The position numbers and the translations under genes were made by a program. The notes below the pieces were generated by a model. It saw only the letters and a program-made list of their open reading frames with translations, was not told where the DNA came from and ran no database searches. This document shows, one piece after another, positions 1 through 64,000 of a DNA stretch of 64,000 bases. Location: positions 32,001 through 96,000 of the forward strand of contig JANNVX010000086.1 in assembly GCA_031414595.1 (NCBI GenBank). Direction: 5' to 3'. Numbering within the stretch: the stretch's first letter is position 1; every line of letters starts with the position of its first letter. This DNA comes from Deinococcales bacterium. GTDB lineage: Bacteria; Deinococcota; Deinococci; Deinococcales; JAAFIG01.

Positions 1-784
1 GGGTTGGGCGCAAATACTGCCCAAAAGTCACAATGTCAACCTTGGCTGCTCTGATGTCCGCGAGTGCTTCCCGAATTTCTTCTCGGGTTTCGCCCAGCCC
101 AAGCATTAGACTGGTTTTGGTGTAGACACTGGGCTTATAGGCTTTTGCACCAGCCAAGACCCGCAGGGTTTGTTCATAACCCGCCCTCGAGTCCCTGACT
201 GGATGGGTTAAACGGCGTACCGTCTCGAGGTTCTGGGCATAAACTTCGACACCGCTATCAATCACAGCATACACAGACTCGAGATTGCCTTGAAAATCTG
301 GGGTCAGTGCCTCGACTTTGGCGTGTGGGACTCGGGTTTTAATGGCTTCTACAGTTCGGGCAAAATGTGCCGCGCCGCCATCTGGCAGGTCATCACGGTC
401 AACACTGGTCAGCACCACATACTTTAAGCCCATCAGTTCGACGGACTCGGCAATATGTTCGGGTTCGCTTAAGTCAAGTCGCCCAAGCGGATTGCCTGTA
501 TTGACCGCACAGAACTTACAAGCCCGAGTACAAACACTGCCCAGCAGCATAAACGTGGCTGTACCCGCGCTCCAGCATTCGGCGATATTTGGACACATCG
601 CTTCTTGGCAAACTGTTGCCAGTCCGTGCCGCCCGACAATATCCTTGATGCTCGAGTAACCGATGCCGCTTGGCAGTGAGACTTTTAACCAATCGGGTTT
701 GCGTTCACGCACCGCAGGTGCGCCTTTGACCAGCACCCCATCTTTGACCACGGGGAAATCGTATTCACGGGATGGTTTAATCAT
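1..784 (-). CDS. lipA: Lipoyl synthase (3' end runs off the window)
   Basis: Manual translation from ATG 784: [11 protein letters not shown]...RKPDWLKV...[13 protein letters not shown]...CTRACKFC. Contains the LipA CX4CX5C motif and the radical-SAM CX3CX2C motif. Absent from the ORF track because it has no stop in the window. Confidence 0.95.
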
Positions 785-939
785 GGTATGTCCTCGAGTT
801 GTAAAGCACTGCGTACAGTTTGCCGAATCATTGCAGCAGCATTTCGGAAGGCTTGTACTTCATCAAAATTAGGGGCTTCAAGTTCGCCAGGATAACGACT
901 TCGGTTTGCAGCTAAATTAAGTAAATTAGCTCTGGACAT
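781..939 (-). pseudogene. HEPN-domain toxin remnant (C-terminal part only)
   Basis: ATG overlaps the end of the MNT gene. 52 aa MSRANLLNLAANRSRYPGELEAP...[10 protein letters not shown] resembles the RYP-containing C-terminal half of HEPN proteins. Confidence 0.6.
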
Positions 940-1234
940 AAACTTGAATACCTTCGGCGAGAACGGCTTCGGCAATAAAGGATTCCATTCCCACAAGATG
1001 TGAATAGTGCATAGGAGTAATATCCAATGCAAACGAACGGTCTTGACAAGCAGCATAGGCTTTTTGGGCTGCTTTCATTAAGTCAGTAGGCTGATCAAAT
1101 ACCAAAAGCATGTCCACATCACTATCTTGATGGGCTTGACCCCTAGCATGGCTGCCAAATAAAAAAACTTGCTTTGCTCCACTGGCTTGAGCGGCTTTTT
1201 TGGCATACTGCTTTATTTCCAATAACCCAACCAT
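926..1234 (-). CDS. Minimal nucleotidyltransferase (MNT antitoxin family)
   Basis: LFGSHARG...SDVDML motif (GSx10DxD); 102 aa. Confidence 0.9.
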   Translation of the reverse strand: MVGLLEIKQYAKKAAQASGAKQVFLFGSHARGQAHQDSDVDMLLVFDQPTDLMKAAQKAYAACQDRSFALDITPMHYSHLVGMESFIAEAVLAEGIQVYVQS

Positions 1235-1320
1235 ACCAATATCCTACTACTTCAAACCAAAAACATTTGTACATACCAATAACCTTTGCACACCTAACAT
1301 TGTGAGGTTAAACTACAATC

Positions 1321-2403
1321 ATGACTTTAGCCGCCACCCATCCAACTTTCAAAGCCCGTGGTTTAATAGAGCGTTGGCGCTCGAGACTGCCCGTATCCGA
1401 ACTCACCCCTGTCATTTCACTCGGCGAGGGCGACACCCCACTGGTTGAACTTCGTGGCACACCTGAATCTACGGACCGCGGTATTCGGCTTTTTGCCAAA
1501 TTCGACGGGGCAAACCCCACGGGCAGTTTCAAAGACCGAGGCATGACGATGGCAGTTTCTAAAGCACTCGAGGACGGAGCAAAAGCCATTGCCTGTGCCA
1601 GTACCGGCAACACCAGTGCAGCCGCCGCAGCTTATGCCTCCCGAGCCGGGGTTGACTGCATTATTGTGCTGCCTGCCGGGTATGTGGCAGCCGGTAAAAT
1701 TGCACAGACGATTCTAATGGGTGCAAAAATTGTGCAAATCGAAGGGAATTTTGATGATGCGCTGCGTTTGGTGCGTGAACTCTGCGAAGTCACACCAATT
1801 GCTCTGGTCAACAGTGTTAATCCGTACCGTATCGAAGGACAAAAAAGCATTGCCTTTGAAGTTGCCGAAAGTTTTGACTGGGATGCTCCCGAGTACCACG
1901 CCATGCCTGTAGGCAACGCAGGAAATATTACTGCCCACTGGAAAGGATACAGCGAATTATTTGCTGATAACACCATCCCCAGAAAACCGATTATGCTTGG
2001 TTTCCAAGCTGCTGGCGCAGCCCCGATTGTCTTAGGTCACGCTGTCGAAAAACCCGAAACGATTGCCACAGCCATTCGCATTGGCAACCCTGCCAGTTGG
2101 TGTTATGCCATCGGCGCACGAGACGAATCTGGTGGAGTCATCGAAGCTGTGACCGACGAAGAAATCCTAACTGCTTACCAATTTCTGGCAAAAGAAGGGA
2201 TGTTTTGTGAACCAGCCAGTGCTGCGGGTTTTGCTGGAGCATGGCGCATGATTAAAGAAGGTCGCATCCCAGACGGCTCGAGGATTGTTTGTACCCTGAC
2301 TGGACACGGCTTAAAAGACCCAACCACTGCCAGTAGTCTTGCCGGTCTCGAGAATCCTGTGCCAGCCACACTTGAGGCACTGCAACGGGCTATTGGGGTT
2401 TGA
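1321..2403 (+). CDS. thrC: Threonine synthase
   Basis: NPTGSFKDRG PLP-lysine motif, CASTGNTS, PVGNAGN, EPASAA, TGHGLKD. Confidence 0.95.
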   Translation: MTLAATHPTFKARGLIERWRSRLPVSELTPVISLGEGDTPLVELRGTPESTDRGIRLFAKFDGANPTGSFKDRGMTMAVSKALEDGAKAIACASTGNTSAAAAAYASRAGVDCIIVLPAGYVAAGKIAQTILMGAKIVQIEGNFDDALRLVRELCEVTPIALVNSVNPYRIEGQKSIAFEVAESFDWDAPEYHAMPVGNAGNITAHWKGYSELFADNTIPRKPIMLGFQAAGAAPIVLGHAVEKPETIATAIRIGNPASWCYAIGARDESGGVIEAVTDEEILTAYQFLAKEGMFCEPASAAGFAGAWRMIKEGRIPDGSRIVCTLTGHGLKDPTTASSLAGLENPVPATLEALQRAIGV

Positions 2404-3278
2404 TGTTTAGTCTCGAGCCAGTCGCTGATGGTGTTTGGGCAGCCATTAGCCAAGACCCAACCTATGCCATGTCAAACGCTGCAATTATTGACCTTGGTGA
2501 TAAAACACTGGTTTTTGACTCGAGCATGTCGCCAGTGGCAGCACTCGAGCTACGGCAATTGGCTGAAGAAACCACAAAAAAACCTGTATCGTACTTAATA
2601 AATTCGCATCATCATTTGGATCATTGCTTGGGCAATCAGGTCTTTGCCGATACCACCATTATCTCGAGCAATACCACCAGAGATTTAATGCAGATGCGGT
2701 TTGCTCGGCTCGAGACAGAGAATTTTGCTGAGGCAATACTTGATTTGCAAAGACAAGTGGCAACCACGCCTTGGGAAAGGAATTTATTGGCTTTGGAACT
2801 TGCTGAACTCGAGATGTTGCAAGCCTTTATGCCCAATTTCAAACCAACTTTACCAAGTGTCACTTTCTCAGATTCTTTTGAATTGATTGGTTCAAAACGC
2901 ACTGTTCAAATCCAAACTTTTGGCGTTGGACACACCACCTTGGATGCTGTTTTGACCGTGGAAGAGGTACTTGTGACTGGTGATTTGGTCTTAAATCAGC
3001 ATTTGGCTTTTATGGGACATGGAAACCCCCAAAGTTGGTTAGAACGCCTTCATGACCTCGAGCAAATACAGGGCGTTGTGCAAATTATTCCAGGGCATGG
3101 TGATGTTGGTCAAACCAGTCTTGTTGAAGCAATGCGGCTTCAACTGCTCGAGATGATCGCTTTGGCAAGTGCAGCCCAAAACATTGCTACAGCCCAACCA
3201 CCAGCCCACTGGCTCGGGTGGGGTTTACCCGCCAGTTACCGTGCCAATCTCGAGTTTTTAAGCACAAAAGGGGTTTAA
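2400..3278 (+). CDS. MBL-fold metallo-hydrolase (cyclase-like)
   Basis: SHHHLDHCLGN, GHT, GD and PGHG motifs. Confidence 0.85.
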   Translation: MMFSLEPVADGVWAAISQDPTYAMSNAAIIDLGDKTLVFDSSMSPVAALELRQLAEETTKKPVSYLINSHHHLDHCLGNQVFADTTIISSNTTRDLMQMRFARLETENFAEAILDLQRQVATTPWERNLLALELAELEMLQAFMPNFKPTLPSVTFSDSFELIGSKRTVQIQTFGVGHTTLDAVLTVEEVLVTGDLVLNQHLAFMGHGNPQSWLERLHDLEQIQGVVQIIPGHGDVGQTSLVEAMRLQLLEMIALASAAQNIATAQPPAHWLGWGLPASYRANLEFLSTKGV

Positions 3279-3279
3279 T

Positions 3280-3561
3280 ATGGACTTAACAGAAATTACA
3301 CTTGAAGATTTTTCGCCGCTCGTAACCCAAGAATTTAAGCTCGAGGGCAGCGAGGTCGCCTTTACCTTGCTCGAGACAAAACCCTTAAATACCCATGAGG
3401 GAGCGCCACGTAGAGCTTTTTCTTTGTTGTTTGCGTCTCCAGTCCCAGCCCCTCAAGGCACATATGCACTGCTGCACACTTCGCTTGGACGGCTCGAGAT
3501 TTTTCTTGTCCCCATTGCAAAAGCTGGTGAAGGTGTGCAGCTCGAAGCGGTTTTTAGTTAG
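3280..3561 (+). CDS. DUF6916-like small protein that accompanies tail-collar gene clusters
   Basis: FSLLF...QGTY.L.H..LG.LEIFLVPI...EAVF pattern; convergent on the GNAT/tail-collar operon. Confidence 0.75.
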   Translation: MDLTEITLEDFSPLVTQEFKLEGSEVAFTLLETKPLNTHEGAPRRAFSLLFASPVPAPQGTYALLHTSLGRLEIFLVPIAKAGEGVQLEAVFS

Positions 3562-4021
3562 CACGGTGCATTTTGACATACACCCCTGTGGCTTCGGTCT
3601 CGAGTTCGGTAAAGCCCATGCGTTTGTACCAGTCCCGAGCATGATTATTGATTTCGACATGCAAGGTAATATCTAAACCAGACTTTTTTGCTTCTATAAA
3701 TAACTGCTCGAAACACCACTTGGCAATGCCGCGCTTTTGGTAGGGCGGACTGACAATAATATCCATTAACCGAATTTCGCTGCTTCTATGCACATAAAGC
3801 CGCCCGACTGGAACACCCTCCAGTAAAATCAAATCAAAAGCCGCGCCTTGGTAATGCTGATAATAGTGACTGCGTTGAGCCAAAAACTGGCTCTCGAGGA
3901 AAACTTTTTTCTGCTCCAAAGTCCACGGCACAAGACTCATCTCTTCGGCTCGAGATTCGGTATAAAGCCCGAGCAGAAACGGAATGTCCGCTTCTGCTTC
4001 GGTTTGCAAGGCAATGTCCAT
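3554..4021 (-). CDS. GNAT family N-acetyltransferase
   Basis: PVGRLYV...DIIVSPPYQKRGIA...LHVEINNHARDWYKRMGF acetyl-CoA binding motifs. Confidence 0.9.
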   Translation of the reverse strand: MDIALQTEAEADIPFLLGLYTESRAEEMSLVPWTLEQKKVFLESQFLAQRSHYYQHYQGAAFDLILLEGVPVGRLYVHRSSEIRLMDIIVSPPYQKRGIAKWCFEQLFIEAKKSGLDITLHVEINNHARDWYKRMGFTELETEATGVYVKMHRAN

Positions 4022-4028
4022 ACTGACA

Positions 4029-5042
4029 TTAAACCATGTAGGTGTTGGTGAACCCAGAGCGCAACCCAGAGCGTAAATCGTTTAAGCGTGGGTGCATTTC
4101 AGAGACCGACTCAAGAACCCGCCGAACCCCATTTTTCTCGAGGTACAGCGTATTCTGGTTTTGGTTGCGCTTAAATTCTAGCACCCCTCGAGCGGTTTGT
4201 ACTTTAGCATTGCGTAAAGCCTTTAAGAAATTTAGGTTATCGCTATTGGCAGCTTGAATCAGCAGCGCCGCACTTTCTTGCCCAAGTTGCAGCACAGCAT
4301 CTTCGCCAAAACTCGAGAAAGCAGTGGTGGCACTTAGCTTGGTTAAGGCACTGACACTGATAGGAACTCGAGCCGAACGCAGCATCTCGAGGTTGGTGGC
4401 ATCCGAGGCGATGATGTGCAAATGAGCGGGTTTGAGGGCTTTAATCTGCTCGAGAACAGCCGCCCAATCTTCGGAGACAATTGTTTGCAGAACCTGACCG
4501 CCAGCACTTTCAAAGCCGCTTCTGAAGGCATAAGGCAAGTCGTATCCTGCTTCGCGCATACTGCAAACAATCACGGACGTGTTGCCGCGCCCAATGTTAC
4601 TTTTGCGTTGGTTGGCAACAAAACCGCCCAATGCCCATTCGGATTGCCAGAGTTTTAGGCTGTTAGAAAGAATAAATGGACTGGTCTCGAGGGCTGGAAT
4701 TTTAGCACCAAATTCGTTGCAAATGGCGGGTAAGGCGTACTGCTCGAGAATCGGGCGCAGGGCATCGGCATACCCATCACCAAGCGAAACCAGTACATCA
4801 AAGGTTTTGGTCTCGAGAATTTGGGCTAAGGCTCGAGCGGCGGATGTGGTGGTGCTGCCAGCCTCGACAAAGGTAAGTTCAAAGTTCTGGTTTGGGGTTA
4901 AGCCGCTTAAAAACTGGCTCGAGAAGGCTTTGGGGGACAGTGCCAGTACCCGCAGTCTATGCGGGGCAGCTTGGGCAACAATGCCAATGGCGGGAATGGC
5001 AGCGCCAACCCCAAGGGCTTGTAAGAAATCGCGTCTTTTCAT
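4029..5042 (-). CDS. Tat-exported periplasmic-binding-protein-like (type I) protein
   Basis: Probable start ATG 5042 after GGAG. MKRRDFLQ twin-arginine signal; EAGYDLPYAFRSGFESAGG resembles the branched-chain SBP fold. Confidence 0.65.
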   Translation of the reverse strand: MKRRDFLQALGVGAAIPAIGIVAQAAPHRLRVLALSPKAFSSQFLSGLTPNQNFELTFVEAGSTTTSAARALAQILETKTFDVLVSLGDGYADALRPILEQYALPAICNEFGAKIPALETSPFILSNSLKLWQSEWALGGFVANQRKSNIGRGNTSVIVCSMREAGYDLPYAFRSGFESAGGQVLQTIVSEDWAAVLEQIKALKPAHLHIIASDATNLEMLRSARVPISVSALTKLSATTAFSSFGEDAVLQLGQESAALLIQAANSDNLNFLKALRNAKVQTARGVLEFKRNQNQNTLYLEKNGVRRVLESVSEMHPRLNDLRSGLRSGFTNTYMV

Positions 5043-5053
5043 GGGTAGACTCC

Positions 5054-5569
5054 TTATCCCCTTGGTGGGAAAACACCTTGCAGGGCAATACAAAAATTAA
5101 CCACCAAATACGGCATTTGGTTGTTGTGGGGTAGGCTACTCCCAGCCGGTGCAAGACTTGGGGCAAGAATTGTGTTAGGTGCAGCATTGACATAGGGTGT
5201 TTTGCCAACAACCCGAGCAGGCACAGAACCGCTTGGGCTGTTGGTGTCACCAACGGCATTCAATGCTCCAAAGGTGTGATTGTGCTGTGGAATCTCGGTT
5301 TCCAATAAAGTCACATTGCTTTCACCAGTGGTTTCGCCCAAGCTGTAAAACGATAAGCCAGGTCCTTGACCCGGTTGCAGTGGGCTGCGTCCTTGTAAAT
5401 TGGGTAAACCAAAGGTGGTTCGCCCGTCACCACCGTAGGTTATACCGAGCAAACTAAACAAAGCCGTATTTTGCGAAATAGATATAAGTTGTCCATCACA
5501 AGTTGCCCAGCCTCTCGGGGCAAAGTTAAAACCGACCATCCTGATTTCAGCTACAAATTGATCTGACAT
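5054..5569 (-). CDS. Phage tail-collar domain protein (microcystin-dependent protein-like), copy 3
   Basis: FVAEIRMVGFNFAPRGWATCDGQLISISQNTALFSLLG..YGGDG.TTFGLPNLQGR; C-terminal HNN.MPYL..NFCIALQG.FP. Confidence 0.9.
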   Translation of the reverse strand: MSDQFVAEIRMVGFNFAPRGWATCDGQLISISQNTALFSLLGITYGGDGRTTFGLPNLQGRSPLQPGQGPGLSFYSLGETTGESNVTLLETEIPQHNHTFGALNAVGDTNSPSGSVPARVVGKTPYVNAAPNTILAPSLAPAGSSLPHNNQMPYLVVNFCIALQGVFPPRG

Positions 5570-5578
5570 AGAAGCTCC

Positions 5579-6097
5579 TTATGTTTGCGTTGGGAAAATA
5601 CCAAACAGCGCAATAATAAAATTGACTGCTAGAATCGGTTGGATGTTGTTGTGTGGTTGTGAACCACCCGCATTACCAACGGTGCCGGCGTTCATATTGA
5701 CACTTGGACTTTCGATAATATGCAAATCAATATCGGCTACCCCAAGAGTCACAGTGCTGCTTGGTACACCTGTACTGCCTGTACTGCTCGAGACAACAAC
5801 CGCGTGGGTGTGTTGCGGGATTTGCTGGCTAATCAGTGTAACGCTTTCTGTGCCGCTTTTTTCGCCAAGGGTACGGCTACCTAACCCACTTCCTGTCCCT
5901 TGATGAACGGGTATTCGTGAACGTAAATCTGGCAGGGCAAACGTGCTTTGTCCATCGCCCCCATAAGTTGTGCCAATCAATGCAAATAAAGCGTCGTTTT
6001 GGGAAATAGCTTGTAATGAACCATCGCAAAATGCCCAACCAACAGGAGCAAAATTTCCACCGAACATCCTGATTTCACCAATATAAGGATTACTCAT
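5579..6097 (-). CDS. Phage tail-collar domain protein, copy 2
   Basis: YIGEIRMFGGNFAPVGWAFCDG...ALFALIGTTYGGDGQSTFALPDLR. Confidence 0.9.
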   Translation of the reverse strand: MSNPYIGEIRMFGGNFAPVGWAFCDGSLQAISQNDALFALIGTTYGGDGQSTFALPDLRSRIPVHQGTGSGLGSRTLGEKSGTESVTLISQQIPQHTHAVVVSSSTGSTGVPSSTVTLGVADIDLHIIESPSVNMNAGTVGNAGGSQPHNNIQPILAVNFIIALFGIFPTQT

Positions 6098-6107
6098 CTT
6101 GCTCTCC

Positions 6108-6608
6108 TTAGTTCCGACTCGGAAAAATGCCAGCTAAGGCAATACAGAAACTAATCACCGAATACGGCTGCATATTGTTGTGTGGTTGTGAACCACCCGC
6201 ATTACCAACGGTTGAAGCCTGTAAAACCGCTCCGTTATTTTGTGCCGCATAAAGTTTTGCTGCACCATTGGCAAAACTGTTATTGGTCGGTATGGCGGCT
6301 GCACTAGCACTGCTCGAGGCATTCAGGGTGTGGGTGTGGCTTGGCATTTGGCTGACAACTAAAGTATGGGATTCCGAGCCACCCACTTGCCCTTGTGTAA
6401 AACCAGACCCCATATGAATTGGGGTACGACCTTGAAAATTCGGTAAGGCAAAAGTGGTTTGCCCATTACCACCATACGTTGTGCCTAGTAAACTAAATAA
6501 GGCTTGATTTTGATTGATGGGTAGAAATTGCCCATTGCATAATGCCCAAAATTTAGGCGGAAAATTAAAAGCCATCATGCGGATTTCACCAATAAATGGA
6601 TCTGACAT
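6108..6608 (-). CDS. Phage tail-collar domain protein, copy 1
   Basis: FIGEIRMMAFNFPPKFWALCNGQ...ALFSLLGTTYGGNGQTTFALP. Confidence 0.9.
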   Translation of the reverse strand: MSDPFIGEIRMMAFNFPPKFWALCNGQFLPINQNQALFSLLGTTYGGNGQTTFALPNFQGRTPIHMGSGFTQGQVGGSESHTLVVSQMPSHTHTLNASSSASAAAIPTNNSFANGAAKLYAAQNNGAVLQASTVGNAGGSQPHNNMQPYSVISFCIALAGIFPSRN

Positions 6609-6620
6609 AAGACCCCTCCT

Positions 6621-9473
6621 TTAGAATGTTGGAACAACCACGGTACAAGTACCATAACCGGGGGTAGCACTGCCTAAAATACTTGTTTTGCCAGCAGTAT
6701 TTAAATTACTGCGTGGAGCATCTGACAACCAAGAGGTTACAGTTGCAGCACTGGTCAAAGGTGTGCCAGTTGCCCCGTGCAAATTAAAGGTATTTGCAGC
6801 GACTCGGCGCAAAAGATAGTTGTTTGCATTTACATCCGAGAAATTGATGTTATTGCTTACGGCGTTTAAGCATACGGTTGCCCCTGTGCCACCTGAAGTA
6901 CCACCTTGGACTTGAATGCCTGTAATCGGAAGCGGGTCAGTGCTTGTGGCGGTATTGCTCAGTAACGAGAGTTGTAAATTAGCGGTCGAAGTCGGTGCAG
7001 AACCAGCATTGACTAGGATACCAGCACCTTCAGCGTCAAGTACAGTATTGGTTTCAATCAAAGCCTGTAAAGTAGCTGCTTGACGCAGGCGGATGTCCAT
7101 ACCAGCACTTGCGCCAGTGTCTGCCCCAAGGTGCAAATCTATGGTGTTGCCTTTGATTCGTAACTTATGGGTTTGGGCTGGGGTATCGGCATCTATGCGA
7201 ATACCAGAACCATCCACTGTAATTAAATCTATGCGGTTATCATCTATGGTGGTGGTGGTTGCGCCACTGCTTTGGTACTGGGTGTTAATGCCATAAAAAG
7301 CATTCTCGCGGATACTGGTTTTCTCGACCTTCAAGACCATCCCTGCACTCGAGCCGACAACCGTATTGACCCTGATTCCACTGCTGTCACCTGCTTGAAT
7401 CCGCGAAGCCACTGTGGCTGCATTGCCAGAAGTTACAGCCACTGTACCAATCACCTCTAAGGTGTTGCTACTTGTACCACTGGCGGTGTACAGCACACCA
7501 TCATGGGTGGTTACAGCTGCCCCCACATTGTTGATTGTTACATCCTCGAGCCGTAGTAAATTTGTGCCAGTGTTTGGACTGGTTTCCACACCTTCGTTCT
7601 GCGAGTTGCTGATTCGCATATTTTTCAAGCTAACCGAACCAAATTGGGTGGCTAAATTTACGCCATCGGCAGTATGACCCGTTAAAATCCCGCCGCTTTC
7701 GGCAGTTGTGCCTGTACCTGTCACAGCAAACGAACCCGTGGTGTTGGTTAATTGAATGCCGTTTGCACCTCCACTCGAGGCGACTCTGGTTAAACTCACT
7801 GCCATTGTACCGTTGGTGATGTTCACAGCTTGGTTTGCACCTGCGGCAATACTGGCGTTCGTTACAGTTAGCGTACCGCCAGCCGTACCATTTAAGCCGC
7901 CAAACGTTAAGCCTTTGATGGTGTTGCCTGTGGCTACGGTCATCGGGGTTTGAACCGTTGGGGCTGTACCAGCCACCGCTAGTGTCTCTACGCCAACCAC
8001 AAGGGCTTCGCCAGAACCAATCGCTTGTTGACCATTTTTTAAGACCAAGGCAGTTGTGTTGGTGCTGTTGCCTTTGAGGTAAATAAAGTCATTGATAGCC
8101 GTGGTGTTAGCTGCCGCCACATTGAGGCTCTGGGCATTCTGGAATGGTGCGTTGCTGCGTCCGTCGCCGCCAGCCGAGGCAGCCGAATCTATGTACCAAA
8201 CGGTATTGCTTGGGGCTGCAAGGGTTGCCGAGAAATTAGGGCTGGTGCAAGTCCCATCAGAAATCTGGTAATTAAACGAATCGGCTACTCGAGAATTGAC
8301 CAATGGACGAATTGTGACTGTGCCAGTTGAAGCGTTGGCAATGCCAAGATTACCGCCGTTGGTGGTGGTAGCACTGGCAATAGCGCGGTTTTGTGGGGTC
8401 AGGGTCGCGCCGCCTAGGGCTGTAAACCGTGCTATCAGGGTAGCGTTTGCGCCCGTGTAGGCTTTTTCAGTGTTGCCAATAATGCCAGTTAGATTAGCGG
8501 CTGTGCCATTATCAAAGAAATTTCCGCCCATCCAAGCCGTGTCCACGCCTACACCCACAGTACGAACGCCGGGGATAAAGGTACTACCCGTTAAAGTTGT
8601 GCCGCACATACTGGTGATTTGTGGGCTACCGCCAAAGCTGGTGGCTCGAGCGCTTGCACCACTATTTGTGCCTTGTTCAGAAGTGCTTTCGGTGACTCGA
8701 TTGACATTATCGGTAAAGACTAAGAAGGTCATGCTATAACGGTAAGCAGGGTTGCCGTTTCCAGCGTCGCCTGCTTGTGGAACTTGCAGAGCCAGTGTAA
8801 CTGTGCCAGTTCCATTGGCGGCAATAGTACGGCTAGTGGCACTACTACGTGCCACATACGCATATTGCAAAATGCCTTCGCCTGTAATTGGATTAACATT
8901 GATTAATGACCCATTGGATGCTGTAGTCAGGGTGGTGATTTCGCTGCGCTGATAAATTTGCAAATCGGCATTATTATTGTCTACACAAACAGTGGCTGGC
9001 AAAGTGCAGCCTGTAGTTTTCATAGCATTAACAGGGATAAGATTATTGACATCAACCGTGCCACCCGCAAAGGTTTGAACATTCCTAAAAGCACTCCCGC
9101 CGCTATTATTATTCTGGCGGTATGCTACTAAGGTCAGGTTTGTACGAGCAGCCGCCGCGTTGTTGGTCACAGTAAACCGTGCCATCAGGTAACGGTTGGT
9201 GGTAGCTGGCACATCAATAGATTGAAAGACTTGGCTATTGAATACCAAGGTAGATTCAGTGATTGGTGTCAGGGCTTGGCTCGAGACTCGATTTGGTACA
9301 AATTTAGCGGTTTGTACTTTACCCTCTCCACCAAATTGAACGGTTAGGCTACCCAGCAGTGTGGGTGCAAACGGTTGCTCGAGAACTGGCGGTTTGGCTT
9401 CTGGTGTGGGCGCTTGAGGACAAGCCACCAAGAGCGCAGGCAGTAGTAAAAGTGCCGTCACATAGTGCTTCAT
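6621..9473 (-). CDS. Large surface lipoprotein: unannotated N-terminal domain, Ig-like segment and predicted beta-helix C-terminal region
   Basis: Lipobox LLVAC. Rich in T/G/N/A/S, with WYIDSAASAGGDGRSNAPF and repeated N.I....GI motifs typical of parallel beta-helices. Confidence 0.75.
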   Translation of the reverse strand: MKHYVTALLLLPALLVACPQAPTPEAKPPVLEQPFAPTLLGSLTVQFGGEGKVQTAKFVPNRVSSQALTPITESTLVFNSQVFQSIDVPATTNRYLMARFTVTNNAAAARTNLTLVAYRQNNNSGGSAFRNVQTFAGGTVDVNNLIPVNAMKTTGCTLPATVCVDNNNADLQIYQRSEITTLTTASNGSLINVNPITGEGILQYAYVARSSATSRTIAANGTGTVTLALQVPQAGDAGNGNPAYRYSMTFLVFTDNVNRVTESTSEQGTNSGASARATSFGGSPQITSMCGTTLTGSTFIPGVRTVGVGVDTAWMGGNFFDNGTAANLTGIIGNTEKAYTGANATLIARFTALGGATLTPQNRAIASATTTNGGNLGIANASTGTVTIRPLVNSRVADSFNYQISDGTCTSPNFSATLAAPSNTVWYIDSAASAGGDGRSNAPFQNAQSLNVAAANTTAINDFIYLKGNSTNTTALVLKNGQQAIGSGEALVVGVETLAVAGTAPTVQTPMTVATGNTIKGLTFGGLNGTAGGTLTVTNASIAAGANQAVNITNGTMAVSLTRVASSGGANGIQLTNTTGSFAVTGTGTTAESGGILTGHTADGVNLATQFGSVSLKNMRISNSQNEGVETSPNTGTNLLRLEDVTINNVGAAVTTHDGVLYTASGTSSNTLEVIGTVAVTSGNAATVASRIQAGDSSGIRVNTVVGSSAGMVLKVEKTSIRENAFYGINTQYQSSGATTTTIDDNRIDLITVDGSGIRIDADTPAQTHKLRIKGNTIDLHLGADTGASAGMDIRLRQAATLQALIETNTVLDAEGAGILVNAGSAPTSTANLQLSLLSNTATSTDPLPITGIQVQGGTSGGTGATVCLNAVSNNINFSDVNANNYLLRRVAANTFNLHGATGTPLTSAATVTSWLSDAPRSNLNTAGKTSILGSATPGYGTCTVVVPTF

Positions 9474-9637
9474 TGTTCACCCCCCAAAGTATCTTGGAGT
9501 TCGTCCAAGGGATTATCTGGGAAGCCTGTTGTGCCTATGGGTAAGGACACACCAGTCATCGAATGCCATTGGTGCTTTTCAAGTTGTGGCGTGTAATACG
9601 TCTTTTTTGTGAAAATCGGATCGGTCGGGATCATCAT
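9470..9637 (-). CDS. Unannotated 55-aa peptide with a YxxPxL RiPP-leader-like motif, translationally coupled to the lipoprotein
   Basis: Strong RBS AAGGAGGA then ATG 9637. Translates MMIPTDPIFTKKTYYTPQLEKHQWHSMTGVSLPIGTTGFPDNPLDELQDTLGGEQ; its TGA overlaps the lipoprotein ATG (ATGA). Confidence 0.75.
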   Translation of the reverse strand: MMIPTDPIFTKKTYYTPQLEKHQWHSMTGVSLPIGTTGFPDNPLDELQDTLGGEQ

Positions 9638-9670
9638 TTCCTCCTTTGGTTTGTTCTACTCTATCTAAAA

Positions 9671-9702
9671 AGCGTCACACAAGCGTCACACGGAGCGTTA
9701 CA
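9671..9702 (-). promoter_or_regulatory. Direct-repeat operator TGT(G/A)ACGCT x3, spacing 11-12 bp
   Basis: Plus strand AGCGTCACAC-AAGCGTCACAC-GGAGCGTTACA, about 35 bp upstream of the peptide/lipoprotein operon; same motif at 17565 and 19240. Confidence 0.6.
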
Positions 9703-9816
9703 TCTGAAATCGGTCTTTAAGAATTACGAATATAAACACTATCACATTTTAATAAATCAAGTCCTAAGCTATTAAAAAGCAACTGCATTGTTACAGTGTC
9801 TCATTTCTTGGCTGGT

Positions 9817-10013
9817 GCGAGTAGCCCGCAAGCGACCCAAGCCCGAAGCGCCCAAAGCCCGAAGGTGCTGTTTCAGGGGCAAGACAGGTGCTGCTGTAGG
9901 GGTCAAGAAGGTGCTATTCCACGAGCAAGAAGCGCGAGTAGCCCGACAGCGACCCAGCCCGCTAAGTGCATCTTTAGGGTCAAGACAGGTGTTATTCCAC
10001 GAGCAAGAAGCGC
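9817..10013. repeat. Imperfect tandem duplication (two units, about 115 and 80 bp) upstream of the ketosynthase gene
   Basis: GCGAGTAGCCCG..AGCGACCC at 9817 and 9934; both units end ...GGTCAAGA.AGGTG.TATTCCACGAGCAAGAAGCGCG. Confidence 0.8.
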
Positions 10014-10039
10014 GGGTTTTAGCGTAGACTGAAAACCAT

Positions 10040-11212
10040 ATGATTGCACAGGTTGTCGGCTACGGAATGATTGATGGACTTGGGAATAATCCAAAAGACT
10101 GCTTTGCCAACATGGTCAATGACCAAGATTTTGTGACTGACCTGAGTTTTTTTGTCAATGGTCAAATCACCAGAGGGATTCAAGTCAATTATCAAAATTT
10201 GGTTTTGCCGACTGGTTTTTCAGATAAGGGCATCACCCAAACCCAGCGCCTAGCGATGCACGCCACGGCTCAAGCCATTACCCATGCTAATTTACCGCAT
10301 AGCTCCAATGTTGCGGTAATTCTGTCCACAGTCAGTAACGATGCTGAATTTATCGAAGAATACTTTTCTAAGTTTATCGAGAACCGCCGGGTCAGTCCTC
10401 GAGCCGTGGTCAATCGTTTACCAGACATTGCTTGTAATCAAATTGCTTGTCATTACGATTTTCGCGGGGTTTCGTATTCGTTGTTTGCCTCTTGTAGCAC
10501 TGGTTTAATGTCCATAGACAGCGCCATGAAATTGCTCGAGGACTACGATTATGTGGTGGTTGGCGCAGCCGACGCGGGGTGTTTTGGTTTTTCGATGAAG
10601 TATTTTGCGTATATTGGAGCTTTGGGTAATTTTAGTGCGCCTTTTGATGTTTCCCGCAAAGGTTTTTGCATGGGTGAAGGGGCTGGTACACTGATTTTAC
10701 AAAGTAGCGAAAAAGCCAAAGAGTACGGCAGTACCGTTTATGCCACGCTTTATCCGGTTGGCATGGCATCGGATGCGTATGATGCGACTTTTCCACATCA
10801 GGACGGACGCGGCGCAATTTTAGCCATAGATAAAGCCATGAAGCACATTCCAAGCAACGGAATTCACGCCGTCAATGCCCATGCGACTTCAACCCCGATT
10901 GGCGACGCGGTAGAATATAAGGTCTTAGCCGAAAAGTTTCCCCATATTCCGATTTACGCCCCAAAAAGTAAAATCGGGCATACCTTAGCTGCCTCTGGGA
11001 TTCTCGAGACAATTTATGCAATTGAATCCATGCGTCACGGAGTTATTCCACAAATTCATAACTTAAAACACTGTGATTTTTTGCGTGAAGAAGGCAAACT
11101 CAATTTCACCTCGAGCCAATTTGGTGCTGAACCGACCCTGAGAACCCTAAAAAACTCTTTTGGTTTTGGTGGCAAGTGCGCCTCGATGGTGATTGAAGTG
11201 ACAAGGGACTAA
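10040..11212 (+). CDS. Beta-ketoacyl-ACP synthase (FabF/FabB-like), stand-alone
   Basis: Catalytic Cys-His-His: ASCSTG, AHATSTPIGD, KSKIGHTL; C-terminal NSFGFGG. Confidence 0.9.
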   Translation: MIAQVVGYGMIDGLGNNPKDCFANMVNDQDFVTDLSFFVNGQITRGIQVNYQNLVLPTGFSDKGITQTQRLAMHATAQAITHANLPHSSNVAVILSTVSNDAEFIEEYFSKFIENRRVSPRAVVNRLPDIACNQIACHYDFRGVSYSLFASCSTGLMSIDSAMKLLEDYDYVVVGAADAGCFGFSMKYFAYIGALGNFSAPFDVSRKGFCMGEGAGTLILQSSEKAKEYGSTVYATLYPVGMASDAYDATFPHQDGRGAILAIDKAMKHIPSNGIHAVNAHATSTPIGDAVEYKVLAEKFPHIPIYAPKSKIGHTLAASGILETIYAIESMRHGVIPQIHNLKHCDFLREEGKLNFTSSQFGAEPTLRTLKNSFGFGGKCASMVIEVTRD

Positions 11213-11230
11213 AGGCGTAAGATAGCTCCA

Positions 11231-12460
11231 ATGAAGCCGAAATTCTCCTATGCTTGGGTGATTGTTGCAGTCACGGCAGTGGTCTTGTTGGTCACGGCTG
11301 GCGCTCGCAGTGCGCCAGGGGCTTGGCTGATCGAAATGGAACGTGACACGGGTTGGTCGAGGGCGAGTTTATCCTTGGCAACTGGTCTGGGTTTAATTTT
11401 ATTTGGTTTGGGTGGTCCTATTTCTGGGTTGCTGATGGCAAAACTAGGGGTTCGGGCAGTCACCGCCGCCAGTTTAATCATCACAGCCCTCGCCATGTGG
11501 CTTTCAAGCCGAGTGCAGACCCAACTCGAGTTAAATCTGTTCTTTGGGTTGTTGTCTGGTATTGGTACAGGTTTGGTTGCCAGTGTGCTTGGGGCGACCA
11601 TCGCCAACAGGTGGTTTGTCGAACGGCGTGGTTTGGTGATTGGTATTTTTGGGGCAAGTACCAGTGCTGGGCAGTTGGTCTTCTATCCACTGCTAACGAC
11701 TTTAGCGGTCAATATCGGTTGGCGCTCGAGTGCCTTGGTCTTAGCCAGTATTACGATTGCGATTCTTGTGCCAGTCTTGTTTTTAATGCGTTCCGACCCG
11801 TCTGAAGTTGGGCAACGTCCGCTTGGAGCAAATCTGGACACGCCACTAACCGCACCCCAAGCCGACCTTGGAATCATGAGTAAAGCACTCCGTCACCCTG
11901 ATTTTTGGTTACTGGCAATTACTTTTTATATTTGTGGGGCGACCAGCAATGGTTTAATCGGTCAGCATTTAATTCCTCATGCGGTGGATCATGGTTTAAC
12001 CCAGCCTATTGCAGCCAGTATGGTTGCACTCATGGGAGCTTTTAATTTTGTGGGAACAATTGCTTCGGGTTGGCTAACCGACCGTTATGACCCGCGTCGT
12101 TTGCTCTTGGTGTATTACTTTTTTCGTGGTGTTAGCCTGCTTTTTCTGCCCTATATGCACGATGTTGGCGGACTGAGTATTTTTGCGGTTCTTTTTGGTT
12201 TAGATTACATTGCGACTGTGCCACCAACTGTGATGTTGGTAGCCAAAACCTTTGGCAGACACAATGTTGGCATTGTCTACGGTTGGGTCTTTGCGGCACA
12301 TCAGTTAGGAGCGGCAATGGCAGCTTGGATTGGTGGTTTGGCAAGGGATAATTTGGGTGATTACACCTTGGCGTTTACGGTAGCTGGAATAATTGCCGTG
12401 CTTGGTGGGTTCTTGGCATTGGGTATTCGTCGGGAAACTCGAGAAGTGGCTATGCGCTAA
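11231..12460 (+). CDS. MFS transporter
   Basis: About 12 hydrophobic segments; GWLTDRYDPR loop motif; RWFVERRGLVIG. Confidence 0.9.
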   Translation: MKPKFSYAWVIVAVTAVVLLVTAGARSAPGAWLIEMERDTGWSRASLSLATGLGLILFGLGGPISGLLMAKLGVRAVTAASLIITALAMWLSSRVQTQLELNLFFGLLSGIGTGLVASVLGATIANRWFVERRGLVIGIFGASTSAGQLVFYPLLTTLAVNIGWRSSALVLASITIAILVPVLFLMRSDPSEVGQRPLGANLDTPLTAPQADLGIMSKALRHPDFWLLAITFYICGATSNGLIGQHLIPHAVDHGLTQPIAASMVALMGAFNFVGTIASGWLTDRYDPRRLLLVYYFFRGVSLLFLPYMHDVGGLSIFAVLFGLDYIATVPPTVMLVAKTFGRHNVGIVYGWVFAAHQLGAAMAAWIGGLARDNLGDYTLAFTVAGIIAVLGGFLALGIRRETREVAMR

Positions 12461-12562
12461 ATATGATATTTTTCACATTTGAGTCCCTGACGCGATATTG
12501 TAAGATTATTGTAAGGAATTAGTAATGATTGGTTGGTAGAATTCTAGCTGTAGGAGTTTATC

Positions 12563-14362
12563 ATGAAATCTTTAAGTCAAATTACCGGTTTAGCACTCAG
12601 CGCTTTTATTGGCGCAGTGTTTGCTTCGTGCAGTACACTAAAAACCGAAGCCAAGCAAGAATACCTACTAACCTTAAATTTAACTACCAACGACACCCAG
12701 GAGACTGTCTTGCAACGTTACGGCGGAGCAGTGCTTTCTTTTGACTCACAAGCAGGTTTTGCAATTCTTAAAACTGATCGTTTGCCTGTCAGTAACGACT
12801 CGGCAGTTAAACACCTCGAGCCAAATACGACCCTCGAGACCACCGATGCCAGAATCAACCTTAATCAACCCAACATCAGCACCCAAGGCGCAAGCTCAGG
12901 GACTGCCAGTGTTGGTATGAGTGGCTGGGCTACATGGTCAAGTGGTTGGTCAACGTGGTCTAGTGGCTGGTCTACATGGTCAAGTGGTCAGACCTTACCG
13001 TTTACGCAAGCCCAAACCAGCAATGCTTATATGAGCAGCCGTGTGCCTCAAGCCCATGCGATTGCCCACAATTTTGCTGCTGGTGTGATTGTGGCTGTTT
13101 TAGACACGGGTATTGACCTGAACCACCCCGGATTTGCTGGGCGTTTAATCCAACCAGCCAAGCGCTGGAATTTTGTGGACAAAAACAACGATGTTACCGA
13201 AGTCAATAATGGTAAAGGCTACGGGCATGGTACAGCCGTAGCTGGCATTATTTTACAAGTTGCTCCCAAAGCCACAATTATGCCACTCAAAGTCTTGGAT
13301 TCAGATGGCAAGGGGGACTTAGATGATGTGATTGCTGCGATTGATTACGCGGTTAAAAATGGCGCTCGAGTGATCAATATCTCTTTGGGTTCAAAAGAGT
13401 ATTCAGAAGCCTTAAAAACCGTGATTAGCAATGCCATTAGTAAAAATGTCTATATTGTGGCTTCGGTTGGTAATGACAGTAAGAAAAATAAAGCTTCTTA
13501 CCCCGCAGCCATGGGTTATTCATTTGGAACAGGCAAACTCATTGGGGTTGGCAGTATTAACGACAACGATCAAATCTCGAGTTTTTCCAATAGTGGCGAT
13601 GATGTCTTTATGTACGCACCTGGCGAAAACGTGCAAACTTATGCGCCAAATGGTCGAACTGCCAATGCTACAGGAACTTCTTTTGCTGCGCCTTTGGTGA
13701 CTGGGGCAATGGCACTGGCGTATGGTGAAGCCTATGACGAAACCTCTAGCGCTTATTTGAGAGAAATTGGCACGACTCTTGGGTCATCAAATGATAAAAA
13801 ACGGGTTTGGTGGCGCAACTACGCCGAAGTAGACCCTGATTCAACTTGTAAAACACCAAATGGCAGTTGGTGTTTTGCCCAAGGCACACTTGATGTCGAA
13901 AAATTGCTCTTGAGTATTCCTGATTTCAAGCCAGCCAAACAAAAAAGTAAAGTAGATTTTGTAAGAAATGGTGGTTTTGAACTGGATGATTTCCAAGGTT
14001 GGAAAGCCACTGGAATCACAACAACCGCACCCTTTAGCGGGACAACCAGCATACGAATGTACCCGATTGGCAAACTGACTCAAAAAATTAATGGTTTATC
14101 GCCTAATACAAACTACCGTTTAACAGCTTGGGCAAAGGTGGATACAAAATCAGATTCGGTTAGTTTCTTGGTTAAAGACTTTGGAGGCAGTGCAGTCAGT
14201 GTAAGCACCACAACTCAACAGCATCAGTTTTTCAAGCCAATCAATCTGGTTTTCACCACGGGTACAAAAAACACATCGGCTGAACTGGTGGTTGACCGAA
14301 ATTCGTCGTTTTCCCTAGCCGATGCCTACATTGATTCGATTAGCATCACCCAAGTTTGGTAA
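12563..14362 (+). CDS. S8 (subtilisin-like) lipoprotein peptidase with C-terminal carbohydrate-binding-like domain
   Basis: Lipobox FASC. Catalytic triad motifs VLDTG, HGTAVAG and GTSFAAP; C-terminal NGGFE..W CBM4/9-like domain. Confidence 0.9.
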   Translation: MKSLSQITGLALSAFIGAVFASCSTLKTEAKQEYLLTLNLTTNDTQETVLQRYGGAVLSFDSQAGFAILKTDRLPVSNDSAVKHLEPNTTLETTDARINLNQPNISTQGASSGTASVGMSGWATWSSGWSTWSSGWSTWSSGQTLPFTQAQTSNAYMSSRVPQAHAIAHNFAAGVIVAVLDTGIDLNHPGFAGRLIQPAKRWNFVDKNNDVTEVNNGKGYGHGTAVAGIILQVAPKATIMPLKVLDSDGKGDLDDVIAAIDYAVKNGARVINISLGSKEYSEALKTVISNAISKNVYIVASVGNDSKKNKASYPAAMGYSFGTGKLIGVGSINDNDQISSFSNSGDDVFMYAPGENVQTYAPNGRTANATGTSFAAPLVTGAMALAYGEAYDETSSAYLREIGTTLGSSNDKKRVWWRNYAEVDPDSTCKTPNGSWCFAQGTLDVEKLLLSIPDFKPAKQKSKVDFVRNGGFELDDFQGWKATGITTTAPFSGTTSIRMYPIGKLTQKINGLSPNTNYRLTAWAKVDTKSDSVSFLVKDFGGSAVSVSTTTQQHQFFKPINLVFTTGTKNTSAELVVDRNSSFSLADAYIDSISITQVW

Positions 14363-14717
14363 CGGCTGGCGTGGTCTCGAGCATGGTTTTCCAAGTGGTT
14401 TCGTCGCGCCCAATTGCCAGTGCTTTGCCAACCCGAACCAAAGGCAAACGCAGCAAGCGTGGTTCGTCTTGGACTCGAATAAACCAGCCATCTTCACTGA
14501 GTTTTAGGTACTCGAGACCAGAGGCTTGAAAGGTTTTGCCAGTGCGGTCAAGCACCAAATCCCAACCGAACTTATCCAAGAAACGTTTCAGTTCGCCAGC
14601 CGCAATCGGGCGCTCGAGTAAATCCACCAGATGAATTTTAATTTTGCGTTCCTTAAAAAAACGCTCGGCGGCACGGGTTTCTTGTGACTTTTGAATGCCA
14701 AAAATTTGGGCTTCCAT
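14346..14717 (-). CDS. ArsC/Spx family protein
   Basis: QIFG..KS.ETRAAERFFKER...LLRLPLVR.G; redox cysteines absent. Confidence 0.8.
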   Translation of the reverse strand: MEAQIFGIQKSQETRAAERFFKERKIKIHLVDLLERPIAAGELKRFLDKFGWDLVLDRTGKTFQASGLEYLKLSEDGWFIRVQDEPRLLRLPLVRVGKALAIGRDETTWKTMLETTPAVTKLG

Positions 14718-14719
14718 AC

Positions 14720-15385
14720 TTATAACCGTGTTGTAATCACCATAAAGCGCACATCCGCACCTTCAAAACCGGGGGTCTGAACGGCGACAAAAACCGCCAA
14801 GTTATTGCCCAACAAATGAGCGCTTCGCATTTCATAGCTTAAAGCACAGGCTCGAGATTTAGGTAAGGTTAGCCCATCTTTTTGTAAGACTCGGGTTTTT
14901 CCAGCCGCACTTAAAGTCAATTCTAAACGCGAAGCGATTTCGTCAGGGCAAGTTTTAGCAGCTTGTTTCTCGAAGTTGCTGTTTAGCTCCAAGGTATAGG
15001 TGCGACCCGCATAGATAAATTCACTGCGTTGACCGCTTAAATTTGGTGCTGTTGGGGCAATACCAATAAATTTTCCTTGATTGCCACTGACAATTTTGTA
15101 ACGGGTTAGTAAACTCTGCACTGTGCTTTTTATGGCGGCTCGAGCTTGAGCGGTAGAACTACTTTCAACTTCAATCATCTTTTCGGTTTGGGCAAGCAAA
15201 GTGTTTTTTGCCACATCCACAATTTGAATTTGGGCATATGGATACCCAATACCGTCGGTCATGCCAAATTGTTCAAACGCCAAGTAACGCCCATCTTTGG
15301 AAAAACCAATGAATTCAAGATTGGCTGCGTCTCCGGCTCGAGCAAAGGAAAAAAGTAAAACGAAGAAAAGTAAAATTCTGGGCAT
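14720..15385 (-). CDS. DUF2259-like secreted protein
   Basis: Signal peptide; IGFSKDGRYLAFEQFG..DG.G.PYA and LPKSRAC...Y...GFEG motifs. Confidence 0.7.
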   Translation of the reverse strand: MPRILLFFVLLFSFARAGDAANLEFIGFSKDGRYLAFEQFGMTDGIGYPYAQIQIVDVAKNTLLAQTEKMIEVESSSTAQARAAIKSTVQSLLTRYKIVSGNQGKFIGIAPTAPNLSGQRSEFIYAGRTYTLELNSNFEKQAAKTCPDEIASRLELTLSAAGKTRVLQKDGLTLPKSRACALSYEMRSAHLLGNNLAVFVAVQTPGFEGADVRFMVITTRL

Positions 15386-15427
15386 GGCAATACTGTAACA
15401 TTTATTGCGAATAAAATGTGTCCAACC

Positions 15428-15453
15428 GTAGGGGCGAACCCCTGTGTTCGCCC
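15428..15453 (+). repeat. GTAG-type REP palindrome
   Basis: GTAGGGGCGAAC-CCCTGT-GTTCGCCC; near-identical copy at 49756. Confidence 0.8.
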
Positions 15454-15508
15454 TTGTAGGAGGGCATTTTTTGACAACGTGCGTCAGGCTTGTGTTTTTA
15501 TAACTAAG

Positions 15509-16102
15509 TTATTGCAACACAACCACGCCAAGCGGCGTTTTTAAGCTGGCTTTTAAGCGCGGTAATGCCGATAACTGCACAGGTAACTCGAGACCAAGGG
15601 TTTGCAATTTTGTTGTAACCAATTCTGGTTGTGGGTGATACCCTGTCAGCGCCAGCAGTTCTAAACCACAATTCTCGAGGCTGCGGCTTGGGTTTGGGCT
15701 GTGCCACTGAATTAAAGTTGGGACAAGACCGCCTTGTGGTAAATGTCCATCATCTGGAATCGTAATCTGCCACGAATATGCGCCTCGAGTAATGGCTGTG
15801 ATTGTGCCATCAAGATTTTCTATGTTCTCAAGATTCTCGCAACGTGCCACCCAATGAATTAAACGTGGTTCTAAAATCGGTTTGTCGAGTTCAAACCATC
15901 TGGCTCGAGACGGTACTTGGGCATCTGGGTCAATCGCAATGATTTCGAGGTAGGTATCTGCGCCAAGTTTTGCCAGTAGATTATGTGTTCCCATCAGCGT
16001 GTGCTTACCGCCAGCTTGGGCTTTTACGCCAGTCTGTTCTTCAAACCAAGCTGCCCCGATTTCTAAACTTGGCGCAGCAATCACCAGATGGTCTAAGGTC
16101 AT
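15509..16102 (-). CDS. VOC/glyoxalase-like protein
   Basis: LDHLVIA...GGKH..MGTHN.L...YLEIIAIDP...PTLIQW; likely start MTLDH at 16102. Confidence 0.85.
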   Translation of the reverse strand: MTLDHLVIAAPSLEIGAAWFEEQTGVKAQAGGKHTLMGTHNLLAKLGADTYLEIIAIDPDAQVPSRARWFELDKPILEPRLIHWVARCENLENIENLDGTITAITRGAYSWQITIPDDGHLPQGGLVPTLIQWHSPNPSRSLENCGLELLALTGYHPQPELVTTKLQTLGLELPVQLSALPRLKASLKTPLGVVVLQ

Positions 16103-17433
16103 CCAATCCCCTCGAGCCAAGCCGTAAAATCACGTTGCCCTCGAGCGTACAACACTGGGCGTTTTTCTTGTTTGGTCAGTTTTTTCTTATTTTGTAATTC
16201 GGCCGGTTTCTCGTTCTGCTCGAGGTCTGGGACCAATGCCCAATTGGTGTTCATCGGCTGGAAATTCTTGCTCTCGGCAGTCGCAAGAAAACGTACCAAG
16301 CCACCAAGCATACTGGTAACGGGCGGTACGACTGGCTCGAGACCAAGCGCGAGTCTAGCGGCGTTCAGACCTGCCAGCCAACCCGTGGCAGCGCTCTCTA
16401 AGTAGCCTTCTGTGCCAGCCAGCACCCCAGCCGTGAACAAATTTGGGTGTGCCTTAAATTGCAGCGTCGGCTCGAGCAGTTTTGGAGCGCAAAGGTAGGT
16501 ATTGCGGTGCATCACCCCGTAGCGTGCAATTTCGGCATTCTCGAGACCGGGAATCAGGCGCACCACCCCCCTCTGGTCGCCCCATTTAAGCCCAGTCTGA
16601 AAACCGACGATGCTCCAGAGTTGCCCGAGCTTATCCTCTTGGCGAAGTTGTGCCACGGCATACGGTTCGCGCCCAGTGCGTGGGTCTGGTAGCCCTTTGG
16701 GTTTGAGTGGACCAAAACGCGGCGTGTCAATGCCGCGCCTTGCAATTTCTTCGATGGGCATACAACCTTCAAAAAACTCGAGTTTTTCCCAGTCGTGTGG
16801 GGTGTGACTGCGTGCCTCCTCGAGTGCCACAAAGAATTTCAGGTATTCTTCTTTGTTAAACGGGCAGTTCAAGTAATCGGCTTCTTGTCCGTAACGCCCA
16901 GCGCGGTAGACCACATCCATATTGATGCCTTCAAACTCGAGGACTGGCGCAGCCGCATCATAAAAACTCAGGCGTTCCCCACTTGCAAAACGTTGCACAA
17001 TATCTTCAGCGAGTGCGTCCGAAGTCAGCGGACCCGAAGCCAGCACCACAATCCCGTCTGGCACTCGAGTCAATTCTTTACGGTGCAGCGTAATGTTTTT
17101 GTTAGTCTCGAGCAGTGCCGTGATATAGGCACTAAAACCGTCACGCTCGACCGCCAAGGCATTGCCTGCCGGAATTCGGTTGGCATCGGCGGCTTGCATA
17201 ATCGGGGCTTTGGCAATTCGCATTTCGGCTTGCAGTAGTCCCTTGGCGTTGTTGTCACCTTCGCCACCAAAGCTGTTGCTACAGACCAATTCCGACGCGC
17301 CGTGCGAGCGATGAGCTGGGGTCATGCGGCTTGGGCGCATTTCAAAAAGTTGGACGTGTACACCTAAGCTGGCGGCGGCAAGGGCGGCTTGTGAACCTGC
17401 CAAACCCGCCCCAATGATTGTTATTTCTTTCAT
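16099..17433 (-). CDS. trmFO: Methylenetetrahydrofolate--tRNA-(uracil-5-)-methyltransferase
   Basis: IIGAGLAGS, ELVCSNS, FFEGCMPIE, RYGVMHRNTY, GTEGY.ESAA. Confidence 0.95.
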   Translation of the reverse strand: MKEITIIGAGLAGSQAALAAASLGVHVQLFEMRPSRMTPAHRSHGASELVCSNSFGGEGDNNAKGLLQAEMRIAKAPIMQAADANRIPAGNALAVERDGFSAYITALLETNKNITLHRKELTRVPDGIVVLASGPLTSDALAEDIVQRFASGERLSFYDAAAPVLEFEGINMDVVYRAGRYGQEADYLNCPFNKEEYLKFFVALEEARSHTPHDWEKLEFFEGCMPIEEIARRGIDTPRFGPLKPKGLPDPRTGREPYAVAQLRQEDKLGQLWSIVGFQTGLKWGDQRGVVRLIPGLENAEIARYGVMHRNTYLCAPKLLEPTLQFKAHPNLFTAGVLAGTEGYLESAATGWLAGLNAARLALGLEPVVPPVTSMLGGLVRFLATAESKNFQPMNTNWALVPDLEQNEKPAELQNKKKLTKQEKRPVLYARGQRDFTAWLEGIG

Positions 17434-17555
17434 AGGCTAGTTTAACTCGAGCAACACGGGCATTTAACTTTGCTTTAATCTTTCTTTACTTTTCTTGCAA
17501 AATTCGTGGTGTACCAGTATTTTTATAGGGGTGTTCGCAGCCCCATGCGATTTGA

Positions 17556-17657
17556 GTTCGTCTCACGCTTGTGTGACGCTCGGTGAGTATGCTGATGCGA
17601 CGCTCAAGCGACGCTCCAAAGAATAAGGTGTGGCTCGAGCAGTAGCAAGGAGAAATT
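17556..17657 (+). promoter_or_regulatory. Duplicated ~100-bp promoter/leader with ACGCT direct repeats (copy 1)
   Basis: ACGCT at 17565, 17576, 17600 and 17611; nearly identical to 19231-19343; ends in AAGGAG RBS. Confidence 0.7.
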
Positions 17658-18377
17658 ATGAAAAACGTGTTGAAATTTGGTTTAGTTGGAATCGCCGCCC
17701 TCGCCCTCAGCAGCACCCTGACCAACAGCACTGCCCAAGGTCGTTTGGTGTTTGACGGCACATATGCTGTCAGTGGTAAAAACCCAGATGGTAGCGCCTA
17801 CGCTGGAACAATGACGATTAGCCCTTATGGTGATGGCTACCGTATGCTCCAAGTTTATGGCAGCACCACCTACCGTGGCATTGGCAATGACGTTGGTGAT
17901 TACTTGGCTGGTGCTTATTTGTCTGAGGGTGAACCAACTGTTACTTTGTACCGTGTTTCCGCCGCCAATACCTTGTCTGGTTACTGGCAAGATTATAGCA
18001 GCACCAAAGAAGGTACAGAAGAAGCCACCCTTGCCAGCCGTGCATTTTCGTTTGTGCCTAGCGTCCCAGTTGCCAACACATGGGATTACAGTGGCTCTTA
18101 CGCAATTAAAGGCACAAATCCAGATGGTAGTGCTTATACTGGCAGCATGATTCTGACCACCTACGGTGATGGCTACCGTGCATCGTTTGCCAGTGGCGGA
18201 GTTGCTTTGCGTGGAATCGCCAATTACATTGGTAACAACTTAGCCATCGCTTGGTTGACTGGCAACATCCCAAGTGTCAGCATTTTTACTGGTAATCCAC
18301 GTACTGGCAACCTGACTGGTTACTGGCAGGATTACAACAGCCTTAAAGAAGGCACAGAAACCGCCACTTGGCGCTAA
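17658..18377 (+). CDS. Secreted protein with two tandem ~105-aa beta-rich repeats, paralog 1
   Basis: Signal peptide; repeat GTY.V.G.NPDGSAY.G.M....YGDGYR...G.WQDY...KEGTE occurs twice. Confidence 0.85.
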   Translation: MKNVLKFGLVGIAALALSSTLTNSTAQGRLVFDGTYAVSGKNPDGSAYAGTMTISPYGDGYRMLQVYGSTTYRGIGNDVGDYLAGAYLSEGEPTVTLYRVSAANTLSGYWQDYSSTKEGTEEATLASRAFSFVPSVPVANTWDYSGSYAIKGTNPDGSAYTGSMILTTYGDGYRASFASGGVALRGIANYIGNNLAIAWLTGNIPSVSIFTGNPRTGNLTGYWQDYNSLKEGTETATWR

Positions 18378-18426
18378 AGTCCCCAAATCCTCTTGGGTTT
18401 TCAATGCACTAACATCATGGAGTTCT

Positions 18427-19149
18427 ATGAAAAATATTTTCAAATTTGGTCTAGCAGGAATTGCTGCTGTCGTTCTTAGCAGCACCCTCACCAACAGTGC
18501 TGCCCAAGAACGATTGCAGTTTGCTGGGACGTACAACATCAAAGGTAAAGGCACGGATGGCACAGCCTATACTGGTACAATGACGATTGCTCCGTATGGC
18601 GATGGCTATCGTCTGGCACAAAGATTTGGCGACGAAACTTACCGTGGTATTGCTACAGATATAGGCGATAACTTGGGTGTGGCACTGCTCAGTGGCGGTA
18701 AGCCCCAAGTGACGATTTACCGTGTCACAAGTGGCAACACCATGACTGGCTTTTGGCAAGATTACGACAATCCCAAAGAAGGCACAGAAGAAGCCACTGT
18801 ATCAGGAGCTACTGCTTTCTCGGGTGCTTCAAAAGTGCTTGCCGCCGCAACTTGGAACTACAGTGGTACATATGGCATCAATGGTAAAAATCCAGATGGC
18901 AGTGCCTACACTGGAACAATGGTTGTGTCCGACTACGGGGCTGGTTACCGTGTCAGGTTCACCTCTGGTGGCACAACGTGGCGTGGTATTGCCACCTACA
19001 TCGGAAGTTACTTATCAATCGCTTGGCAAGCTGGTGGCATACCCCAAGTTTCGGTTTTTGCGGGCAATCCAACCACTGGCGAACTCAAAGGTTATTACCA
19101 AGATTATGACAGCCTGAAAGAAGGCACAGAAACTGCAACCTTGAAATAA
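18427..19149 (+). CDS. Secreted tandem-repeat protein, paralog 2
   Basis: Same architecture as 17658..18377. Confidence 0.85.
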   Translation: MKNIFKFGLAGIAAVVLSSTLTNSAAQERLQFAGTYNIKGKGTDGTAYTGTMTIAPYGDGYRLAQRFGDETYRGIATDIGDNLGVALLSGGKPQVTIYRVTSGNTMTGFWQDYDNPKEGTEEATVSGATAFSGASKVLAAATWNYSGTYGINGKNPDGSAYTGTMVVSDYGAGYRVRFTSGGTTWRGIATYIGSYLSIAWQAGGIPQVSVFAGNPTTGELKGYYQDYDSLKEGTETATLK

Positions 19150-19230
19150 CGATGTGGCTCGAGACCTCGAAAAAAGCGTACTTTTCGGGGTCTTTACTTA
19201 TTCAAGTGGGCAATTTTTGAAGTTTCAATA

Positions 19231-19343
19231 GTTCGTCTCACGTTTGTGTGACGCTCGATGAGTATGCTGATGCGACGCTCATGCGACGCTCATGCGACGC
19301 TCCAAAGAATAAGGTGTGGCTCGAGCAGTACCAAGGAGAATTT
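19231..19343 (+). promoter_or_regulatory. Duplicated promoter/leader (copy 2) with three 11-bp ATGCGACGCTC units
   Basis: ACGCT at 19251, 19275, 19286 and 19297; one more 11-bp unit than copy 1. Confidence 0.7.
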
Positions 19344-20063
19344 ATGAAAAATATTTTGAAATTTGGTTTAGTTGGAATCGCCGCCTTCGCATTCAGCAGT
19401 AGCCTGACCACCAGTACCGCCCAAAGCCGTTTGATGTTTGATGGTGAATACAGGGTAACGGGTCTAAACCCTGACGGTAGTGATTACGGCGGGGCAATGA
19501 CCATTGCTCGTTATGGTGATGGGTATCGCATTACCCAAGCCTTTGGTAGCGATACCTATCTTGGAATTGGCAATGATATGGGCGACTACTTAGCTGGGGC
19601 TTTTATTTATAATGGCAAACCAGTTGTTAGCTTGTATCGTGTTATCGATGCCAACACCTTGTCTGGTTTCTGGCAAGAATTTGACAGTACCAAAGAAGGT
19701 CAAGAAAAAGCAGTCCTTAACAATGCCACATTTTCGTTAATTCCAGCTGCCCCTGTTGCAACCACCTGGAATTACAGTGGTACTTATGGTATCAAAGGCA
19801 CTGCTCCCAGTGGTGCGGCATATACCGGAACGATGGCGCTGACAAACTATGGTGATGGCTACCGTGCTTCTTATGTCAGTGGTACGACAACTTGGCGAGG
19901 AATTGCCAGTTACATTGGTAAGTACCTAGCAATTTCTTGGCAAGCAGGAAATAATGTTCAGGTTTCGATTTTTGAAGGCAATCCACGTACTGGCGACCTC
20001 AAAGGCTACTGGCAAGATTACAATAGCCTAAAAGAAGGCGCAGAAACCGCAACACTAAAATAA
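19344..20063 (+). CDS. Secreted tandem-repeat protein, paralog 3
   Basis: True start MKNILKF at 19344 after AAGGAG; same architecture. Confidence 0.85.
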   Translation: MKNILKFGLVGIAAFAFSSSLTTSTAQSRLMFDGEYRVTGLNPDGSDYGGAMTIARYGDGYRITQAFGSDTYLGIGNDMGDYLAGAFIYNGKPVVSLYRVIDANTLSGFWQEFDSTKEGQEKAVLNNATFSLIPAAPVATTWNYSGTYGIKGTAPSGAAYTGTMALTNYGDGYRASYVSGTTTWRGIASYIGKYLAISWQAGNNVQVSIFEGNPRTGDLKGYWQDYNSLKEGAETATLK

Positions 20064-20172
20064 GAAACCAGCCCTCGAGACTCCAGAAACATAATTTTTT
20101 GGAGTTTTTGCTCCCGCCAACGCAAAACAAATAAGCGCTGACTCGAGTACCACAAGTACCACTCGGAGGCTT

Positions 20173-20928
20173 ATGAAAAATATGTTCAAGTTCGCTTTGG
20201 CAGGTATCGCTGCCATTATTCTCAGCAGCAGCTTAACCACCAGCACTGCTCAAGGTCGTTTGGCATTTGAAGGAACGTATGCCGTAACAGGTAAAACCCC
20301 AGATGCGGCTGCCTACTCTGGTACAATGACCATCGTGCCTTACGGACAAGGCTACCGTATTACCCAAGTTTTTGGGATTTATACTTATTACGGAATTGGT
20401 ACAGCCGTGGGCAATAATCAAGTAGGGGACTTTTTTGTAGCCGCTTTTCTGCACGAAAACCAATCAAGTTTGAGTCTGTACGCGGTCACGGCTGCCAATA
20501 CTTTATCCAGTGTTTGGCAAGATTATGACAGCACCAGACGCGGCATAGAACAATCTGTTTTAGCGAACCGTAGTTTTTCAGTCATTCCAAGTCTGCCTGC
20601 CCAGAACAATTTGGATTACTCTGGAACGTATCGGGTTGCGGGTACGGACTCAGGTGGTGTGGCATATTCAAATTATGTTTACGTCTCGCGTTCAGGCAGT
20701 GGTTACATCGCACAGCGTTACTACCAGCGTTATTACGCGAACAACGACACTGCACTTTTTGGCGTTGGAGGCAAACTTGATGGGTTTCTTGTTTTTGCTT
20801 GGAATTACAACGGTGTACCAAGGATCTCGGTTTACGAAGGCAATCCTGATGTGAATGGTAAAATGGTTGGTTTTTGGCAATCGTATGATTCTCTAAAAAG
20901 AGGTTCAGAATCGGTCTACCCAGAATAA
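20173..20928 (+). CDS. Secreted tandem-repeat protein, paralog 4 (divergent)
   Basis: Same signal peptide and repeats, with insertions (QRYYQRYYANND). Confidence 0.8.
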   Translation: MKNMFKFALAGIAAIILSSSLTTSTAQGRLAFEGTYAVTGKTPDAAAYSGTMTIVPYGQGYRITQVFGIYTYYGIGTAVGNNQVGDFFVAAFLHENQSSLSLYAVTAANTLSSVWQDYDSTRRGIEQSVLANRSFSVIPSLPAQNNLDYSGTYRVAGTDSGGVAYSNYVYVSRSGSGYIAQRYYQRYYANNDTALFGVGGKLDGFLVFAWNYNGVPRISVYEGNPDVNGKMVGFWQSYDSLKRGSESVYPE

Positions 20929-20942
20929 AACTTAAACTCGAG

Positions 20943-20974
20943 AAAAGCCCAAACTTAAACCTGTGGGCTTTTTT
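20943..20974. terminator. Probable bidirectional intrinsic terminator
   Basis: AAAAGCCCA...TGGGCTTTTT between convergent genes. Confidence 0.5.
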
Positions 20975-22010
20975 CTTGGAATTCTGCCCATGCCATCTCG
21001 AGGGCAGCTTCTGGCACACGCTCTAGCTTAGGTTTAGCAATATCCTCCAGCAGCACAAAACGCATCCCTACCGAATCTGCTTTTTTATCTCGTGCCATAA
21101 ATTTGCGTACCTCTGCCCACTCGAGACTGGGTAAGGCTTGGGGGTTTTGGTACGCCAGAAAAGCGGCTGTCATTTTGGTTAAATCAGCGTAGCCCAAGGT
21201 TTTACCCAGAATAGCTGCATAGTGCATTCCGTATCCCACCGCTTCGCCATGATTAACACCGTGCTGCGTAATTGCCTCGAGTGCATGAGCTAAAGTATGC
21301 CCAAAGTTCAAAAAAGCCCGTTCATTTTGTTCAAATGGGTCACGCTCGACAATATCAATTTTGACTTGCACCCCAGAGGCTAGGGTTGTCTCGAGCTTCG
21401 GGTGTAAGGCGTTAAAACCAGTCTCGAGAACAAGGTTACACAATGCAGGGTTACGAATTAGCCCGTGCTTAAAAAGTTCGGCTGCACCTTCCCTAAAAAT
21501 TCTTTCGGGCAAGGACTCGAGGGTGCTGGTGTCCATAAAAACCGCTCGGGGTTGATGAAACGCACCCACCAAGTTCTTACCTTCGGGCAGGTTGACCCCA
21601 GTCTTACCGCCAACACTGGCATCCACCATTGCCAGAAGCGTAGTCGGACAAACATAAAAAGCAATGCCGCGTAAATAACTGGCTGCCACGTACCCTGCCA
21701 AGTCCGAAGTTGCTCCACCACCAAGGGCAAACACGGCGCTGTCGCGGGTCAAACCGATTTGGGCAAGTTGCGAGAGTAATTTTGTGTGAAGCTCTAAGGT
21801 CTTGGCACTTTCGCCGCTTGGTACGGGCAGCAAATGAACCTCAGACCCACCAGACTCGAGACTTTGGACAAGTGTATCCGCGTACAAAGGCACGATTTTT
21901 TCGTCCGCCAGCACAACCACTTTACGCTCTGGGATTTGCAGGGTTTCTAATAGCCTTCGAGCAATCCGAATCGGGTAACTTGGGGTCAAGTTAAGACTTA
22001 ATTTAATCAT
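20955..22010 (-). CDS. aroB: 3-dehydroquinate synthase
   Basis: GGGATSDLAG, PTTLLAMVDASVGGKTGVN, KNLVGAFHQP, LNFGHTLAHALE. Confidence 0.95.
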   Translation of the reverse strand: MIKLSLNLTPSYPIRIARRLLETLQIPERKVVVLADEKIVPLYADTLVQSLESGGSEVHLLPVPSGESAKTLELHTKLLSQLAQIGLTRDSAVFALGGGATSDLAGYVAASYLRGIAFYVCPTTLLAMVDASVGGKTGVNLPEGKNLVGAFHQPRAVFMDTSTLESLPERIFREGAAELFKHGLIRNPALCNLVLETGFNALHPKLETTLASGVQVKIDIVERDPFEQNERAFLNFGHTLAHALEAITQHGVNHGEAVGYGMHYAAILGKTLGYADLTKMTAAFLAYQNPQALPSLEWAEVRKFMARDKKADSVGMRFVLLEDIAKPKLERVPEAALEMAWAEFQEKSPQV

Positions 22011-22019
22011 GGCGCTATT

Positions 22020-22232
22020 TTACTTTTTTAAGTACCATTGTGCAGCCCTTAGCCCAACCAACAACCCCAAAAAAGCCCCAAGCACCATACTTTGGCTTCT
22101 CGAGAAGATAAAAACTCCAAGCATTGCCCCAAGCAAAACACCAAGTATCGGAAACAAAAACCAGATGTGCAAACGGTGCAAGCGTTCAAAGGCATCTTGT
22201 AAAATAATGGTGGTTATCTCGAGCCATTTCAT
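22020..22232 (-). CDS. Small membrane protein, two TM helices
   Basis: 70 aa with two hydrophobic Gly-rich segments; directly upstream of aroB. Confidence 0.55.
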   Translation of the reverse strand: MKWLEITTIILQDAFERLHRLHIWFLFPILGVLLGAMLGVFIFSRSQSMVLGAFLGLLVGLRAAQWYLKK

Positions 22233-22313
22233 GTTGTAAGTCTAGTCTAAAAACCTAAAATATGACATAATTTAGGGCATTGCGTACTTTGGTTGGTAAA
22301 GGGGATTAGCAGC

Positions 22314-23348
22314 ATGGCTTCGTTGGATTTTGACTTTGAGAAAAAAGTGTTCTTAGAATTTTATGATTCTCATTTAACAAAATTACTTGGATTTGTTGAA
22401 AAAATAGTAGATACACTTCAAGACTTAGTTAAAGAATTACCTGAATCTGATGGCTTTATGTTTTTGGGACGAGTCAAAGATAAAAATGAATGTATCGAAA
22501 AATTTCTCCGAAAATACAAAAATGATCTTGAAGCAAAGCGTGAAGAATATACAATCAAAGATTCTATTTCAGATTTGGTTGGTTTTAGAATTGTCTGCAT
22601 TTATGTAAATCAAATTGATTTAATCAAAAAAGCACTTATTGATGAATTTGAAATGCTCGAAGAAACCAATAAAATCGAACAAATTCAAGCAACTGAAAAT
22701 ACTTTTGGTTATCAGGCTTTGCATATGGATATGAAGTTGAGTCAAAATTATTTACAGATACGAGAATACAAGCAGTTTTCTGGGTTGCAATTTGAAATTC
22801 AAATCAGAACTATTATTCAAGATGCTTGGAGTGTTGTTGACCATAAGATCAAATACAAAAAAGAGATCCCCATTACGCTAAAACGAAAAATTAATGTCCT
22901 ATCTGCACTTTTTGAACTAGCAGACCGAGAATTTATGTCCATTAAAAACGAAAATACGTTTTTAATACAAGCCAATACGCAAATGATTTCTAATGCCATT
23001 GCTAACCAGAACCCGTCTAACTTAGGTTTAGATATTGTTTCTTTTACGGGTTTTCTGCGAAGTAAATTTCCTGATGCAACCTTTAAGGTTGAAGCGATAG
23101 AAAGATTTTTTAATGAATTGCAAGCCAAGAATGCTGACCTAAGTCTTGCTGACTTGGTTTTGTTATATGAGACAAATTATGACTTGGTGAAGCAATTTCA
23201 ATTAGAATACAAGTTAAATTTTAATGCTTTTACTTTTTTGCGGCATTCCCTTTATCTCGCAGACAAAAACACCTATGCCTTGCTTTTGAGAGAATATCAA
23301 GTAGTAAAACTAAACCACTGGTTAGAAAACGAAAAACCGCCACCTTAA
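22314..23348 (+). CDS. RelA/SpoT-domain small alarmone synthetase with C-terminal extension
   Basis: GRVKD..ECIEK, DLVGFRIV, GYQALH, FEIQIRTIIQDAWS..DHKIKYK; no hydrolase domain; AT-rich. Confidence 0.9.
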   Translation: MASLDFDFEKKVFLEFYDSHLTKLLGFVEKIVDTLQDLVKELPESDGFMFLGRVKDKNECIEKFLRKYKNDLEAKREEYTIKDSISDLVGFRIVCIYVNQIDLIKKALIDEFEMLEETNKIEQIQATENTFGYQALHMDMKLSQNYLQIREYKQFSGLQFEIQIRTIIQDAWSVVDHKIKYKKEIPITLKRKINVLSALFELADREFMSIKNENTFLIQANTQMISNAIANQNPSNLGLDIVSFTGFLRSKFPDATFKVEAIERFFNELQAKNADLSLADLVLLYETNYDLVKQFQLEYKLNFNAFTFLRHSLYLADKNTYALLLREYQVVKLNHWLENEKPPP

Positions 23349-23499
23349 TAAGTGGCGGGTGAACGACTTGTATAAATATCGTTCTCTCTAAGCAAGATGG
23401 TACACCACAATTTAATCAGTGTCAACAAATCAACATGTACACAAATCAACAAATCCCAGACCTCGAGCCTACCTCATGAGGAAAAGTTAGGATGAAACC

Positions 23500-25746
23500 A
23501 TGACCCCGATGCAGCGCCTAAGACCCATTCATTGGGATGAAGTAGTTGGACAAGAACACGTCAAGGACGTGTTAAGACCAGCTTTGGAACGTGGGCGGAT
23601 TGGTCATGCCTATCTGTTTAGTGGTCCGCGTGGTGTCGGCAAAACCACCACGGCACGGCTGATTGCCATGACGGTTAATTGCGAAACGGCAGGTGTCAAA
23701 CCGTGTGGTACGTGCGATTCGTGTAAAAGCGTGATTGCAGGGCGGCATCCAGATGTTCTCGAGATTGATGCTGCCAGCAACAACAGCGTGGATGATGTCC
23801 GTGACTTGCGTGAAAAAGTGGCGCTGCAACCGATGCGAGGCGACAAAAAAGTCTATATCCTCGACGAAGCCCATATGATGAGTAAAAGTGCTTTTAATGC
23901 CCTCTTAAAAACCCTTGAAGAACCGCCGAGCCATGCGGTTTTTGTGCTTGCCACGACCGAACCAGAACGTTTACCAGCCACGATTCTCAGCCGTTGTCAG
24001 CATTACCGTTTTCGGCGTTTATCGGCGGATGAAATCGCGGGGAAACTCTTAAAAACCGCAACTGCCGAAGGGGTCAATCCATCGCCGCAAGCCTTAAATT
24101 TAATTGCTCGAGCCGCCGACGGTGCAATGCGTGACGGCGAGAGTTTACTCGAGCGTTTGTTGTCCTCGGGCGAACCGAATTTAACCCTCGAGATGGTTGA
24201 AGGTGCGCTTGGTTTGCCACCCCAAGACCGCGTTGAAGCCTTGGCGTTTGCCTTGGCTCGAGGTGACACAAAGCGTTTGATGCAGAGTTTAACTGCCTTT
24301 TACTCGGATGGTTTTGCGCCGCGCACGATTGTTGAACGGGTTAAAATTGCGCTGCGTGACCAATTACACGCCCAGCTTGGTTTAAGTAAAAACGTGACTG
24401 AAACATTTGCCGAAGTCAATTTGCTGCGTTTAATCAAAGCCCTTGATGAAGAAGACGGGCGTTTTGCACGGTCATCTGACCTGATTGCCTTAGAGATGGC
24501 GTTCACCAAAGCGATGTTAGCCCCAGACTCGAGCAGTGAGGCGGGTATGGTTTCACCAGCCCTAGAATCCCGAGTCGCCAACCTCGAGAAACAAGTTCGA
24601 GGCGCATTCCAAAAAGTGGTAGACGATGCCTTAAAAGCCAGTGGACAACGCGCCCCGAGTCAAGTTCCAGACTTTGACCCAATGGCAAGAACCCCGCGCC
24701 GTCCAGCCACCCCAGTACAACAAGATGAGCCGCCATTTGAAGTGCCAGAATCTCGAGCAGAGCAACCTCGAGTCTCAGAACTGCCACCATCTCGAGTTTC
24801 AGAACTCGCCCGAGAAAAAACGCCACTTGGCTCGAAAGGCTGGGCGGATGTGATTCTAAAAGCTGACTTGCGCTTGCGAGCCATTCTCAAAGAAGCGGTT
24901 GGGCATCTCAGTGCCGATACTTTGGTGATTGAGTACAGCAACCCAAAACACAAATGGCACGCTGACCAGGTGGCTGCCAAACTCGAGGAATTGGCGGCGC
25001 TAACCCAACAAGTCATTGGACAGGGCATTGCCCTTGAACTGGTCATGCCAGACGGCACTAAAAAAAACTCGAGAACCGTTCATAACCCCAGTACAAGCTC
25101 CTCAGCCGCTCGAGTAATTCCGGCTGTTTTGGAGAATTTACAACCGTTGGTGCAACCTGAACCAGAAATCCAAATTGTCCAACCTGAACCAGAAATTCAA
25201 CCTGTGCAACCTGACCCTGAACCTACCGTAGGGGCGAGGCATGCCTCGTCCGAACCCGAAACGCCCCTTGCCTTGCCCGAACCCGAAATCCCCGAATCTC
25301 TTTTTCTCGAGCCTGAACCCAATAAAACCGCCTTTCGAGTCGCCTCAGATTTAGCCTTTGATGCGCTTGGTTCAAACCCTGCCAAAGCGGGTTTGTTTAG
25401 CCCTGCCGAATTTATTGCGGCGCTCGAGCCAGATGCCGTAACCACTGAACCATTTTTTGAGGACACACCAATTCCTACTGAATATAGCCTTCTCGAGACT
25501 TATGACTTAGAAACCAGTGCCGATGCACCACCATTGGCTGCCCTTGAAATGGATTTTGGCGACCTCGAAAACACAACCCCAACCAAAGTCGTCTCGAGTC
25601 TTGTGGGACATCCGAATTATGCTTTGGTCAGTAAACTGTTCTCACATCGGGTGCGTGAAATTGGTAAGCTCGAGGTCAAAACGGTGATTGCCGAGGATGA
25701 CACAGCCAGCACACTGCCAACGCTGCCAACCGATGATTTGGAGTAA
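23500..25746 (+). CDS. dnaX: DNA polymerase III subunit gamma/tau
   Basis: HAYLFSGPRGVGKTT, Zn cysteines, EIDAASNNSVDDVR, DEAHM, FNALLKTLEEPP, TILSRC. Confidence 0.95.
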   Translation: MTPMQRLRPIHWDEVVGQEHVKDVLRPALERGRIGHAYLFSGPRGVGKTTTARLIAMTVNCETAGVKPCGTCDSCKSVIAGRHPDVLEIDAASNNSVDDVRDLREKVALQPMRGDKKVYILDEAHMMSKSAFNALLKTLEEPPSHAVFVLATTEPERLPATILSRCQHYRFRRLSADEIAGKLLKTATAEGVNPSPQALNLIARAADGAMRDGESLLERLLSSGEPNLTLEMVEGALGLPPQDRVEALAFALARGDTKRLMQSLTAFYSDGFAPRTIVERVKIALRDQLHAQLGLSKNVTETFAEVNLLRLIKALDEEDGRFARSSDLIALEMAFTKAMLAPDSSSEAGMVSPALESRVANLEKQVRGAFQKVVDDALKASGQRAPSQVPDFDPMARTPRRPATPVQQDEPPFEVPESRAEQPRVSELPPSRVSELAREKTPLGSKGWADVILKADLRLRAILKEAVGHLSADTLVIEYSNPKHKWHADQVAAKLEELAALTQQVIGQGIALELVMPDGTKKNSRTVHNPSTSSSAARVIPAVLENLQPLVQPEPEIQIVQPEPEIQPVQPDPEPTVGARHASSEPETPLALPEPEIPESLFLEPEPNKTAFRVASDLAFDALGSNPAKAGLFSPAEFIAALEPDAVTTEPFFEDTPIPTEYSLLETYDLETSADAPPLAALEMDFGDLENTTPTKVVSSLVGHPNYALVSKLFSHRVREIGKLEVKTVIAEDDTASTLPTLPTDDLE
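25228..25251 (+). repeat. GTAG-type REP palindrome inside the dnaX coding sequence
   Basis: GTAGGGGCGAGGCATGCCTCGTCC, read in frame as (T)VGARHASS within the P/E-rich linker. Confidence 0.65.
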
Positions 25747-25749
25747 AAA

Positions 25750-26274
25750 ATGAAAAAAATTGTGTTACTGCTGCTTTTGTGTGCTTCTGTGGCTCGAGCT
25801 TCTGATGCCAGCTTAAAGGTTACACCCGCCATCAGTCTGGAACGTGGTTTGACCGTGGTGCAAGGGCAGCAACTCGAGTTTCGGGTTTCACCGGGCATCG
25901 AGAAATTACAGACCGTGACCTTAAATATCACCCGAGGCGGAAGGGTTATGGGTGAGTATGCGATGCGCCAAGACGGTGCGGATTATGTGGCAAAATTACC
26001 ACTTGAATTGCCCTACGCCCATATTGTGACGGTGCGTTTGTATCAAGAAGCCAAAGTTTGGTCTTCGGCACTGGATTTAACTGCCTTGCAACCCGAAGAT
26101 GCCAAACTTGTTCCAGCCAACTCGAGTTTTACGCAAGCGCTTAATTTTTCTGTCACCGAAGGCAAAGCGGGTGGGGATGCCAATCCCTTGTGGGGCATTC
26201 TGGCATTGGTGATTTTAGGTGCTGGTGTGTTTATTGGTACTCGAGGCAAACCCAAGGTGATTTCTAATGCGTGA
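25750..26274 (+). CDS. Secreted protein with C-terminal membrane anchor
   Basis: N-terminal signal peptide; C-terminal hydrophobic helix followed by basic residues. Confidence 0.7.
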   Translation: MKKIVLLLLLCASVARASDASLKVTPAISLERGLTVVQGQQLEFRVSPGIEKLQTVTLNITRGGRVMGEYAMRQDGADYVAKLPLELPYAHIVTVRLYQEAKVWSSALDLTALQPEDAKLVPANSSFTQALNFSVTEGKAGGDANPLWGILALVILGAGVFIGTRGKPKVISNA

Positions 26275-26692
26275 ACGAACTGGTCTAACCGATGTTAAAG
26301 ATGTTCTCGAGTCTGCCAAGACAATTGCCGTGCTGGGGGTCAGTGCCAACCTCGATAAACCCGCCCATTATGTGCCGCAGTACATGTTTGAACGTGGATA
26401 CAAGGTTCTGCCTGTCAATGCCTTACTTGTTGGTCAGATGATGTTTGACCAGCCTGTACTGGCTACTTTAGCTGAATTAAAACAACCGATTGATATTGTG
26501 GACATGTTTCGCCGTTCAGAATTTCTCGAGTCACACCTAGAAGATATTCTTGCGATGCGCCCCCTACCTAAACTGGTGTGGTTACAATTGGGGATTCGCA
26601 ATGATGATTTTACAAAAAAGTTGCTCGAGGCGGGAATAGAAGTGGTGCAGGACAGGTGCTTTCTGGCGGATCATGTAGATTTGCGTTTGTGA
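26267..26692 (+). CDS. CoA-binding protein (YccU-like)
   Basis: TIAVLGVS...KPAHYVP.Y...GY...PVN; DIVDMFRRS; WLQLGI; DRC. Confidence 0.9.
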   Translation: MRERTGLTDVKDVLESAKTIAVLGVSANLDKPAHYVPQYMFERGYKVLPVNALLVGQMMFDQPVLATLAELKQPIDIVDMFRRSEFLESHLEDILAMRPLPKLVWLQLGIRNDDFTKKLLEAGIEVVQDRCFLADHVDLRL

Positions 26693-26730
26693 CGGATTAG
26701 TATATAACCCGTCACAACCTGCCTCATAAG

Positions 26731-28245
26731 TTAATTCAGTGTGGTTTGCACATAGCCTAAACACATTTCTTCTTCTGTGCCTTCACCCCAAACAATGTAC
26801 TTGGGTTTGCGTTGTTCGCCACCAAGGTACGGTTGGTTGGCTTGGCTGTTATCAAAGACACAAGTGATTCTAAAAGTATCGCCTGGCTGGACTTTAACAG
26901 CTTGTTCAAACCAGTAAAAACCTTGCCAATGAAAATCCCAATTGGGAATATCGAGCAGCACTTTACGATTGTCTTTGTTGGGGTTAATCTCGAGCTTGAT
27001 GCTTTTGCCAAGGTAGTGCATATGACCAGCCAAACCATGCAGGGTTAAATTGGCGGGGACGGGGTACTCGCAAACCGTTTCGATTCGGGTTGCATCTGAA
27101 CCGTTGATGTACTGGTCTATATTTCGCACACAGCTTCGCAGTACACTTCCGCCTTTGCGGTTGCGATTACCGCTCGAGTTATTAAGCGCTAAAACCCGTT
27201 CATAAGCGGCTTCGCGGTTACAAGCATTCTTTGGGTCATTTGGGTACGCTCCAGCACAAGGCAACTCGACGGGGGCAGTAGGGGCAAAATTCAAAATTGC
27301 TTTGAGGCGCATTCCAATTGGCGCAAGCTCGAGTTTAACTGCGCTTTGGTCGGGTTTAGCGCCGTTAGCAAGGTTGTAATGGACTTGCAGTAACAATTGC
27401 GAACCAGCCCGCAAACGAATTCCAGTGCTTTCGGGGAATTTGACGGCTGGGCTACCAGGTGCCCAAGCGCCAATCGGTTGTAAGCCATTTGCCACTCGAG
27501 GACCGCCAAAACAAGTGTAGCCATCGCGGTTATCGCCTTCGTCACGCTCGAGTTTTTGCGCCTCATTAATCAAACCCGCCTCGAGTTCAAACATCAAGAC
27601 ATGATGCACCACTGCCTTATTGCCCGGCAGGATGTCGTACCCCGTAATAAAACGTTCGCCTTCGAGCTTAGGGTCTACCCGAAAACAACGGTACTCATCG
27701 GATAGGGTCTTATTTGGCACAAATAACTGAGGCATAGACAATTTCAGGTCTGAGCGAACATTGACCTTGGTGACTCGAGACTCGGCAGAAACAGCTTTTT
27801 TGCTGTCGCCAGCCGGAGCGCCACTCCAAGACCAATTGGCAAGAATCGCAATTTCGTCTTTACTGAGGCGCAATTCGTGCTTTAACTTAGGACTTTCACC
27901 GTTGGGCGGAAAAGGTGGCATTCTTTGCGCCCGAGTATCCAAGTAAATTTGCCGATGATAGGCTGTGACAGTTTTCAGGTTGTCTAAAGCAAATGGAGCA
28001 ATACCGTCTTGGACATGGCAAGAGACACAATTTGCCTCGAGAATCGGTTTGACATGCTGGTAATAATTGGGAATGTAATCCAGAAGGGGTGGCACGGTGC
28101 TGCCGTTGTTGCCGGCTAGACTTAAGTGTGCGCCATGCTTAGAGACTGGACGGGTCTCACCAGCCCCAACCGAACGAAACGCCATGCCAATTGCACCGAG
28201 TCCAAAAAGACAGGCAGCCGCCAAAACCAGTTGTGAACTTTTCAT
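26731..28245 (-). CDS. Copper type II ascorbate-dependent monooxygenase-like protein with N-terminal c-type heme
   Basis: CVSCH heme motif; VVHHVL, GHMHYLG, WDFHWQ and EEMC copper-ligand motifs; signal peptide. Confidence 0.8.
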   Translation of the reverse strand: MKSSQLVLAAACLFGLGAIGMAFRSVGAGETRPVSKHGAHLSLAGNNGSTVPPLLDYIPNYYQHVKPILEANCVSCHVQDGIAPFALDNLKTVTAYHRQIYLDTRAQRMPPFPPNGESPKLKHELRLSKDEIAILANWSWSGAPAGDSKKAVSAESRVTKVNVRSDLKLSMPQLFVPNKTLSDEYRCFRVDPKLEGERFITGYDILPGNKAVVHHVLMFELEAGLINEAQKLERDEGDNRDGYTCFGGPRVANGLQPIGAWAPGSPAVKFPESTGIRLRAGSQLLLQVHYNLANGAKPDQSAVKLELAPIGMRLKAILNFAPTAPVELPCAGAYPNDPKNACNREAAYERVLALNNSSGNRNRKGGSVLRSCVRNIDQYINGSDATRIETVCEYPVPANLTLHGLAGHMHYLGKSIKLEINPNKDNRKVLLDIPNWDFHWQGFYWFEQAVKVQPGDTFRITCVFDNSQANQPYLGGEQRKPKYIVWGEGTEEEMCLGYVQTTLN

Positions 28246-28319
28246 GAAACCAGCATAGCCTCTAAAAGGTCATGAATCAAGCATGGAAATTACGATTCTC
28301 GAGCCGTACAATAAAAACC

Positions 28320-29033
28320 ATGAAAAACCCGATGATTTTACTCTTGGCACTGACCCTGCTTGGTTTTGCCACCGCCCAAAACCGCACCTTGGAAACCGCA
28401 AAAACCTTGTATGGCAAAGGTGACTTCAAGGGTGCGGTACAAATTGCCGAAGATATTCTCACTTCCGACGGTCAAGCCTTTGCCGCCAAAGCCAACAACA
28501 CCTATGCCCTGACCCAAGCCGACAGCAAACAAGACCCCATTTATGGGCAATCCGAAAAATACGCCCGCAAAGCCATTTCGCTCGATACAAAAAACCCAGA
28601 AGCCTACTTTGAACTGGCAAGGGCTTTAGGACGCTTAAGTCAATTGCGCGGCGTAGGTGCAGCTTTAGCCCAAGGACTCGGAACGCAAATCCGAGAGAGC
28701 TTAGAAAGCGCCCTGCAATACGACCCAAAACACGCCCCAAGCATGGTGGGTTACGGGCTTTGGCATGCCGAAATTGTCAGTAAAGGTGTGGGCTGGTTGT
28801 ACGGTGCAAGTGCTGAAGCTGCTGTTTTGTACTTTGAACGCGCCATTAAACTCGAGCCGAAAATGATTATCCATAAAGTCGAATATGCCAGAGGGCTACT
28901 GCTGCTCGACAAGAAAAAGTATCTCGAGAAAGCTATAGATTTACTCGAGGAAGCCATTAAACTCAAACCCGAAGATGCTGCTGAACAACTCGATTTGACT
29001 CGAGCCAAAGCCGATTTGGCTGCCCTACGTTAA
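28320..29033 (+). CDS. Secreted TPR-like protein
   Basis: Signal peptide MKNPMILLL; helical repeats (ARKAISLD..NPEAYFELARALG). Confidence 0.75.
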   Translation: MKNPMILLLALTLLGFATAQNRTLETAKTLYGKGDFKGAVQIAEDILTSDGQAFAAKANNTYALTQADSKQDPIYGQSEKYARKAISLDTKNPEAYFELARALGRLSQLRGVGAALAQGLGTQIRESLESALQYDPKHAPSMVGYGLWHAEIVSKGVGWLYGASAEAAVLYFERAIKLEPKMIIHKVEYARGLLLLDKKKYLEKAIDLLEEAIKLKPEDAAEQLDLTRAKADLAALR

Positions 29034-29777
29034 TAAATCACGCAGGGTTTGCAGGTATTCACGGTGTGTAAAATCAAGCCGCAAAGGTGTGACCGAAATA
29101 AAACCTTGTTCAACCGCCGTGTAATCCGAATCCGCTTCGGTGTCGCCTGTCGCCACACCACCGACCCAATAATAGGTTTTACCTTCTGGGTCGCGTCGTT
29201 CAGAAACATTATCCTCGTAATGATGTGTGCCTTGTACCGTCACCCGCACACCTTTGGGAATACCGGTGGGGATATTGACGTTCAGTACAGTTTTACTCGG
29301 TAAGCCCTGCTCGAGAATCTGAGCCGCCAAAACCCGAGCAAAGGCGGCACTGTGTGCATAATCCATATCATCGGAAAACGACTGGCTAAAAGCAATACTG
29401 GGGATTCCAATGTGCGTCCCTTCGATGGCACAAGCAAACGTTCCAGAATGGGTTAAATCGTAGCCAAGGTTCGGTCCGTAATTGATGCCGCTAACCACCA
29501 AATCTGGTTTGCCAAGCTGATGAACCCCCATCACCACACAATCGGTCGGTGTGCCATCCACACGGTAGGCTTTAATACTTGGATGTAAGCCCTCGAGCTT
29601 GGTTGACTTAAAACGCAACGGACGACGAATTGTAATCCCGTGTCCGACACCAGATTGTTCAAATTCAGGGGCAACAATCACCACATTGGCAAGGTCGGCA
29701 AGGGCGTTAGCAAGGGCGAGAAGTCCATGACTGTAAACACCATCGTCGTTAGCCACCAAAATTGTTTTTCGGTTCAT
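29025..29777 (-). CDS. surE: 5'/3'-nucleotidase SurE
   Basis: ILVANDDG, EQSG.GH, GTPTDCV, VSGINYGPN, SGT. Confidence 0.95.
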   Translation of the reverse strand: MNRKTILVANDDGVYSHGLLALANALADLANVVIVAPEFEQSGVGHGITIRRPLRFKSTKLEGLHPSIKAYRVDGTPTDCVVMGVHQLGKPDLVVSGINYGPNLGYDLTHSGTFACAIEGTHIGIPSIAFSQSFSDDMDYAHSAAFARVLAAQILEQGLPSKTVLNVNIPTGIPKGVRVTVQGTHHYEDNVSERRDPEGKTYYWVGGVATGDTEADSDYTAVEQGFISVTPLRLDFTHREYLQTLRDLLT

Positions 29778-29811
29778 CAGGCTAGGATTCTACGCTTTTG
29801 CCTTTCGCCTT

Positions 29812-30558
29812 TTGGGTTATGCTTATTCGGTGTTGGATTTATGTTTAATTGTGGCGCATCCCGATGACGAATGCTACGGCACTGGTGGGACATTGGCAGA
29901 ATATGCCGCCAAAGGGCTAAAAACGGGCTTAATCACCCTAACCAAAGGCTCGAGTGGACGCAGCTTGGGCTTGTGTTCCCAAGAAGAACTGCCAGAATTT
30001 AGAGCCAAAGAGTTAATGGGCAGTGTCCAAGCGCTGAGCATCAGCAATTTTGTACATCTCGAGTACCCCGACGCAGCCCCAGCCGCTCGGGACAGCAACC
30101 ATAAAGATGACGCGCCAGCCTTGTTTTTGGGCGGTTTACAAGATTTTGTCCCCCAAGCCACGGCTGAAGTTGTGGCGCTGCTCGAGACTTGGCAACCCAA
30201 AGTGGTGATTACTTTTGCAGCCGATGGTGGTAATCGGCATCCAGACCATGTGGCTTCGCATTTTATTACCATGGCTGCCCTCGAGCAAACTGGGTTGTTA
30301 GCCAAAGGCACAAAGGTTTTTGCCTTTGCCAATCCGATGTTACTCAATCCAGACTGGGCAGATACATGGTTGCCACCAACCCATTTTCGGGATGTGACGG
30401 CGCATTTAGTGCCAAAATTTAAGGCAATTGCCTCGCACCGCACCCAAGCCTTGTCCACAGTCGGGTTTTTAGCAAGGCTACCTGAACGGGTTGCCCTCGA
30501 GACTTTCAGGCAACTCGTGCCAAAGTTAGATAATACAGAACCACAATCCGAGTTCTAA
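29812..30558 (+). CDS. PIG-L/LmbE family deacetylase
   Basis: AHPDDE and HPDH motifs, H.TQ; exact start uncertain. Confidence 0.9.
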   Translation: MGYAYSVLDLCLIVAHPDDECYGTGGTLAEYAAKGLKTGLITLTKGSSGRSLGLCSQEELPEFRAKELMGSVQALSISNFVHLEYPDAAPAARDSNHKDDAPALFLGGLQDFVPQATAEVVALLETWQPKVVITFAADGGNRHPDHVASHFITMAALEQTGLLAKGTKVFAFANPMLLNPDWADTWLPPTHFRDVTAHLVPKFKAIASHRTQALSTVGFLARLPERVALETFRQLVPKLDNTEPQSEF

Positions 30559-30573
30559 GGTAGACTGTGTTTA

Positions 30574-31554
30574 ATGAACCAATTTGAAGCACCAGCCAGA
30601 ACAGTTCTGACCGCCAAAGACCCGAGCATCGAAGCCCAAAGTGTCTCGAAACGCTATGGGCGTTATCCTGTGCTGGAAGCGGTTTCGTTTAAGGTACTGC
30701 CCGGCGAAGTGTATGCTTTAGCAGGACCAAACGGCGCGGGCAAAACCACTTTAATTCGGATTATCACCGGTTTATCCTTTCCGACTTCTGGCAAAATCCT
30801 GCTTTGCGGCGAGGATGTTCACACTGGGGGTTCAAAAGTACGCCGAGCTTTAGGCGCAGTGGTCGAAGCACCGGCAGCCTTTTATCCGCACATGACCGGA
30901 CGCGACAACCTGATGGCTCATGCCAAATTAGCTGGTGGGGTGGGATTTTCTACCGACCACCGCAATCCGCTATTGTTAGACGAGAACCGCATCCGCGAAG
31001 TGATTACCAATGTCGAACTGACCCGAATGCAAGACCGTTTTGTGCGCGAATACAGCCTAGGGCAACGCCAACGCCTCGGACTCGCCGCCGCCATCCTGAC
31101 CAACCCTCGAGTGCTGGTTTTGGATGAACCGACCAGTGGACTAGACCCCTTGGGCATCAACCTTGTTCACCGTGTTTTATCGGGCATGGCAGCCACGGGT
31201 ACAGCCGTGATTCTAAGCACCCACCACCTGCGCGAAGTCAGTCAGTACGCCCACCGCGTCGGTATCCTCTCGAGCGGCAAGTTATTAGACGAAGTAGACC
31301 TAGGCGCACGCAGTAGCGCTTACCGTTTTAGGGTAGATGATGCCCCTCGAGCCGCTGCCGCCATGTCAACCCAACCCTTTGTGGTGCGTTCCTTTGCCCG
31401 TCCGCCTTATGTGATTGTCCATTTGGATTCTGAACTTCGCGCCCCAGATGCCATCCGAGCCTTGGCAGTCGAAGGTATCCGAATGTTTGAAGCCAACCCA
31501 GACCATTTTGATTTATACGAGTATTACCGTGAACGGGTCGAAAGAGAATTTTAA
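30574..31554 (+). CDS. ABC transporter ATP-binding protein
   Basis: GPNGAGKTT, YSLGQRQRL, LDEPTSGLDP, STH. Confidence 0.95.
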   Translation: MNQFEAPARTVLTAKDPSIEAQSVSKRYGRYPVLEAVSFKVLPGEVYALAGPNGAGKTTLIRIITGLSFPTSGKILLCGEDVHTGGSKVRRALGAVVEAPAAFYPHMTGRDNLMAHAKLAGGVGFSTDHRNPLLLDENRIREVITNVELTRMQDRFVREYSLGQRQRLGLAAAILTNPRVLVLDEPTSGLDPLGINLVHRVLSGMAATGTAVILSTHHLREVSQYAHRVGILSSGKLLDEVDLGARSSAYRFRVDDAPRAAAAMSTQPFVVRSFARPPYVIVHLDSELRAPDAIRALAVEGIRMFEANPDHFDLYEYYRERVEREF

Positions 31555-31646
31555 GCTATGAGTCTCGAGCTACGGGCTATGAGCTATGAGCTATAAGGAA
31601 AATCACACCCACGGTTCACCTTTTAACCCTTTCACCTTTTAACCCT
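31554..31646. repeat. Intergenic short tandem repeats (GAGCTAT heptamers; TTCACCTTTTAACCCT x2)
   Basis: AGCTATG AGTCTCG AGCTACG GGCTATG AGCTATG AGCTAT; 16-mer at 31615 and 31631. Confidence 0.75.
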
Positions 31647-31663
31647 GCCCTTAAAGGAATCCC

Positions 31664-32488
31664 ATGACAAAAAATCTTTCTAATCGCGTTGGTTACGGTG
31701 TTCTTTCGCTCGAGTTCCGTAAATTACTGGGTTTTCGCAGTGTGCGGCTTGGTTTGCTGGTGGCTTTTATTCTGCCAGCCATTCTGACGCTTGCCCCCGA
31801 TGAGGGAATCGCCCAAGTGATTGGGGCGGATGTGATTCTGGTTTCGGGTTGGCAAGTTCCCGGGATGGCGCTCTATATCATGATGCCGTTTATGTTGCCG
31901 TTACTGACGGCTGTGACTTGTGCCGAGTTGGTTGGCGGCGAAATGGACTGGGGGACACTGCGCCCGTTGTTACTGCGCCCAGTCTCGAGAACCCGTGTGA
32001 TTCTTTCTAAGCTGATGGTAGCCATGCTCTACCCATTTTTGCTGCTTTTAAGCACCTTGTTTGGTGGTTTGTTGGTCGGCGGAATTCGCTTTGGCTTGGG
32101 TACATTTTTGGGAGGCACGGGCTTAGGCGATGGTGCTTTTGTCGGGGTTGGCGAACTTGCACCTTTTAGTGCTTTAGCCGAACTTGCCCAAGGATATATG
32201 ATTTCTGGTGTAATTTTATCGCCAATTGCAGTTCTGGCGATTGTTTTTGGGGTGCTGTACTTAAATACCGCAGCCGCAGCCTTGGCGGGGGTTGGCAGTA
32301 TTTTGATGATGGGAATGCTGAAAGTCTTTGTCTGGTTGCGCCCGTTACTCTTAACCGAACATTTGGATGCGTACTCACCGTTACGAGCAAGCACCTACAC
32401 CACCCAGCAATCCCTTATTTTGCTGATTATTTACACAAGCATTGGAATTGTTGCCAGTATGCTCATTTTTGAACGTAAGGACTTATAA
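31664..32488 (+). CDS. ABC-2 type permease
   Basis: GGE.DWGTLR.LLLRPVSRTRVILSK; C-terminal FERKDL; multiple TM helices. Confidence 0.9.
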   Translation: MTKNLSNRVGYGVLSLEFRKLLGFRSVRLGLLVAFILPAILTLAPDEGIAQVIGADVILVSGWQVPGMALYIMMPFMLPLLTAVTCAELVGGEMDWGTLRPLLLRPVSRTRVILSKLMVAMLYPFLLLLSTLFGGLLVGGIRFGLGTFLGGTGLGDGAFVGVGELAPFSALAELAQGYMISGVILSPIAVLAIVFGVLYLNTAAAALAGVGSILMMGMLKVFVWLRPLLLTEHLDAYSPLRASTYTTQQSLILLIIYTSIGIVASMLIFERKDL

Positions 32489-32504
32489 CTCAGTTCTCGA
32501 GGCG

Positions 32505-32984
32505 CTACGATTCCGAGCCAAGCAACCTGACCATATGTTTGGCTTTGGTGTCCTTGTAGCCTTCACGGGTGGCAATCACATCAAGGTGGCTATCGGCAAG
32601 CAAATGAAGTTCGTAAACCGCACCATCAAAAGCACTTTTGGTGACACAATGCAGCAAGCCCGGTAAGCAACCCGGGGGGGCATCGGGGTGAACCCGAATA
32701 CTCGAGACCCAGACAAAAGCCTTATCGCCCATCCAAACACTCTGCGCCAAAATAAAACCATAGACGGTACTAGGCAAGGTTTCGGACTGGGTACTGGCAT
32801 CTATTGCCACAAAACTATGTTCGCTTCTGGCATAGAACAGCAGCGCTGGTAAACTGCTGCGTAAAGCGGCTGTTCGGTCTTTTTGGCTTAACGAATCAAA
32901 ATTGGCATTCTCGAGCCGAGCAAGTTCTAAATCCAGAGCCTGCATTCCGGGGTAATCCATTTCACAAGGAGGGCGGTAAATCAT
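32505..32984 (-). CDS. DUF1999-like GNAT-fold protein (Deinococcota)
   Basis: SLPALLFYARSEHSFVA...GFILAQSVW.GD...KSAFD.AVYE; probable start MIYRP. Confidence 0.7.
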   Translation of the reverse strand: MIYRPPCEMDYPGMQALDLELARLENANFDSLSQKDRTAALRSSLPALLFYARSEHSFVAIDASTQSETLPSTVYGFILAQSVWMGDKAFVWVSSIRVHPDAPPGCLPGLLHCVTKSAFDGAVYELHLLADSHLDVIATREGYKDTKAKHMVRLLGSES

Positions 32985-33029
32985 GAGGAGCAGTTTAACC
33001 AATTCAGGCAATTAAAGTTGGGAATGCGA

Positions 33030-33089
33030 ACACCCGCCGTTGGGGAGCGGCGGGTGTGGTTAAACAGCGCGTTTGGGGAAGGACGCGCT
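33030..33089 (-). other. Tandem GC-rich hairpins with a shared TCCCCAA loop (terminator or 3'-derived sRNA)
   Basis: Stems ACACCCGCCG/CGGCGGGTGT and AGCGCGT/ACGCGCT; both loops contain TTGGGGA (plus strand). Confidence 0.55.
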
Positions 33090-33094
33090 AAGGG

Positions 33095-33463
33095 CTAGTC
33101 AAAAATATCGAAAATTCTACCCAAGGTACTTTTCTTCTTTTTGCCGTATTCATTACCATAACGACGGCGGTCATCGTCATTATCATCGTCTTCGCGGCGA
33201 TAACGTGGGTCTGGCTGGGCATAACGTGGGTCTGGTTGAGTACGTGGGTCTGGCTGGGCATACTGCGGCACTTGTGGGGCTGGGACTCGAGGAGCAATTG
33301 GTTCGCCGTATTCGCGTTCCATTTCACGGGCGACTTGCAGCAGTTTCTCGAGTTCCCCACGGTCTAACCAGACCCCTTTGCATTCAGGGCAGACATCAAT
33401 CGTCACGCCGTTTTTGTTCATTTCCATCAGGGGCGTACCATCTATTGGACAGAGCTTTTGCAT
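33095..33463 (-). CDS. zf-TFIIB zinc-ribbon domain protein
   Basis: CPID...IDVCPECKGVWLDRGELEKL; QPDPR(Y/T) repeats; KKKKS.LG.IFD tail. Confidence 0.85.
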   Translation of the reverse strand: MQKLCPIDGTPLMEMNKNGVTIDVCPECKGVWLDRGELEKLLQVAREMEREYGEPIAPRVPAPQVPQYAQPDPRTQPDPRYAQPDPRYRREDDDNDDDRRRYGNEYGKKKKSTLGRIFDIFD

Positions 33464-33464
33464 T

Positions 33465-33560
33465 TTACTTCCTTCCTTTAGTTTTTACGGGAATGGGCTT
33501 CGGGGTTCTTAAGACGATTAAAACTGCAATTCCGACAAGTCCTAGGGCAATCAGTTCCAT
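33465..33560 (-). CDS. 31-aa single-TM small protein
   Basis: RBS AGGAG then ATG 33560; MELIALGLVGIAVLIVLRTPKPIPVKTKGRK; fills the terC to zf-TFIIB gap exactly. Confidence 0.6.
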   Translation of the reverse strand: MELIALGLVGIAVLIVLRTPKPIPVKTKGRK

Positions 33561-33567
33561 GTTTCTC

Positions 33568-34566
33568 CTACGTAGTAATGGGTTTAGAGGTGCTGTCATC
33601 ATCTTTGGTTTTGATAAGGCTGTAAACAATTCCAGCCCCAAGAATAACGAAGGTAATAACCAGTGAGATGATTGGGTCGAGTTTGCCAAAAATTTGATTA
33701 AAGAAGACTTTGCCACCAATAAATATCAGCACGATACTGAGCGAATACTTAAGGTACTTGAAGCGGTGAATCATGGCAGCCAAGGCAAAGTACAAAGCCC
33801 TTAAGCCAAGAATTGCAAAGATGTTACTGGTGTAGACAATAAACGGGTCGGTGGTGATGGCAAAAATGGCTGGGACGCTATCTACTGCAAAGACCAAATC
33901 GGCAACTTCAACCAGAATTAAGGCAAGAAATAAGGGAGTGGCAAACCGCGCCAATTTGCCTGTTTTCGGGTCTGGTTTCTGCACAAAGAACTTCTCGCCA
34001 TGCAGTTCATCGGTGACTTTCATTCGGCTACGAAGAAATTTTAGGACGGGATTTTTACTCAGGTCAGTTTCGTGTTCCTTGTCGGCTATCGCATCCAAAA
34101 GCATTTTAACGCCAGTCAGTAACAAAAACGCCGCAAAGATGTACATAATCCAATCAAATTGCTGAATAAGCGTCGCACCAAGCGCAATCATGATGCCACG
34201 CAGCACAATCACACCAATAATGCCCCAGAATAGAACCCGATGCTGATACTTACGTGGAATAGCAAAATAGGTAAAAATCAGCGAAATCACAAAGATGTTA
34301 TCAAGCGCTAAGGTCTTTTCGATAAAAAAACCTGTGTAATACTGAATTGCCGATGTCTGCCCGAGTTCAAACCAAATCCAAGCCCCATAGACAAGCGCAA
34401 TGCTAATGTAAAAGGCACTCATCCAAAGCGACTGAGCCACTCCGATTTCCTCGTTTTTCTTATGCAGCACACCCAAATCCAGCACCAACAAAACCAAGAC
34501 AATCGCAATAAAAACCAACCAAATCCAAGCCGCTTTACCCAAGAACAACGCCGTTAAAAATTCCAT
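33568..34566 (-). CDS. TerC/Alx family membrane protein (manganese export)
   Basis: EKTLALDNIFV, QHRVLFWG, DLVFAVDSVPAI, TSNIFAILGLR; start MEFLT at 34566. Confidence 0.92.
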   Translation of the reverse strand: MEFLTALFLGKAAWIWLVFIAIVLVLLVLDLGVLHKKNEEIGVAQSLWMSAFYISIALVYGAWIWFELGQTSAIQYYTGFFIEKTLALDNIFVISLIFTYFAIPRKYQHRVLFWGIIGVIVLRGIMIALGATLIQQFDWIMYIFAAFLLLTGVKMLLDAIADKEHETDLSKNPVLKFLRSRMKVTDELHGEKFFVQKPDPKTGKLARFATPLFLALILVEVADLVFAVDSVPAIFAITTDPFIVYTSNIFAILGLRALYFALAAMIHRFKYLKYSLSIVLIFIGGKVFFNQIFGKLDPIISLVITFVILGAGIVYSLIKTKDDDSTSKPITT

Positions 34567-34604
34567 TTTGAACACCCCAAAAAAATAAAGAACCCGAAGC
34601 GAAA

Positions 34605-34712
34605 TGCCTCGAGTCTGGCTTTTGCTGTACGCACCGAAGCGCTCCAAGCGCTCGAATTGACGATGCACACACCTGTCTTTTTTCCCCAGACAGGAAGCTA
34701 CTCCCTCGTGAG
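34605..34712 (-). ncRNA. yybP-ykoY manganese riboswitch
   Basis: Minus strand: GAGGGAGTAGC, hairpin, CATCGTCAATT..CGGTGC..AGACTC, directly upstream of terC/alx, the canonical context. Confidence 0.8.
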
Positions 34713-34856
34713 GGGTACTTTAACAGGCTCGAGGCATACAAGTCTCGAGCCTTGGAAACATTCGCGGTTAAAAGGATGATATTTACTTGCTGAACAGAAT
34801 TTTCTCGAGTTTTGAAGATTTTCTTCTTCTTAGCAATAATCGTAGTATTTTATCGT

Positions 34857-36242
34857 CTAGGACAACTTCGGTGGCACTCGAGCTAGGGTGGCTTGTTCAA
34901 AAGCATAAGCAATCTCGAGTAATTGCGGCTCAGACCAAGCCCTACCAAGAAAAGAAATTCCAACAGGTAAACCCGTTTCGGTGTATCCAGCAGGCACAAT
35001 AATCGTTGGATACCCAGCTTTTGCACCCACACTTGAACCCCAGTAGGTCGGAAACACAAGCGCATGCACGGACTCGAGGGCAGTGTCTAAGCCAGCTTTG
35101 GCAAGGCGCAGGTCTTCGGCTCGAGCGCGGAGGTACTCGAGGCTTTTTGCACCCAGCGAACTCTGGGCAGCCAGCAGTAAAACTTGCCCATAGCGCAACA
35201 TGTTTTCGGGGTCTGCATCGTTAAAGGCAATTAACTTGGCTAAATTTTTTATTGATGTGTGGCGCAAATACTTATTTAAGTCTCGCTTAAATTCGTGAAT
35301 CAGCACTGAATAACCCAAGTTAGAAGCGGCTTTGGCTTCGGGTAAGTTGGTGTCAACCACCGTTGCCCCAAGTTGCCGCAGTACCTCGAGTGAACCTTCT
35401 AAGACGGTTTGTTCAAAGGTGCTTGGGAAATTCCAAAAGACTTCTCGAGGGATACCAAGGCGCAGACCACGCAAATCTAAGCGCTCAGGCGTAGGAATCT
35501 TAAAATTCCTTGGTTGGGTTTTGGTGATGCTGTCCTTGGTATCTTGCCCAAGCATCACCTGCAATAAAATTGCCGCGTCTTGGACAGTGCGGGTCATCGG
35601 TCCAGCCGTGTCTTGGGTACTCGAGATTGGAATAATACCGCGTCTCGAGACCAAACCAACCGTGGGTTTGATGCCAACCAAACTGTTTTGGTTACTTGGA
35701 TTAAGAATACTGCCACTGGTTTCTGTGCCAATGCCAACCACTGCAAAATGGGCAGCAATGGCAACGCCAGTTCCGCTCGAGCTTCCACCAGGCGTTAAGT
35801 TTTTATCGTAAGGATTGACGGTTTGACCCCCACGACTCGAGTAGCCACTGGGCATATTGGTGGTCATAAAATTTGCCCATTCGGTCATGTTGGTTTTGCC
35901 AAGAATAATTGCTCCTGCGGCTCGTAAGCGCCGTACAATCTCGGCGTCTTGGTTGGCAATGTGTCCTAATAACGCTCTCGAGCCAGCCGTGGTTTGCATT
36001 TGGTCATTTGTTGAAATGTTGTCTTTAATTAAGACTGGAATGCCATGCAGTAAACCACGCTGGGTTGTCTGGCGGTCAAGTTTGGCGGCGATTTCTAAGG
36101 CATCAGGGTTTAACTCGAGAACACTTCTTAAACTCGGGTCAAAGGTTTTGATTCGCGCCAAGTAAAACTCGGTCAAGCCAACGGCGGTCTGCTCACCTTT
36201 TTGCAATTGTTTTTGTGCTTTGATAATGCTCAGTTCAGTCAT
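34857..36242 (-). CDS. Amidase signature family protein
   Basis: LHGIPVLIKDN, GGSSSG, GTETSGSI, DTAGP. Confidence 0.92.
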   Translation of the reverse strand: MTELSIIKAQKQLQKGEQTAVGLTEFYLARIKTFDPSLRSVLELNPDALEIAAKLDRQTTQRGLLHGIPVLIKDNISTNDQMQTTAGSRALLGHIANQDAEIVRRLRAAGAIILGKTNMTEWANFMTTNMPSGYSSRGGQTVNPYDKNLTPGGSSSGTGVAIAAHFAVVGIGTETSGSILNPSNQNSLVGIKPTVGLVSRRGIIPISSTQDTAGPMTRTVQDAAILLQVMLGQDTKDSITKTQPRNFKIPTPERLDLRGLRLGIPREVFWNFPSTFEQTVLEGSLEVLRQLGATVVDTNLPEAKAASNLGYSVLIHEFKRDLNKYLRHTSIKNLAKLIAFNDADPENMLRYGQVLLLAAQSSLGAKSLEYLRARAEDLRLAKAGLDTALESVHALVFPTYWGSSVGAKAGYPTIIVPAGYTETGLPVGISFLGRAWSEPQLLEIAYAFEQATLARVPPKLS

Positions 36243-36358
36243 GCCCTATCTTACGTCCAGATTCCCATAGAAAAAAACTGCACTAAATCTTCATCAAATA
36301 TTCAAATGTCTACGACTATACTTTTGCGAACAAATCAAAAGCCGTATCAGGAGAAAAT

Positions 36359-37153
36359 ATGAATCATCACGAACCGCATGACCTTGGTTTAGCCGCCGAT
36401 GTCAATATGCTCAACCTAAGCCATATCAATCGGCGAAAAGCCTTGGCGATGGGCTTGGCTGGAATTGGTGCATTATTGGGATGTAATGTTCAAACGCCGA
36501 CTGACCCAAATGGATGCAGTCCAATTCCATCAGAAACAGCCGGTCCTTATCCTGCCGATGGTTCGGTGGCGTCTGGGAAATCGCTCAATGTTCTCACCCG
36601 CTCGGGGATTGTTCGCAGCGACTTACGCTCGAGTCTTGCCACCAGTACCACAGCCACAGGTGTGCTTCTGAACATCACCTTAAAATTAGTCAACACCAAA
36701 GCAAGCTGTGCTGCTCTAGCTGGGTATGCGATTTATCTTTGGCACTGCAACCAGACTGGTTTGTACTCGATGTACAGTAGCGCGGTTGTCAACGAGGATT
36801 ATTTGCGTGGGGTTCAAGTCACAGATAGTAACGGCGAAGTCACCTTTACGACCATTTTCCCGGGTTGTTATGACGGGCGTTACCCACATATTCACTTTGA
36901 AATTTATCCTTCTTTAGCCAGTGCCACCTCTGCCGCCAATAAAATTCAAACTTCGCAACTTGCCCTGCCCAGTGCAGCTTGCAACAGTGTTTATGCTTCG
37001 GCGGGGTACAGTGCCAGTAGCAATAACTTTTCTAAGACTTCTTTAAGCAGCGACAATGTTTTTTCTGATGGCTCGAGCCTACAAGTTGCTACTGCCACGG
37101 GCAGTATTGAAGCAGGCTACACTGCTAATTTAACCGTTGGTATCGCTGTTTAA
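36359..37153 (+). CDS. Intradiol ring-cleavage dioxygenase-like Tat lipoprotein
   Basis: NRRKAL signal and LLGC; ETAGPYP, LWHC...G.YS, LRGVQ, PGCYDGRYPHIH. Confidence 0.85.
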   Translation: MNHHEPHDLGLAADVNMLNLSHINRRKALAMGLAGIGALLGCNVQTPTDPNGCSPIPSETAGPYPADGSVASGKSLNVLTRSGIVRSDLRSSLATSTTATGVLLNITLKLVNTKASCAALAGYAIYLWHCNQTGLYSMYSSAVVNEDYLRGVQVTDSNGEVTFTTIFPGCYDGRYPHIHFEIYPSLASATSAANKIQTSQLALPSAACNSVYASAGYSASSNNFSKTSLSSDNVFSDGSSLQVATATGSIEAGYTANLTVGIAV

Positions 37154-37210
37154 TCACCCTGTACACCTCGCGCTTACCTTCAAGTACCAAATAGCAGTGC
37201 AGGAAGGGCT

Positions 37211-37287
37211 AGATTGCTTCACTCCGTTCGCAATGACAGGGCTTTTTTTATCGTCATTGCGAGACGAGGAACGGGGCGTGGCAATCT
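37211..37287. repeat. Inverted pair of GTCATTGCGA...GCAATC-type palindromic repeats
   Basis: AGATTGCTTC...TCGCAATGAC and GTCATTGCGAG...GGCAATCT between convergent genes. Confidence 0.7.
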
Positions 37288-37327
37288 CTCGAGATACCGT
37301 TTTCTGGTCTATTTCTTGCTAAACCGT

Positions 37328-38551
37328 TTACGCCCGTAACAAATTCAGTTTACTGCCGCGCTTGAAATCTGGGAAAACCTCAGCAATCCGCTGGTGCTTA
37401 AATCTACCCTCGAGAATTTCGGCAATAATATCGCGGTAGTCTAGGTTAAAACCAAGGTCAGCACGGTCATACAAAGCATCTGGGTGCAAACTTGGGGGTT
37501 TGCCGTACACTTTTTTACCATTGATGCTGGCGCCCAAAACCAACATCGCACCTCCATGCCCGTGGTCTGTGCCTTGGCTGGCATTTTCTTGAACTCGTCT
37601 GCCAAATTCAGAAACCACAATTGTGGTCACATGCTGATTTAAGTTGTTGCCTTCTAAGTCAGCATAAAAGGCTTTTAAGCCCAGTGCTAATTCCTCTAAA
37701 TGGTCGGCAAAGTAACCCTGTCCTTGCTCACCTTGGTATTCGTGGGTGTCCCAACCACCCAAGTCAACCGCCGCCGAACGCAGACCCAAACCAGCCCGCA
37801 GTACCGTGGCAACCGTGGCTAAATTCTTGGCAAATTCGGAATCGGGATACCCGTCAGAGACTTTACTTGGGGTAATACTCGAAGCCAATTGCAACGCCCC
37901 AAGGGTGTTACTGCCCGCTCGGTGCAGCAACGAATCACCTTTGTAGATTCGCTCGAGATTACGTGAGAGTTCTTTTCGGTACTCGGCATCGTCAGACAAC
38001 CTAAATTCCTCGAGTCTGGGAATCGCCACGGCTGCCAAATCGCCGCGTAAACTGCCCGGCATGGTGTTACCTGCCGCCAAGTTCGCACTTAACTGAACCC
38101 GAAGACTTGGGCTTGGCGCACTGGCAATGGCTCGAGCCAACCAACCACTTTTACCGATGGTTTTACCGGGTAAACCCAGTTCCATACTGGTCATCGCATC
38201 AAAATGAGACCGTGAATCAAAAGGCATTCCCGTTCCCGCCATCACCGCCATCGAACCATTCTGGTACAAATCCCAAAGTGGCTCGAGGGCTTTATGTAAA
38301 CCCCAACCATTGCCCAAACCAAGCGTCAAATTGCTCGGTACAGCCAAACTCGGACGGGCTGCCAAATAGCGTTTGCGTTCAGTATCCTCGAGCGGCGATA
38401 GTACCGAGAGCGCATCCCAACCACCACGCAAAAAAACCACCACCAAGCACTCGTTGATGGCTGGTGCAGCAAAGCTCAGACCTGTCAAACGACTACCCGC
38501 CAAAGCTGCAATTGCCCCAGAGCAACCCACTAAAAAATCACGTCGTTTCAT
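37328..38551 (-). CDS. DUF1501 Tat-exported protein
   Basis: MKRRDFL, FLRGGWD, RSHFDAM, GGWDTH, SEFGRRV.EN...GTDHGHG. Confidence 0.9.
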   Translation of the reverse strand: MKRRDFLVGCSGAIAALAGSRLTGLSFAAPAINECLVVVFLRGGWDALSVLSPLEDTERKRYLAARPSLAVPSNLTLGLGNGWGLHKALEPLWDLYQNGSMAVMAGTGMPFDSRSHFDAMTSMELGLPGKTIGKSGWLARAIASAPSPSLRVQLSANLAAGNTMPGSLRGDLAAVAIPRLEEFRLSDDAEYRKELSRNLERIYKGDSLLHRAGSNTLGALQLASSITPSKVSDGYPDSEFAKNLATVATVLRAGLGLRSAAVDLGGWDTHEYQGEQGQGYFADHLEELALGLKAFYADLEGNNLNQHVTTIVVSEFGRRVQENASQGTDHGHGGAMLVLGASINGKKVYGKPPSLHPDALYDRADLGFNLDYRDIIAEILEGRFKHQRIAEVFPDFKRGSKLNLLRA

Positions 38552-38572
38552 TAGGACTCCTTCGCCTTCTCT

Positions 38573-40087
38573 TCACTTCTCTAAAAATTCTGGACTCATG
38601 ACAATCAGACCAAGGCTTTCTCCCAAACGCCATTTCAGGGCTTCGGGGTCGGTGATTGGTGCGTCGGGGGGTGTGTTGTCTCGGAGTTTATCGAGAACGG
38701 TTTGTTTGAGGCTGGGGCTGGGTTCTCGCCCAAGGATACGGTTTAGCCAAAAGTTAGCAATGCTGTTTGGGGTGTTGCGGTTGGCGTTGCGCTCAACAAT
38801 TGGCGACTTGTAATTTTCATCCCAGTTGTGGGCAAAACCATTGGCAAGACCCCAAAACCGCAATAAACTGGTGCTGCTTAACCAGTGTTCTTTGCTGTCT
38901 GGATAACCGTCGGGCATGGGGTGGTTGAATGGCATCTGCCCAAGCCACTCCAAAGACCATTGACGATCTGCCTCGAGCTTAAAATCTGTTTCTAACACCC
39001 GTGCCAAACTGTAAAAACGCTCTAAGGGGCGCTTGACCTTTTGTCCCCAAGTCTGGGCAAATTCTTCGGACAAAACAATCATACGTAGAACATGTTTTAA
39101 TTGGTCTGGGGCTTTTTGTTGTTCGGTAAAAACCTTGGCGACTCGAGCCACCAGATTTTCGGGCGGGGTGTCTGATACCAAACGCCGACAGAGTTTGCGG
39201 CTGATAAACCGCGCTGTCCCCGCGTGGTAGGCTAGTGCATCCAACACATCTGTGCCGTCTTTAAGTCCTTGGTCTGGGGGTAAAAAACGACCCAGTACAG
39301 TTTTTTGAAAACGGTCATGCCAAGCTGGGTAAAAGCTAAATTCACCAGTGTCGCCAAGGCTGTCTTTATCGTCGGCGACCCGCCAGCCTGTAAAGCAGCG
39401 GGTGGCTTCGTAAACATCATCATCCACATAGCCGACCGAAAGCCCTTTGGAAAAACCGGCAATGTCTTTTTGGCGCTTGACCCCAAGGTAATTTTCTGCG
39501 CCTAGGGTGTGTAATTCAAACAATTCTCGAGCAAAATTTTCGTTTGGTCCCGCCCGTTGGTTGCTCGAGTTATCCAAGTAATAGAGCATACTTGGGTGCT
39601 GGGCTACGGCTTGGAGTAAAACTCGAAAATTACCAAAAGCATGGGTGCGAATCACATCACGGTCAAAACTGGCAAACAGGGCGGCAATTTGTTCTTGGCG
39701 ATTTGGGTCTATATTAAAATGGTTGTGCCAAAAATCGGTCATGACTTCTAAAAGCTGGCGTTCGCTCCAAATCCCACGGGCGATAGTTGCAAGCCGTGTC
39801 TCGAGAGCGGGTTGGACGGCAATTTCATAACGGTTTGGGTCTTTTTCTAGCACATCGCGGATGTGTTCAGCCCAGAGTTTAGGCAGTGGTTTTTGCAGCG
39901 TGGTCAAGCCTTTGATTCGCTCATCACAAACTGAATCCACAATTTTTATTGGCTCAAGTTGACGTTCTAACCAAATTTTTAAGCGCTCAGGATTGGTTTT
40001 TGCCAACTTTTGAAAATTTGCCAAATCGTTTGGGCGAGCGCCAAAAGCAAGTCGTGAGTAAACAATCACTTCAAGTGGTGGTGACAT
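38573..40087 (-). CDS. DUF1800 protein
   Basis: FWHNHF, ML.YLDN, PNENFARELFELHTLG, A.CFTGW; canonical partner of DUF1501. Confidence 0.9.
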   Translation of the reverse strand: MSPPLEVIVYSRLAFGARPNDLANFQKLAKTNPERLKIWLERQLEPIKIVDSVCDERIKGLTTLQKPLPKLWAEHIRDVLEKDPNRYEIAVQPALETRLATIARGIWSERQLLEVMTDFWHNHFNIDPNRQEQIAALFASFDRDVIRTHAFGNFRVLLQAVAQHPSMLYYLDNSSNQRAGPNENFARELFELHTLGAENYLGVKRQKDIAGFSKGLSVGYVDDDVYEATRCFTGWRVADDKDSLGDTGEFSFYPAWHDRFQKTVLGRFLPPDQGLKDGTDVLDALAYHAGTARFISRKLCRRLVSDTPPENLVARVAKVFTEQQKAPDQLKHVLRMIVLSEEFAQTWGQKVKRPLERFYSLARVLETDFKLEADRQWSLEWLGQMPFNHPMPDGYPDSKEHWLSSTSLLRFWGLANGFAHNWDENYKSPIVERNANRNTPNSIANFWLNRILGREPSPSLKQTVLDKLRDNTPPDAPITDPEALKWRLGESLGLIVMSPEFLEK

Positions 40088-40177
40088 AACCAATTTTACT
40101 GGACTGAGCAAAGAACCCGATGAAGCCAAGGTGATTCGCATGAGGCTGTTATAAAAAAGTTCATGGTAAAGTAAGCC

Positions 40178-40897
40178 ATGAAAATTTTACTGACTCTTTT
40201 GTTGGCAAGCACGGTACTGGCAAGCACTGCCTTGGCTGTCACTCGAGAAGTCAGTTATAAAGCCTCAGACGGAATTATTGTTTACGCCGACCACAGCAGT
40301 GTCGCCAAGTCCAAAGGTTTAATTGTGCTTTTTCATCAAGCCAATGGTAGTCGGCTCGAGTACGAAAAGATTGCGCCACGCTTAAATTTGTTGGGATTTG
40401 CAACCTTAGTGGTAGACCAGCGTTCGGGTGGCTCTGAATTTGGTGGAACAAATAAAACTGCCGCCCAAGTCCCAACCGCAAGTTATCTCGAGGCACTGCC
40501 CGACTTAGAAGCCAGTTTGAAATATGCTAAGAATATCCTCAAAGCCCCAAAAGTGATTGTCTGGGGGAGTTCGTACTCGAGTGCTTTGGTGTTCTTACTG
40601 GCTGCCAAAAATCCTAAAGATGTGGCTGGATTACTAGCATTCTCGCCCGATGAGTACCTTGGGCAACCCACAATGGTGCGTGACGCAGCTAAAAAAGTAA
40701 ATATGCCAGTCTTTATCACCAGTGCTGCTTCGGAAGTCAGTGCTGCCAAAACCATTTTTAATGCCACTGGCAGCAAAAATAAAACCCAATTTATCCCCAA
40801 AGGTGTGGGTATACACGGTTCAAGAGTATTAGCCAATCCGCTCACCGGCACTGAATACTGGGTGGCAGTTGAGAAATTCCTAAGTCAATATAAATAA
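40178..40897 (+). CDS. Secreted alpha/beta hydrolase (dienelactone hydrolase-like)
   Basis: LFHQA, WGSSYS nucleophile elbow, HGS; signal peptide. Confidence 0.8.
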   Translation: MKILLTLLLASTVLASTALAVTREVSYKASDGIIVYADHSSVAKSKGLIVLFHQANGSRLEYEKIAPRLNLLGFATLVVDQRSGGSEFGGTNKTAAQVPTASYLEALPDLEASLKYAKNILKAPKVIVWGSSYSSALVFLLAAKNPKDVAGLLAFSPDEYLGQPTMVRDAAKKVNMPVFITSAASEVSAAKTIFNATGSKNKTQFIPKGVGIHGSRVLANPLTGTEYWVAVEKFLSQYK

Positions 40898-40914
40898 AGG
40901 CTACAATATCAAGC

Positions 40915-42042
40915 ATGGAAATCCGTCCAACTCGAGTGGTCAATTTACTGCCAGCCGCCCTGATTGTCCTTGGTGTTTTACTGCTCTGGGGAGCAATTCA
41001 AACCCTAGGGCAGATTCTCCTTTTAATCACTTTAGCCCTGATTATCGCGGCGGGCTTAAACCCCACAGTGCTGTGGCTAACCCACCGTCGCATTCCTCGA
41101 GCCGTTGCAGCAGCTTTAATTTTATTTGTGGTGCTTGGCGGCACAGTCGGTTTAATTGGCGCACTCATTCCCGCCCTGATTTCTCAACTGACCAGTTTGG
41201 TCTCGAGCATCCCCAGCATTGCCCAAAATGTCCAAACATGGTTAATTCAGTCTACCTCGAGCAACCCGCTCTTAAAAAGCGTTTCTGATTCGCTGGCGAC
41301 TGGCGACCTTGCCAAGCAATTACAGGGCTTACTTTCGGCTGTACCAAGTACACTCCTAAGCGCACTTGGGGCAACCAGCAATGTCCTCAACAGCGCACTT
41401 TTGGGTGTACTGTTGCTGCTGATGGGTTTTACGGTGCTGATTTCGCCCGAACCACTCTTAAAAGGCGCACTTTCTGGCATTCCCAACTCGTACCGCGATG
41501 AAGCCTCCCGTGCCATTGCCCGCATCGGTAAGCAATTATCGGCTTGGTTGATGGCAACTTTATTTTTATCGTTTGTGATGGGTGTAGCGGTTGGGATTGG
41601 CTTAGGTGTCCTTTCATTATTTGGTATTCACTCGGGCAACATTCTGCTTTGGAGTGTGATTGCTGGCGTGACCAACATCATCCCCGTGATTGGACCCTTG
41701 TTTGGGCTGCTTCCACCTGTGTTGTCAAGCTTATCGCCTAATCCGCAAAATGCTATTTGGGTCGCAATTGTCATTTTTGCAATGCAGCAAATTGTCTTTA
41801 ATGTGCTTGTGCCAATAGTCATGTCTCGAGGAGTGAGTTTGCACCCCGCCAGCTTATTGATTGGGGTGCTGATTTTCTCGGGGCTATTTGGCGTGATTGG
41901 TGCGTTTTTGGCTGTGCCATTTTTAATTATTTGTAAAGCCCTATACGAAGAACTCTACTTACCAGCAATTGGCTCGAGAACTGTGACCGACGAAGAAGTT
42001 GCTAAGGTACTGCGCGGTGAAGTTCTTGAGGAGATAACTTAA
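40915..42042 (+). CDS. AI-2E (PerM) family transporter
   Basis: NIIPVIGP, P.VM...V.LHP, G.IGAFLAVP. Confidence 0.9.
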   Translation: MEIRPTRVVNLLPAALIVLGVLLLWGAIQTLGQILLLITLALIIAAGLNPTVLWLTHRRIPRAVAAALILFVVLGGTVGLIGALIPALISQLTSLVSSIPSIAQNVQTWLIQSTSSNPLLKSVSDSLATGDLAKQLQGLLSAVPSTLLSALGATSNVLNSALLGVLLLLMGFTVLISPEPLLKGALSGIPNSYRDEASRAIARIGKQLSAWLMATLFLSFVMGVAVGIGLGVLSLFGIHSGNILLWSVIAGVTNIIPVIGPLFGLLPPVLSSLSPNPQNAIWVAIVIFAMQQIVFNVLVPIVMSRGVSLHPASLLIGVLIFSGLFGVIGAFLAVPFLIICKALYEELYLPAIGSRTVTDEEVAKVLRGEVLEEIT

Positions 42043-42070
42043 TTGAATCCAACGCTGCACATCCTTAGAA

Positions 42071-42367
42071 TCAGGCATATAAGACTTTACCTTCCCTAGC
42101 CACAATACGGGCAATCAGTGTTTCGCCATTGTTAAAATCCGTTTCAGTCATTGGCAAAATGTCAAATCCACATGACGGTGGAAACAATGCTTGGTAAGCT
42201 GCTAAGCCAGTCTGCATTAAATTTGTTCCGTCTTTGAAAACCAACAATAAGTCCACGTCACTGTTTAATGTGGCTTCACCCCTAGCATGACTGCCAAACA
42301 AAATAACGCGTTTTGCACCACTGGCTTTGGCGGCTTTATAGGCAATAAGCTCGAAATCAAGCTGCAT
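42071..42367 (-). CDS. Minimal nucleotidyltransferase (MNT), paralog of 926..1234
   Basis: LFGSHARG...SDVDLLLV; probable start MQLDF at 42367. Confidence 0.88.
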   Translation of the reverse strand: MQLDFELIAYKAAKASGAKRVILFGSHARGEATLNSDVDLLLVFKDGTNLMQTGLAAYQALFPPSCGFDILPMTETDFNNGETLIARIVAREGKVLYA

Positions 42368-42392
42368 AAAAAGATAATACTGCTTGTATGGA

Positions 42393-43067
42393 TCATTTAA
42401 CAAACCAAACAAATTCACCAACCTGAACAAATTCAAGTTTTTTGTTAATTGCCAGCATCGCAGAATTTCTCGAGTCATTGGCAGTGCGAATTTCAATCAG
42501 ACCTCTTGCAACAGCTTCGTTAATTGCCAATGTCTTTAGTGCCTGAGCTAATCCCAAACCACGATACGCTCGAGCCGTACCAGCCAGTGTTGTTGCCACA
42601 CCGTTATTGCTTATTTGGTCAAAATGTACACCACTCATCGAAACCCAATCTGCGCCATTCAGGGCAATAAAAACACCACTGGCATTGTTCCAATAAATGT
42701 TCCAAAGGAAGTCGTTAAACTGTTCAAAAGTTTCAAATTTGCCTTCAAAGGCAGGGTCATCTTCGACAGCCCCACGTACCAACCAATACAGTTTTTCGCG
42801 GTGCAACACAGAATCGCCAAGCTCAAGCAGCGTCTTAAACACATACCTTTGACCCTCGAGTTGATGCACCAAACTTAAATCCAAAGGCTTAAAAAGCTGC
42901 AAATGGCTACGAATTGAACGTTCAACTAACTTAAACCCGTTCTGTAATAAAAAATCCTGTGCTTTTTGGCTTGGGTTTGGAATACCAAGCCGCATAATTT
43001 CAAGCCAATCTGGTTGTGTCTGCAAAGCCCACAGGTCGTCTGTATGCTCAAGTTTAAGGGTTTTCAT
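42393..43067 (-). CDS. GNAT family acetyltransferase
   Basis: GT.RAYRGLGLAQALK...RTANDSRNSAMLAINKKL.F. Confidence 0.85.
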   Translation of the reverse strand: MKTLKLEHTDDLWALQTQPDWLEIMRLGIPNPSQKAQDFLLQNGFKLVERSIRSHLQLFKPLDLSLVHQLEGQRYVFKTLLELGDSVLHREKLYWLVRGAVEDDPAFEGKFETFEQFNDFLWNIYWNNASGVFIALNGADWVSMSGVHFDQISNNGVATTLAGTARAYRGLGLAQALKTLAINEAVARGLIEIRTANDSRNSAMLAINKKLEFVQVGEFVWFVK

Positions 43068-44032
43068 GAAGCAACTACTTTTCGTAAATATATAGTGGCG
43101 GGGTCTTTGACAAACCCCATCGCTTCGTTAATTGCAAGCATTGGGCGGTTAATCACATGATTACTGGTTCGCACAAACGCATAACCATGATTTTTGGCAA
43201 ATTGAACGGCGGCAAGTTTAAGCGCCACGGCAATCCCCAAACGTCGGTACGCTTTTCGCACACCCGTTAAACCCGTTTCGATAGTACCTGCTCGAGCCGA
43301 TTTGAATAATTGCGACATCCCAGCGATTTGCTTATTGATTATTCCCACAAATTCACCTTCTGGCATGGCGGTAGGGCTTTGAAAAGCCCGTTGTTGCCAA
43401 GTTTCAAAATCCCAAGGTTGATTTGGACTAGCGGTTGGAATATCACCCACAAGCTCGATGGTCGCATTGTAATAACGCCGAGCAAAATCGGGTTGATTCA
43501 TTAAAGATGCTCGGGTACGAATTTCTAAGCCAGCCTTCTTGGCTTTCTCGAGGAACGATGTAAAAGCCGCTGCCTCAAAAGTCTCGAGGTGAAGGTTGCT
43601 CGAGAACATTCGATCAAATTCAGTAAAGCCATGAGCTAAAAAGAATGTGTACAATCCGAAATTCTCTTTGGCACTGACCCGCAATAATTTTGGCTCGAGT
43701 GGTTGTGCGGACTGCAAAGTCTTTTGATAAACAGCTTCGGCAGATTCGAGATGCGCGGGTAACAAATGCAGTCCAAGCTCGAGTTCGTCAGGTTCAGGAT
43801 TAGAAAGTGGAGTCTCGAGATTGATTACACCAATGTTTTGACCGTTTACAACCACAAAAAATCGTGCAAATTTTGCAGTTTTAACCCGCGTCGCATCACG
43901 ATGCTGGATGCTTTCGGCGGTCGTTGGGCGGCTTGGGTCTGCAAGGTTACGCAAACGCACATACTCGAGTAAATCGGTTTCTTGGTATCGGACAAATTCC
44001 ATGCTCGAGTTTAATGGTTTGGGCTGGTTCAA
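43064..44032 (-). CDS. Tandem GNAT acetyltransferase
   Basis: TGVRKAYRRLGIAVALK...RTSNHVINRPMLAINEAMGF. Confidence 0.85.
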   Translation of the reverse strand: MNQPKPLNSSMEFVRYQETDLLEYVRLRNLADPSRPTTAESIQHRDATRVKTAKFARFFVVVNGQNIGVINLETPLSNPEPDELELGLHLLPAHLESAEAVYQKTLQSAQPLEPKLLRVSAKENFGLYTFFLAHGFTEFDRMFSSNLHLETFEAAAFTSFLEKAKKAGLEIRTRASLMNQPDFARRYYNATIELVGDIPTASPNQPWDFETWQQRAFQSPTAMPEGEFVGIINKQIAGMSQLFKSARAGTIETGLTGVRKAYRRLGIAVALKLAAVQFAKNHGYAFVRTSNHVINRPMLAINEAMGFVKDPATIYLRKVVAS

Positions 44033-44056
44033 GCATCTGCCAAAATAATTAGTACC

Positions 44057-44551
44057 CTAAACCGCAGCTTGGAGCAAATACACTGCCCTAGCATCCAGTC
44101 CAATTTTACCCGTGGTATCTAAACGCTTCATCACCGCCTCAAATTGCCAATCCCGCGCCCAAAGGCGTTTTAATGCCAGTAGCACTTCGCGTTTGCCATT
44201 GGCAGCCTCAAAATGTTTTTCGTTTTCACGGCGTAAAATCAGGCGGCTCGAGAAATGGCTGTTGTCAAAAGCGGTATACATCTGAGCAATAAAATCTTCG
44301 AGCAGCGTGGCTTCTAAAATTCGTTTGCTGGCTCGAGAACACAGCACCTCGAGTAAATCTTCATCTAAGCGCCTTGGGTTAATCGGCTTAAAAGTCTCGC
44401 GCAGATTCTCGGGTAGGTTATTGGAAATATAAAATTGTTCTTCGGCTCGAGCCGTGATGATAAAACCAGTTTTCCCGATGAAGTTTTTGGTCTCGAGTCC
44501 GACTTGGCTGGTGGGTAATTTTTGGCTTTCACTAAACGTGCAGAGTAACAT
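44057..44551 (-). CDS. Hypothetical protein
   Basis: 164-aa ORF filling the gap, co-oriented with the GNAT genes; no motif recognised. Confidence 0.55.
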   Translation of the reverse strand: MLLCTFSESQKLPTSQVGLETKNFIGKTGFIITARAEEQFYISNNLPENLRETFKPINPRRLDEDLLEVLCSRASKRILEATLLEDFIAQMYTAFDNSHFSSRLILRRENEKHFEAANGKREVLLALKRLWARDWQFEAVMKRLDTTGKIGLDARAVYLLQAAV

Positions 44552-44647
44552 TCTTAAAACGTATCATTTACCCATGTCCGAATCCAATATTTTATTGCAG
44601 TAAAAAGTCTCATGCTTATCGTAAACAGAGTGTCATAATCTGGTCAT

Positions 44648-45970
44648 ATGTGGCGTAGAGCTTTTCAGATGGGTGGGTTGGTTTTGGCGTGCTTAAGTGC
44701 CTTGTCGTTTTACATTGTCGAAACCAAACCTAAAAATAAGAGTCTGGCGCAACCGAATTTAATTGCCGCCAACGGCATGACTCCTGTGGTCAATATCGCG
44801 GTGGCAGGGCGTGACATTGAGTATTGCAAACCAGGTTATGGTCCGATTGGTTTAGAAGCCGAACCCTGCGAAGGCATCGAGCGTTATGGGCGGACAGACA
44901 CAATGATGTTTGTGCGGATTCAACCGGGGCGGGTAGATGTGATTTCGATTCCTCGAGATACCTATATTCAGGATCGTTTTGGGGCGCATAAAATGAACAG
45001 CAGTTTCCCGTCAGGCGGTAAAGAAGCTGTGGCGGCAACTGGGATTACCGATTATAAGGATGCAGCCGCCGAACAACCATTTCGGGATGGTGGCTCGAAG
45101 GCATTTAAGGAATCTATCGAACAACTCTTGGGCGTGACCATAGATTACACCGTGATTTTTAATGTCGAATTGGTCGAAAAAGTGATCGAGGCTTTGGGTG
45201 GCGTGGATGTCTATGTGCCAGAACCGATGAAATGGACTGACCGAGCGGCGGGTTTATACATTGACATTCCAGCCGGAAATGTCCATTTGAATGGCAAAAA
45301 AGCCGTCGAATACCTGCGTTTTCGGCATGGCGTCGGTTCAGATTATGCTCGAATGGACAGGGGCAAAGATGTGATTGGCAAGTTACTCAAAAAACTCAAA
45401 AGCCCAGCCGCCTTAAACCTAATTCCGACCATGATTGGGGCTTTGCAAAACGATATTATTACCAATGCCAACTTGGAATTTGCCCAAAGCATGATTGGTC
45501 ACTCGAGAAACCTCACGCCGCATTTTCATACTTTGCCAACCCTCGAAGATGAACGCTACGGCTCGTACTTAATTGCTGACATGCCCAAAGTCCAAGAACT
45601 GATGCAGAGCATCACCAATCCAACTCAAGTCAATCTCGAGACTGCGCCCAGCGCCTTACCAAGCATTGTCAATCAAAGCGGGGTGCCGGGGCTTGGTCGG
45701 GCATTGGCTAAGTATCTCGAGCGCAACGGTTGGGGAACGCTTGAAGTGATTCCGTCCGAGGTGGTCAGTGCCGAACCCACCCGAATTGTGCGCCGTTCAT
45801 GGGGCAGTTTAGAGAGTGCTGAGTTCTATGCTCGAGTTCTCGGGGCTGGAATCAGCACCCCATACCGCTATCCCGATGGGGCTGGCGCAGTGGCGATTGT
45901 GCTTGGTAAGGACGCTGGCAATAAATTTGGGGCTTTAGCCACCGAAGCCAGTCGTCAGGGTTCACCCTAA
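44648..45970 (+). CDS. LCP (LytR-CpsA-Psr) family protein with LytR_C domain
   Basis: GRTDTMM, SIPRD, GGVDV, YLRFRH..SD..R..R; N.SG.PGL C-terminal domain. Confidence 0.9.
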   Translation: MWRRAFQMGGLVLACLSALSFYIVETKPKNKSLAQPNLIAANGMTPVVNIAVAGRDIEYCKPGYGPIGLEAEPCEGIERYGRTDTMMFVRIQPGRVDVISIPRDTYIQDRFGAHKMNSSFPSGGKEAVAATGITDYKDAAAEQPFRDGGSKAFKESIEQLLGVTIDYTVIFNVELVEKVIEALGGVDVYVPEPMKWTDRAAGLYIDIPAGNVHLNGKKAVEYLRFRHGVGSDYARMDRGKDVIGKLLKKLKSPAALNLIPTMIGALQNDIITNANLEFAQSMIGHSRNLTPHFHTLPTLEDERYGSYLIADMPKVQELMQSITNPTQVNLETAPSALPSIVNQSGVPGLGRALAKYLERNGWGTLEVIPSEVVSAEPTRIVRRSWGSLESAEFYARVLGAGISTPYRYPDGAGAVAIVLGKDAGNKFGALATEASRQGSP

Positions 45971-46028
45971 CCATTTGCCAGATTATCCGTAGACGCTGCT
46001 GGCTTGGTGCGAGTAGACTGAGCTATCA

Positions 46029-46367
46029 ATGACTCCAGATTTTTTAGAACAAATACAAATTATTAAAGAAGCACTCGAGGATAAAAAAGCCAGTAACATC
46101 GTGGCAATGGACTTAACCGAAGTCAGCACCACCTTGGATTACTTCGTAATAGCTTCTGCCACCAGCCAACCGCAATTGCAAGCCCTTGAACGCAGTGCGC
46201 TTGAGAAGATGCGTGAAGCTGGGGTGAAAGCGGTCAGCATCGAAGGTCCAAGTCCACGTTGGGTGCTGCTCAATTTTGGTGCGATTATTGTGCATTTGAT
46301 GACCCCAGAGACCCGAGACTTCTACGACCTCGAAGGGCTTTGGGCAGATGCTAGGGTCTTAGCTTAG
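46029..46367 (+). CDS. rsfS: Ribosome silencing factor (Iojap)
   Basis: DKKA..I...D, DYFVIAS, W.L.NFG.IIVH.M..E.R.FYDLEGLW. Confidence 0.93.
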   Translation: MTPDFLEQIQIIKEALEDKKASNIVAMDLTEVSTTLDYFVIASATSQPQLQALERSALEKMREAGVKAVSIEGPSPRWVLLNFGAIIVHLMTPETRDFYDLEGLWADARVLA

Positions 46368-46910
46368 GATTAAGTCGGCATAGATTTGGTCTAGGCTTAG
46401 GGTTGTCTCGAGACATGGAATATCTATTTCGCCATTTTCTTGTAAGACCTCAAATGTCCAAATTTCTGCATTGCGTTTATAAACCACAACCTGACGGGTT
46501 TTCTGGGAAATAATCGCATAGCGTTGCAGACTGGGGATTTTGGTGTACTCCTCGAGTTTTGTGCCGTTGTCCGTTTCGGCGGTGCTGTTCGATTGTACTT
46601 CGGCAATAAAACATGGATATTCGAGTGTGCGGATATTCTGTAAGGCTTCACAGGTAATCACAATGTCTGGGTAACGATACCGTGTGCCTCGGACTCGAGT
46701 TTGGATATTGGTGGTGTGCAACTTACATTTTTTAGCTCGAGCAATTGGGCGTAAGGCTTCGACAATGTTCAATACAATGTCATCATGGGTTAAAGTTTCG
46801 CCTGCCATAGCGATTAACTGACCATCTACGAACTCATGGCGTAGTTCAGCCGTTTGTTCAAGCTCGAGGTACTGTTCTACAGTCATCATTTTTTCGGCAA
46901 TTAAGGACAT
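46359..46910 (-). CDS. Uma2 family restriction-endonuclease-like protein
   Basis: RHEFVDG.L.AMAG...H, YPDI, EVQS.ST...D...K...Y..IPSL. Confidence 0.88.
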   Translation of the reverse strand: MSLIAEKMMTVEQYLELEQTAELRHEFVDGQLIAMAGETLTHDDIVLNIVEALRPIARAKKCKLHTTNIQTRVRGTRYRYPDIVITCEALQNIRTLEYPCFIAEVQSNSTAETDNGTKLEEYTKIPSLQRYAIISQKTRQVVVYKRNAEIWTFEVLQENGEIDIPCLETTLSLDQIYADLILS

Positions 46911-46925
46911 AAACGTAGTGTACTT

Positions 46926-46954
46926 GAAAAAAGGACGGCGTTAAGCCGTCCTTT
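46926..46954 (-). terminator. Intrinsic terminator of glgP
   Basis: Stem AAAGGACGGC/GCCGTCCTTT followed by a U-tract on the minus strand. Confidence 0.75.
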
Positions 46955-46968
46955 CAACATTTTTATGC

Positions 46969-49443
46969 TTATGCCCAGCGCAACAAGCCAACCTCGAGCG
47001 GGTTGCTGAGGTCATCGCGGTACGGCAAAGCCCGAACCCCAAGTTGCCATTCACCAGCTTCGGGCATGGTGATGCTGCCCGTGTACTCGAGCCAGCCGTC
47101 TTCATGGGTTTTTTCAAAACTGAGGGCAGTACGTTGGAAGACACCGTTTTTACTGACCACCGCTTCTATTTGAATGTCATCTGCCAAGAGTTTACCCAAC
47201 CAGACTCGAGCGCGAACTTGGTTGTTGGCTTCAAGCGAGGCACTTAGGCGAACCTCGCTCCATCCAGCGCGTTGGGTGGTTTTCCATGCGGCAATATCTA
47301 CGGCTTGGTCTATGGTTAGCGCTGTGGCTCGAGTGGCAGCAGGGGCATAAAGGTCAGTCACATAGTCTATCACTTGGCGTTGCATCGAAAATTTTGGGGC
47401 AACCGTGCGGATGCCATTGCGGACTCGCTCGAGCCAGTCGTGTTTTTCCCCGTAATAAAGCGGCACAATTTCGTACTCGAGGATGTCGTACAGGCTTTGG
47501 CAGTCGCGGTCATCTTGGATGCGTAGCGATTCGTCATCCTCGGCAAATTCGCGTTCATCGCCGATTGCCCAGCCATTTGTGCCGTCATAGGCTTCACGCC
47601 ACCAACCGTCTAAGATACTAAAATTCAGGCAACCATTTAAGCTGGCTTTTTCACCGCTTGTGCCGGAGGCTTCTAAAGGACGGCGTGGATTGTTCAGCCA
47701 AATGTCTGAGCCTTGAACCAAATGCCGTGCCACATTCATATCGTAATCCTCGAGAAACACAATTTTCCCTTTGAGGTCTGGGTCTTGGGAGTAGCGCCAG
47801 AGTTGTTGGATAAATTCCTTGCCGGGGTTATCGGCAGGGTGGGCTTTTCCAGCAAAAATAAATTGCACTGGGCGTTCTGGGTTATTGACAATCCGTTTTA
47901 AGCGGTTGATGTCGCGGAACAAAAGCGTTGCCCGTTTATAGGTCGCAAAGCGCCTTGCAAAGCCAATTGTTAGGGCAGTTTCGGATAGCACATGGGTGCT
48001 GCCAGCTGTGTTGTTGCGCTCGTTAGCACGGCGTAAACGGCTGCGGGTAAATTCAACCAATTTCTTTTTCAGGGTCAGTCTGGCTTCCCAGAGTTTATTG
48101 TCCTCGATTTTCTCGAGTTGCCAGACCTTGGGGTTTTCTAACTGTGAATCCCAGTATTTAGGAAAAGCCGCATCGTAGAGTTCTGCTAATTCGTGGGCTA
48201 AAAATGTACGGGTGTGAATTCCGTTGGTGACATGTTTAATTGGCACTTCGGGGGCATCTGCGCCGTCCCACAAGAAACTCCACATCCCCCTCGAGATTTG
48301 TCCATGCAGTTCGGAAACGCCGTTGGCGTAGCGGCTTAGGCGCAGTGCCAGTACCGTCATTGAAAAGGTCGAACCCCATTTTTGTTGTTGGGTCGCAAGG
48401 GCATAAAGTTCTTCTTTAGTGACATTTAGGGCTTTCGCCCAAGATACAAGTTTACGCTCGATAAGTGGCATTCCAAACGAGTCATTGCCGGCTGGCACAG
48501 GCGTATGGGTGGTAAAAATGCCACTCGAGGCAACCAATTCTATGGCGGCGTTCCAGTCTAGTCCAGTTTCGCGGTATTCACGTAGCCGCTCGAGACCAAG
48601 AAAAGCAGCGTGTCCTTCGTTCATGTGGTAGACCGTAATCGGCAGTTTTAAGGCTCGAGTCAGGCGCAATCCGCCAACTCCAAGCACCAATTCTTGGGCA
48701 ACCCGCAATTCTTCGCCCTTGCCGTATAAGCGTTTGGTGATGGCTTTGTCGGTTTCGGTGTTTTCATGGACATCGGTGTCGAGTAAATACAAGCTGATGC
48801 GTCCGATGTCTAAACGCCAAGCCTGAACTGTAACCATTCGGCTCGAGACCTCGACTTTCATTTTAATCACTTCGCCCGATTCGTCCAGCGCCAATGTCAG
48901 GGGTTGCTTGTGGGGGTTGATGATTTCGTAACGCTCACCCTGCCAGCCGCTGGCATCGAGTTGCTGATGAAAATAGCCATCGCGGAACAGTAAGCCAACT
49001 GCCACAAATGGCACACCTAAATCTGAGGCACTTTTGCAGTGGTCGCCAGCCAGTACACCAAGCCCACCCGAGTAAATCTGCAAGGATTCGTGCAGCCCAT
49101 ACTCCATGCAGAAATAGCCAACCATACCCTTAAAATCGGGGTTGTGCTGCCTAAACCACGTGCTGTCCAAGGTCATGTACCTTTGGAAACGCTGATAGGT
49201 GCGCTCTAAGTCTGCCACAAAGTTTTCGTCATGGCTGACGCGGTTGAGGTCTGATTGACTGGCTTCTTGTAAAACCCGCACTGCGTTGTGGTTGGTGGTT
49301 TCCCAGACCAATGGGTTAATCGCTTCAAAAAGGGCTTGGGCTTCGGGATTCCAAGTCCACCAGAGGTTTCTTGAAATACTCTCCAAGGCTTTGAGATTGG
49401 CGGGCAGGGTTGGATTGATACGAATAGTCGCAATGGATTGCAT
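46969..49443 (-). CDS. glgP: Alpha-glucan (glycogen) phosphorylase
   Basis: YSGGLGVLAGD, HMNEGH, FARRFATYKR, GKAHP, EASGTSGEK. Confidence 0.95.
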   Translation of the reverse strand: MQSIATIRINPTLPANLKALESISRNLWWTWNPEAQALFEAINPLVWETTNHNAVRVLQEASQSDLNRVSHDENFVADLERTYQRFQRYMTLDSTWFRQHNPDFKGMVGYFCMEYGLHESLQIYSGGLGVLAGDHCKSASDLGVPFVAVGLLFRDGYFHQQLDASGWQGERYEIINPHKQPLTLALDESGEVIKMKVEVSSRMVTVQAWRLDIGRISLYLLDTDVHENTETDKAITKRLYGKGEELRVAQELVLGVGGLRLTRALKLPITVYHMNEGHAAFLGLERLREYRETGLDWNAAIELVASSGIFTTHTPVPAGNDSFGMPLIERKLVSWAKALNVTKEELYALATQQQKWGSTFSMTVLALRLSRYANGVSELHGQISRGMWSFLWDGADAPEVPIKHVTNGIHTRTFLAHELAELYDAAFPKYWDSQLENPKVWQLEKIEDNKLWEARLTLKKKLVEFTRSRLRRANERNNTAGSTHVLSETALTIGFARRFATYKRATLLFRDINRLKRIVNNPERPVQFIFAGKAHPADNPGKEFIQQLWRYSQDPDLKGKIVFLEDYDMNVARHLVQGSDIWLNNPRRPLEASGTSGEKASLNGCLNFSILDGWWREAYDGTNGWAIGDEREFAEDDESLRIQDDRDCQSLYDILEYEIVPLYYGEKHDWLERVRNGIRTVAPKFSMQRQVIDYVTDLYAPAATRATALTIDQAVDIAAWKTTQRAGWSEVRLSASLEANNQVRARVWLGKLLADDIQIEAVVSKNGVFQRTALSFEKTHEDGWLEYTGSITMPEAGEWQLGVRALPYRDDLSNPLEVGLLRWA

Positions 49444-49703
49444 GATTTCTCCAAAATCTCAGCCAAAATACGGCGCTTTTGCACTCGATTTAATTTTGCT
49501 GACGGGCGCAGATTAGCACACCGCAAGCGCTTACAGTAGCAGTTTTGACCCGAAAATAGTGTATGGGCTTTGTGTTCTCGAGCGCAAAGAGCCGACTTTT
49601 TTATCTGGCTTGTAAAAATACAAAATAGAGGCTTTTAGTTTACTTGGGATTTTCTTTGCAAAAAATCCCTATTTGGAAGAATTGCACATCATTTTCTTTC
49701 ACA

Positions 49704-49780
49704 GGGCGACCCCTGTCGCTGGTAGCTCCGTCGCCCCTATAGGACACCATTTCTCGTAGGGGCGAACCTCGTGTTCGCCC
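49704..49780. repeat. Inverted pair of REP-like palindromes (BIME-like)
   Basis: GGGCGAC...GTCGCCCCTAT (reverse orientation) and GTAGGGGCGAACCTCGTGTTCGCCC. Confidence 0.75.
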
Positions 49781-49909
49781 TGCCATTCCCCACATTTTAT
49801 TTTTAAATAAAGCCCTACTGTCAACGCCAATCAGCTTGTCTGTTTTTTCACGAAAGAATCACAATTGGTCTGAACAGTTGTTTTGCAAATAACTTGATAG
49901 ACTCCTCTC

Positions 49910-52900
49910 ATGCTGCTCGAGTTACACTTTTTAGGAATTGCCAAATTACTTGTGTCTGGTGTTCCCAAAGAAATTCGTCGTCAACACGCGCTGGCATTAC
50001 TGGCTTACCTAGCCCTTCAACCCGGTTGGCAGGCTCGAGAACAGATTGCGACGATGCTCTGGGCGGATGCCGACACGATTTCGAGCCAACAAAGTTTACG
50101 GACTGCCTTGGCGCATTTGCGTGATGTGCTGGGGACAGCAAGCGACTTACTCGAGACGACCCGCAGCAAAGTGCAGTTGTCTAACCAAAATCTTTGGCTG
50201 GATGTCTGGGAACTCCAAAATGCCAAAGATTCGCAACTCGAGAAGGTTATTAAGTTGTACCACAATGATTTATTAACCAATTTGCAGTTGCCCAATGCCC
50301 CAGAATTTGAGGCTTGGCTCGAGCAGAAAAGAGACCAAACCCGCAGCGAGTTTGATTGGTTGCTGCTGCGTCTATTTAATCAGCAAAGCAAAAGCGGTTC
50401 TATTTCGGCTGCCTTAGAAACAGCCCGTCGCCGTATCAACTTAAATGCCTTGAACGAAACCGCCCATCAAGACCTGATGCAGTTATTATTAGAGCAAGGT
50501 AACCGAGCCTCGGCTTTAGAAGTCTTTCGGGTTTTAGAAAACAAATTAAAGACTGAACTTGGTCTAAGCCCAAATCCCGAAATTGCTAGACTGGCAAACC
50601 AAATCCAAAAACAAGGCGATCTTGTAGCGGCTGTACCAGAACCTTTTGTGGCAAGGGTAGACGAATGGCAAGCCCTCGAAACCGCATGGCGCAAAGGGCA
50701 AAGGGTCTTGCTGCGCGGCGAACCCGGCGTAGGCAAAACCCGTTTGCTGCGTGAATTTGCTCGGGCTTGTGGGCTTTCGGTCTGGCTTGAAGGTCGCCCC
50801 GGCGATTCAAGTGTGCCTTTTGCCGCCGTGACACGGTTTTTGCGAACCCACCAAATAGAACAACTCGAGTTGCCAACTTGGGTCAAAAACGAACTTCATG
50901 GCTTACTGCCCGAAATCGAAGGACAAGAAAACACCACCCAGAATAAACAACGCTTATTCTCGGCGTTACTCGAGTGCTTTTCTTTGATTACAAGTCGCGT
51001 GGCATTGCTGATTTTAGATGATTGGCAATTTCTTGACCCCTCGAGCCTCGAGTATATTTTTTTCTTGCTAGAACAAAGCCAAGTCCCGATTGTTGCCACT
51101 GCCCGCAGTGCCGAATTAAATGTAGAGACTGAAAAACACATTGCGGCTTTGATTGGCGCTCAGCGTTTGGTACAAATCGAATTGCCACGCTTAAAACAAA
51201 GCGACTTAGAAAATTTACTGCGGGCATTACACTTAGACACCAAACAAGCCGAGTGGCTACACAAACGTACCGGGGGCAATCCGCTCTATGCCTTAGAAAG
51301 TGTCCGCGCTGGAATACAGGAAAATAAGCAATTGACCCAACTGATTGAAGCCCGTTTAGAACGCCTTTCCAAACCCGCCCGTGATGTGGCGCGGGTGGCG
51401 GCGATTACCGAACGCGAATTTGGTTTAGAACTGACGGCTCAGATTTTAGAAGTGCGTGAACTCGAGTTATTAGAACCAATAGACGAATTACAACAAAAAA
51501 ACCTGATGACAGATATGCGTTTTGCCCACGATCTGGTGCTTGAAACCCTGCGTGAGAACATGCCCTTAACCACACGACGTTGGCTGCACGGGCGAGCTTT
51601 AGTGCTTTTAGAACAAAAACAAGTCAGCCCAGCGATTCTGGCGTTTCACGCCATAAAAGCCGCGAAACCTATGGCGGTCTTGCGTCATAGCAGCGTGGCT
51701 GGCGCTCGAGCTGTCGAAGTCTATGCCTACACCGAAGCCTTGGAGCATCATCAACATGCACTGCTGGCACTGCTCGAGTTATCCGATTCCGAAGCCCAAA
51801 GTTTAGAACAGCCGCCACTGATTACCTTTTTTGATGCTTACGCCACGCTTTTAACCCAGCAATCTCGGTTTAGAGAACTGCAAGACGCACTGCAACAAGG
51901 CATTAAACATGCTCAACGCTGGGCATGGCGATGGTTAGAAGGCGCATTGCACAACTTAAGCGCACGGGCATGGTTACGGGCTGGCACAGACTTAGAAGCG
52001 GCTGAACAAATGTACCAAAAAGCCAGTCAACTCACCGCAAAAAACCCTCAATTAGAACTCGATACGCTTTTAACACGGCATCATCTCGAGGGTGCAAAAG
52101 GCAACTGGGCAATGGCAGAAGAATCGGCTCGAGCCGCCGCCCAAAAAGCCTTAGAAGCCAAGCAACCCGAATTACAACAAGAAGCCCTGATGGGTGCATT
52201 GTTTGCCGAGCAGAACTTAGGCGCATGGGCAGAATTACGAATCACTGCCGAAGAAGTCAGACCGATTTCCGAGCAAGTGGGCGGTAAAGCATCGCTGGCA
52301 CATGGCTGGGCAGTCAGTGCAATAGCCAGTGTTTACCTTGGGCAACCACGCCGCGCCATCCCCGAAGCCGAGAATGCCTTTAGCACCCTATCCAGCATTG
52401 GGTGGGGGTCTGGGCAACGCTTTGCCGCCCAAGCCCTGACCCAAGCCCATGCCGAACTTGGCGAACTCGAGAAAGCCTTGGAATTTAATGCCCCAACTGT
52501 GTTCCACGAAAACGCAGCCACTCGTCCAGCCGCTCATGCCAGAAGTTGGCTGACTCGAGCGCAGATTTATTGGCTGCAAAACGATAGCCTAAATGCCTTA
52601 GCCGCCACCGAACAAGCCAAACAGATTGTTGGTCTGGTCATGCCCTTTGAGGCTTTTCAAATCAAAGCCTGTATTGCCAGTTTTGAAAGTGCTATTTTTA
52701 TGCAGTGTGGCAACCAAGACAAAGCCCTAGAAGCCGCTTTAGAAGCCCAGCAGCAACGCAACCATCATGTGTTGTACGGTTGGACACGTTGGACACCGCA
52801 CTGGCTCGAGATTCGCAGCTTATGCCTAGGGAGTCTTCTTGAGCTTGCCGAAAAACGCATATCCGAATTACGTTTACTCGAGACCGACAACCTACGCTGG

Positions 52901-53059
52901 CAAATCGAAGTTCTGGCAGCCGAAACTGAATTGGAAGTTGCTAGAAATAATTCTAAAGCCGCTCGTAAAAACCTAAGTCAAGCTATTAAAATAGCCCAGC
53001 AAATGGATTTACCACTGCGTTTAGGTCAACTCGAGCAAACTCGGCTGGAAATTGGATAA
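49910..53059 (+). CDS. SARP/BTAD transcriptional activator with AAA (STAND) ATPase and TPR-like tail
   Basis: ALLAYLAL...RE..A.MLW wHTH; BTAD (FEAWL, E.AH..LM, ELG..P); GEPGVGKTRL, LDDWQF, GGNPLY. Confidence 0.88.
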   Translation: MLLELHFLGIAKLLVSGVPKEIRRQHALALLAYLALQPGWQAREQIATMLWADADTISSQQSLRTALAHLRDVLGTASDLLETTRSKVQLSNQNLWLDVWELQNAKDSQLEKVIKLYHNDLLTNLQLPNAPEFEAWLEQKRDQTRSEFDWLLLRLFNQQSKSGSISAALETARRRINLNALNETAHQDLMQLLLEQGNRASALEVFRVLENKLKTELGLSPNPEIARLANQIQKQGDLVAAVPEPFVARVDEWQALETAWRKGQRVLLRGEPGVGKTRLLREFARACGLSVWLEGRPGDSSVPFAAVTRFLRTHQIEQLELPTWVKNELHGLLPEIEGQENTTQNKQRLFSALLECFSLITSRVALLILDDWQFLDPSSLEYIFFLLEQSQVPIVATARSAELNVETEKHIAALIGAQRLVQIELPRLKQSDLENLLRALHLDTKQAEWLHKRTGGNPLYALESVRAGIQENKQLTQLIEARLERLSKPARDVARVAAITEREFGLELTAQILEVRELELLEPIDELQQKNLMTDMRFAHDLVLETLRENMPLTTRRWLHGRALVLLEQKQVSPAILAFHAIKAAKPMAVLRHSSVAGARAVEVYAYTEALEHHQHALLALLELSDSEAQSLEQPPLITFFDAYATLLTQQSRFRELQDALQQGIKHAQRWAWRWLEGALHNLSARAWLRAGTDLEAAEQMYQKASQLTAKNPQLELDTLLTRHHLEGAKGNWAMAEESARAAAQKALEAKQPELQQEALMGALFAEQNLGAWAELRITAEEVRPISEQVGGKASLAHGWAVSAIASVYLGQPRRAIPEAENAFSTLSSIGWGSGQRFAAQALTQAHAELGELEKALEFNAPTVFHENAATRPAAHARSWLTRAQIYWLQNDSLNALAATEQAKQIVGLVMPFEAFQIKACIASFESAIFMQCGNQDKALEAALEAQQQRNHHVLYGWTRWTPHWLEIRSLCLGSLLELAEKRISELRLLETDNLRWQIEVLAAETELEVARNNSKAARKNLSQAIKIAQQMDLPLRLGQLEQTRLEIG

Positions 53060-53106
53060 TTCTCTATTAAGTGACTACCAATGAGACTCATGGTCATTGA
53101 ACAAAC

Positions 53107-53136
53107 TTGACAAAAAGTCTAATTTAGACTTAAAGT
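53107..53136 (+). promoter_or_regulatory. Sigma70-like promoter with a palindromic operator in the spacer
   Basis: TTGACA-N18-TAAAGT; perfect inverted repeat AAGTCTAA-T-TTAGACTT at 53115-53131. Confidence 0.7.
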
Positions 53137-53157
53137 TAAATTTAAGGAGAAAACCCA

Positions 53158-53604
53158 ATGTCATACTCAGCCCAAGAATACGCCACTTCTTTCCTCAATC
53201 ACCGCCAACCACTACTTGAATTACTCGAGAAAATCCCAGATACCCACAGCGATTTTACGATGTACAACGGCGGATTGAGCATCGTCCAACAACTTAATCA
53301 ACTGATCGGCTTTGATAATAGTGTGCTTGAAGCCCTGACACAACAACCCCAAGCCGAACCTGACCACAGCTTAATCTCGAGTGCAAGGCAACAGTTGAGC
53401 AGCAATGCCACACAAATCTCGACCCTATACGCAGCGTTGTCAACCGCCTTACTTGATAGTCAACTCGAGGTCGAAACCCAAACCCGCACTGTCTACCAAT
53501 GGCTTGAATTCGTTCGCGAACACGAAATACATCACAAAGGACAACTCTGGATTGCAGCTCGAATGCTGCGAATCGAACCGCCGTACTACTTAAAAATCAC
53601 GTAA
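53158..53604 (+). CDS. DinB family protein
   Basis: HEIHHKGQL..A.RML.IEPP motif. Confidence 0.8.
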   Translation: MSYSAQEYATSFLNHRQPLLELLEKIPDTHSDFTMYNGGLSIVQQLNQLIGFDNSVLEALTQQPQAEPDHSLISSARQQLSSNATQISTLYAALSTALLDSQLEVETQTRTVYQWLEFVREHEIHHKGQLWIAARMLRIEPPYYLKIT

Positions 53605-53616
53605 AATAATCCAACC

Positions 53617-54231
53617 ATGCCTAAAGCCGATTACAACCACCTTTATCCACTCTGTGAAGCTATTGCTGCTTGGTTACATCCTCATGCAGAAATCGTGATT
53701 CATGACCTAGCCACAGATACCATAGTTGGTATTTGGAATAATTATTCTAAACGCAAAATTGGTGATTCCAGTCTGATAGATCATGAAATTCAACTCGAGA
53801 ACAACCAAGAAGTCTACGGACCGTATGAACGTACCAACTGGGACGGCAAACGCCTAAAAAGCATCAGTAGTGTAATCAAAAATTCCAACGGTCAACGCAT
53901 TGGGCTGCTTTGCATGAACTTTGATATTACCAAGTTTGAAGCCATACAAACCTTCCTCGAGACCTTTACTCGCACCACCGCCGCCATTCCCGCAGCCTTA
54001 ATCGAACTTGATTGGCGGGAACAAATCCATTTAGCCCTAAGCAGTTACTTGCAACAACAAAACACCACCTTAAATTCCATGACTCGAGAACAAAAAATCC
54101 AAGCCGTTCGTAGCCTTGACCAGCAACACCTTTTTGCCACTCGTAACGCTGCCCAGCACGTCGCCAGAATCTTGGAAGTCTCGAGGGCAACTGTTTACAA
54201 TTGGTTAAATGCCTCAAGGAGAGAATCATGA
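53617..54231 (+). CDS. YheO/DauR-like PAS + HTH regulator
   Basis: EIVIHDL, S.RKIGD, LKSIS, IG.LC.NFD, C-terminal A.IL.VSRATVYNWL. Confidence 0.88.
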   Translation: MPKADYNHLYPLCEAIAAWLHPHAEIVIHDLATDTIVGIWNNYSKRKIGDSSLIDHEIQLENNQEVYGPYERTNWDGKRLKSISSVIKNSNGQRIGLLCMNFDITKFEAIQTFLETFTRTTAAIPAALIELDWREQIHLALSSYLQQQNTTLNSMTREQKIQAVRSLDQQHLFATRNAAQHVARILEVSRATVYNWLNASRRES

Positions 54232-55340
54232 ACTTAAAAACTTTTAGAATCGAAAAATACTACGCCAAGCACGAATTTAGTGCAAAATACATGCTCTCGA
54301 GTTCCGATGCCGAGTCGCGCACTATTGCCGAGCTACTGGCATTTGAAACAGGAGCAAAAGAACATTTTGAGACCATGCACTTAGGCTACACCGAATCGGC
54401 TGGCGCACCTGATTTACGCCAAACCATTTCGACCATTTACAGCCAAATCTCAAGTGACGATGTGCTGGTAATGTCCAGTGCCGAAGAAGGTATTTTTGTT
54501 TTTTATAACACCTTACTTGGCGCAGGTGACCATGCGATTATCGAAAGCCCTTGTTATGAATCTGGTTTAGAACTGGCTCGAGGTACGGGCGCAGCAGTGA
54601 GTCTTTGGCAACGCCATTTTGAAGATGGCTGGGCGCATGATTTAGACGCACTAAAAGCACTGATTCGTCCAAATACCAAAGTGATGTACTTAAATTCACC
54701 ATCGAATCCAACGGGGATCAACATGAACCGCAAAGTCATGCAGGCAGTCATGGATTTAGCAAAAGAACATAAGATAATTGTTTTGTGTGACGAGGTTTAC
54801 CGCGAACTCGAACACGACCCTGCAACTATTTTACCTGCGGCTTGTGATTTATACGAAAATGCTGTATCGCTAGGCTCAATGTCAAAATCTTACGGACTGC
54901 CCGGACTGCGGCTAGGGTGGCTCGTGACCAGAAACCCTTCGCTACTCGAGAAATTCCTGCATTTTAAGTGGTACACCACAATCTGCTCCAGTGCGCCATC
55001 AGAATTCCTGAGCAACTTAGCCCTGCGCTACCGCCACATTTTGCTCGAGCGTAACCGAGCCATTGTGCAGACCAATTTGCCGCTTCTGGAAGCCTTTTTG
55101 CAACGTCAAGCAGCCTTTTTTGAGTGGGTCAAACCAGATGCCAGTCCAATTGGATTTCCAAAAGTACACCAAGGAATCAATGTGGATCAGTTCTGCGAAG
55201 AAATCGTGACCAAAACCAGTGTGCTTTTATTGCCCGGCAGTGTTTACGACCAACCTCAGCATCTGCGGATTGGCTATGGTCGAGCCAATATGCCCGAGGC
55301 ATTAACCATTCTCGAGACCTACTTAGATGGTTTGAAATGA
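54228..55340 (+). CDS. Class I/II PLP-dependent aminotransferase
   Basis: NSPSNPTG, DEVYR, SMSKSYGLPGLRLGW; start MNLKTF at 54228. Confidence 0.9.
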   Translation: MNLKTFRIEKYYAKHEFSAKYMLSSSDAESRTIAELLAFETGAKEHFETMHLGYTESAGAPDLRQTISTIYSQISSDDVLVMSSAEEGIFVFYNTLLGAGDHAIIESPCYESGLELARGTGAAVSLWQRHFEDGWAHDLDALKALIRPNTKVMYLNSPSNPTGINMNRKVMQAVMDLAKEHKIIVLCDEVYRELEHDPATILPAACDLYENAVSLGSMSKSYGLPGLRLGWLVTRNPSLLEKFLHFKWYTTICSSAPSEFLSNLALRYRHILLERNRAIVQTNLPLLEAFLQRQAAFFEWVKPDASPIGFPKVHQGINVDQFCEEIVTKTSVLLLPGSVYDQPQHLRIGYGRANMPEALTILETYLDGLK

Positions 55341-56254
55341 GGATTGTCTCAGCTAAAGAGATTCAAGCCGTGATGCAGCTTGCAGATTTAGCCACTCCGC
55401 TAGAAAATGCCTTCAGAGCCTATTCCAAAGGTGATACAAGCGGCTCACTTGGTTTTTTGCGCCCCAAGGGTGGCGAAGTCCACATCAAAAGTGGATTTAT
55501 ACAAGGCAGCAAAATCTTTGCGGTTAAAGTCTCGACAGGATTTACTGCCAATGCCACACAGGGCTTAGCCATTTGGGATGGTCTGGTGATGGCATTTGAT
55601 GCCAATACTGGCGCACCTGTGGCACTGATACAAGATGGTGGCTTACTGACCGATTGGCGTACTGCAATGGCTGGCGCAGTGGCAACCCGGGCTTTGGCGC
55701 GAAAAAATGTGCGAACCCTTGGCATTGTCGGCACTGGTATCCAAGGGTACTACCAACCTCTTGCCCACGCAGCAATGCTCGAGTTTGACGAACTCCTCAT
55801 TTGGGGACGAAACCCAGAAAAAGCGATTGCCCTAAAAACAAAACTTAAACTGCAACTCGAGCATAAAAAGATTCGAGTATGCAGCAAACTCGAGGAGCTT
55901 GTACAACAAAGCGAGATTCTAATCACTGCCACCAGCAGTTTCGAGCCACTGATTAAGCACGCTTGGGTGCAAGCAGGCACACACATCACAGCCATTGGCG
56001 CAGATGACGAACAAAAACGCGAACTCGAGCCAAGTTTGATCGAACGAGCCGATTTAATTGTGGTGGACTCAAGAACAGCCAACCAACAATACGGCGATTT
56101 TCAAGGTCTAAGCCTTAAAATGCTTGAACTGGGCGAAATTCTCGAGCAACCAGAACTAGGACGCAGTTCAGATTCGCAGGTCACCATTGCAAAACTGATT
56201 GGGCTTGGGGTGCAAGACCTTGCTGCCGTGGAAACGCTGCTTGAGAAAATCTGA
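55337..56254 (+). CDS. Ornithine cyclodeaminase/mu-crystallin family protein
   Basis: LTDWRTA.AGA, G.G.Q, GTHITAIGAD, GLGVQD; start MRIVS at 55337. Confidence 0.9.
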   Translation: MRIVSAKEIQAVMQLADLATPLENAFRAYSKGDTSGSLGFLRPKGGEVHIKSGFIQGSKIFAVKVSTGFTANATQGLAIWDGLVMAFDANTGAPVALIQDGGLLTDWRTAMAGAVATRALARKNVRTLGIVGTGIQGYYQPLAHAAMLEFDELLIWGRNPEKAIALKTKLKLQLEHKKIRVCSKLEELVQQSEILITATSSFEPLIKHAWVQAGTHITAIGADDEQKRELEPSLIERADLIVVDSRTANQQYGDFQGLSLKMLELGEILEQPELGRSSDSQVTIAKLIGLGVQDLAAVETLLEKI

Positions 56255-56301
56255 TTTACATGGCTCGAGACCAAATTTACCTCTGCTCGAGACCATCTGA
56301 T

Positions 56302-57048
56302 TTACTTCTGCTCGAGGACACCTTTTTCTGGGGCAGCACCTTCTAAGCTGACCAAAAAATCAGAATAAGCTGGAAAGGTATCCAGCACCCAAGTCTGAAA
56401 TGCCCTGTCTAAGTTAAAACCAGTGCCAATAGCAAAAACCACCAGCACCACACCAAAAACCCGTTGAACTTTACTTAAATTGTTCATCAACCATCCTGCT
56501 CGAGTCAGTAATTTTCGTCCACCAAGCATGACGGCAAGCATTGGAATGGCAGTGCCTATCGAAAAACCAAGCGTGACAATAAAGGCTTGGGCAGTAACCG
56601 CATTTGATAGTGCCAGCGTAATGACACTTGCCATGATTGGACCAACACACGGAGTCCAGAGCAGTCCTAGGGTTGCACCAACCACCATCCCACCCGCAAA
56701 ACCATCGTTTTTTCCTTGCCCAAGACTGCTCAGATTGCCCATTGCCTGACTCGAGAAGCGCTCGTAAATGGTGTGTAATTGCGGTACGCACAAGACCAGC
56801 CCAAACATCAAGAGTAAACCGACACTGACCAAACGTAAGGCATCGGGTGAGACCCCAAGAGCTTGAACGATACCCGACAAAAACAAGGTAAAGACCGTGA
56901 ACGACGCAATAAATCCAGCAATAATGCCGTAAGGGCGTGATTTCCCACCGATTGAACCAGACAGCAAAAACGGCAGTACCGGCAGCACACACGGCGAAGC
57001 AACCGTTAAAATACCAGATAGAAATGCAAAAAAAGTTGTGGTTAGCAT
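56302..57048 (-). CDS. ccdA: Cytochrome c biogenesis CcdA/DsbD transmembrane protein
   Basis: SPCVLPVLP and WTPCVGP motifs. Confidence 0.88.
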   Translation of the reverse strand: MLTTTFFAFLSGILTVASPCVLPVLPFLLSGSIGGKSRPYGIIAGFIASFTVFTLFLSGIVQALGVSPDALRLVSVGLLLMFGLVLCVPQLHTIYERFSSQAMGNLSSLGQGKNDGFAGGMVVGATLGLLWTPCVGPIMASVITLALSNAVTAQAFIVTLGFSIGTAIPMLAVMLGGRKLLTRAGWLMNNLSKVQRVFGVVLVVFAIGTGFNLDRAFQTWVLDTFPAYSDFLVSLEGAAPEKGVLEQK

Positions 57049-57105
57049 AAAACTCCAAAAAAAACGAAGGTTAGCTCGAGGAGGCTCAACCTTCGTTTTT
57101 ACAAA

Positions 57106-57495
57106 TTACTTGGTTTTGGTATTGACAAGTAGCTCGTCTATGCCGCCACCAGACCATTTTTTAAGTTCAACACCTTTAGCATCCACAAAAACAAAACTGT
57201 GTTGATAAGTGATTTTGTACTTGGTCTTCAGGGCAGTTTCGGTGTCGTAATCGGTCTTAAAAATCATCACATTCTCTGGGATTTTCTTCAAGTTCTCGTT
57301 AAAGTTCTTATCGGCAGCACGGCAGCTTGGACACCAACTGGCAGCAAAAAACAAGACTCGTTTTTGGCTACTGGCTTTATCGAAAGCCTCTTTGCTATAA
57401 GCCACATAATTTTCGCTCTTCATCATTGTGTCGCTTTGTGCCAGCGCCACCGAAACACCTAAAAGAGCCACCAAGCCAAGCATCATTTTCTTCAT
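57106..57495 (-). CDS. Secreted thioredoxin-like protein
   Basis: FAASWCPSC; signal peptide MKKMML. Confidence 0.85.
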   Translation of the reverse strand: MKKMMLGLVALLGVSVALAQSDTMMKSENYVAYSKEAFDKASSQKRVLFFAASWCPSCRAADKNFNENLKKIPENVMIFKTDYDTETALKTKYKITYQHSFVFVDAKGVELKKWSGGGIDELLVNTKTK

Positions 57496-57572
57496 AAATC
57501 CTCCAAAATTGTTCTCGAGTTTGGGTTTTCTCGAGATATTTAATTTAGTTACGCAAGTCTGGTAAAAAAAGT

Positions 57573-58100
57573 TCAACGCCCCAAATCATGAACACCGATT
57601 TCACGCAGGTAATCTCTAAAGTCCAAAGTATTCATGCTGCCCAGCACAGTACGGCGCACAATGCCGTTCGCGTCTATAAAATAGGTGGTTGGAATGGCTT
57701 GTATACCATAACGATTCGCCACGTCTCTGGTGGGTTCGGTACTCCCTTGGCTGTCTGGGTCGGTCAGGACAGTAAAGGTGTATTTGCTGTCGCGCATGAA
57801 TTTAAGACTGGTTTCTCGAGGTTCAGAAATTGCCACAGCCAAGAACTCGACTTGGGCTTTATTGCGAAGCCAAACTGTGTGTAAGCCCGGAAATTCGCCT
57901 CGGCAAGGTCCACACCAAGAAGCCCAGAAATTTAGCACAACTGGTTTACCCTTAAAATTCTCGAGCTTAACGGTTTTCCCTTCATTTGAGGTTAGTAAAA
58001 ACTCTGGGGCAGCTAAATCCAGTAATACCAGACTTTCCCGTGGGGCAGCACTTGAAAGACCAGTCAAAGACAAAGCAAGAGCAAACAACCATTTTTTCAT
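57573..58100 (-). CDS. TlpA/ResA family disulfide reductase
   Basis: LNFWASWCGPC, IPTTYFID. Confidence 0.9.
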   Translation of the reverse strand: MKKWLFALALSLTGLSSAAPRESLVLLDLAAPEFLLTSNEGKTVKLENFKGKPVVLNFWASWCGPCRGEFPGLHTVWLRNKAQVEFLAVAISEPRETSLKFMRDSKYTFTVLTDPDSQGSTEPTRDVANRYGIQAIPTTYFIDANGIVRRTVLGSMNTLDFRDYLREIGVHDLGR

Positions 58101-58263
58101 GATTAAGTATAATCCATCTCAGAATGCAGCGCATGACCAAAGAAACAATTCTCGAGGCTGAAGAGACTCCTGTACTCGAGGGAACGAACGCAGAACTCGA
58201 GCTATCAGAGGAGACTGAACTCGAGAACATCAATTCAGAATTTGAAGGCATGGGTCAGGTGCT

Positions 58264-58434
58264 TTAATGCCTTATACTTGCGCCGCCCTTAATCGTGTGC
58301 ATACTTAAAAACAGACCGCGAATAAGCGAGTTATTGCTTAGATCATGCTCTAGTTGCAACAAGACCTGATCCAACTTTTCCAAGTGGTCATAGGCTTCGG
58401 CTCTAAACTCGCCCATGAAGGCTGCCAGATTCAT
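58264..58434 (-). pseudogene. CheA Hpt (P1) domain fragment
   Basis: F..EA.DHLE.LDQ.LL.LE......I..LF.SMHTIKGGA, then a stop four codons later. Confidence 0.7.
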
Positions 58435-58573
58435 GACACTATTTTGCCATACTTGACATGGTTTTGTGTACTTCCCACTGCCAGCAATCTTATAAGGCAT
58501 AATAGATTACAATTAACGATTTCTGAAACGTGATAGGTAAGGTCACAGTTAAAACTATGCTTTTTAGTACAAC

Positions 58574-59545
58574 TTACTTAAAGATTGCACTTTGGGCTTT
58601 TACACCCCAGAAATAGATTTCCTTTTTACTCGAGAAACTCGTAATTAAATACTTCCCATCAGGTGTAAATGCCATTTGTATGATATAGCCTTCGCCAAAC
58701 TTAAATACTGATTTATCCGCAGACCAGACTCGTTCACCAGTTGCTAAGTTAATGAGTTCTAAAGACACCCCAGTTGATTTAGCGAACAAAGTATTTGATT
58801 GATTAAATTCCAAGTAACCACAACCCCTAGGAATTTTAAGGGCTGTTTTTTTGACTCCAGTTAAGGCATCAAACGTTAGTAATTCTTCATCCTTACAAAC
58901 GTACCAAGTTTTACCGTCGGGTGAAAAATTATTTGCCTGACCACCTTCGATTAACACAAGGATTTTACCATCTTGAAAATTTGTTAAATACGATGCCTGA
59001 TTTCTAATTTGAGTCGAATAAGTATTGACCGAAGAACTACTCTTAAAGTATGTGATAAAAGAAGCTGTTTTAGCCTCCCAATAAGAAGTTCTTAAATCAC
59101 TCGAGAATCCGCCTAGTGAATAAGTATTGTAGCTACCAATGATAGTTGAATTATCAAAATTAGTTTCAAAATAAGTCAGTATTTTATCTGAGGGACTACT
59201 TTGCGTGGCATTGTCGTCTATATTTTCCAGTATAACTCCACCACTTTTTGCATTGACCAAAATTGACTTGCTATCCTTTGACCAAATATTAGTATTGTTA
59301 TCGCTTAGCAAATCAGAAGAAAAGACCTTTAGGCTTAATGAAAAAGTATTGATGTCATAAATAAATCTGTTCAAATTTGGAAAATCAACAATCAATAACT
59401 TCGTACCATCAGGACTGAGCTTAATGTCGTTTATTCTTTCAGGTAAGGTAATTTTTTGAATTATCTCGAGTTTAGAAAATTTACTGCCAGAGCTACAAGA
59501 AAATAGCAATATCGGAACACAAGAACACAGAAAAAGTTTTTTCAT
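58574..59545 (-). CDS. WD40/beta-propeller lipoprotein
   Basis: Lipobox LFSC; repeated SPDG/FTPDG blades; AT-rich. Confidence 0.75.
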   Translation of the reverse strand: MKKLFLCSCVPILLFSCSSGSKFSKLEIIQKITLPERINDIKLSPDGTKLLIVDFPNLNRFIYDINTFSLSLKVFSSDLLSDNNTNIWSKDSKSILVNAKSGGVILENIDDNATQSSPSDKILTYFETNFDNSTIIGSYNTYSLGGFSSDLRTSYWEAKTASFITYFKSSSSVNTYSTQIRNQASYLTNFQDGKILVLIEGGQANNFSPDGKTWYVCKDEELLTFDALTGVKKTALKIPRGCGYLEFNQSNTLFAKSTGVSLELINLATGERVWSADKSVFKFGEGYIIQMAFTPDGKYLITSFSSKKEIYFWGVKAQSAIFK

Positions 59546-59578
59546 AATACCCTTTGAGACAATATAACAGAGATTTTC

Positions 59579-60268
59579 TTACTTTTGATTTAAGACATAG
59601 ACTTTTGGTTGCTCGAGGTCAAGTGTACCAAAGAAGTAAAGTGGTAATCCATAGAATAATTCATATTTACCATCTGTTCGATAGGGCTTACCGAAGCCGA
59701 AGCCCATAGCTTGTTGTGGAGCTTCTGGTAGCTTGTTAAATTCCCATTCCCAATTATCGCTAAACATCTGCATTAGAAAAGTAAATCGACTTCCCATATA
59801 TTCCTTAGGGGAATCATCTAATATGCGCCAATTTGGACGACCACCGATACGTGTTGTATTGGTACTTGAGTTTCTCAGTGCTTGTAAATCTAACTTTTCA
59901 TGCTTTAATACACGTATATAATCTATTCGCATTTGACTTATTTCCCCTTGTTCAAAAACGAGGATGCAAAATCTTTTCTCGTAATCATTAAGAAAATAGT
60001 CTGGTAATCCCAAATGTCGTCCATTTGGGGGCATTAGAGAAAAATTATCATCGGCACATGATGTGCAGGCAAAAATAGCCATAACTTTCCCTTTCCACTC
60101 ATGTTTTTCTGGAAATTGAACTTGAAAAAAGAAAGTCATTGGTGCGCCACATAGTTTGCATTTTGGCAACTGTAGATGTTCGGGTAGATTGGGATAGCCA
60201 CCTATGTGTGTCAAACTCTTCTGGTCTTGTGAATCTACAGGTAATCTAACTAATTCATAAACTGGCAT
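59579..60268 (-). CDS. DUF1963/YwqG-like putative immunity protein
   Basis: HIGGYP.LP....P.C..C..PMTFFFQV and RIGGRP.W...FLMQ motifs; immediately downstream of the nuclease toxin. Confidence 0.7.
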   Translation of the reverse strand: MPVYELVRLPVDSQDQKSLTHIGGYPNLPEHLQLPKCKLCGAPMTFFFQVQFPEKHEWKGKVMAIFACTSCADDNFSLMPPNGRHLGLPDYFLNDYEKRFCILVFEQGEISQMRIDYIRVLKHEKLDLQALRNSSTNTTRIGGRPNWRILDDSPKEYMGSRFTFLMQMFSDNWEWEFNKLPEAPQQAMGFGFGKPYRTDGKYELFYGLPLYFFGTLDLEQPKVYVLNQK

Positions 60269-60327
60269 AAATATCCTTTCCTATTTGTGTAGCCCAAGGA
60301 GAGAATTCTCCCCTTGGGCAGTGTATT

Positions 60328-63300
60328 TTAGATATTAGGGTTAGCAAAAACCCTTGAAACAGCAATCCCATTTGTTGTGATGATGTACTCAAGTTCACTT
60401 GGTCGTTTCGGATATGTAGGATCTGTGTACTTCAGTTTAACAGTTAGTGAAACAGTATCTCCAGCACGCACAGAAGCTGCCATATTTCTCTCTAAAGCAG
60501 ATAATGCGCCCGTATTGAGTGTACTTCGGATAGGCACAATGTTATTTGAACGCGATCCTCCAGCCCCACCTAATACATACGCTAGAATATGTCCCGCCTG
60601 ATCTAGGCTATCACCAGTTACTACGTCAATTGCACCATTTGCCACTGTCTCACGTCTTGCGGTTCTCGTTGGATTTGTCCCACCATTGATGTATGTACTA
60701 TCTAGTACAGCTGTAACTTGGGTTATTAAATCTCCAACTTTGGTTACTGTTGTTGGACAAAGATTTTTTGGTACTGCTCGGGTTTGAAGGGTTATTTTTC
60801 CTGGCGATGCGGCTGCCGCCAATCTCTTTGCAACACAGTACACGGAGGCTTCAATATCTGCAATTCGGACTTGTGCTTCTATATTCAAAGCATCGTATCT
60901 TGGGTCTTGAATATCATCATTAATTTTGCCCAGTGCGGCTTTGGGTTGTAATTGTAATTCATCTGCATAAACTTTCACGGAGGCTTCAACTCTATCGTTA
61001 CATTCTGTTCCGCAATCATTGATGCCCTTAACAACTTTCCCAAAGGCTGTGTCTAAATCTGTCTTTAGCCCATCAACTGTTTTCCCAGCGTCTACACCTT
61101 CTTGAATAATCTTTTCAATGCCGTTAGAAACACCTTTTGTACCTTGCTTGCTTGGCTTGAAGACCTTGGCAAACTTGGCGTATAGCTCGCCTGTAACTGG
61201 TGAAATATCAGCAATTACGCCAACGCCAGCCAGTACAATCATTCCTACACCTAGGGTTTGGCATTCTTGGGTTTGACAGGCTTTCACCGTCTCGAGGAAG
61301 TCCTTACCACTGCCAATAAAGGGTATGAAACTGGTTGTAAAGTTCTTTGCGTCTTCCCAGAAACCATCTTTTAAGTAACTGTTCCATTTTAGAACAGCTG
61401 TGGCGGAGTCATTGGTTAGGATATGTCCCCAGAAATTGGCAGTCACGGCTGGAATTGGGTACTTAAAATCTGGAATATCGGCAATACCTACTGGTGGGGT
61501 GTAGGTTGCAGTGACAGTGCTGCAATTATTGAGCAGTGCATTGTCTGGCATTTTGTTAATCCAGTCGCTGTTGTCTGTACCGCAGTTGGGATTGCCGTAC
61601 ATGCTAATTTGGGTTAAATCTAGCTTATCGCCGTTTAAGGGGTAGGCATTGCTTGGCAGGGTGACTTCAATAAATGCTTTGCCGTTTTCCATGACACAAT
61701 CGCCGCAGTCAGATAACAGTGACGGGTTGGTGGTTTTGAAGGCGGCTTTGAAGTACCCGTTAGCGGTGGTCATCAGTGCGCCAGTGTCATCCACAGCGTA
61801 TACAGGCACTTTGAATTTAATGTTGCCGTTATTTACATCACTTTGGCGTAAGCGCACGGTTAGCATCAATTCGGTTGTGCCGTTAAAGTTGCCTTTGTTT
61901 TCAGTGGTGTACGGGGTGGCTTTGTCACCTGGTATCATTTTGTCTGGTAGTACAGCCATATAGATTTTGGGTATCCGAAGCCCACCAATTACATCAAAAC
62001 GGTAGGTTTGGTCAAATAGACTCGAGGTCACATGGAATTGACTATTGCCTTGGGCTTGTAGCACAGGTACATCGGTGCTACGAATTCGCACAAATTCGCA
62101 TAAATCTGGGTTATTGGAGTTCTCGAATTTCAGGTGAGGGGTTTGAACTTGGTTGTAATAAGTCAGTACAGAACTGCAAAATACATTCCTAAAATTACTT
62201 CCATTGCTCCAAGCATTCCAACGGGTAGAAACTCCCGGGAAAGCAGCGCTTTTGTGCATCACATATGGAAAGTAATCAATGTAGTTTGTACCCGCTTGTG
62301 GACGGGCTGCATATGGGCGAATCACCGAACGAGAGGCAGGTAGATTATCGAGCGGGTCAACGGTTTTGGCTCGAGTCAAACTGGGGTAGTTAAAAGCTGG
62401 GCGAAAGAAGGCATTTTGTGGTTGTGCGGTAATGTCTTGGGCTTTGGCTACCACATAAGCACGGTACGTGTCGGTTTGACCTTTATTATCGGTCACGGTG
62501 AGTTTAACAATGTGTTCGCCGGCATTAAAGGTATGGGTGGTTTGTGCGCCAGTGGCTGTGGTGTTATCGCCAAAATTCCAAGTGTAAGTTAAAGCGCTGC
62601 TGCCTGTGGAGGTTACTGCATCGAAACTCACATTAAACGGAGCAATCCCAAAACTTGCGCCTGAGCCAAAGCTGCTCGAGAGTACAAATTTGGCTTTTGG
62701 CTTGGGTTGCCAACGGGTAAGCCAAGTTTCGTTTTGGTAGGCAACACTACCGCCGCCACTGGTGCGGTTGAGCTTTCCACGAATCAGAGGACGATTATCA
62801 ATGATTTTGAGTTTCACCACGTAAGTCCCTAGGGTTGGGTAATTGTGGCTGACTCTCGAGCCTGTGCCTGTAGTGTTATCGCCAAAATCCCATTGGTAGG
62901 CAAAACCGGGCAGTGGGTCGCCCGCGTCAAAATTGGCTGTATCAGAACCATTTAGGTTCAGGTTTGGCGAGATATTCTGAATTTCTGGGAGGATGGCTAC
63001 TTGAACAGTTTTTTGTTGAGTTCGTCCTGTACTGTCGGTTACGGTTAGATTGGCGTTGTACAAACCCGGATTGGTGTAATTATGACTCACAAATGGGCTG
63101 GTACTGGTTGTGCCGTCCCCAAAATTCCATTGGTACGTTAAACCTGTTCCGCCAGAGGCACTAGCATCAAAGGTCATGTTTGAACCAGCCGTTCCTATGG
63201 GTGTCTCGAGGTCAAACGAGGCAAGGGCAGCATCTTCAACGTACCAGCGAACTCTGGGTATGCGAATTGTGTTTAATGGCGTGGCAACATCGGTGTCTGT

Positions 63301-64000
63301 TCCTACCAAGGCGACTTCGCTTGCACCTAGGGCTTGCCCTCGAGTTATTGCACTGGCAGTGTTTTCTTCGGCTCGAGTGACACGGTTGTTACTTTCGCTG
63401 GTCAGTAAAAAATTAAAGGTGAGTTTGAGTGGTAGGTTTGGGAATGTTCCAGCTACTAAAAAAGCGGGTGCTTTGAAGGTCACGGATACCGTACCAACAT
63501 TACACTGGTCGGTTGGACTGGTTTTGCAACTCACGGCTGGGATGACTTTAGAGGTGCTGGATTTTCGGGCTGCAAAACCGTAGTTTAGAATTGTGTCATT
63601 GACAGAAAGTCCAATACCACTTGTAATGGCATCAGCTTTTATTTGGGTGGCTTCGGTTTCGCTAAAGGCTTGAAAATCGGCTGTATTAGCATTAACCAGT
63701 CCTGTGCTGTACGACAAGTAATTGGATGGTTCAAAGTTACGAGCGGTTTGTACATCGGTGATGGTTTGGTTATTCCAACCAATAATACTGGTGAGGGCAG
63801 TTCCACCTATTTCGGTTTGGTTGCGGTTTCTGGCAACTAAAGAAAGGTTAGCAAGTGGGTTACTGCTGTTGTTGGTGACTTTGTAATTAGCGGTAAAAAA
63901 CCAGCGTTCTGGACTCGAGTAAAGGCGCATGGTGTAACTGGCTTGTGAGAAACTAACATCGGTGGTGGTTGGGAAAGTGGATTGGGTGCTGAGTTTTTGG
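60328..64000 (-). CDS. Polymorphic-toxin-like protein (5' end outside the window): shared N-terminal domain, three PKD domains, pre-toxin region and C-terminal DNA/RNA non-specific endonuclease
   Basis: Frame stays open from 63930 to the window edge. Y.W.FGD PKD motifs x3; FIPFIGSGKD pre-toxin-like motif; DQAGHILAYVLGG.GG...NIVP....N......LE...Y.....RP nuclease motif. Confidence 0.85.
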   Translation of the reverse strand, partial: QKLSTQSTFPTTTDVSFSQASYTMRLYSSPERWFFTANYKVTNNSSNPLANLSLVARNRNQTEIGGTALTSIIGWNNQTITDVQTARNFEPSNYLSYSTGLVNANTADFQAFSETEATQIKADAITSGIGLSVNDTILNYGFAARKSSTSKVIPAVSCKTSPTDQCNVGTVSVTFKAPAFLVAGTFPNLPLKLTFNFLLTSESNNRVTRAEENTASAITRGQALGASEVALVGTDTDVATPLNTIRIPRVRWYVEDAALASFDLETPIGTAGSNMTFDASASGGTGLTYQWNFGDGTTSTSPFVSHNYTNPGLYNANLTVTDSTGRTQQKTVQVAILPEIQNISPNLNLNGSDTANFDAGDPLPGFAYQWDFGDNTTGTGSRVSHNYPTLGTYVVKLKIIDNRPLIRGKLNRTSGGGSVAYQNETWLTRWQPKPKAKFVLSSSFGSGASFGIAPFNVSFDAVTSTGSSALTYTWNFGDNTTATGAQTTHTFNAGEHIVKLTVTDNKGQTDTYRAYVVAKAQDITAQPQNAFFRPAFNYPSLTRAKTVDPLDNLPASRSVIRPYAARPQAGTNYIDYFPYVMHKSAAFPGVSTRWNAWSNGSNFRNVFCSSVLTYYNQVQTPHLKFENSNNPDLCEFVRIRSTDVPVLQAQGNSQFHVTSSLFDQTYRFDVIGGLRIPKIYMAVLPDKMIPGDKATPYTTENKGNFNGTTELMLTVRLRQSDVNNGNIKFKVPVYAVDDTGALMTTANGYFKAAFKTTNPSLLSDCGDCVMENGKAFIEVTLPSNAYPLNGDKLDLTQISMYGNPNCGTDNSDWINKMPDNALLNNCSTVTATYTPPVGIADIPDFKYPIPAVTANFWGHILTNDSATAVLKWNSYLKDGFWEDAKNFTTSFIPFIGSGKDFLETVKACQTQECQTLGVGMIVLAGVGVIADISPVTGELYAKFAKVFKPSKQGTKGVSNGIEKIIQEGVDAGKTVDGLKTDLDTAFGKVVKGINDCGTECNDRVEASVKVYADELQLQPKAALGKINDDIQDPRYDALNIEAQVRIADIEASVYCVAKRLAAAASPGKITLQTRAVPKNLCPTTVTKVGDLITQVTAVLDSTYINGGTNPTRTARRETVANGAIDVVTGDSLDQAGHILAYVLGGAGGSRSNNIVPIRSTLNTGALSALERNMAASVRAGDTVSLTVKLKYTDPTYPKRPSELEYIITTNGIAVSRVFANPNI

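Follow-up and report, generated by a model that had tools for sequence, protein, structure and literature searches.

The locus studied here raises the question of what three adjacent genes for proteins of phage tail-fiber type are doing in a Deinococcales bacterium, in the company of genes for a large lipoprotein, a binding-protein-like protein, an acetyltransferase, and a DUF6916 protein. The original prediction saw in them a heterotrimeric fiber tip associated with the lipoprotein, that is, a domesticated phage-derived adhesin or sensor. Within the window (the whole 64,000-nucleotide stretch of DNA analyzed), all eight genes of the cluster were found where they had been placed:

9470-9637, minus strand: pep55, 55 aa, without a signal
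6621-9473, minus strand: lipoprotein, 950 aa, with a lipobox ending V-A-C
6108-6608, minus strand: colA, 166 aa, clade A collar protein (Collar PF07484, E 8.4e-27)
5579-6097, minus strand: colB, 172 aa, clade B collar protein (Collar PF07484, E 4.4e-29)
5054-5569, minus strand: colC, 171 aa, clade C collar protein (Collar PF07484, E 5.7e-28)
4029-5042, minus strand: binding-protein-like protein, 337 aa, with a Tat signal (Peripla_BP_6, E 5e-7)
3554-4021, minus strand: GNAT, 155 aa (Acetyltransf_1 PF00583, E 2.4e-10)
3280-3561, plus strand: DUF6916 protein, 93 aa (PF21880, E 1.4e-24)

The seven genes on the minus strand are separated by at most 12 nt (gaps, in order, of -4, 12, 10, 9, 11, and 7 nt), and a ribosome-binding site, AGGAG-like or G-rich, precedes six of the seven starts, the exception being that of the GNAT gene. 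The DUF6916 gene is convergent with the GNAT gene and overlaps it by 8 nt. The tight, co-oriented operon with its convergent neighbor, the three collar paralogs of about 170 aa (E ≤8.4e-27 for each), and the Pfam identities of the GNAT and DUF6916 proteins were thus all correctly predicted.

It is very hard to credit that the cluster was left behind by a decaying prophage or tailocin. The collars do match PHROGs of tail-fiber type (colB among them), and in public annotation of the Deinococcus ficus plasmid pDFI2, which carries a near-identical layout, they are called "tail fiber protein." However, the only other PHROG match in the cluster is a weak one of the GNAT to a generic acetyltransferase (E 1.4e-8), and the flanks hold housekeeping genes (by Pfam, a threonine synthase, a metallo-beta-lactamase-fold gene, a ketosynthase, and an MFS transporter). 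The bacterium's own genome, which is 94% complete, was searched for the sheath (PF04984), baseplate J (PF04865), and HK97 capsid (PF05065) families without a match, and the only Collar domains in the genome are the three of the cluster. Every reading frame is intact and conserved between families and phyla, and matching stretches number 97 in the viral collection compared to more than 610 in genomes. The flanking genes and the genome-wide result agree with the earlier view that this is no prophage and comes without capsid, sheath, or baseplate genes.

The neighborhood survey that had been suggested indicates instead that the cluster is a conserved unit, within the order and, as a core, across phyla. 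The same eight-gene layout occurs in three families of the order. In all 11 relatives fetched, a lipoprotein-like gene is followed by the collars in A-B-C order and then by the binding-protein gene, and tblastn recovered the GNAT in 9 and DUF6916 in 8 of them. Two genomes of another family likewise have all eight genes in this layout. In a cross-phylum survey, 79 loci were retained out of 610 matching stretches, 68 of them with exactly three collars; the core shared across many phyla consists of collars A, B, and C and the GNAT, usually with DUF6916 and a large surface protein. We conclude that the local operon is one version of a widespread, horizontally mobile, non-phage bacterial cassette, which the original prediction overlooked as such. 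We found no paper describing the cellular cassette, which is widespread yet undescribed. Several longer collar homologues bear the source name "microcystin-dependent protein"; MrpB ("MdpB") of Microcystis (COG4675), also called by that name, is presumably a cellular PF07484 protein akin to RhiB. The latter, from the rhiABC(D) operon of Rhizobium leguminosarum, is like the collars a cellular, non-phage PF07484 protein without an assigned function, but the available part of the source assigns no Pfam domain to RhiA or RhiC and describes no triplet, GNAT, or DUF6916 for that operon (PMC13133039).

Within this cassette, the GNAT and DUF6916 are the most faithful companions of the triplet, a point previously overlooked. 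A GNAT homologue was found in 67 of the 79 distant loci; of 16 metagenome loci that extend at least 2 kb to either side, 15 have one as well. The protein carries the acetyl-CoA motif Q-K-R-G-I-A, and the named models closest to it are N-terminal acetyltransferases of the RimI type, all far under their cutoffs (TIGR01575 rimI, E 5.3e-8, 33 bits against a cutoff of 86). The DUF6916 family occurs in 66 of the 79 loci, 29 of which have a form with a Tat signal; the local protein lacks a signal and is the sole copy in its genome. Of the 151 genomes in the phylum sample, 5 yielded DUF6916, always within about 5 kb of a triplet; at least two collars are present in 18 genomes of the sample, and no more than 5 of these yielded DUF6916. 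The first gene of the operon, pep55, is preceded by a strong AAAGGAGG ribosome-binding site, its stop overlaps the lipoprotein start (ATGA), and relatives keep it upstream of the lipoprotein gene. A regular expression for its conserved motif (Y-x-x-P-x-L ... T-G/L ... P-I-G) matched in D. ficus pDFI2, in the relatives fetched first with one exception (10 of 11), and in none of 159 loci from other phyla; only five close homologues turned up among 5.8 billion proteins. In the eleventh relative, L012, a variant of the motif was spotted by eye.

The lipoprotein, whose lipobox Cys18 is invariant in 12 orthologues, has three parts in its predicted structure (pLDDT 71.7): an N-terminal beta-sandwich (residues ~38 to 255), a cadherin/Ig-like domain (~364 to 418; a weak Cadherin_5 match in Pfam), and a right-handed parallel beta-helix (~464 to 942). 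The beta-helix had been predicted and is supported by the model, although a Pfam search did not detect it. VIA-align scored the model highest against the polysaccharide lyase RbmB of Vibrio cholerae (9ozl; Z 24.5, rmsd 3.1 Å over 313 residues), followed by the Sf6 tailspike (2vbe; Z 23.6) and the pneumococcal adhesin PfbA (3zpp; Z 22.0), and the top structural matches also include other phage tailspikes, depolymerases, alginate lyases, and epimerases. This likeness comes from a predicted model, with only 8 to 10% sequence identity, and, unlike these three proteins, the lipoprotein is lipid anchored and has an extra lineage-specific N-terminal domain, which has 15 matches within the genome. Elsewhere, of the 75 distant loci with enough flank, 63 have an open frame of at least 600 aa no more than 2.5 kb from the triplet. 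Big_9 or cadherin-like domains were found in 14 of 18 such large proteins across phyla, and T9SS or SLH anchors in single examples. It is this synteny that suggests a physical association between lipoprotein and collars.

The other partner with an export signal is the binding-protein-like protein, for which both the twin-arginine motif and the binding-protein fold were as expected from the original reading. Its Pfam matches fall just short (Peripla_BP_6, 30.2 bits against a cutoff of 31.7; TAT_signal at 0.0016, below cutoff). The predicted model (pLDDT 76.9) resembles type I periplasmic binding proteins, and Foldseek returned ABC substrate-binding proteins and LivK (E 1.8e-12, TM 0.64); no ABC transporter adjoins the gene. 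Among 16 sequences the twin-arginine motif is nearly invariant, and the C-terminal tail is also conserved (S-G-F/W-x-N-x-Y-L/M). The gene start was corrected from TTG 5093 to ATG 5042 as the most likely one, which begins M-K-R-R-D-F-L and has AAGGAG upstream. The gene adjoins the triplet in all 11 relatives fetched first and in 4 of 5 additional genomes from this phylum; among the 79 distant loci it does so in 4; one cassette of the same phylum has neither this gene nor a Tat-form DUF6916. By a crude pattern of our own, Tat-like open reading frames are denser near the triplet (1.63 per 10 kb) than in the far flanks (0.36 per 10 kb) and occur within 2 kb of it in 41 of the 79 loci; 11 of 18 tested encode DUF6916. 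TatC is encoded in the genome.

The collar proteins themselves begin directly with the collar domain at residue 1. The HxH motifs could be read from the sequence as predicted, HTH(T) in colA (6330-6338), HTH(A) in colB (5804-5812), and HNH(T) in colC (5276-5284), and both histidines are invariant in each paralog (alignments of 36 sequences apiece). In trimeric phage fibers, such motifs coordinate metal. Conservation is uneven: the majority residue has a share of 0.33 to 0.47 at residues ~100 to 140 and ~0.6 to 0.96 (mostly at least 0.7) elsewhere in the chain. At position 2, Ala, Ser, or Gly occurs in 34/36, 33/35, and 25/25 sequences of the three paralogs, and position 3 is paralog specific (E, Q, and D). 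ColA has a weak Gp10_C match in Pfam and matches the long tail fiber 8kec (E 9.5e-6), with which its P-S-H-x-H aligns, and T4 gp12 (E 0.084). The collar domain and HxH motif are thus held in common with 8kec, phage T4 gp12 (1ocy, 1pdi, 5iv5), and the gp10 C-terminal domain (PF21939). The phage fiber proteins sit as homotrimers on the tips of long virion shafts, whereas the cassette collars have no shaft, no baseplate, and three paralogs in place of one gene.

We consider it improbable that the paralogs assemble separately into homotrimers of the kind known from T4 gp12 and gp37, so that the cell would make three heads that differ in specificity instead of a single mixed one, even though the solved phage relatives that the collars match (1ocy, 1pdi, 5iv5) are homotrimeric. 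In the collar tree, clades A, B, and C have support of 0.93, 0.86, and 0.87, and 71 of 73 loci retain one member of each in nearly fixed order. High-scoring collars come in multiples of three in the phylum sample (3 in 14 genomes, 6 in two, and 12 in one). Longer homologues number 953 at E ≤1e-20; of the best 120, 106 have three units in one chain, and 22 of them combine a unit from each clade, most often in the order B-A-C. We regard as strongly supported an ancient triplication of the phage tail-fiber tip (collar plus variable head loop), to whose A, B, and C lines colA, colB, and colC respectively belong. A precedent for mixed assembly comes from virophage DSLV2 and the Aquatic Virophage 1 lineage, which also have three consecutive, co-oriented PF07484 genes (~170 to 190 aa). 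As reported, the DSLV2 products, each a collar with a variable head, co-purify 1:1:1 as a heterotrimer and form short fibers ~16 nm long, although one of the three homotrimers looked fairly stable in simulation (J Virol 2025, PMC12724248). In contrast to the cassette, the virophage genes lie beside a capsid gene in a virus genome and are reported with neither a GNAT nor DUF6916, and with no Tat partner and no giant surface protein (PMC12724248). The viral-contig triplets L105-L107 and L111 fall outside clades A and C, which suggests separate triplications. The predicted 1:1:1 heterotrimer thus gains good indirect support, and, judging from sequence and analogy, the three collars probably form a mixed A:B:C trimer.

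Since the split collars, the GNAT, and the signal-less DUF6916 show no signal peptide, they might work together in the cytoplasm (e.g., as a sensor or modifying complex), the surface protein being merely a co-regulated neighbor; the 38 of 79 loci with no nearby Tat-like open reading frame fit this account, which we think unlikely but still worth serious consideration. Against it, our own crude heuristics find a signal-like N terminus in 83 of the 106 chains with three units and a PEP-CTERM-like end in 53 of the best 120 longer homologues. In some relatives, collar units are embedded in cadherin, FG-GAP, or M10-protease giants, and both the Tat-signal DUF6916 and the large secreted neighbors recur across loci. 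The signal-like segments of single-chain relatives lack a twin-arginine motif and look Sec type by eye, so the collar fold is independent of Tat. There is also a small chance that the cassette is a secreted antagonistic or matrix-remodeling device; the modeled beta-helix would then cleave polysaccharide as a lyase or depolymerase, directed by the collar head to that of a competitor or of the cell itself. The enzymes among the best matches of the predicted fold and the M10-type protease fusions point this way, but PfbA, an adhesin, scores nearly as well as RbmB, neither an immunity gene nor a toxin domain was seen, and the 55 to 64% identity of the collars between phyla argues against an arms race.

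Our preferred reading of the cassette is that its collar head acts outside the cytoplasm. One copy of each paralog would likely enter a single pseudo-threefold heterotrimer, in which a metal ion would likely be gripped by the six invariant histidines of the three HxH motifs, much as it is in the fibers of phage T4, and the poorly conserved stretch of ~40 residues would likely be the ligand-binding tip. Because the collars lack a signal peptide, a point that the original prediction missed, we propose, speculatively, that they reach their folded state in the cytoplasm and are then exported through the Tat pathway in complex with a partner that has a signal, which here could be the binding-protein-like protein and in other phyla the Tat-signal DUF6916. 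Tat hitchhikers are known from Escherichia coli hydrogenase-2 (HybO/HybC) and DMSO reductase (DmsA/DmsB). There, as in the cassette, the genes for folded subunits that contain a cofactor or metal but no signal lie next to that of one partner with a twin-arginine signal. In contrast to these, an obvious Tat partner is absent from nearly half of the cassettes, and binding of the collars to a Tat-signal protein is speculative. The RimI-like GNAT could conceivably acetylate the conserved Ala/Ser N termini of the collars, and the signal-less DUF6916 might be a small adaptor or chaperone. The observations behind the original prediction are confirmed and its interpretation is supported in part; the cluster may act as an adhesin or sensor. 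Overall, we think it somewhat probable that this organism carries the local version of a widespread, mobile, non-phage cassette in which a mixed collar head, together with a tailspike-like lipoprotein, would serve as a device for glycan or surface recognition, as in adhesion, outside the cytoplasm.

The cassette occupies positions 3280-9637 and consists of seven genes on the minus strand and a plus-strand DUF6916 gene, which converges on the GNAT gene with an 8-nt overlap.

Genes of the cassette, in operon order
9470-9637, minus strand, pep55, a 55-aa peptide (gene call)
6621-9473, minus strand, lipoprotein, 950 aa (gene call and lipobox)
6108-6608, minus strand, colA, 166 aa (Pfam Collar, E 8.4e-27)
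5579-6097, minus strand, colB, 172 aa (Pfam Collar, E 4.4e-29)
5054-5569, minus strand, colC, 171 aa (Pfam Collar, E 5.7e-28)
4029-5042, minus strand, Tat-signal binding-protein-like gene (near-threshold Peripla_BP_6 and TAT_signal)
3554-4021, minus strand, GNAT, 155 aa (Pfam GNAT, E 2.4e-10)
3280-3561, plus strand, DUF6916, 93 aa (Pfam DUF6916, E 1.4e-24)

The intergenic gaps, in the 5'->3' order of the operon, are -4, 12, 10, 9, 11, and 7 nt; gene coordinates, Pfam matches, and gaps together bear out the eight-gene arrangement of the original prediction. A Shine-Dalgarno-like or G-rich sequence is present at six of the seven starts (including those of pep55 and ATG 5042, and excepting that of the GNAT gene), and its presence at 5042 led us to place the start of the Tat-signal gene at this ATG rather than at the upstream TTG 5093. 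No island is seen in GC content across the locus, and scans for promoters (11 found versus 7.5 +/- 2.7) and terminators (11 found versus 9.7 +/- 3.2) are at chance level. The flanks encode threonine synthase, a metallo-beta-lactamase-fold protein, a ketosynthase, an MFS transporter, and a subtilase. The genes just beyond the cassette (10040-14362, plus strand) are a FabF-like ketosynthase that scores far under the fabF cut-off, a lactate or oxalate/formate-type MFS transporter, and a CBM_4_9-containing subtilase; the MFS gene alone holds its position in another species of the same genus.

The products of colA, colB, and colC belong to the Collar family (PF07484), scoring 93 to 101 bits against a cut-off of 24 with the 57-position model, and all three match tail-fibre PHROGs. 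Each carries an HxH motif (HTH in colA, HTH in colB, and HNH in colC), which on re-reading the sequence proved to be as first described. Both histidines are invariant in alignments of 36 sequences per paralogue, and a P-H-N-N stretch downstream is invariant or nearly so in each. The colA protein matches PDB 8kec, a long tail fibre, at E 9.5e-6, with P-S-H-x-H aligned to P-S-H-Q-H of 8kec, and matches T4 gp12 weakly (E 0.084 to 0.23). The HxH appears to lie at the position of the axial metal in the T4 gp12/gp37-type head and is a putative metal site. The T4 head is, however, a homotrimer mounted on a fibre shaft and baseplate, whereas the window collars are shaftless and three paralogues stand in for one gene. 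Along the collar framework the majority-residue share is mostly at least 0.7, with values of about 0.5 to 0.65 just before the head and a dip to 0.42 in one framework block of colB; it is 0.33 to 0.47 at residues ~100-140, the place where a distal binding loop would be expected. Identity to colA across phyla is 52 to 64%; receptor-binding proteins are usually less conserved than this, and such a value speaks against an arms race. In split collars (those encoded as three separate genes) the collar domain begins at residue 1, so these proteins have no signal peptide. Ala, Ser, or Gly occupies position 2 in 34/36, 33/35, and 25/25 sequences of the respective paralogues, and position 3 is paralogue specific (E, Q, or D).

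We consider a 1:1:1 head of colA, colB, and colC likely, based on the phylogeny of the collars, their copy numbers, single-chain relatives, and analogy with a virophage complex. A tree of 218 sequences from 73 three-collar loci resolves clades A (74 sequences, support 0.93), B (72, 0.86), and C (72, 0.87), and 71 of the 73 loci hold one member of each, in the gene order A-B-C (60 loci), B-A-C (10), or B-C-A (1). The exceptions are one A-B-A locus and one locus that is short of a member through extraction. Within a sample of 151 genomes from the phylum of the cassette carrier, 26 have a Collar match: high-scoring collars number three in 14 genomes, six in 2, twelve in 1, and two in 1, and a single, weaker match occurs in 8. 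Longer homologues of colC number 953 at E<=1e-20, and the best 120 of these contain three collar units per chain in 106 cases, two in 11, four in 2, and one in 1. By profile scores, 22 of the 106 three-unit chains have one unit each of A, B, and C, mostly in the order B-A-C; the units of the remainder, largely PEP-CTERM proteins, score about equally for the three clades. A report on a virophage (J Virol 2025, PMC12724248) describes three consecutive PF07484 proteins that copurify as a ~55-kDa complex and form fibres ~16 nm long. The heterotrimer of the original prediction is thus well supported by the clades, the single-chain relatives, and the virophage precedent, albeit indirectly. Complex prediction for the three collars with the mature binding-protein-like partner, run without controls, gave 0.24 and 0.13 against a mark of 0.32, and we give it no weight for or against the heterotrimer.

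Two other arrangements of collar genes were observed. One genome from the phylum, G155, has 12 Collar matches spread over four contigs, and L101, an IMG/VR contig of 5456 bases filed as viral, has nine collar genes in a row, as three successive A-B-C triplets.

The cassette is conserved well beyond its own genus. All 11 fetched relatives have a lipoprotein-like gene, followed by A-B-C collars with positional orthology and then the binding-protein gene; by tblastn, GNAT is present in 9 of the 11 (one miss is at a contig end) and DUF6916 in 8. Flanking genes are common only within the genus among these 11 relatives, and we therefore take the conserved unit to extend from the peptide through DUF6916. 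Two genomes of a third family share the identical eight-gene order, and in another genome from the phylum the cassette is shorter and lacks the binding-protein gene. The annotated copy on plasmid pDFI2 of Deinococcus ficus reads as a 55-aa ORF, two hypotheticals, three genes named "tail fiber protein", one named "ABC transporter substrate-binding protein", and a GNAT.

Across phyla, a pattern search with one genome per species returned at least 610 relatives, of which the best 79 loci were analysed. By record labels, these best 79 derive from Acidobacteriota, Chloroflexota, Bacteroidota, Verrucomicrobiota, Actinomycetota, Eremiobacterota, and others, and they also include Alpha-, Beta-, and Gammaproteobacteria (by genus name) and Paenibacillus/Neobacillus. 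Collars number three in 68 of the best 79 loci; the other 11 have six (3 loci), five (2), four (2), two (1), or one (3), and several of these atypical counts come from contig ends. Also among the best 79 of at least 610, a GNAT homologue occurs in 67 (tblastn) and DUF6916 in 45 by tblastn and 66 by a custom profile. Of the same 79, 29 match the cadherin-plus-helix-start region of the lipoprotein and 4 have the binding-protein gene, whereas pep55 and the window flanking genes occur in none. Of the 75 of these best loci that have enough flank, 63 have an ORF of at least 600 aa no further than 2.5 kb from the triplet, and in 54 of the 63 it is on the same strand. Eighteen such large proteins from the best 79 loci include 14 with Big_9 or cadherin-type domains and 2 with Pfam Beta_helix, and their anchors vary by lineage (one T9SS tail and one SLH domain among the 18). 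A metagenome scan queried with one single-chain protein returned split triplets at 80 of 80 loci, and this independent set agrees with the genome loci: of the 16 metagenome loci with at least 2 kb on both sides, 15 contain GNAT, 13 the lipoprotein domain, and 8 DUF6916. To learn whether single-chain forms do without GNAT and DUF6916, they were also sought in 401 genomes of another phylum, 12 of which gave matches, all with internal stops or limited to a single unit. The window locus has the parts that define the cross-phylum cassette, namely, one collar from each clade (A, B, and C) beside GNAT, DUF6916, and a beta-helix/cadherin-like protein that is large and secreted. We found no description of such a cellular cassette in the literature on collar-domain proteins accessible outside subscription journals and supplementary files.

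The 950-aa protein has the features of a bacterial lipoprotein, with a predicted lipobox (L-V-A-C) at residues 15-18 and a Cys18 that is invariant in 12 orthologues. Pfam gives a weak Cadherin_5 match and nothing else. In the structural model (pLDDT 71.7), a beta-sandwich forms the N-terminal part and is followed by a disordered linker, an Ig-like domain, and a long beta-helix. Foldseek found no match to the full-length model at E<=0.001 (best E 1.4e-3), and after this weak result the beta-helix was resolved in a second look with VIA-align, which matched the model to the polysaccharide lyase RbmB (Z 24.5, rmsd 3.1 A, 313 residues), the Sf6 tailspike (Z 23.6), and the adhesin PfbA (Z 22.0). Orthologues are full length in two genera of its family, another family gives shorter matches, and some match is present in 18 of 41 genomes. 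The link between the collars and the lipoprotein rests on synteny. The N-terminal domain (~300 aa) belongs to a multicopy family with 15 matches in the genome. This module (residues ~38-300) is lineage specific; its matches in the genome lie on contigs C62, C39, C54, C49, and others, and in relatives a paralogue is often found just past DUF6916 (L012 14506-16323, L015 13175-15001, and L263 9651-10271).

The gene that begins 11 nt after colC encodes a protein whose N-terminus (K-R-R-D-F-L-Q, a hydrophobic stretch, and A-Q-A) fits the Tat-substrate pattern (S/T-R-R-x-F-L-K-like, hydrophobic, A-x-A), making it a candidate Tat substrate. Its RR pair is nearly invariant in 16 sequences, the Pfam TAT_signal score (18.7 bits) is under the cut-off of 22.7, and TatC is encoded in the genome. 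The model (pLDDT 76.9) has a type I periplasmic binding protein fold, and its best Foldseek match is 4zpj, an ABC substrate-binding protein (E 1.8e-12, TM 0.64), followed by LivK and AmiC; Peripla_BP_6 scores 30.2 bits, just under the cut-off of 31.7. The protein thus shares the two-lobe alpha/beta fold of LivJ/LivK-like binding proteins of ABC transporters, but the adjacent permease and ATPase are absent here: neither was found among 13 neighbouring proteins or in the annotated D. ficus locus. Besides the RR pair, the family retains a C-terminal tail, for which the monomer model predicts disorder and which might serve as a docking peptide. This tail, the last nine residues (S/T-G-F/W-x-N-x-Y-L/M, binding-protein alignment A3), is common to copies from this order, four Chloroflexota copies with a Tat signal (record labels Anaerolineae, Anaerolineales, Chloroflexota, and Chloroflexia), and a signal-less Bacteroidota copy (L035).

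Tat-like ORFs are frequent near collar triplets in other lineages. By a crude pattern that admits some false matches, 41 of the best 79 of at least 610 loci have one no more than 2 kb from the triplet and the other 38 have none, and the density in these best 79 is 1.63 per 10 kb near the triplet versus 0.36 further out. One same-phylum cassette has no Tat-like ORF. Eighteen Tat-like ORFs from the best 79 loci were scanned and comprise 11 Tat-signal DUF6916 proteins, 2 PhoX, and 5 without a family, one of which matches TAT_signal only. In several loci from Chloroflexia, Betaproteobacteria, and Thermoanaerobaculia/Acidobacteriota, the gene immediately following colC encodes a third kind of Tat-signal protein, ~230-260 aa and without a Pfam domain family (one matches the TAT_signal model only):

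L030, 10549-11322, third Tat-signal protein
L040, 10550-11281, third Tat-signal protein
L070, 5548-6333, third Tat-signal protein
L071, 4360-5142, third Tat-signal protein
L099, 4986-5681, third Tat-signal protein

We tentatively adopt hitchhiking on Tat substrates as the most economical export route for the collars, subject to three cautions: the 38 loci and the same-phylum cassette in which no Tat-like ORF is seen, and the single-chain forms, whose signal-like N-termini are without a twin-arginine motif and Sec type by eye. By our own heuristics, a signal-like N-terminus is present in 83 of the 106 three-unit single-chain relatives and a PEP-CTERM-like end in 53 of the 120 longer homologues (the best 120 of 953 in each case), and a precomputed PF07589 match is present on a number of the longer homologues. 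In some relatives collar units lie inside cadherin, FG-GAP, or M10-protease giants. Signal-like N-termini, PEP-CTERM-like ends, and fusion into giants among the relatives point to collars acting outside the cytoplasm. We infer both the export and the function of the cassette. A search of the literature on secretomes and vesicles yielded nothing relevant on collar proteins, and PMC9881135 describes a PilV-collar fusion, which is distinct from the window cassette.

Among the longer homologues, P0112, P0123, and P0124 exceed 1000 aa and have three collar units around an M10-type metalloprotease motif, plus cadherin, FG-GAP, or DUF11 domains. These giants thus unite in one chain the collar head and a type of surface protein that the window encodes separately. 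Many of P0016-P0126 are ~470-600 aa, with a signal-like N-terminus, three short-headed collar units, and a PEP-CTERM-like anchor; the units of this family start with the displaced C-terminal strand and are apparently circularly permuted.

The 155-aa protein is by sequence a GNAT (PF00583, 41 bits versus a cut-off of 20.7) with the acetyl-CoA motif kept. The nearest named models are RimI type and score far under their cut-offs (rimI, 33 bits versus 86), a score from which identity as RimI is not demonstrable. The conserved Ala or Ser N-termini of the collars lead us to propose, as a guess, that this enzyme may acetylate them. DUF6916 has one copy in the genome and occurs in 5 of the 151 phylum-sample genomes, each time on the triplet contig within ~5 kb, while 13 of the 18 genomes of that sample with two or more collars gave no match to it; it is therefore cassette specific but dispensable. 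Profile searches find Tat-signal DUF6916 in 29 of the best 79 of at least 610 loci, 25 of which also hold a signal-less copy. A protein atlas query with DUF6916 returned DUF6916 clusters only, and the name was not found in the literature accessible outside subscription journals and supplementary files.

Given the tail-fibre matches of its collars, the cassette might be a remnant or part of a prophage, a tailocin, or a contractile injection system. Judged by gene content, it appears to be none of these. The genome (4.49 Mb, 120 contigs, 94% complete) has Collar domains only in the three window proteins and no matches to sheath (PF04984), baseplate J (PF04865), or HK97 capsid (PF05065), the last being a model that would miss a virophage capsid. 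The closest viral counterpart, the virophage tripartite tail, shares with the window three consecutive, co-oriented PF07484 genes of similar length, but according to PMC12724248 those genes adjoin a minor capsid gene of the virophage genome, whereas the neighbours of the window triplet are cellular genes. A role in defence finds no counterpart in PADLOC-DB 2.0, where all eight cassette proteins match 0 families. The adjoining GNAT and DUF6916 genes were also considered as a toxin-antitoxin pair, a reading that we rejected because many DUF6916 copies carry Tat signals.

The small peptide raises a different possibility. Lasso-peptide leaders carry the motif Y-x-x-P-x-L-x3-G-x5-T-x, which Deinococcus-type pep55 copies fit exactly and the window copy fits in part:

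Window, 9470-9637, minus strand, pep55 motif copy
L260, 1428-1595, pep55 motif copy
L018, near 6539, pep55 motif copy
L019, near 7010, minus strand, pep55 motif copy

The motif is confined to cassettes of this order (0 of 159 loci scanned from other phyla). No cyclase, leader protease, or recognition domain is found among the pep55 neighbours, and core positions 7-9 have no acidic residue. We rejected pep55 as the precursor of a lasso-peptide-type RiPP since maturation enzymes are absent among its neighbours.

A bolder reading would be that a phage receptor-binding head has been domesticated as part of a cellular organelle, an acetylated, Tat-escorted heterotrimer that docks on a surface protein; in its entirety this scheme is speculative and, we think, rather improbable. 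The three paralogues would fold in the cytoplasm into one metal-clamped heterotrimer, and the dedicated GNAT would cap the conserved Ala or Ser N-termini of the collars. The folded trimer would then be exported through the Tat pathway by an escort that bears the signal, which may be the binding-protein-like protein in the window and Tat-signal DUF6916 elsewhere. Outside, it would dock on the tailspike-like beta-helix surface protein to form a "cellular tail fibre" for glycan recognition.

Members of PF07484/COG4675 ("MdpB") are common in bacterial genomes, where the routine labels "tail fiber protein" and "microcystin-dependent protein" suggest prophage debris. The window locus and its relatives instead constitute an ordered, ancient cross-phylum cassette that has an acetyltransferase of its own, the cassette-specific family DUF6916, a large surface protein, and, in many loci, a Tat-signal partner. 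This provides an unassigned family with a concrete, testable context, and cultured, non-pathogenic carriers such as Deinococcus ficus (plasmid pDFI2) make tests practical. The heterotrimeric fibre tips of virophage would extend to cellular life. The cassette may also represent a class of surface recognition devices that is new and, perhaps, a type of Tat hitchhiker cargo that has no precedent.

Follow-up and report, generated by a model that had tools for sequence, protein, structure and literature searches.

To our knowledge, lasso-type B1, B2 and kinase proteins are known only from pathways that end in a threaded macrolactam. According to the main text of PMC10368454, the leaders of lasso precursors carry a YxxPxL motif at positions -17 to -12, i.e. 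about 12-17 residues before the junction with the core, and Thr (or Ile/Val) at -2. The core of a lasso precursor starts with Gly, Ala, Ser or Cys and has Asp or Glu at position 7-9 for the macrolactam. In the same main text (PMC10368454) the kinase BsfK, with the catalytic motif H148-G163-G166-G168-K169-S170-D186-D187, phosphorylates Ser3 of the core and needs, or is accelerated by, its B1 protein. PsmK and PsmN are described in the main text of PMC9266682 as phosphorylating and glycosylating enzymes.

The window analysed here, the whole stretch of 64,000 nucleotides from a Deinococcales genome, contains a short gene whose product has a lasso-leader-like layout in front of a different core. 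It is a real member of a family of about 15 genes, each located directly 5' of a surface lipoprotein gene. We consider it moderately probable that the peptide is the precursor of a cyclase-less, lasso-derived maturation system which is tied to lipoproteins, and that in this genome it is processed in trans.

The peptide gene and its family

The features of the locus are listed in Table 1. The original prediction described a hidden gene for a 55-aa peptide with a strong ribosome-binding site and an ATGA overlap with the gene of the 950-aa lipoprotein. Both signals can be read in the sequence: AAGGAGG lies 2 nt upstream of the first ATG and 5 nt upstream of the second (9634), and the peptide stop codon TGA (9472..9470) shares ATGA with the lipoprotein start codon (ATG, 9473..9471). 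The open reading frame itself is real, being one of 14 intact paralogues that are conserved at the protein level. It was also said to have been missed by the ORF track. The gene is indeed absent from that list, but only as a result of the length cut-off, because it appears when the minimum is set to 30 aa; its relatives are called by public gene callers. Two orthologues from the same genus have ATT in place of the first ATG, and the product is therefore likely the 54-aa form that starts at 9634. The promoter-like site is at most suggestive, since 9 such sites were found versus 5.7 +/- 2.6 in shuffles. The peptide has no signal sequence. Searches of Pfam and NCBIfam matched 0 families, with nothing meaningful even at an E-value of 10, and a protein atlas search returned unnamed clusters only. 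The phage tail-collar genes on the other side of the lipoprotein gene are a context specific to this copy of the peptide.

Table 1. Features of the peptide locus and related genes in the window (coordinates include stop codons for the peptide gene)
Feature	Position	Strand	Remarks
Three paralogous phage tail-collar domain genes	5054..6608	-	Downstream, same strand; no further PF07484 matches in the genome
950-aa lipoprotein gene	6621..9473	-	Translationally coupled by ATGA; lipobox LLVAC read from the translation
Shared N-terminal domain (about residues 30-290)	8604..9386	-	From alignments
Peptide gene	9470..9637	-	Product of 55 aa (first ATG) or 54 aa (second ATG at 9634, which is conserved)
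Putative core, 26 aa	9473..9550	-	VSLPIGT motif with invariant Ser; variable acidic tail
Putative leader, 28 aa	9551..9634	-	YxxPxL; Thr at -2, Gly at -1; motif and spacing seen in alignments
Shine-Dalgarno sequence AAGGAGG of the peptide gene	9640..9646	-	Read from the sequence
Promoter-like site 5' of the peptide gene	9746..9775	-	Weak
N-domain + PKD + Endonuclease_NS_2 lipoprotein gene	60328..64000, runs off the window	-	No peptide gene upstream

A profile search of the genome detected 14 intact copies of the peptide, one divergent copy (contig C32) and one truncated remnant (contig C102). Each of the 14 intact copies ends in an ATGA overlap with the start codon of a lipoprotein gene, and the lipoproteins behind them all carry the same N-terminal domain of about 260 aa (N-domain). 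The proposed check for the ORF and its motif upstream of homologous lipoproteins was thus positive at 14/14 intact copies. Extended to every N-domain gene it was positive only in part: an HMM of the domain detected 21 proteins in the genome, and 6 of these are encoded without a peptide gene upstream.

The 14 paralogues all share Y, P and L of the motif, and conservation of T is 90% or higher. Invariant residues are encoded by varied synonymous codons (six for Ser, from both codon boxes, four each for Gly and Leu, three each for Pro and Ile), which indicates that selection acts on the protein sequence of the peptide. Same-genus orthologues, which are 91-92% identical, are too close for dN/dS. 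Public protein sets contain 113 homologues after clustering at 90% and 180 representatives after clustering at 50%, every one of them short. A search for longer or fused forms yielded just two proteins of 111-112 aa, which weakly suggests that the peptide stands alone and is not part of a longer protein.

The overlap of the peptide stop with the lipoprotein start could also mean that the ORF is mainly a cis-acting device for translational coupling, an upstream ORF whose peptide has no function of its own. The lipoprotein gene has its purine-rich ribosome-binding site within the last peptide codons (e.g. GGTGAACAATGA in 6/14 junctions), which partly explains the conservation of the C-terminal GEQ. 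This explanation is nonetheless very unlikely, as amino acids in the middle of the peptide are conserved while their synonymous codons vary, the same leader layout is kept across two phyla, the family is associated with peptide-processing enzymes, and in some relatives the peptide and lipoprotein genes do not overlap at all.

Leader and core compared with lasso precursors

Alignments uphold the earlier claim that YxxPxL followed by Thr is a lasso-leader-like layout. Y is found at -17 or -16 and T at -2, in agreement with the placing known from lasso leaders, and the versions from Gemmatimonadota and from family f3 share the Y(-17)/T(-2) layout. These positions are counted from a putative leader/core cleavage site. 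When the peptide family was compared with the genome's own lasso precursor using hhalign, the P-x-L region was aligned, with a non-significant E-value of 0.059. The core is not lasso-like, as had been noted. From the canonical junction it begins with Val, Ile, Gln or Glu, none of them a canonical first residue, and in most copies positions 7-9 hold no acid but T, S, T or G. Another genus of the family often has the Ser of VSLPIG replaced or displaced (e.g. TGVILSIGG, TGVILFIGN), so a fixed phosphorylation site is not universal.

It is conceivable that the peptides are true lasso precursors with a different junction, located after PIGT-x, with Gly/Ala at position 1 and Glu/Asp at about 7 in many copies, and that they are cyclised by the cyclase encoded on contig C58. 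This contig, the single lasso cyclase site detected in the genome with the cyclase query, contains a complete lasso cluster. Many copies moreover read PIGT-x-[GAST]-x-x-D-x-[LF]-E, which puts Thr at -2 of the alternative junction and an acid at 7. However, the C58 cluster owns a separate precursor, and among 31 genomes a lasso cyclase is present in 3 versus 16 with the peptide. The single-contig genome G013 (94% complete) has 5 profile matches to the peptide and only a 22.8-bit match to PF00733, i.e. no credible Asn-synthase-type gene. Since the tails are acid-rich, chance alone would place an acid at positions 7-9, and it is missing in short-tailed members. The Gemmatimonadota and family-f3 versions have no such alternative junction. 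Cyclisation by the C58 enzyme is therefore extremely unlikely.

Candidate enzymes and the putative lipoprotein partner

The window was said to contain no lasso cyclase, RRE or transglutaminase-like peptidase, and none of the lasso-type enzymes detected in the genome falls there; its contig has no PqqD or transglutaminase-core matches. The suggested search of the whole genome for PqqD/RRE genes was productive. It detected a PqqD and kinase gene pair on contig C75 and a nucleotidyltransferase-B2 fusion (N-B2) on contig C46, all single-copy and unlinked, so that both B1 and B2 are present in the genome, although not linked to the window. These contigs differ from those of 13 of the 14 intact peptide genes. 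The C75 pair lies about 1.7 kb from one peptide module, an adjacency that is not kept in 4 relatives.

The lasso-B1-like PqqD protein (83 aa) matches PF05402 with 58.4 bits (cut-off 23.4). Among NCBIfam models it fits the lasso PqqD chaperone NF033530 best (E-value 3.5e-14), at 52.8 bits (47.1 for the Gemmatimonadota homologue) versus a curated cut-off of 70. The HprK-like kinase (310 aa) is encoded next to it in one operon. Kinase residues H141, G156, G159, G161, K162, T163, E179 and D180 are invariant in 5 orthologues, and their spacing is identical to that of BsfK, with Glu instead of Asp as the first acid. The protein thus has the motif of the lasso-precursor kinases of the BsfK/PadeK/ThcoK type (His...GxxGxGK[ST]...DD with fixed spacing). 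The C46 protein (442 aa), with matches to PF14907 and PF13471, joins a nucleotidyltransferase and a peptidase domain of the lasso-B2 type. The lasso B2 model NF033537 (cut-off 33) gave scores of 47.7 bits (C46 protein) and 53.7 bits.

Co-occurrence was counted in 19 genomes of the family; a second, family-level genome search added none. Peptide, kinase and N-B2 are found together in 12 of these, peptide with one enzyme in 3 (57-82% complete), peptide alone in 1, none of the three components in 3 and enzymes without the peptide in 0, counts that overstate the support because related genomes are not independent. For comparison, over 31 genomes another PqqD neighbour is present in 26 and a second HprK-like gene in 4. 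Genome G007 (94% complete) contains one peptide-lipoprotein module and neither enzyme was found in it. As it has 15 N-domain genes and 1 peptide, it was considered as a natural experiment; this was rejected. The other N-domain genes of G007 fall in the peptide-less clade, and it therefore counts as just one exception.

In other lineages all of these components are clustered, across two phyla. At the Gemmatimonadota locus L087 the order is peptide, overlapping N-domain lipoprotein, second N-domain lipoprotein, PqqD and kinase, with N-B2 in convergent orientation. The same parts are found at locus L085. At loci L108 and L110, from a second Deinococcales family, a peptide gene that overlaps an N-domain lipoprotein gene lies beside the cassette. 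The sole N-domain gene of each of two Gemmatimonadota genomes, 8.4 and 6.2 Mb in size, sits at the cassette. The clustered cassette loci contain no match to a lasso cyclase, PF00733 matches being located far from the cassette, and no exporter is encoded in the cassette. With the enzymes co-occurring with the peptide and clustered with it and the lipoprotein elsewhere, a non-lasso leader-like peptide processed in trans, one of the options in the original prediction, is the favoured reading.

By analogy with the lasso pathways, maturation would start with the N-terminal 28 residues, in which YxxPxL is placed about 16-17 residues before the junction, being recognised and bound as a leader by the stand-alone PqqD/B1-type protein. 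The HprK-like kinase encoded beside it would most likely phosphorylate a conserved Ser/Thr at core position 2-4, and the nucleotidyltransferase domain may further decorate the peptide. The fused lasso-B2-type cysteine peptidase would cut off the leader, leaving a short, linear, acidic peptide that starts with VSLPIGT. The single-copy enzymes of C75 and C46 would act in trans on about 15 dispersed precursor genes. Against this scheme stands that the cassette has no exporter and the peptide no signal sequence, so that a cytoplasmic product would have to meet a lipoprotein which is exported.

The lipoproteins coupled to peptides are 468-1305 aa long, bear Sec-type lipoprotein signals and end in a variable C-terminal module, enzymatic or propeller. 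Their shared N-domain has no matching model in Pfam or NCBIfam. Its predicted structure is a beta-sandwich (pLDDT 79.5, pTM 0.81), for which neither Foldseek nor VIA-align found a clear solved relative. The best matches, the TasA fibre in Foldseek (E-value 3.6e-3, TM 0.24) and WSSV VP37 in VIA-align (Z 6.2, rmsd 4.0 over 119 residues), may reflect a common beta-sandwich arrangement and nothing more. A predicted complex of N-domain and peptide scored 0.00, which in a run without controls gives no answer either way. The N-domain is the conserved non-enzymatic component of the proposed system and probably serves as partner, receptor or immunity element of the mature peptide. The peptide is restricted to the best-scoring clade of N-domains. 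A similar peptide gene had been expected before the toxin gene just beyond position 64000, but none precedes the N-domain toxin-like gene there (start at about 64179), and 5 other N-domain genes likewise have no peptide upstream.

This clade restriction, together with the strict ATGA coupling in 14/14 copies and its retention in other genera, would also suit a peptide that is a private partner of the N-domain, acting as a cytoplasmic holdase or donating a strand, with no enzymatic maturation and with the co-occurring enzymes being incidental. Peptide and N-domain similarities are weakly correlated (Mantel r 0.24, reached by 148/5000 permutations). However, a peptide and its N-domain share their nearest paralogue in 3/14 cases only, and the C22 module joins a C75-like peptide with a C49-like N-domain. 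The lasso-type leader motif is the most conserved part of the peptide, and the enzymes cluster with peptide and lipoprotein in two phyla. The chaperone or strand-donor option of the original prediction found no positive evidence and is difficult in terms of topology: the lipoproteins carry Sec-type signals, the peptide none. Overall, a private partner is quite unlikely.

The preferred reading, a precursor matured in trans, can be taken further, tentatively, to an extension that is more likely to be wrong than right. The product could be a linear, phosphate-decorated peptide made by lasso-type leader recognition, kinase, nucleotidyltransferase and B2 peptidase, which acts as ligand, cofactor or lock for the N-domain of the co-translated lipoprotein, its dedicated partner, and not as a free antibiotic. 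It would represent an undescribed RiPP class, with about 15 polymorphic modules per genome forming a diversifying surface repertoire. If true, such a repertoire could serve e.g. kin recognition, or the delivery or control of variable protease, nuclease and propeller modules.

Comparison with known systems

At least two phyla have kept the lasso parts for recognition and tailoring in the absence of the cyclase, and these parts are always genetically tied to an N-domain lipoprotein. Orphan "PqqD plus HprK-like" gene pairs thereby gain a concrete candidate substrate, and linear modified peptides linked to surface proteins would be a new, testable RiPP output. The system would also account for the many short, unannotated genes of this family, which form 180 clusters at 50% identity. 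It may be testable in culture, provided that cultured strains stand behind G020 and G028, complete or near-complete genomes of the second Deinococcales family.

The closest described pathways are those of phosphorylated lasso peptides (bsf of Bradymonas sediminis, paeninodin, pseudomycoidin). As far as their main texts describe them, they share with the present system the YxxPxL leader with a conserved residue at -2, a stand-alone PqqD/B1 protein, a B2 transglutaminase-like peptidase domain, an HprK-like kinase with identical motif spacing and an NTP_transf_5-type nucleotidyltransferase. Unlike the bsf-type pathways in those texts, the cassette encodes neither a lasso cyclase nor an ABC exporter, and its N and B2 form one protein. 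The core has neither Gly1 nor an acid at 7-9, and the precursors occur as multiple dispersed copies. The precursor is also coupled to a large N-domain lipoprotein, which is absent from the lasso clusters described there. In the open main texts of the literature, including PMC12710340, no cyclase-less lasso-type cassette and no lipoprotein-coupled precursor is described.

The pairing of an HprK-like P-loop protein with a PqqD-family chaperone resembles the uncharacterised "HPr-rel-A system" and "SynChlorMet cassette" of NCBIfam. Matches to TIGR04352, TIGR04353, TIGR04249 and TIGR04355 are weak, all far below the curated cut-offs, and the model descriptions of these systems define no precursor or lipoprotein partner. 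In LanI-type immunity a lipoprotein is encoded beside a lantibiotic precursor. The lipoproteins reported here differ in being 468-1305 aa long, in their enzymatic or propeller modules and distinct N-domain, and in a start that overlaps the end of the precursor gene.

Prochlorosins provide a precedent for the genomic arrangement. Many scattered precursors with a conserved leader and a variable core are served in trans by a single enzyme set; ProcM is a lanthionine synthetase, the cores are hypervariable and no lipoprotein genes are known to be coupled to them. The system described here likewise combines multi-copy dispersed precursors with single-copy enzymes, but the start of its core is conserved, its precursors are coupled to lipoproteins and its proposed chemistry would be different.

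The peptide family and its lipoproteins

The small gene of the original prediction is present in the sequence as described: an open reading frame with a ribosome-binding site and an ATGA overlap, in which TG belongs both to its stop codon TGA and to the ATG that starts the 950-aa lipoprotein gene. Translation could begin at either of two ATGs in frame (9637 and 9634). The first is ATT in two orthologues from the same genus (91-92% DNA identity) and the second has the better Shine-Dalgarno spacing (5 nt), so the product is most likely 54 aa long. No Pfam or NCBIfam model matches the peptide.

The source genome G000 (4.49 Mb, 120 contigs, 94% complete) was searched with the peptide and then with an HMM of its paralogues. 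This uncovered 14 intact copies, a truncated remnant (contig C102) and a divergent copy (C32). The ATGA overlap is found in all 14 intact copies, always onto a gene encoding a lipoprotein signal at its start. The copy on contig C22, counted as intact, has no ATG, GTG or TTG start and carries Ser where its relatives carry Met; either the start was lost or an unusual start codon is used. The C102 remnant stops after TGLSI and is followed by an unrelated gene with no lipoprotein there, which suggests a deleted module (peptide gene plus its lipoprotein gene).

The aligned copies give the consensus KQPYxxPxLE-x8/9-TG[VI]SLPIGT, after which comes a variable acidic tail. Among the paralogues Y, P, L, G, S and P are invariant, and E, T and G are at least 90% conserved. 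The invariant Ser is written AGC, AGT, TCG, TCT, TCC and TCA, and at other invariant residues Gly uses four synonymous codons, Pro three, Ile three and Leu four. Judging from these codons, constraint therefore acts on the protein sequence and the family is translated. At module junctions the purine-rich ribosome-binding site of the lipoprotein sits in the C-terminal GEQ codons of the peptide, and the conservation of GEQ is partly a nucleotide constraint. Twelve of the 14 paralogues (for example those on C39, C60, C15 and C62) encode Leu-Glu of YxxPxLE as CTCGAG, the window copy as CTTGAA; conservation of this pair may be partly tied to the palindromic DNA word.

Clustered at 90%, the homologues in public protein collections number 113, none with a name beyond "hypothetical"; at 50% there are 180 representatives, of which the 150 listed are 38-89 aa long, except one of 159 aa. 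The peptide profile matches 16 of the 31 genomes searched, G000 included: 7/7 further genomes of the genus, 15 of the 18 others of the family (which are all that the collection has) and 0/12 from four further families of the order. The order of peptide gene and then a gene with the N-terminal domain shared by these lipoproteins is also kept in other genera, in most cases with an identical overlap.

The 14 downstream lipoproteins (468-1305 aa) have in common an N-terminal region of ~260 aa, here the N-domain, which has no Pfam match. A structure model predicts a beta-sandwich (pLDDT 79.5, pTM 0.81), and comparison with solved structures found no convincing relative. The C-terminal parts include propeller modules (DUF5122, FG-GAP, SBBP, RCC1), a subtilase, an endonuclease/exonuclease/phosphatase with a lamin-tail domain, and cadherin-like domains. 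An N-domain HMM detected 21 proteins in G000, with a peptide gene upstream in 15 and absent in 6. The gene at the window end belongs to the latter: its product of ~1280 aa carries a divergent N-domain, three PKD domains and, at the C-terminus, Endonuclease_NS_2, and resembles a surface protein of polymorphic-toxin type from the peptide-less N-domain clade. A peptide gene predicted ahead of it, beyond 64000, is absent; upstream there are stops in all frames and no leader motif. The three phage tail-collar proteins behind the 950-aa lipoprotein gene (166, 172 and 171 aa, 45-48% identical) account for every PF07484 match in G000; a TAT-signal periplasmic-binding-like protein and then a GNAT follow them.

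Coordinates of the features discussed (G000, contigs of the source genome; L, extracted loci)
Feature	Position	Strand	Remark
Peptide ORF	window 9470..9637	minus	read from sequence
Shine-Dalgarno AAGGAGG of peptide gene	window 9640-9646	minus	read from sequence
950-aa lipoprotein gene	window 6621..9473	minus	3' neighbour of peptide gene
Three tandem tail-collar paralogues	window 5054..6608	minus	directly 3' of 950-aa lipoprotein gene
PKD/Endonuclease_NS_2 lipoprotein gene	window 60328..64000 and beyond, start ~64179	minus	one of 6 peptide-less
C22 peptide copy	G000:C22:122-271 (L015)		open frame, motif intact
Truncated peptide-gene remnant	G000:C102, about 2256-2330	minus	
Conventional lasso cluster	G000:C58 (L039:4928-8954)	minus	precursor, ABC transporter, B1, B2, cyclase
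Second orphan recognition-kinase unit	G000:C85 (L041:2911-5793)	minus	in 4/31 genomes
Large BTAD/NB-ARC/TPR regulator	G000:C88:128113-131001		near module
Large BTAD/NB-ARC/TPR regulator	G000:C49:7625-10126		near module
Large BTAD/NB-ARC/TPR regulator	G000:C18:136762-140076		near module
Large BTAD/NB-ARC/TPR regulator	G000:C75:65068-67920		near module

Lasso-type enzymes and their link to the peptides

The suggested genome search for PqqD/RRE genes, extended to transglutaminase-core proteins, found a lasso cluster on C58, a gene pair on C75 and a fusion on C46. The C58 cluster is conventional, with a precursor core that begins GGPVADGD. Its cyclase cannot, on genome distribution, be the general partner of the peptide family, because a lasso cyclase is found in just 3 of the 31 genomes.

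The first gene of the C75 pair encodes a PqqD protein of 83 aa, matched best in NCBIfam by the lasso PqqD chaperone (E 3.5e-14, under the curated cut-off). The second encodes a 310-aa protein with weak HprK-like matches, in which aligning five orthologues shows H141, G156, G159, G161, K162, T163, E179 and D180 to be invariant. This spacing is that of the catalytic motif of BsfK (H148-G163-G166-G168-K169-S170-D186-D187), a kinase that, according to PMC10368454, phosphorylates core Ser3 of a lasso precursor, is strongly accelerated by its own B1 protein and is inactive on the core alone. Among relatives the pair is kept as a unit with changing flanks, and no small ORF of the peptide family occurs locally. 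The C46 protein (442 aa) joins an NTP_transf_5 nucleotidyltransferase domain and a lasso-B2 peptidase domain (NF033537, 47.7 bits, cut-off 33) in one chain. In pseudomycoidin, a homologous nucleotidyltransferase-like protein attaches hexose to the phosphorylated serine (PMC9266682). In the C85 unit, two GT2 glycosyltransferases accompany a 200-aa PqqD-domain protein and a 307-aa HprK_rel_A-like protein (E 5e-9, which is under the cut-off).

Co-occurrence of peptide, kinase and fusion was scored over the 19 genomes of the family. All three are present in 12; peptide and kinase only in G002 (82% complete); peptide and fusion only in G004 (57%) and G017 (82%); the peptide alone in G007 (94%, a single module); and none in G009, G010 and G012 (87-91%). 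No family genome (0/19) has an enzyme without the peptide. The pattern does not reduce to a single split, since in each of two genera one genome has the peptide with both enzymes and another has none of the three. Comparator genes are distributed differently, in 26/31 genomes (a gene beside another PqqD), 4/31 (a second HprK-like gene) and 3/31 (the cyclase). The N-domain is absent in G009 and G012, with weak matches only in G010 (one) and G008 (two). Co-occurrence backs the link without deciding it, because kin genomes are not independent.

On gene order, it is physical clustering in other lineages that we take to decide the link. Scanning with the kinase alignment, one genome per species, gave 36 loci, six of them beyond Deinococcales in Gemmatimonadota/Longimicrobia MAGs (29-42% identity). 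PqqD and kinase lie beside the fusion, forming a cassette, in these Gemmatimonadota loci, a Deinococcaceae MAG (L091) and genomes G013, G020 and G008; the fusion is convergent in most mapped loci and co-directional in L091. In four Gemmatimonadota loci the N-domain HMM matches genes directly at the cassette. Locus L087 reads: a 68-aa leader-motif ORF, an overlapping 288-aa lipoprotein (essentially the N-domain alone), a 799-aa N-domain and FG-GAP lipoprotein, PqqD overlapping the stop of the latter, kinase, and the convergent fusion. L085 has the same parts, with the peptide ~45 nt ahead of the lipoprotein. In two loci of a second Deinococcales family (L108, L110), peptides too divergent for the profile overlap the start of an N-domain lipoprotein (E 1.6e-10 in L108) and adjoin PqqD and kinase. 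L091 contains a leader-bearing ORF with a core of just 9 residues and no lipoprotein. Two Gemmatimonadota genomes (8.4 and 6.2 Mb) have a single N-domain gene, which sits at the cassette; a third has three tandem copies there.

As a control, the loose leader pattern matched 65 times in G000, 14 being family copies (C102 remnant included), a chance rate of ~11/Mb. Five matches in ~0.2 Mb of foreign loci are thus unremarkable in number; 5/5 lie exactly at the cassette and 4/5 also ahead of an N-domain gene. No lasso cyclase was found in the clustered loci; the PF00733 matches of these genomes are hundreds of kilobases off, and G013 has just one of 22.8 bits.

Proposed maturation and comparison with lasso peptides

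In all versions Tyr stands 17 residues (16 in the window copy) ahead of a Thr-x junction (TG, TL or TQ), a spacing as in the lasso leaders described in PMC10368454. The core starts VSLPIG in the window's family, VGSVPF or IGSAGF in the second Deinococcales family, QQTIPV or EQSVGI in Gemmatimonadota and VAKST in L091. Ser or Thr is thus found at core position 2-4 across lineages, close to the Ser3 that BsfK modifies in that account. Some copies from one genus of the window's family have the core Ser shifted or lack it, which weakens a fixed-site phosphorylation model. If the junction instead lay after PIGT-x, many copies would have Gly/Ala1 and Glu7. We judge this a coincidence of acid-rich tails, because such a junction is absent in short-tailed members and other lineages and most genomes have no cyclase.

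The best-supported reading is that the peptide is a precursor whose leader would be bound by the stand-alone B1 (PqqD-type) protein; the kinase would phosphorylate a Ser/Thr near the start of the core, a modification that the nucleotidyltransferase domain may build on, and the fused B2 domain would cut the leader off. In the genus of G000 the enzyme genes are unlinked from each other and, bar one non-conserved case, from the precursors, whose modules have expanded to ~15 in G000; the enzymes must therefore act in trans. The N-domain lipoprotein is a conserved member of the system, with candidate roles as a peptide receptor or partner, as an immunity element, or merely in coupled synthesis. The cassette enzymes and the peptide have no signal sequences and the cassette has no exporter, so a mature peptide meeting the lipoprotein outside the cytoplasm would need an additional export step. 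Of the ~20 BTAD/NB-ARC/TPR regulators in G000, some lie 250-430 bp (<450 bp) from 3/14 modules and 3 kb from a fourth, a proximity that hints at dedicated regulation.

The genetic association of peptide, lipoprotein and enzymes is strong; the chemistry and biological role are what we infer from it. Literature searches in openly accessible main texts turned up neither a cyclase-less cassette of such composition nor precursors coupled to lipoproteins. The original prediction's "non-lasso leader-like peptide processed in trans" is the favoured reading, consistent with the lasso-type leader layout, the loci without a cyclase and the unlinked enzymes. It had also correctly described a core without the lasso acid at positions 7-9. 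The class-defining cyclase and the core with Gly1 and an acid at 7-9 are missing, and the system is therefore not to be filed as a lasso peptide; B1, B2, the kinase, the nucleotidyltransferase and the leader layout are all parts of phosphorylated lasso peptide pathways.
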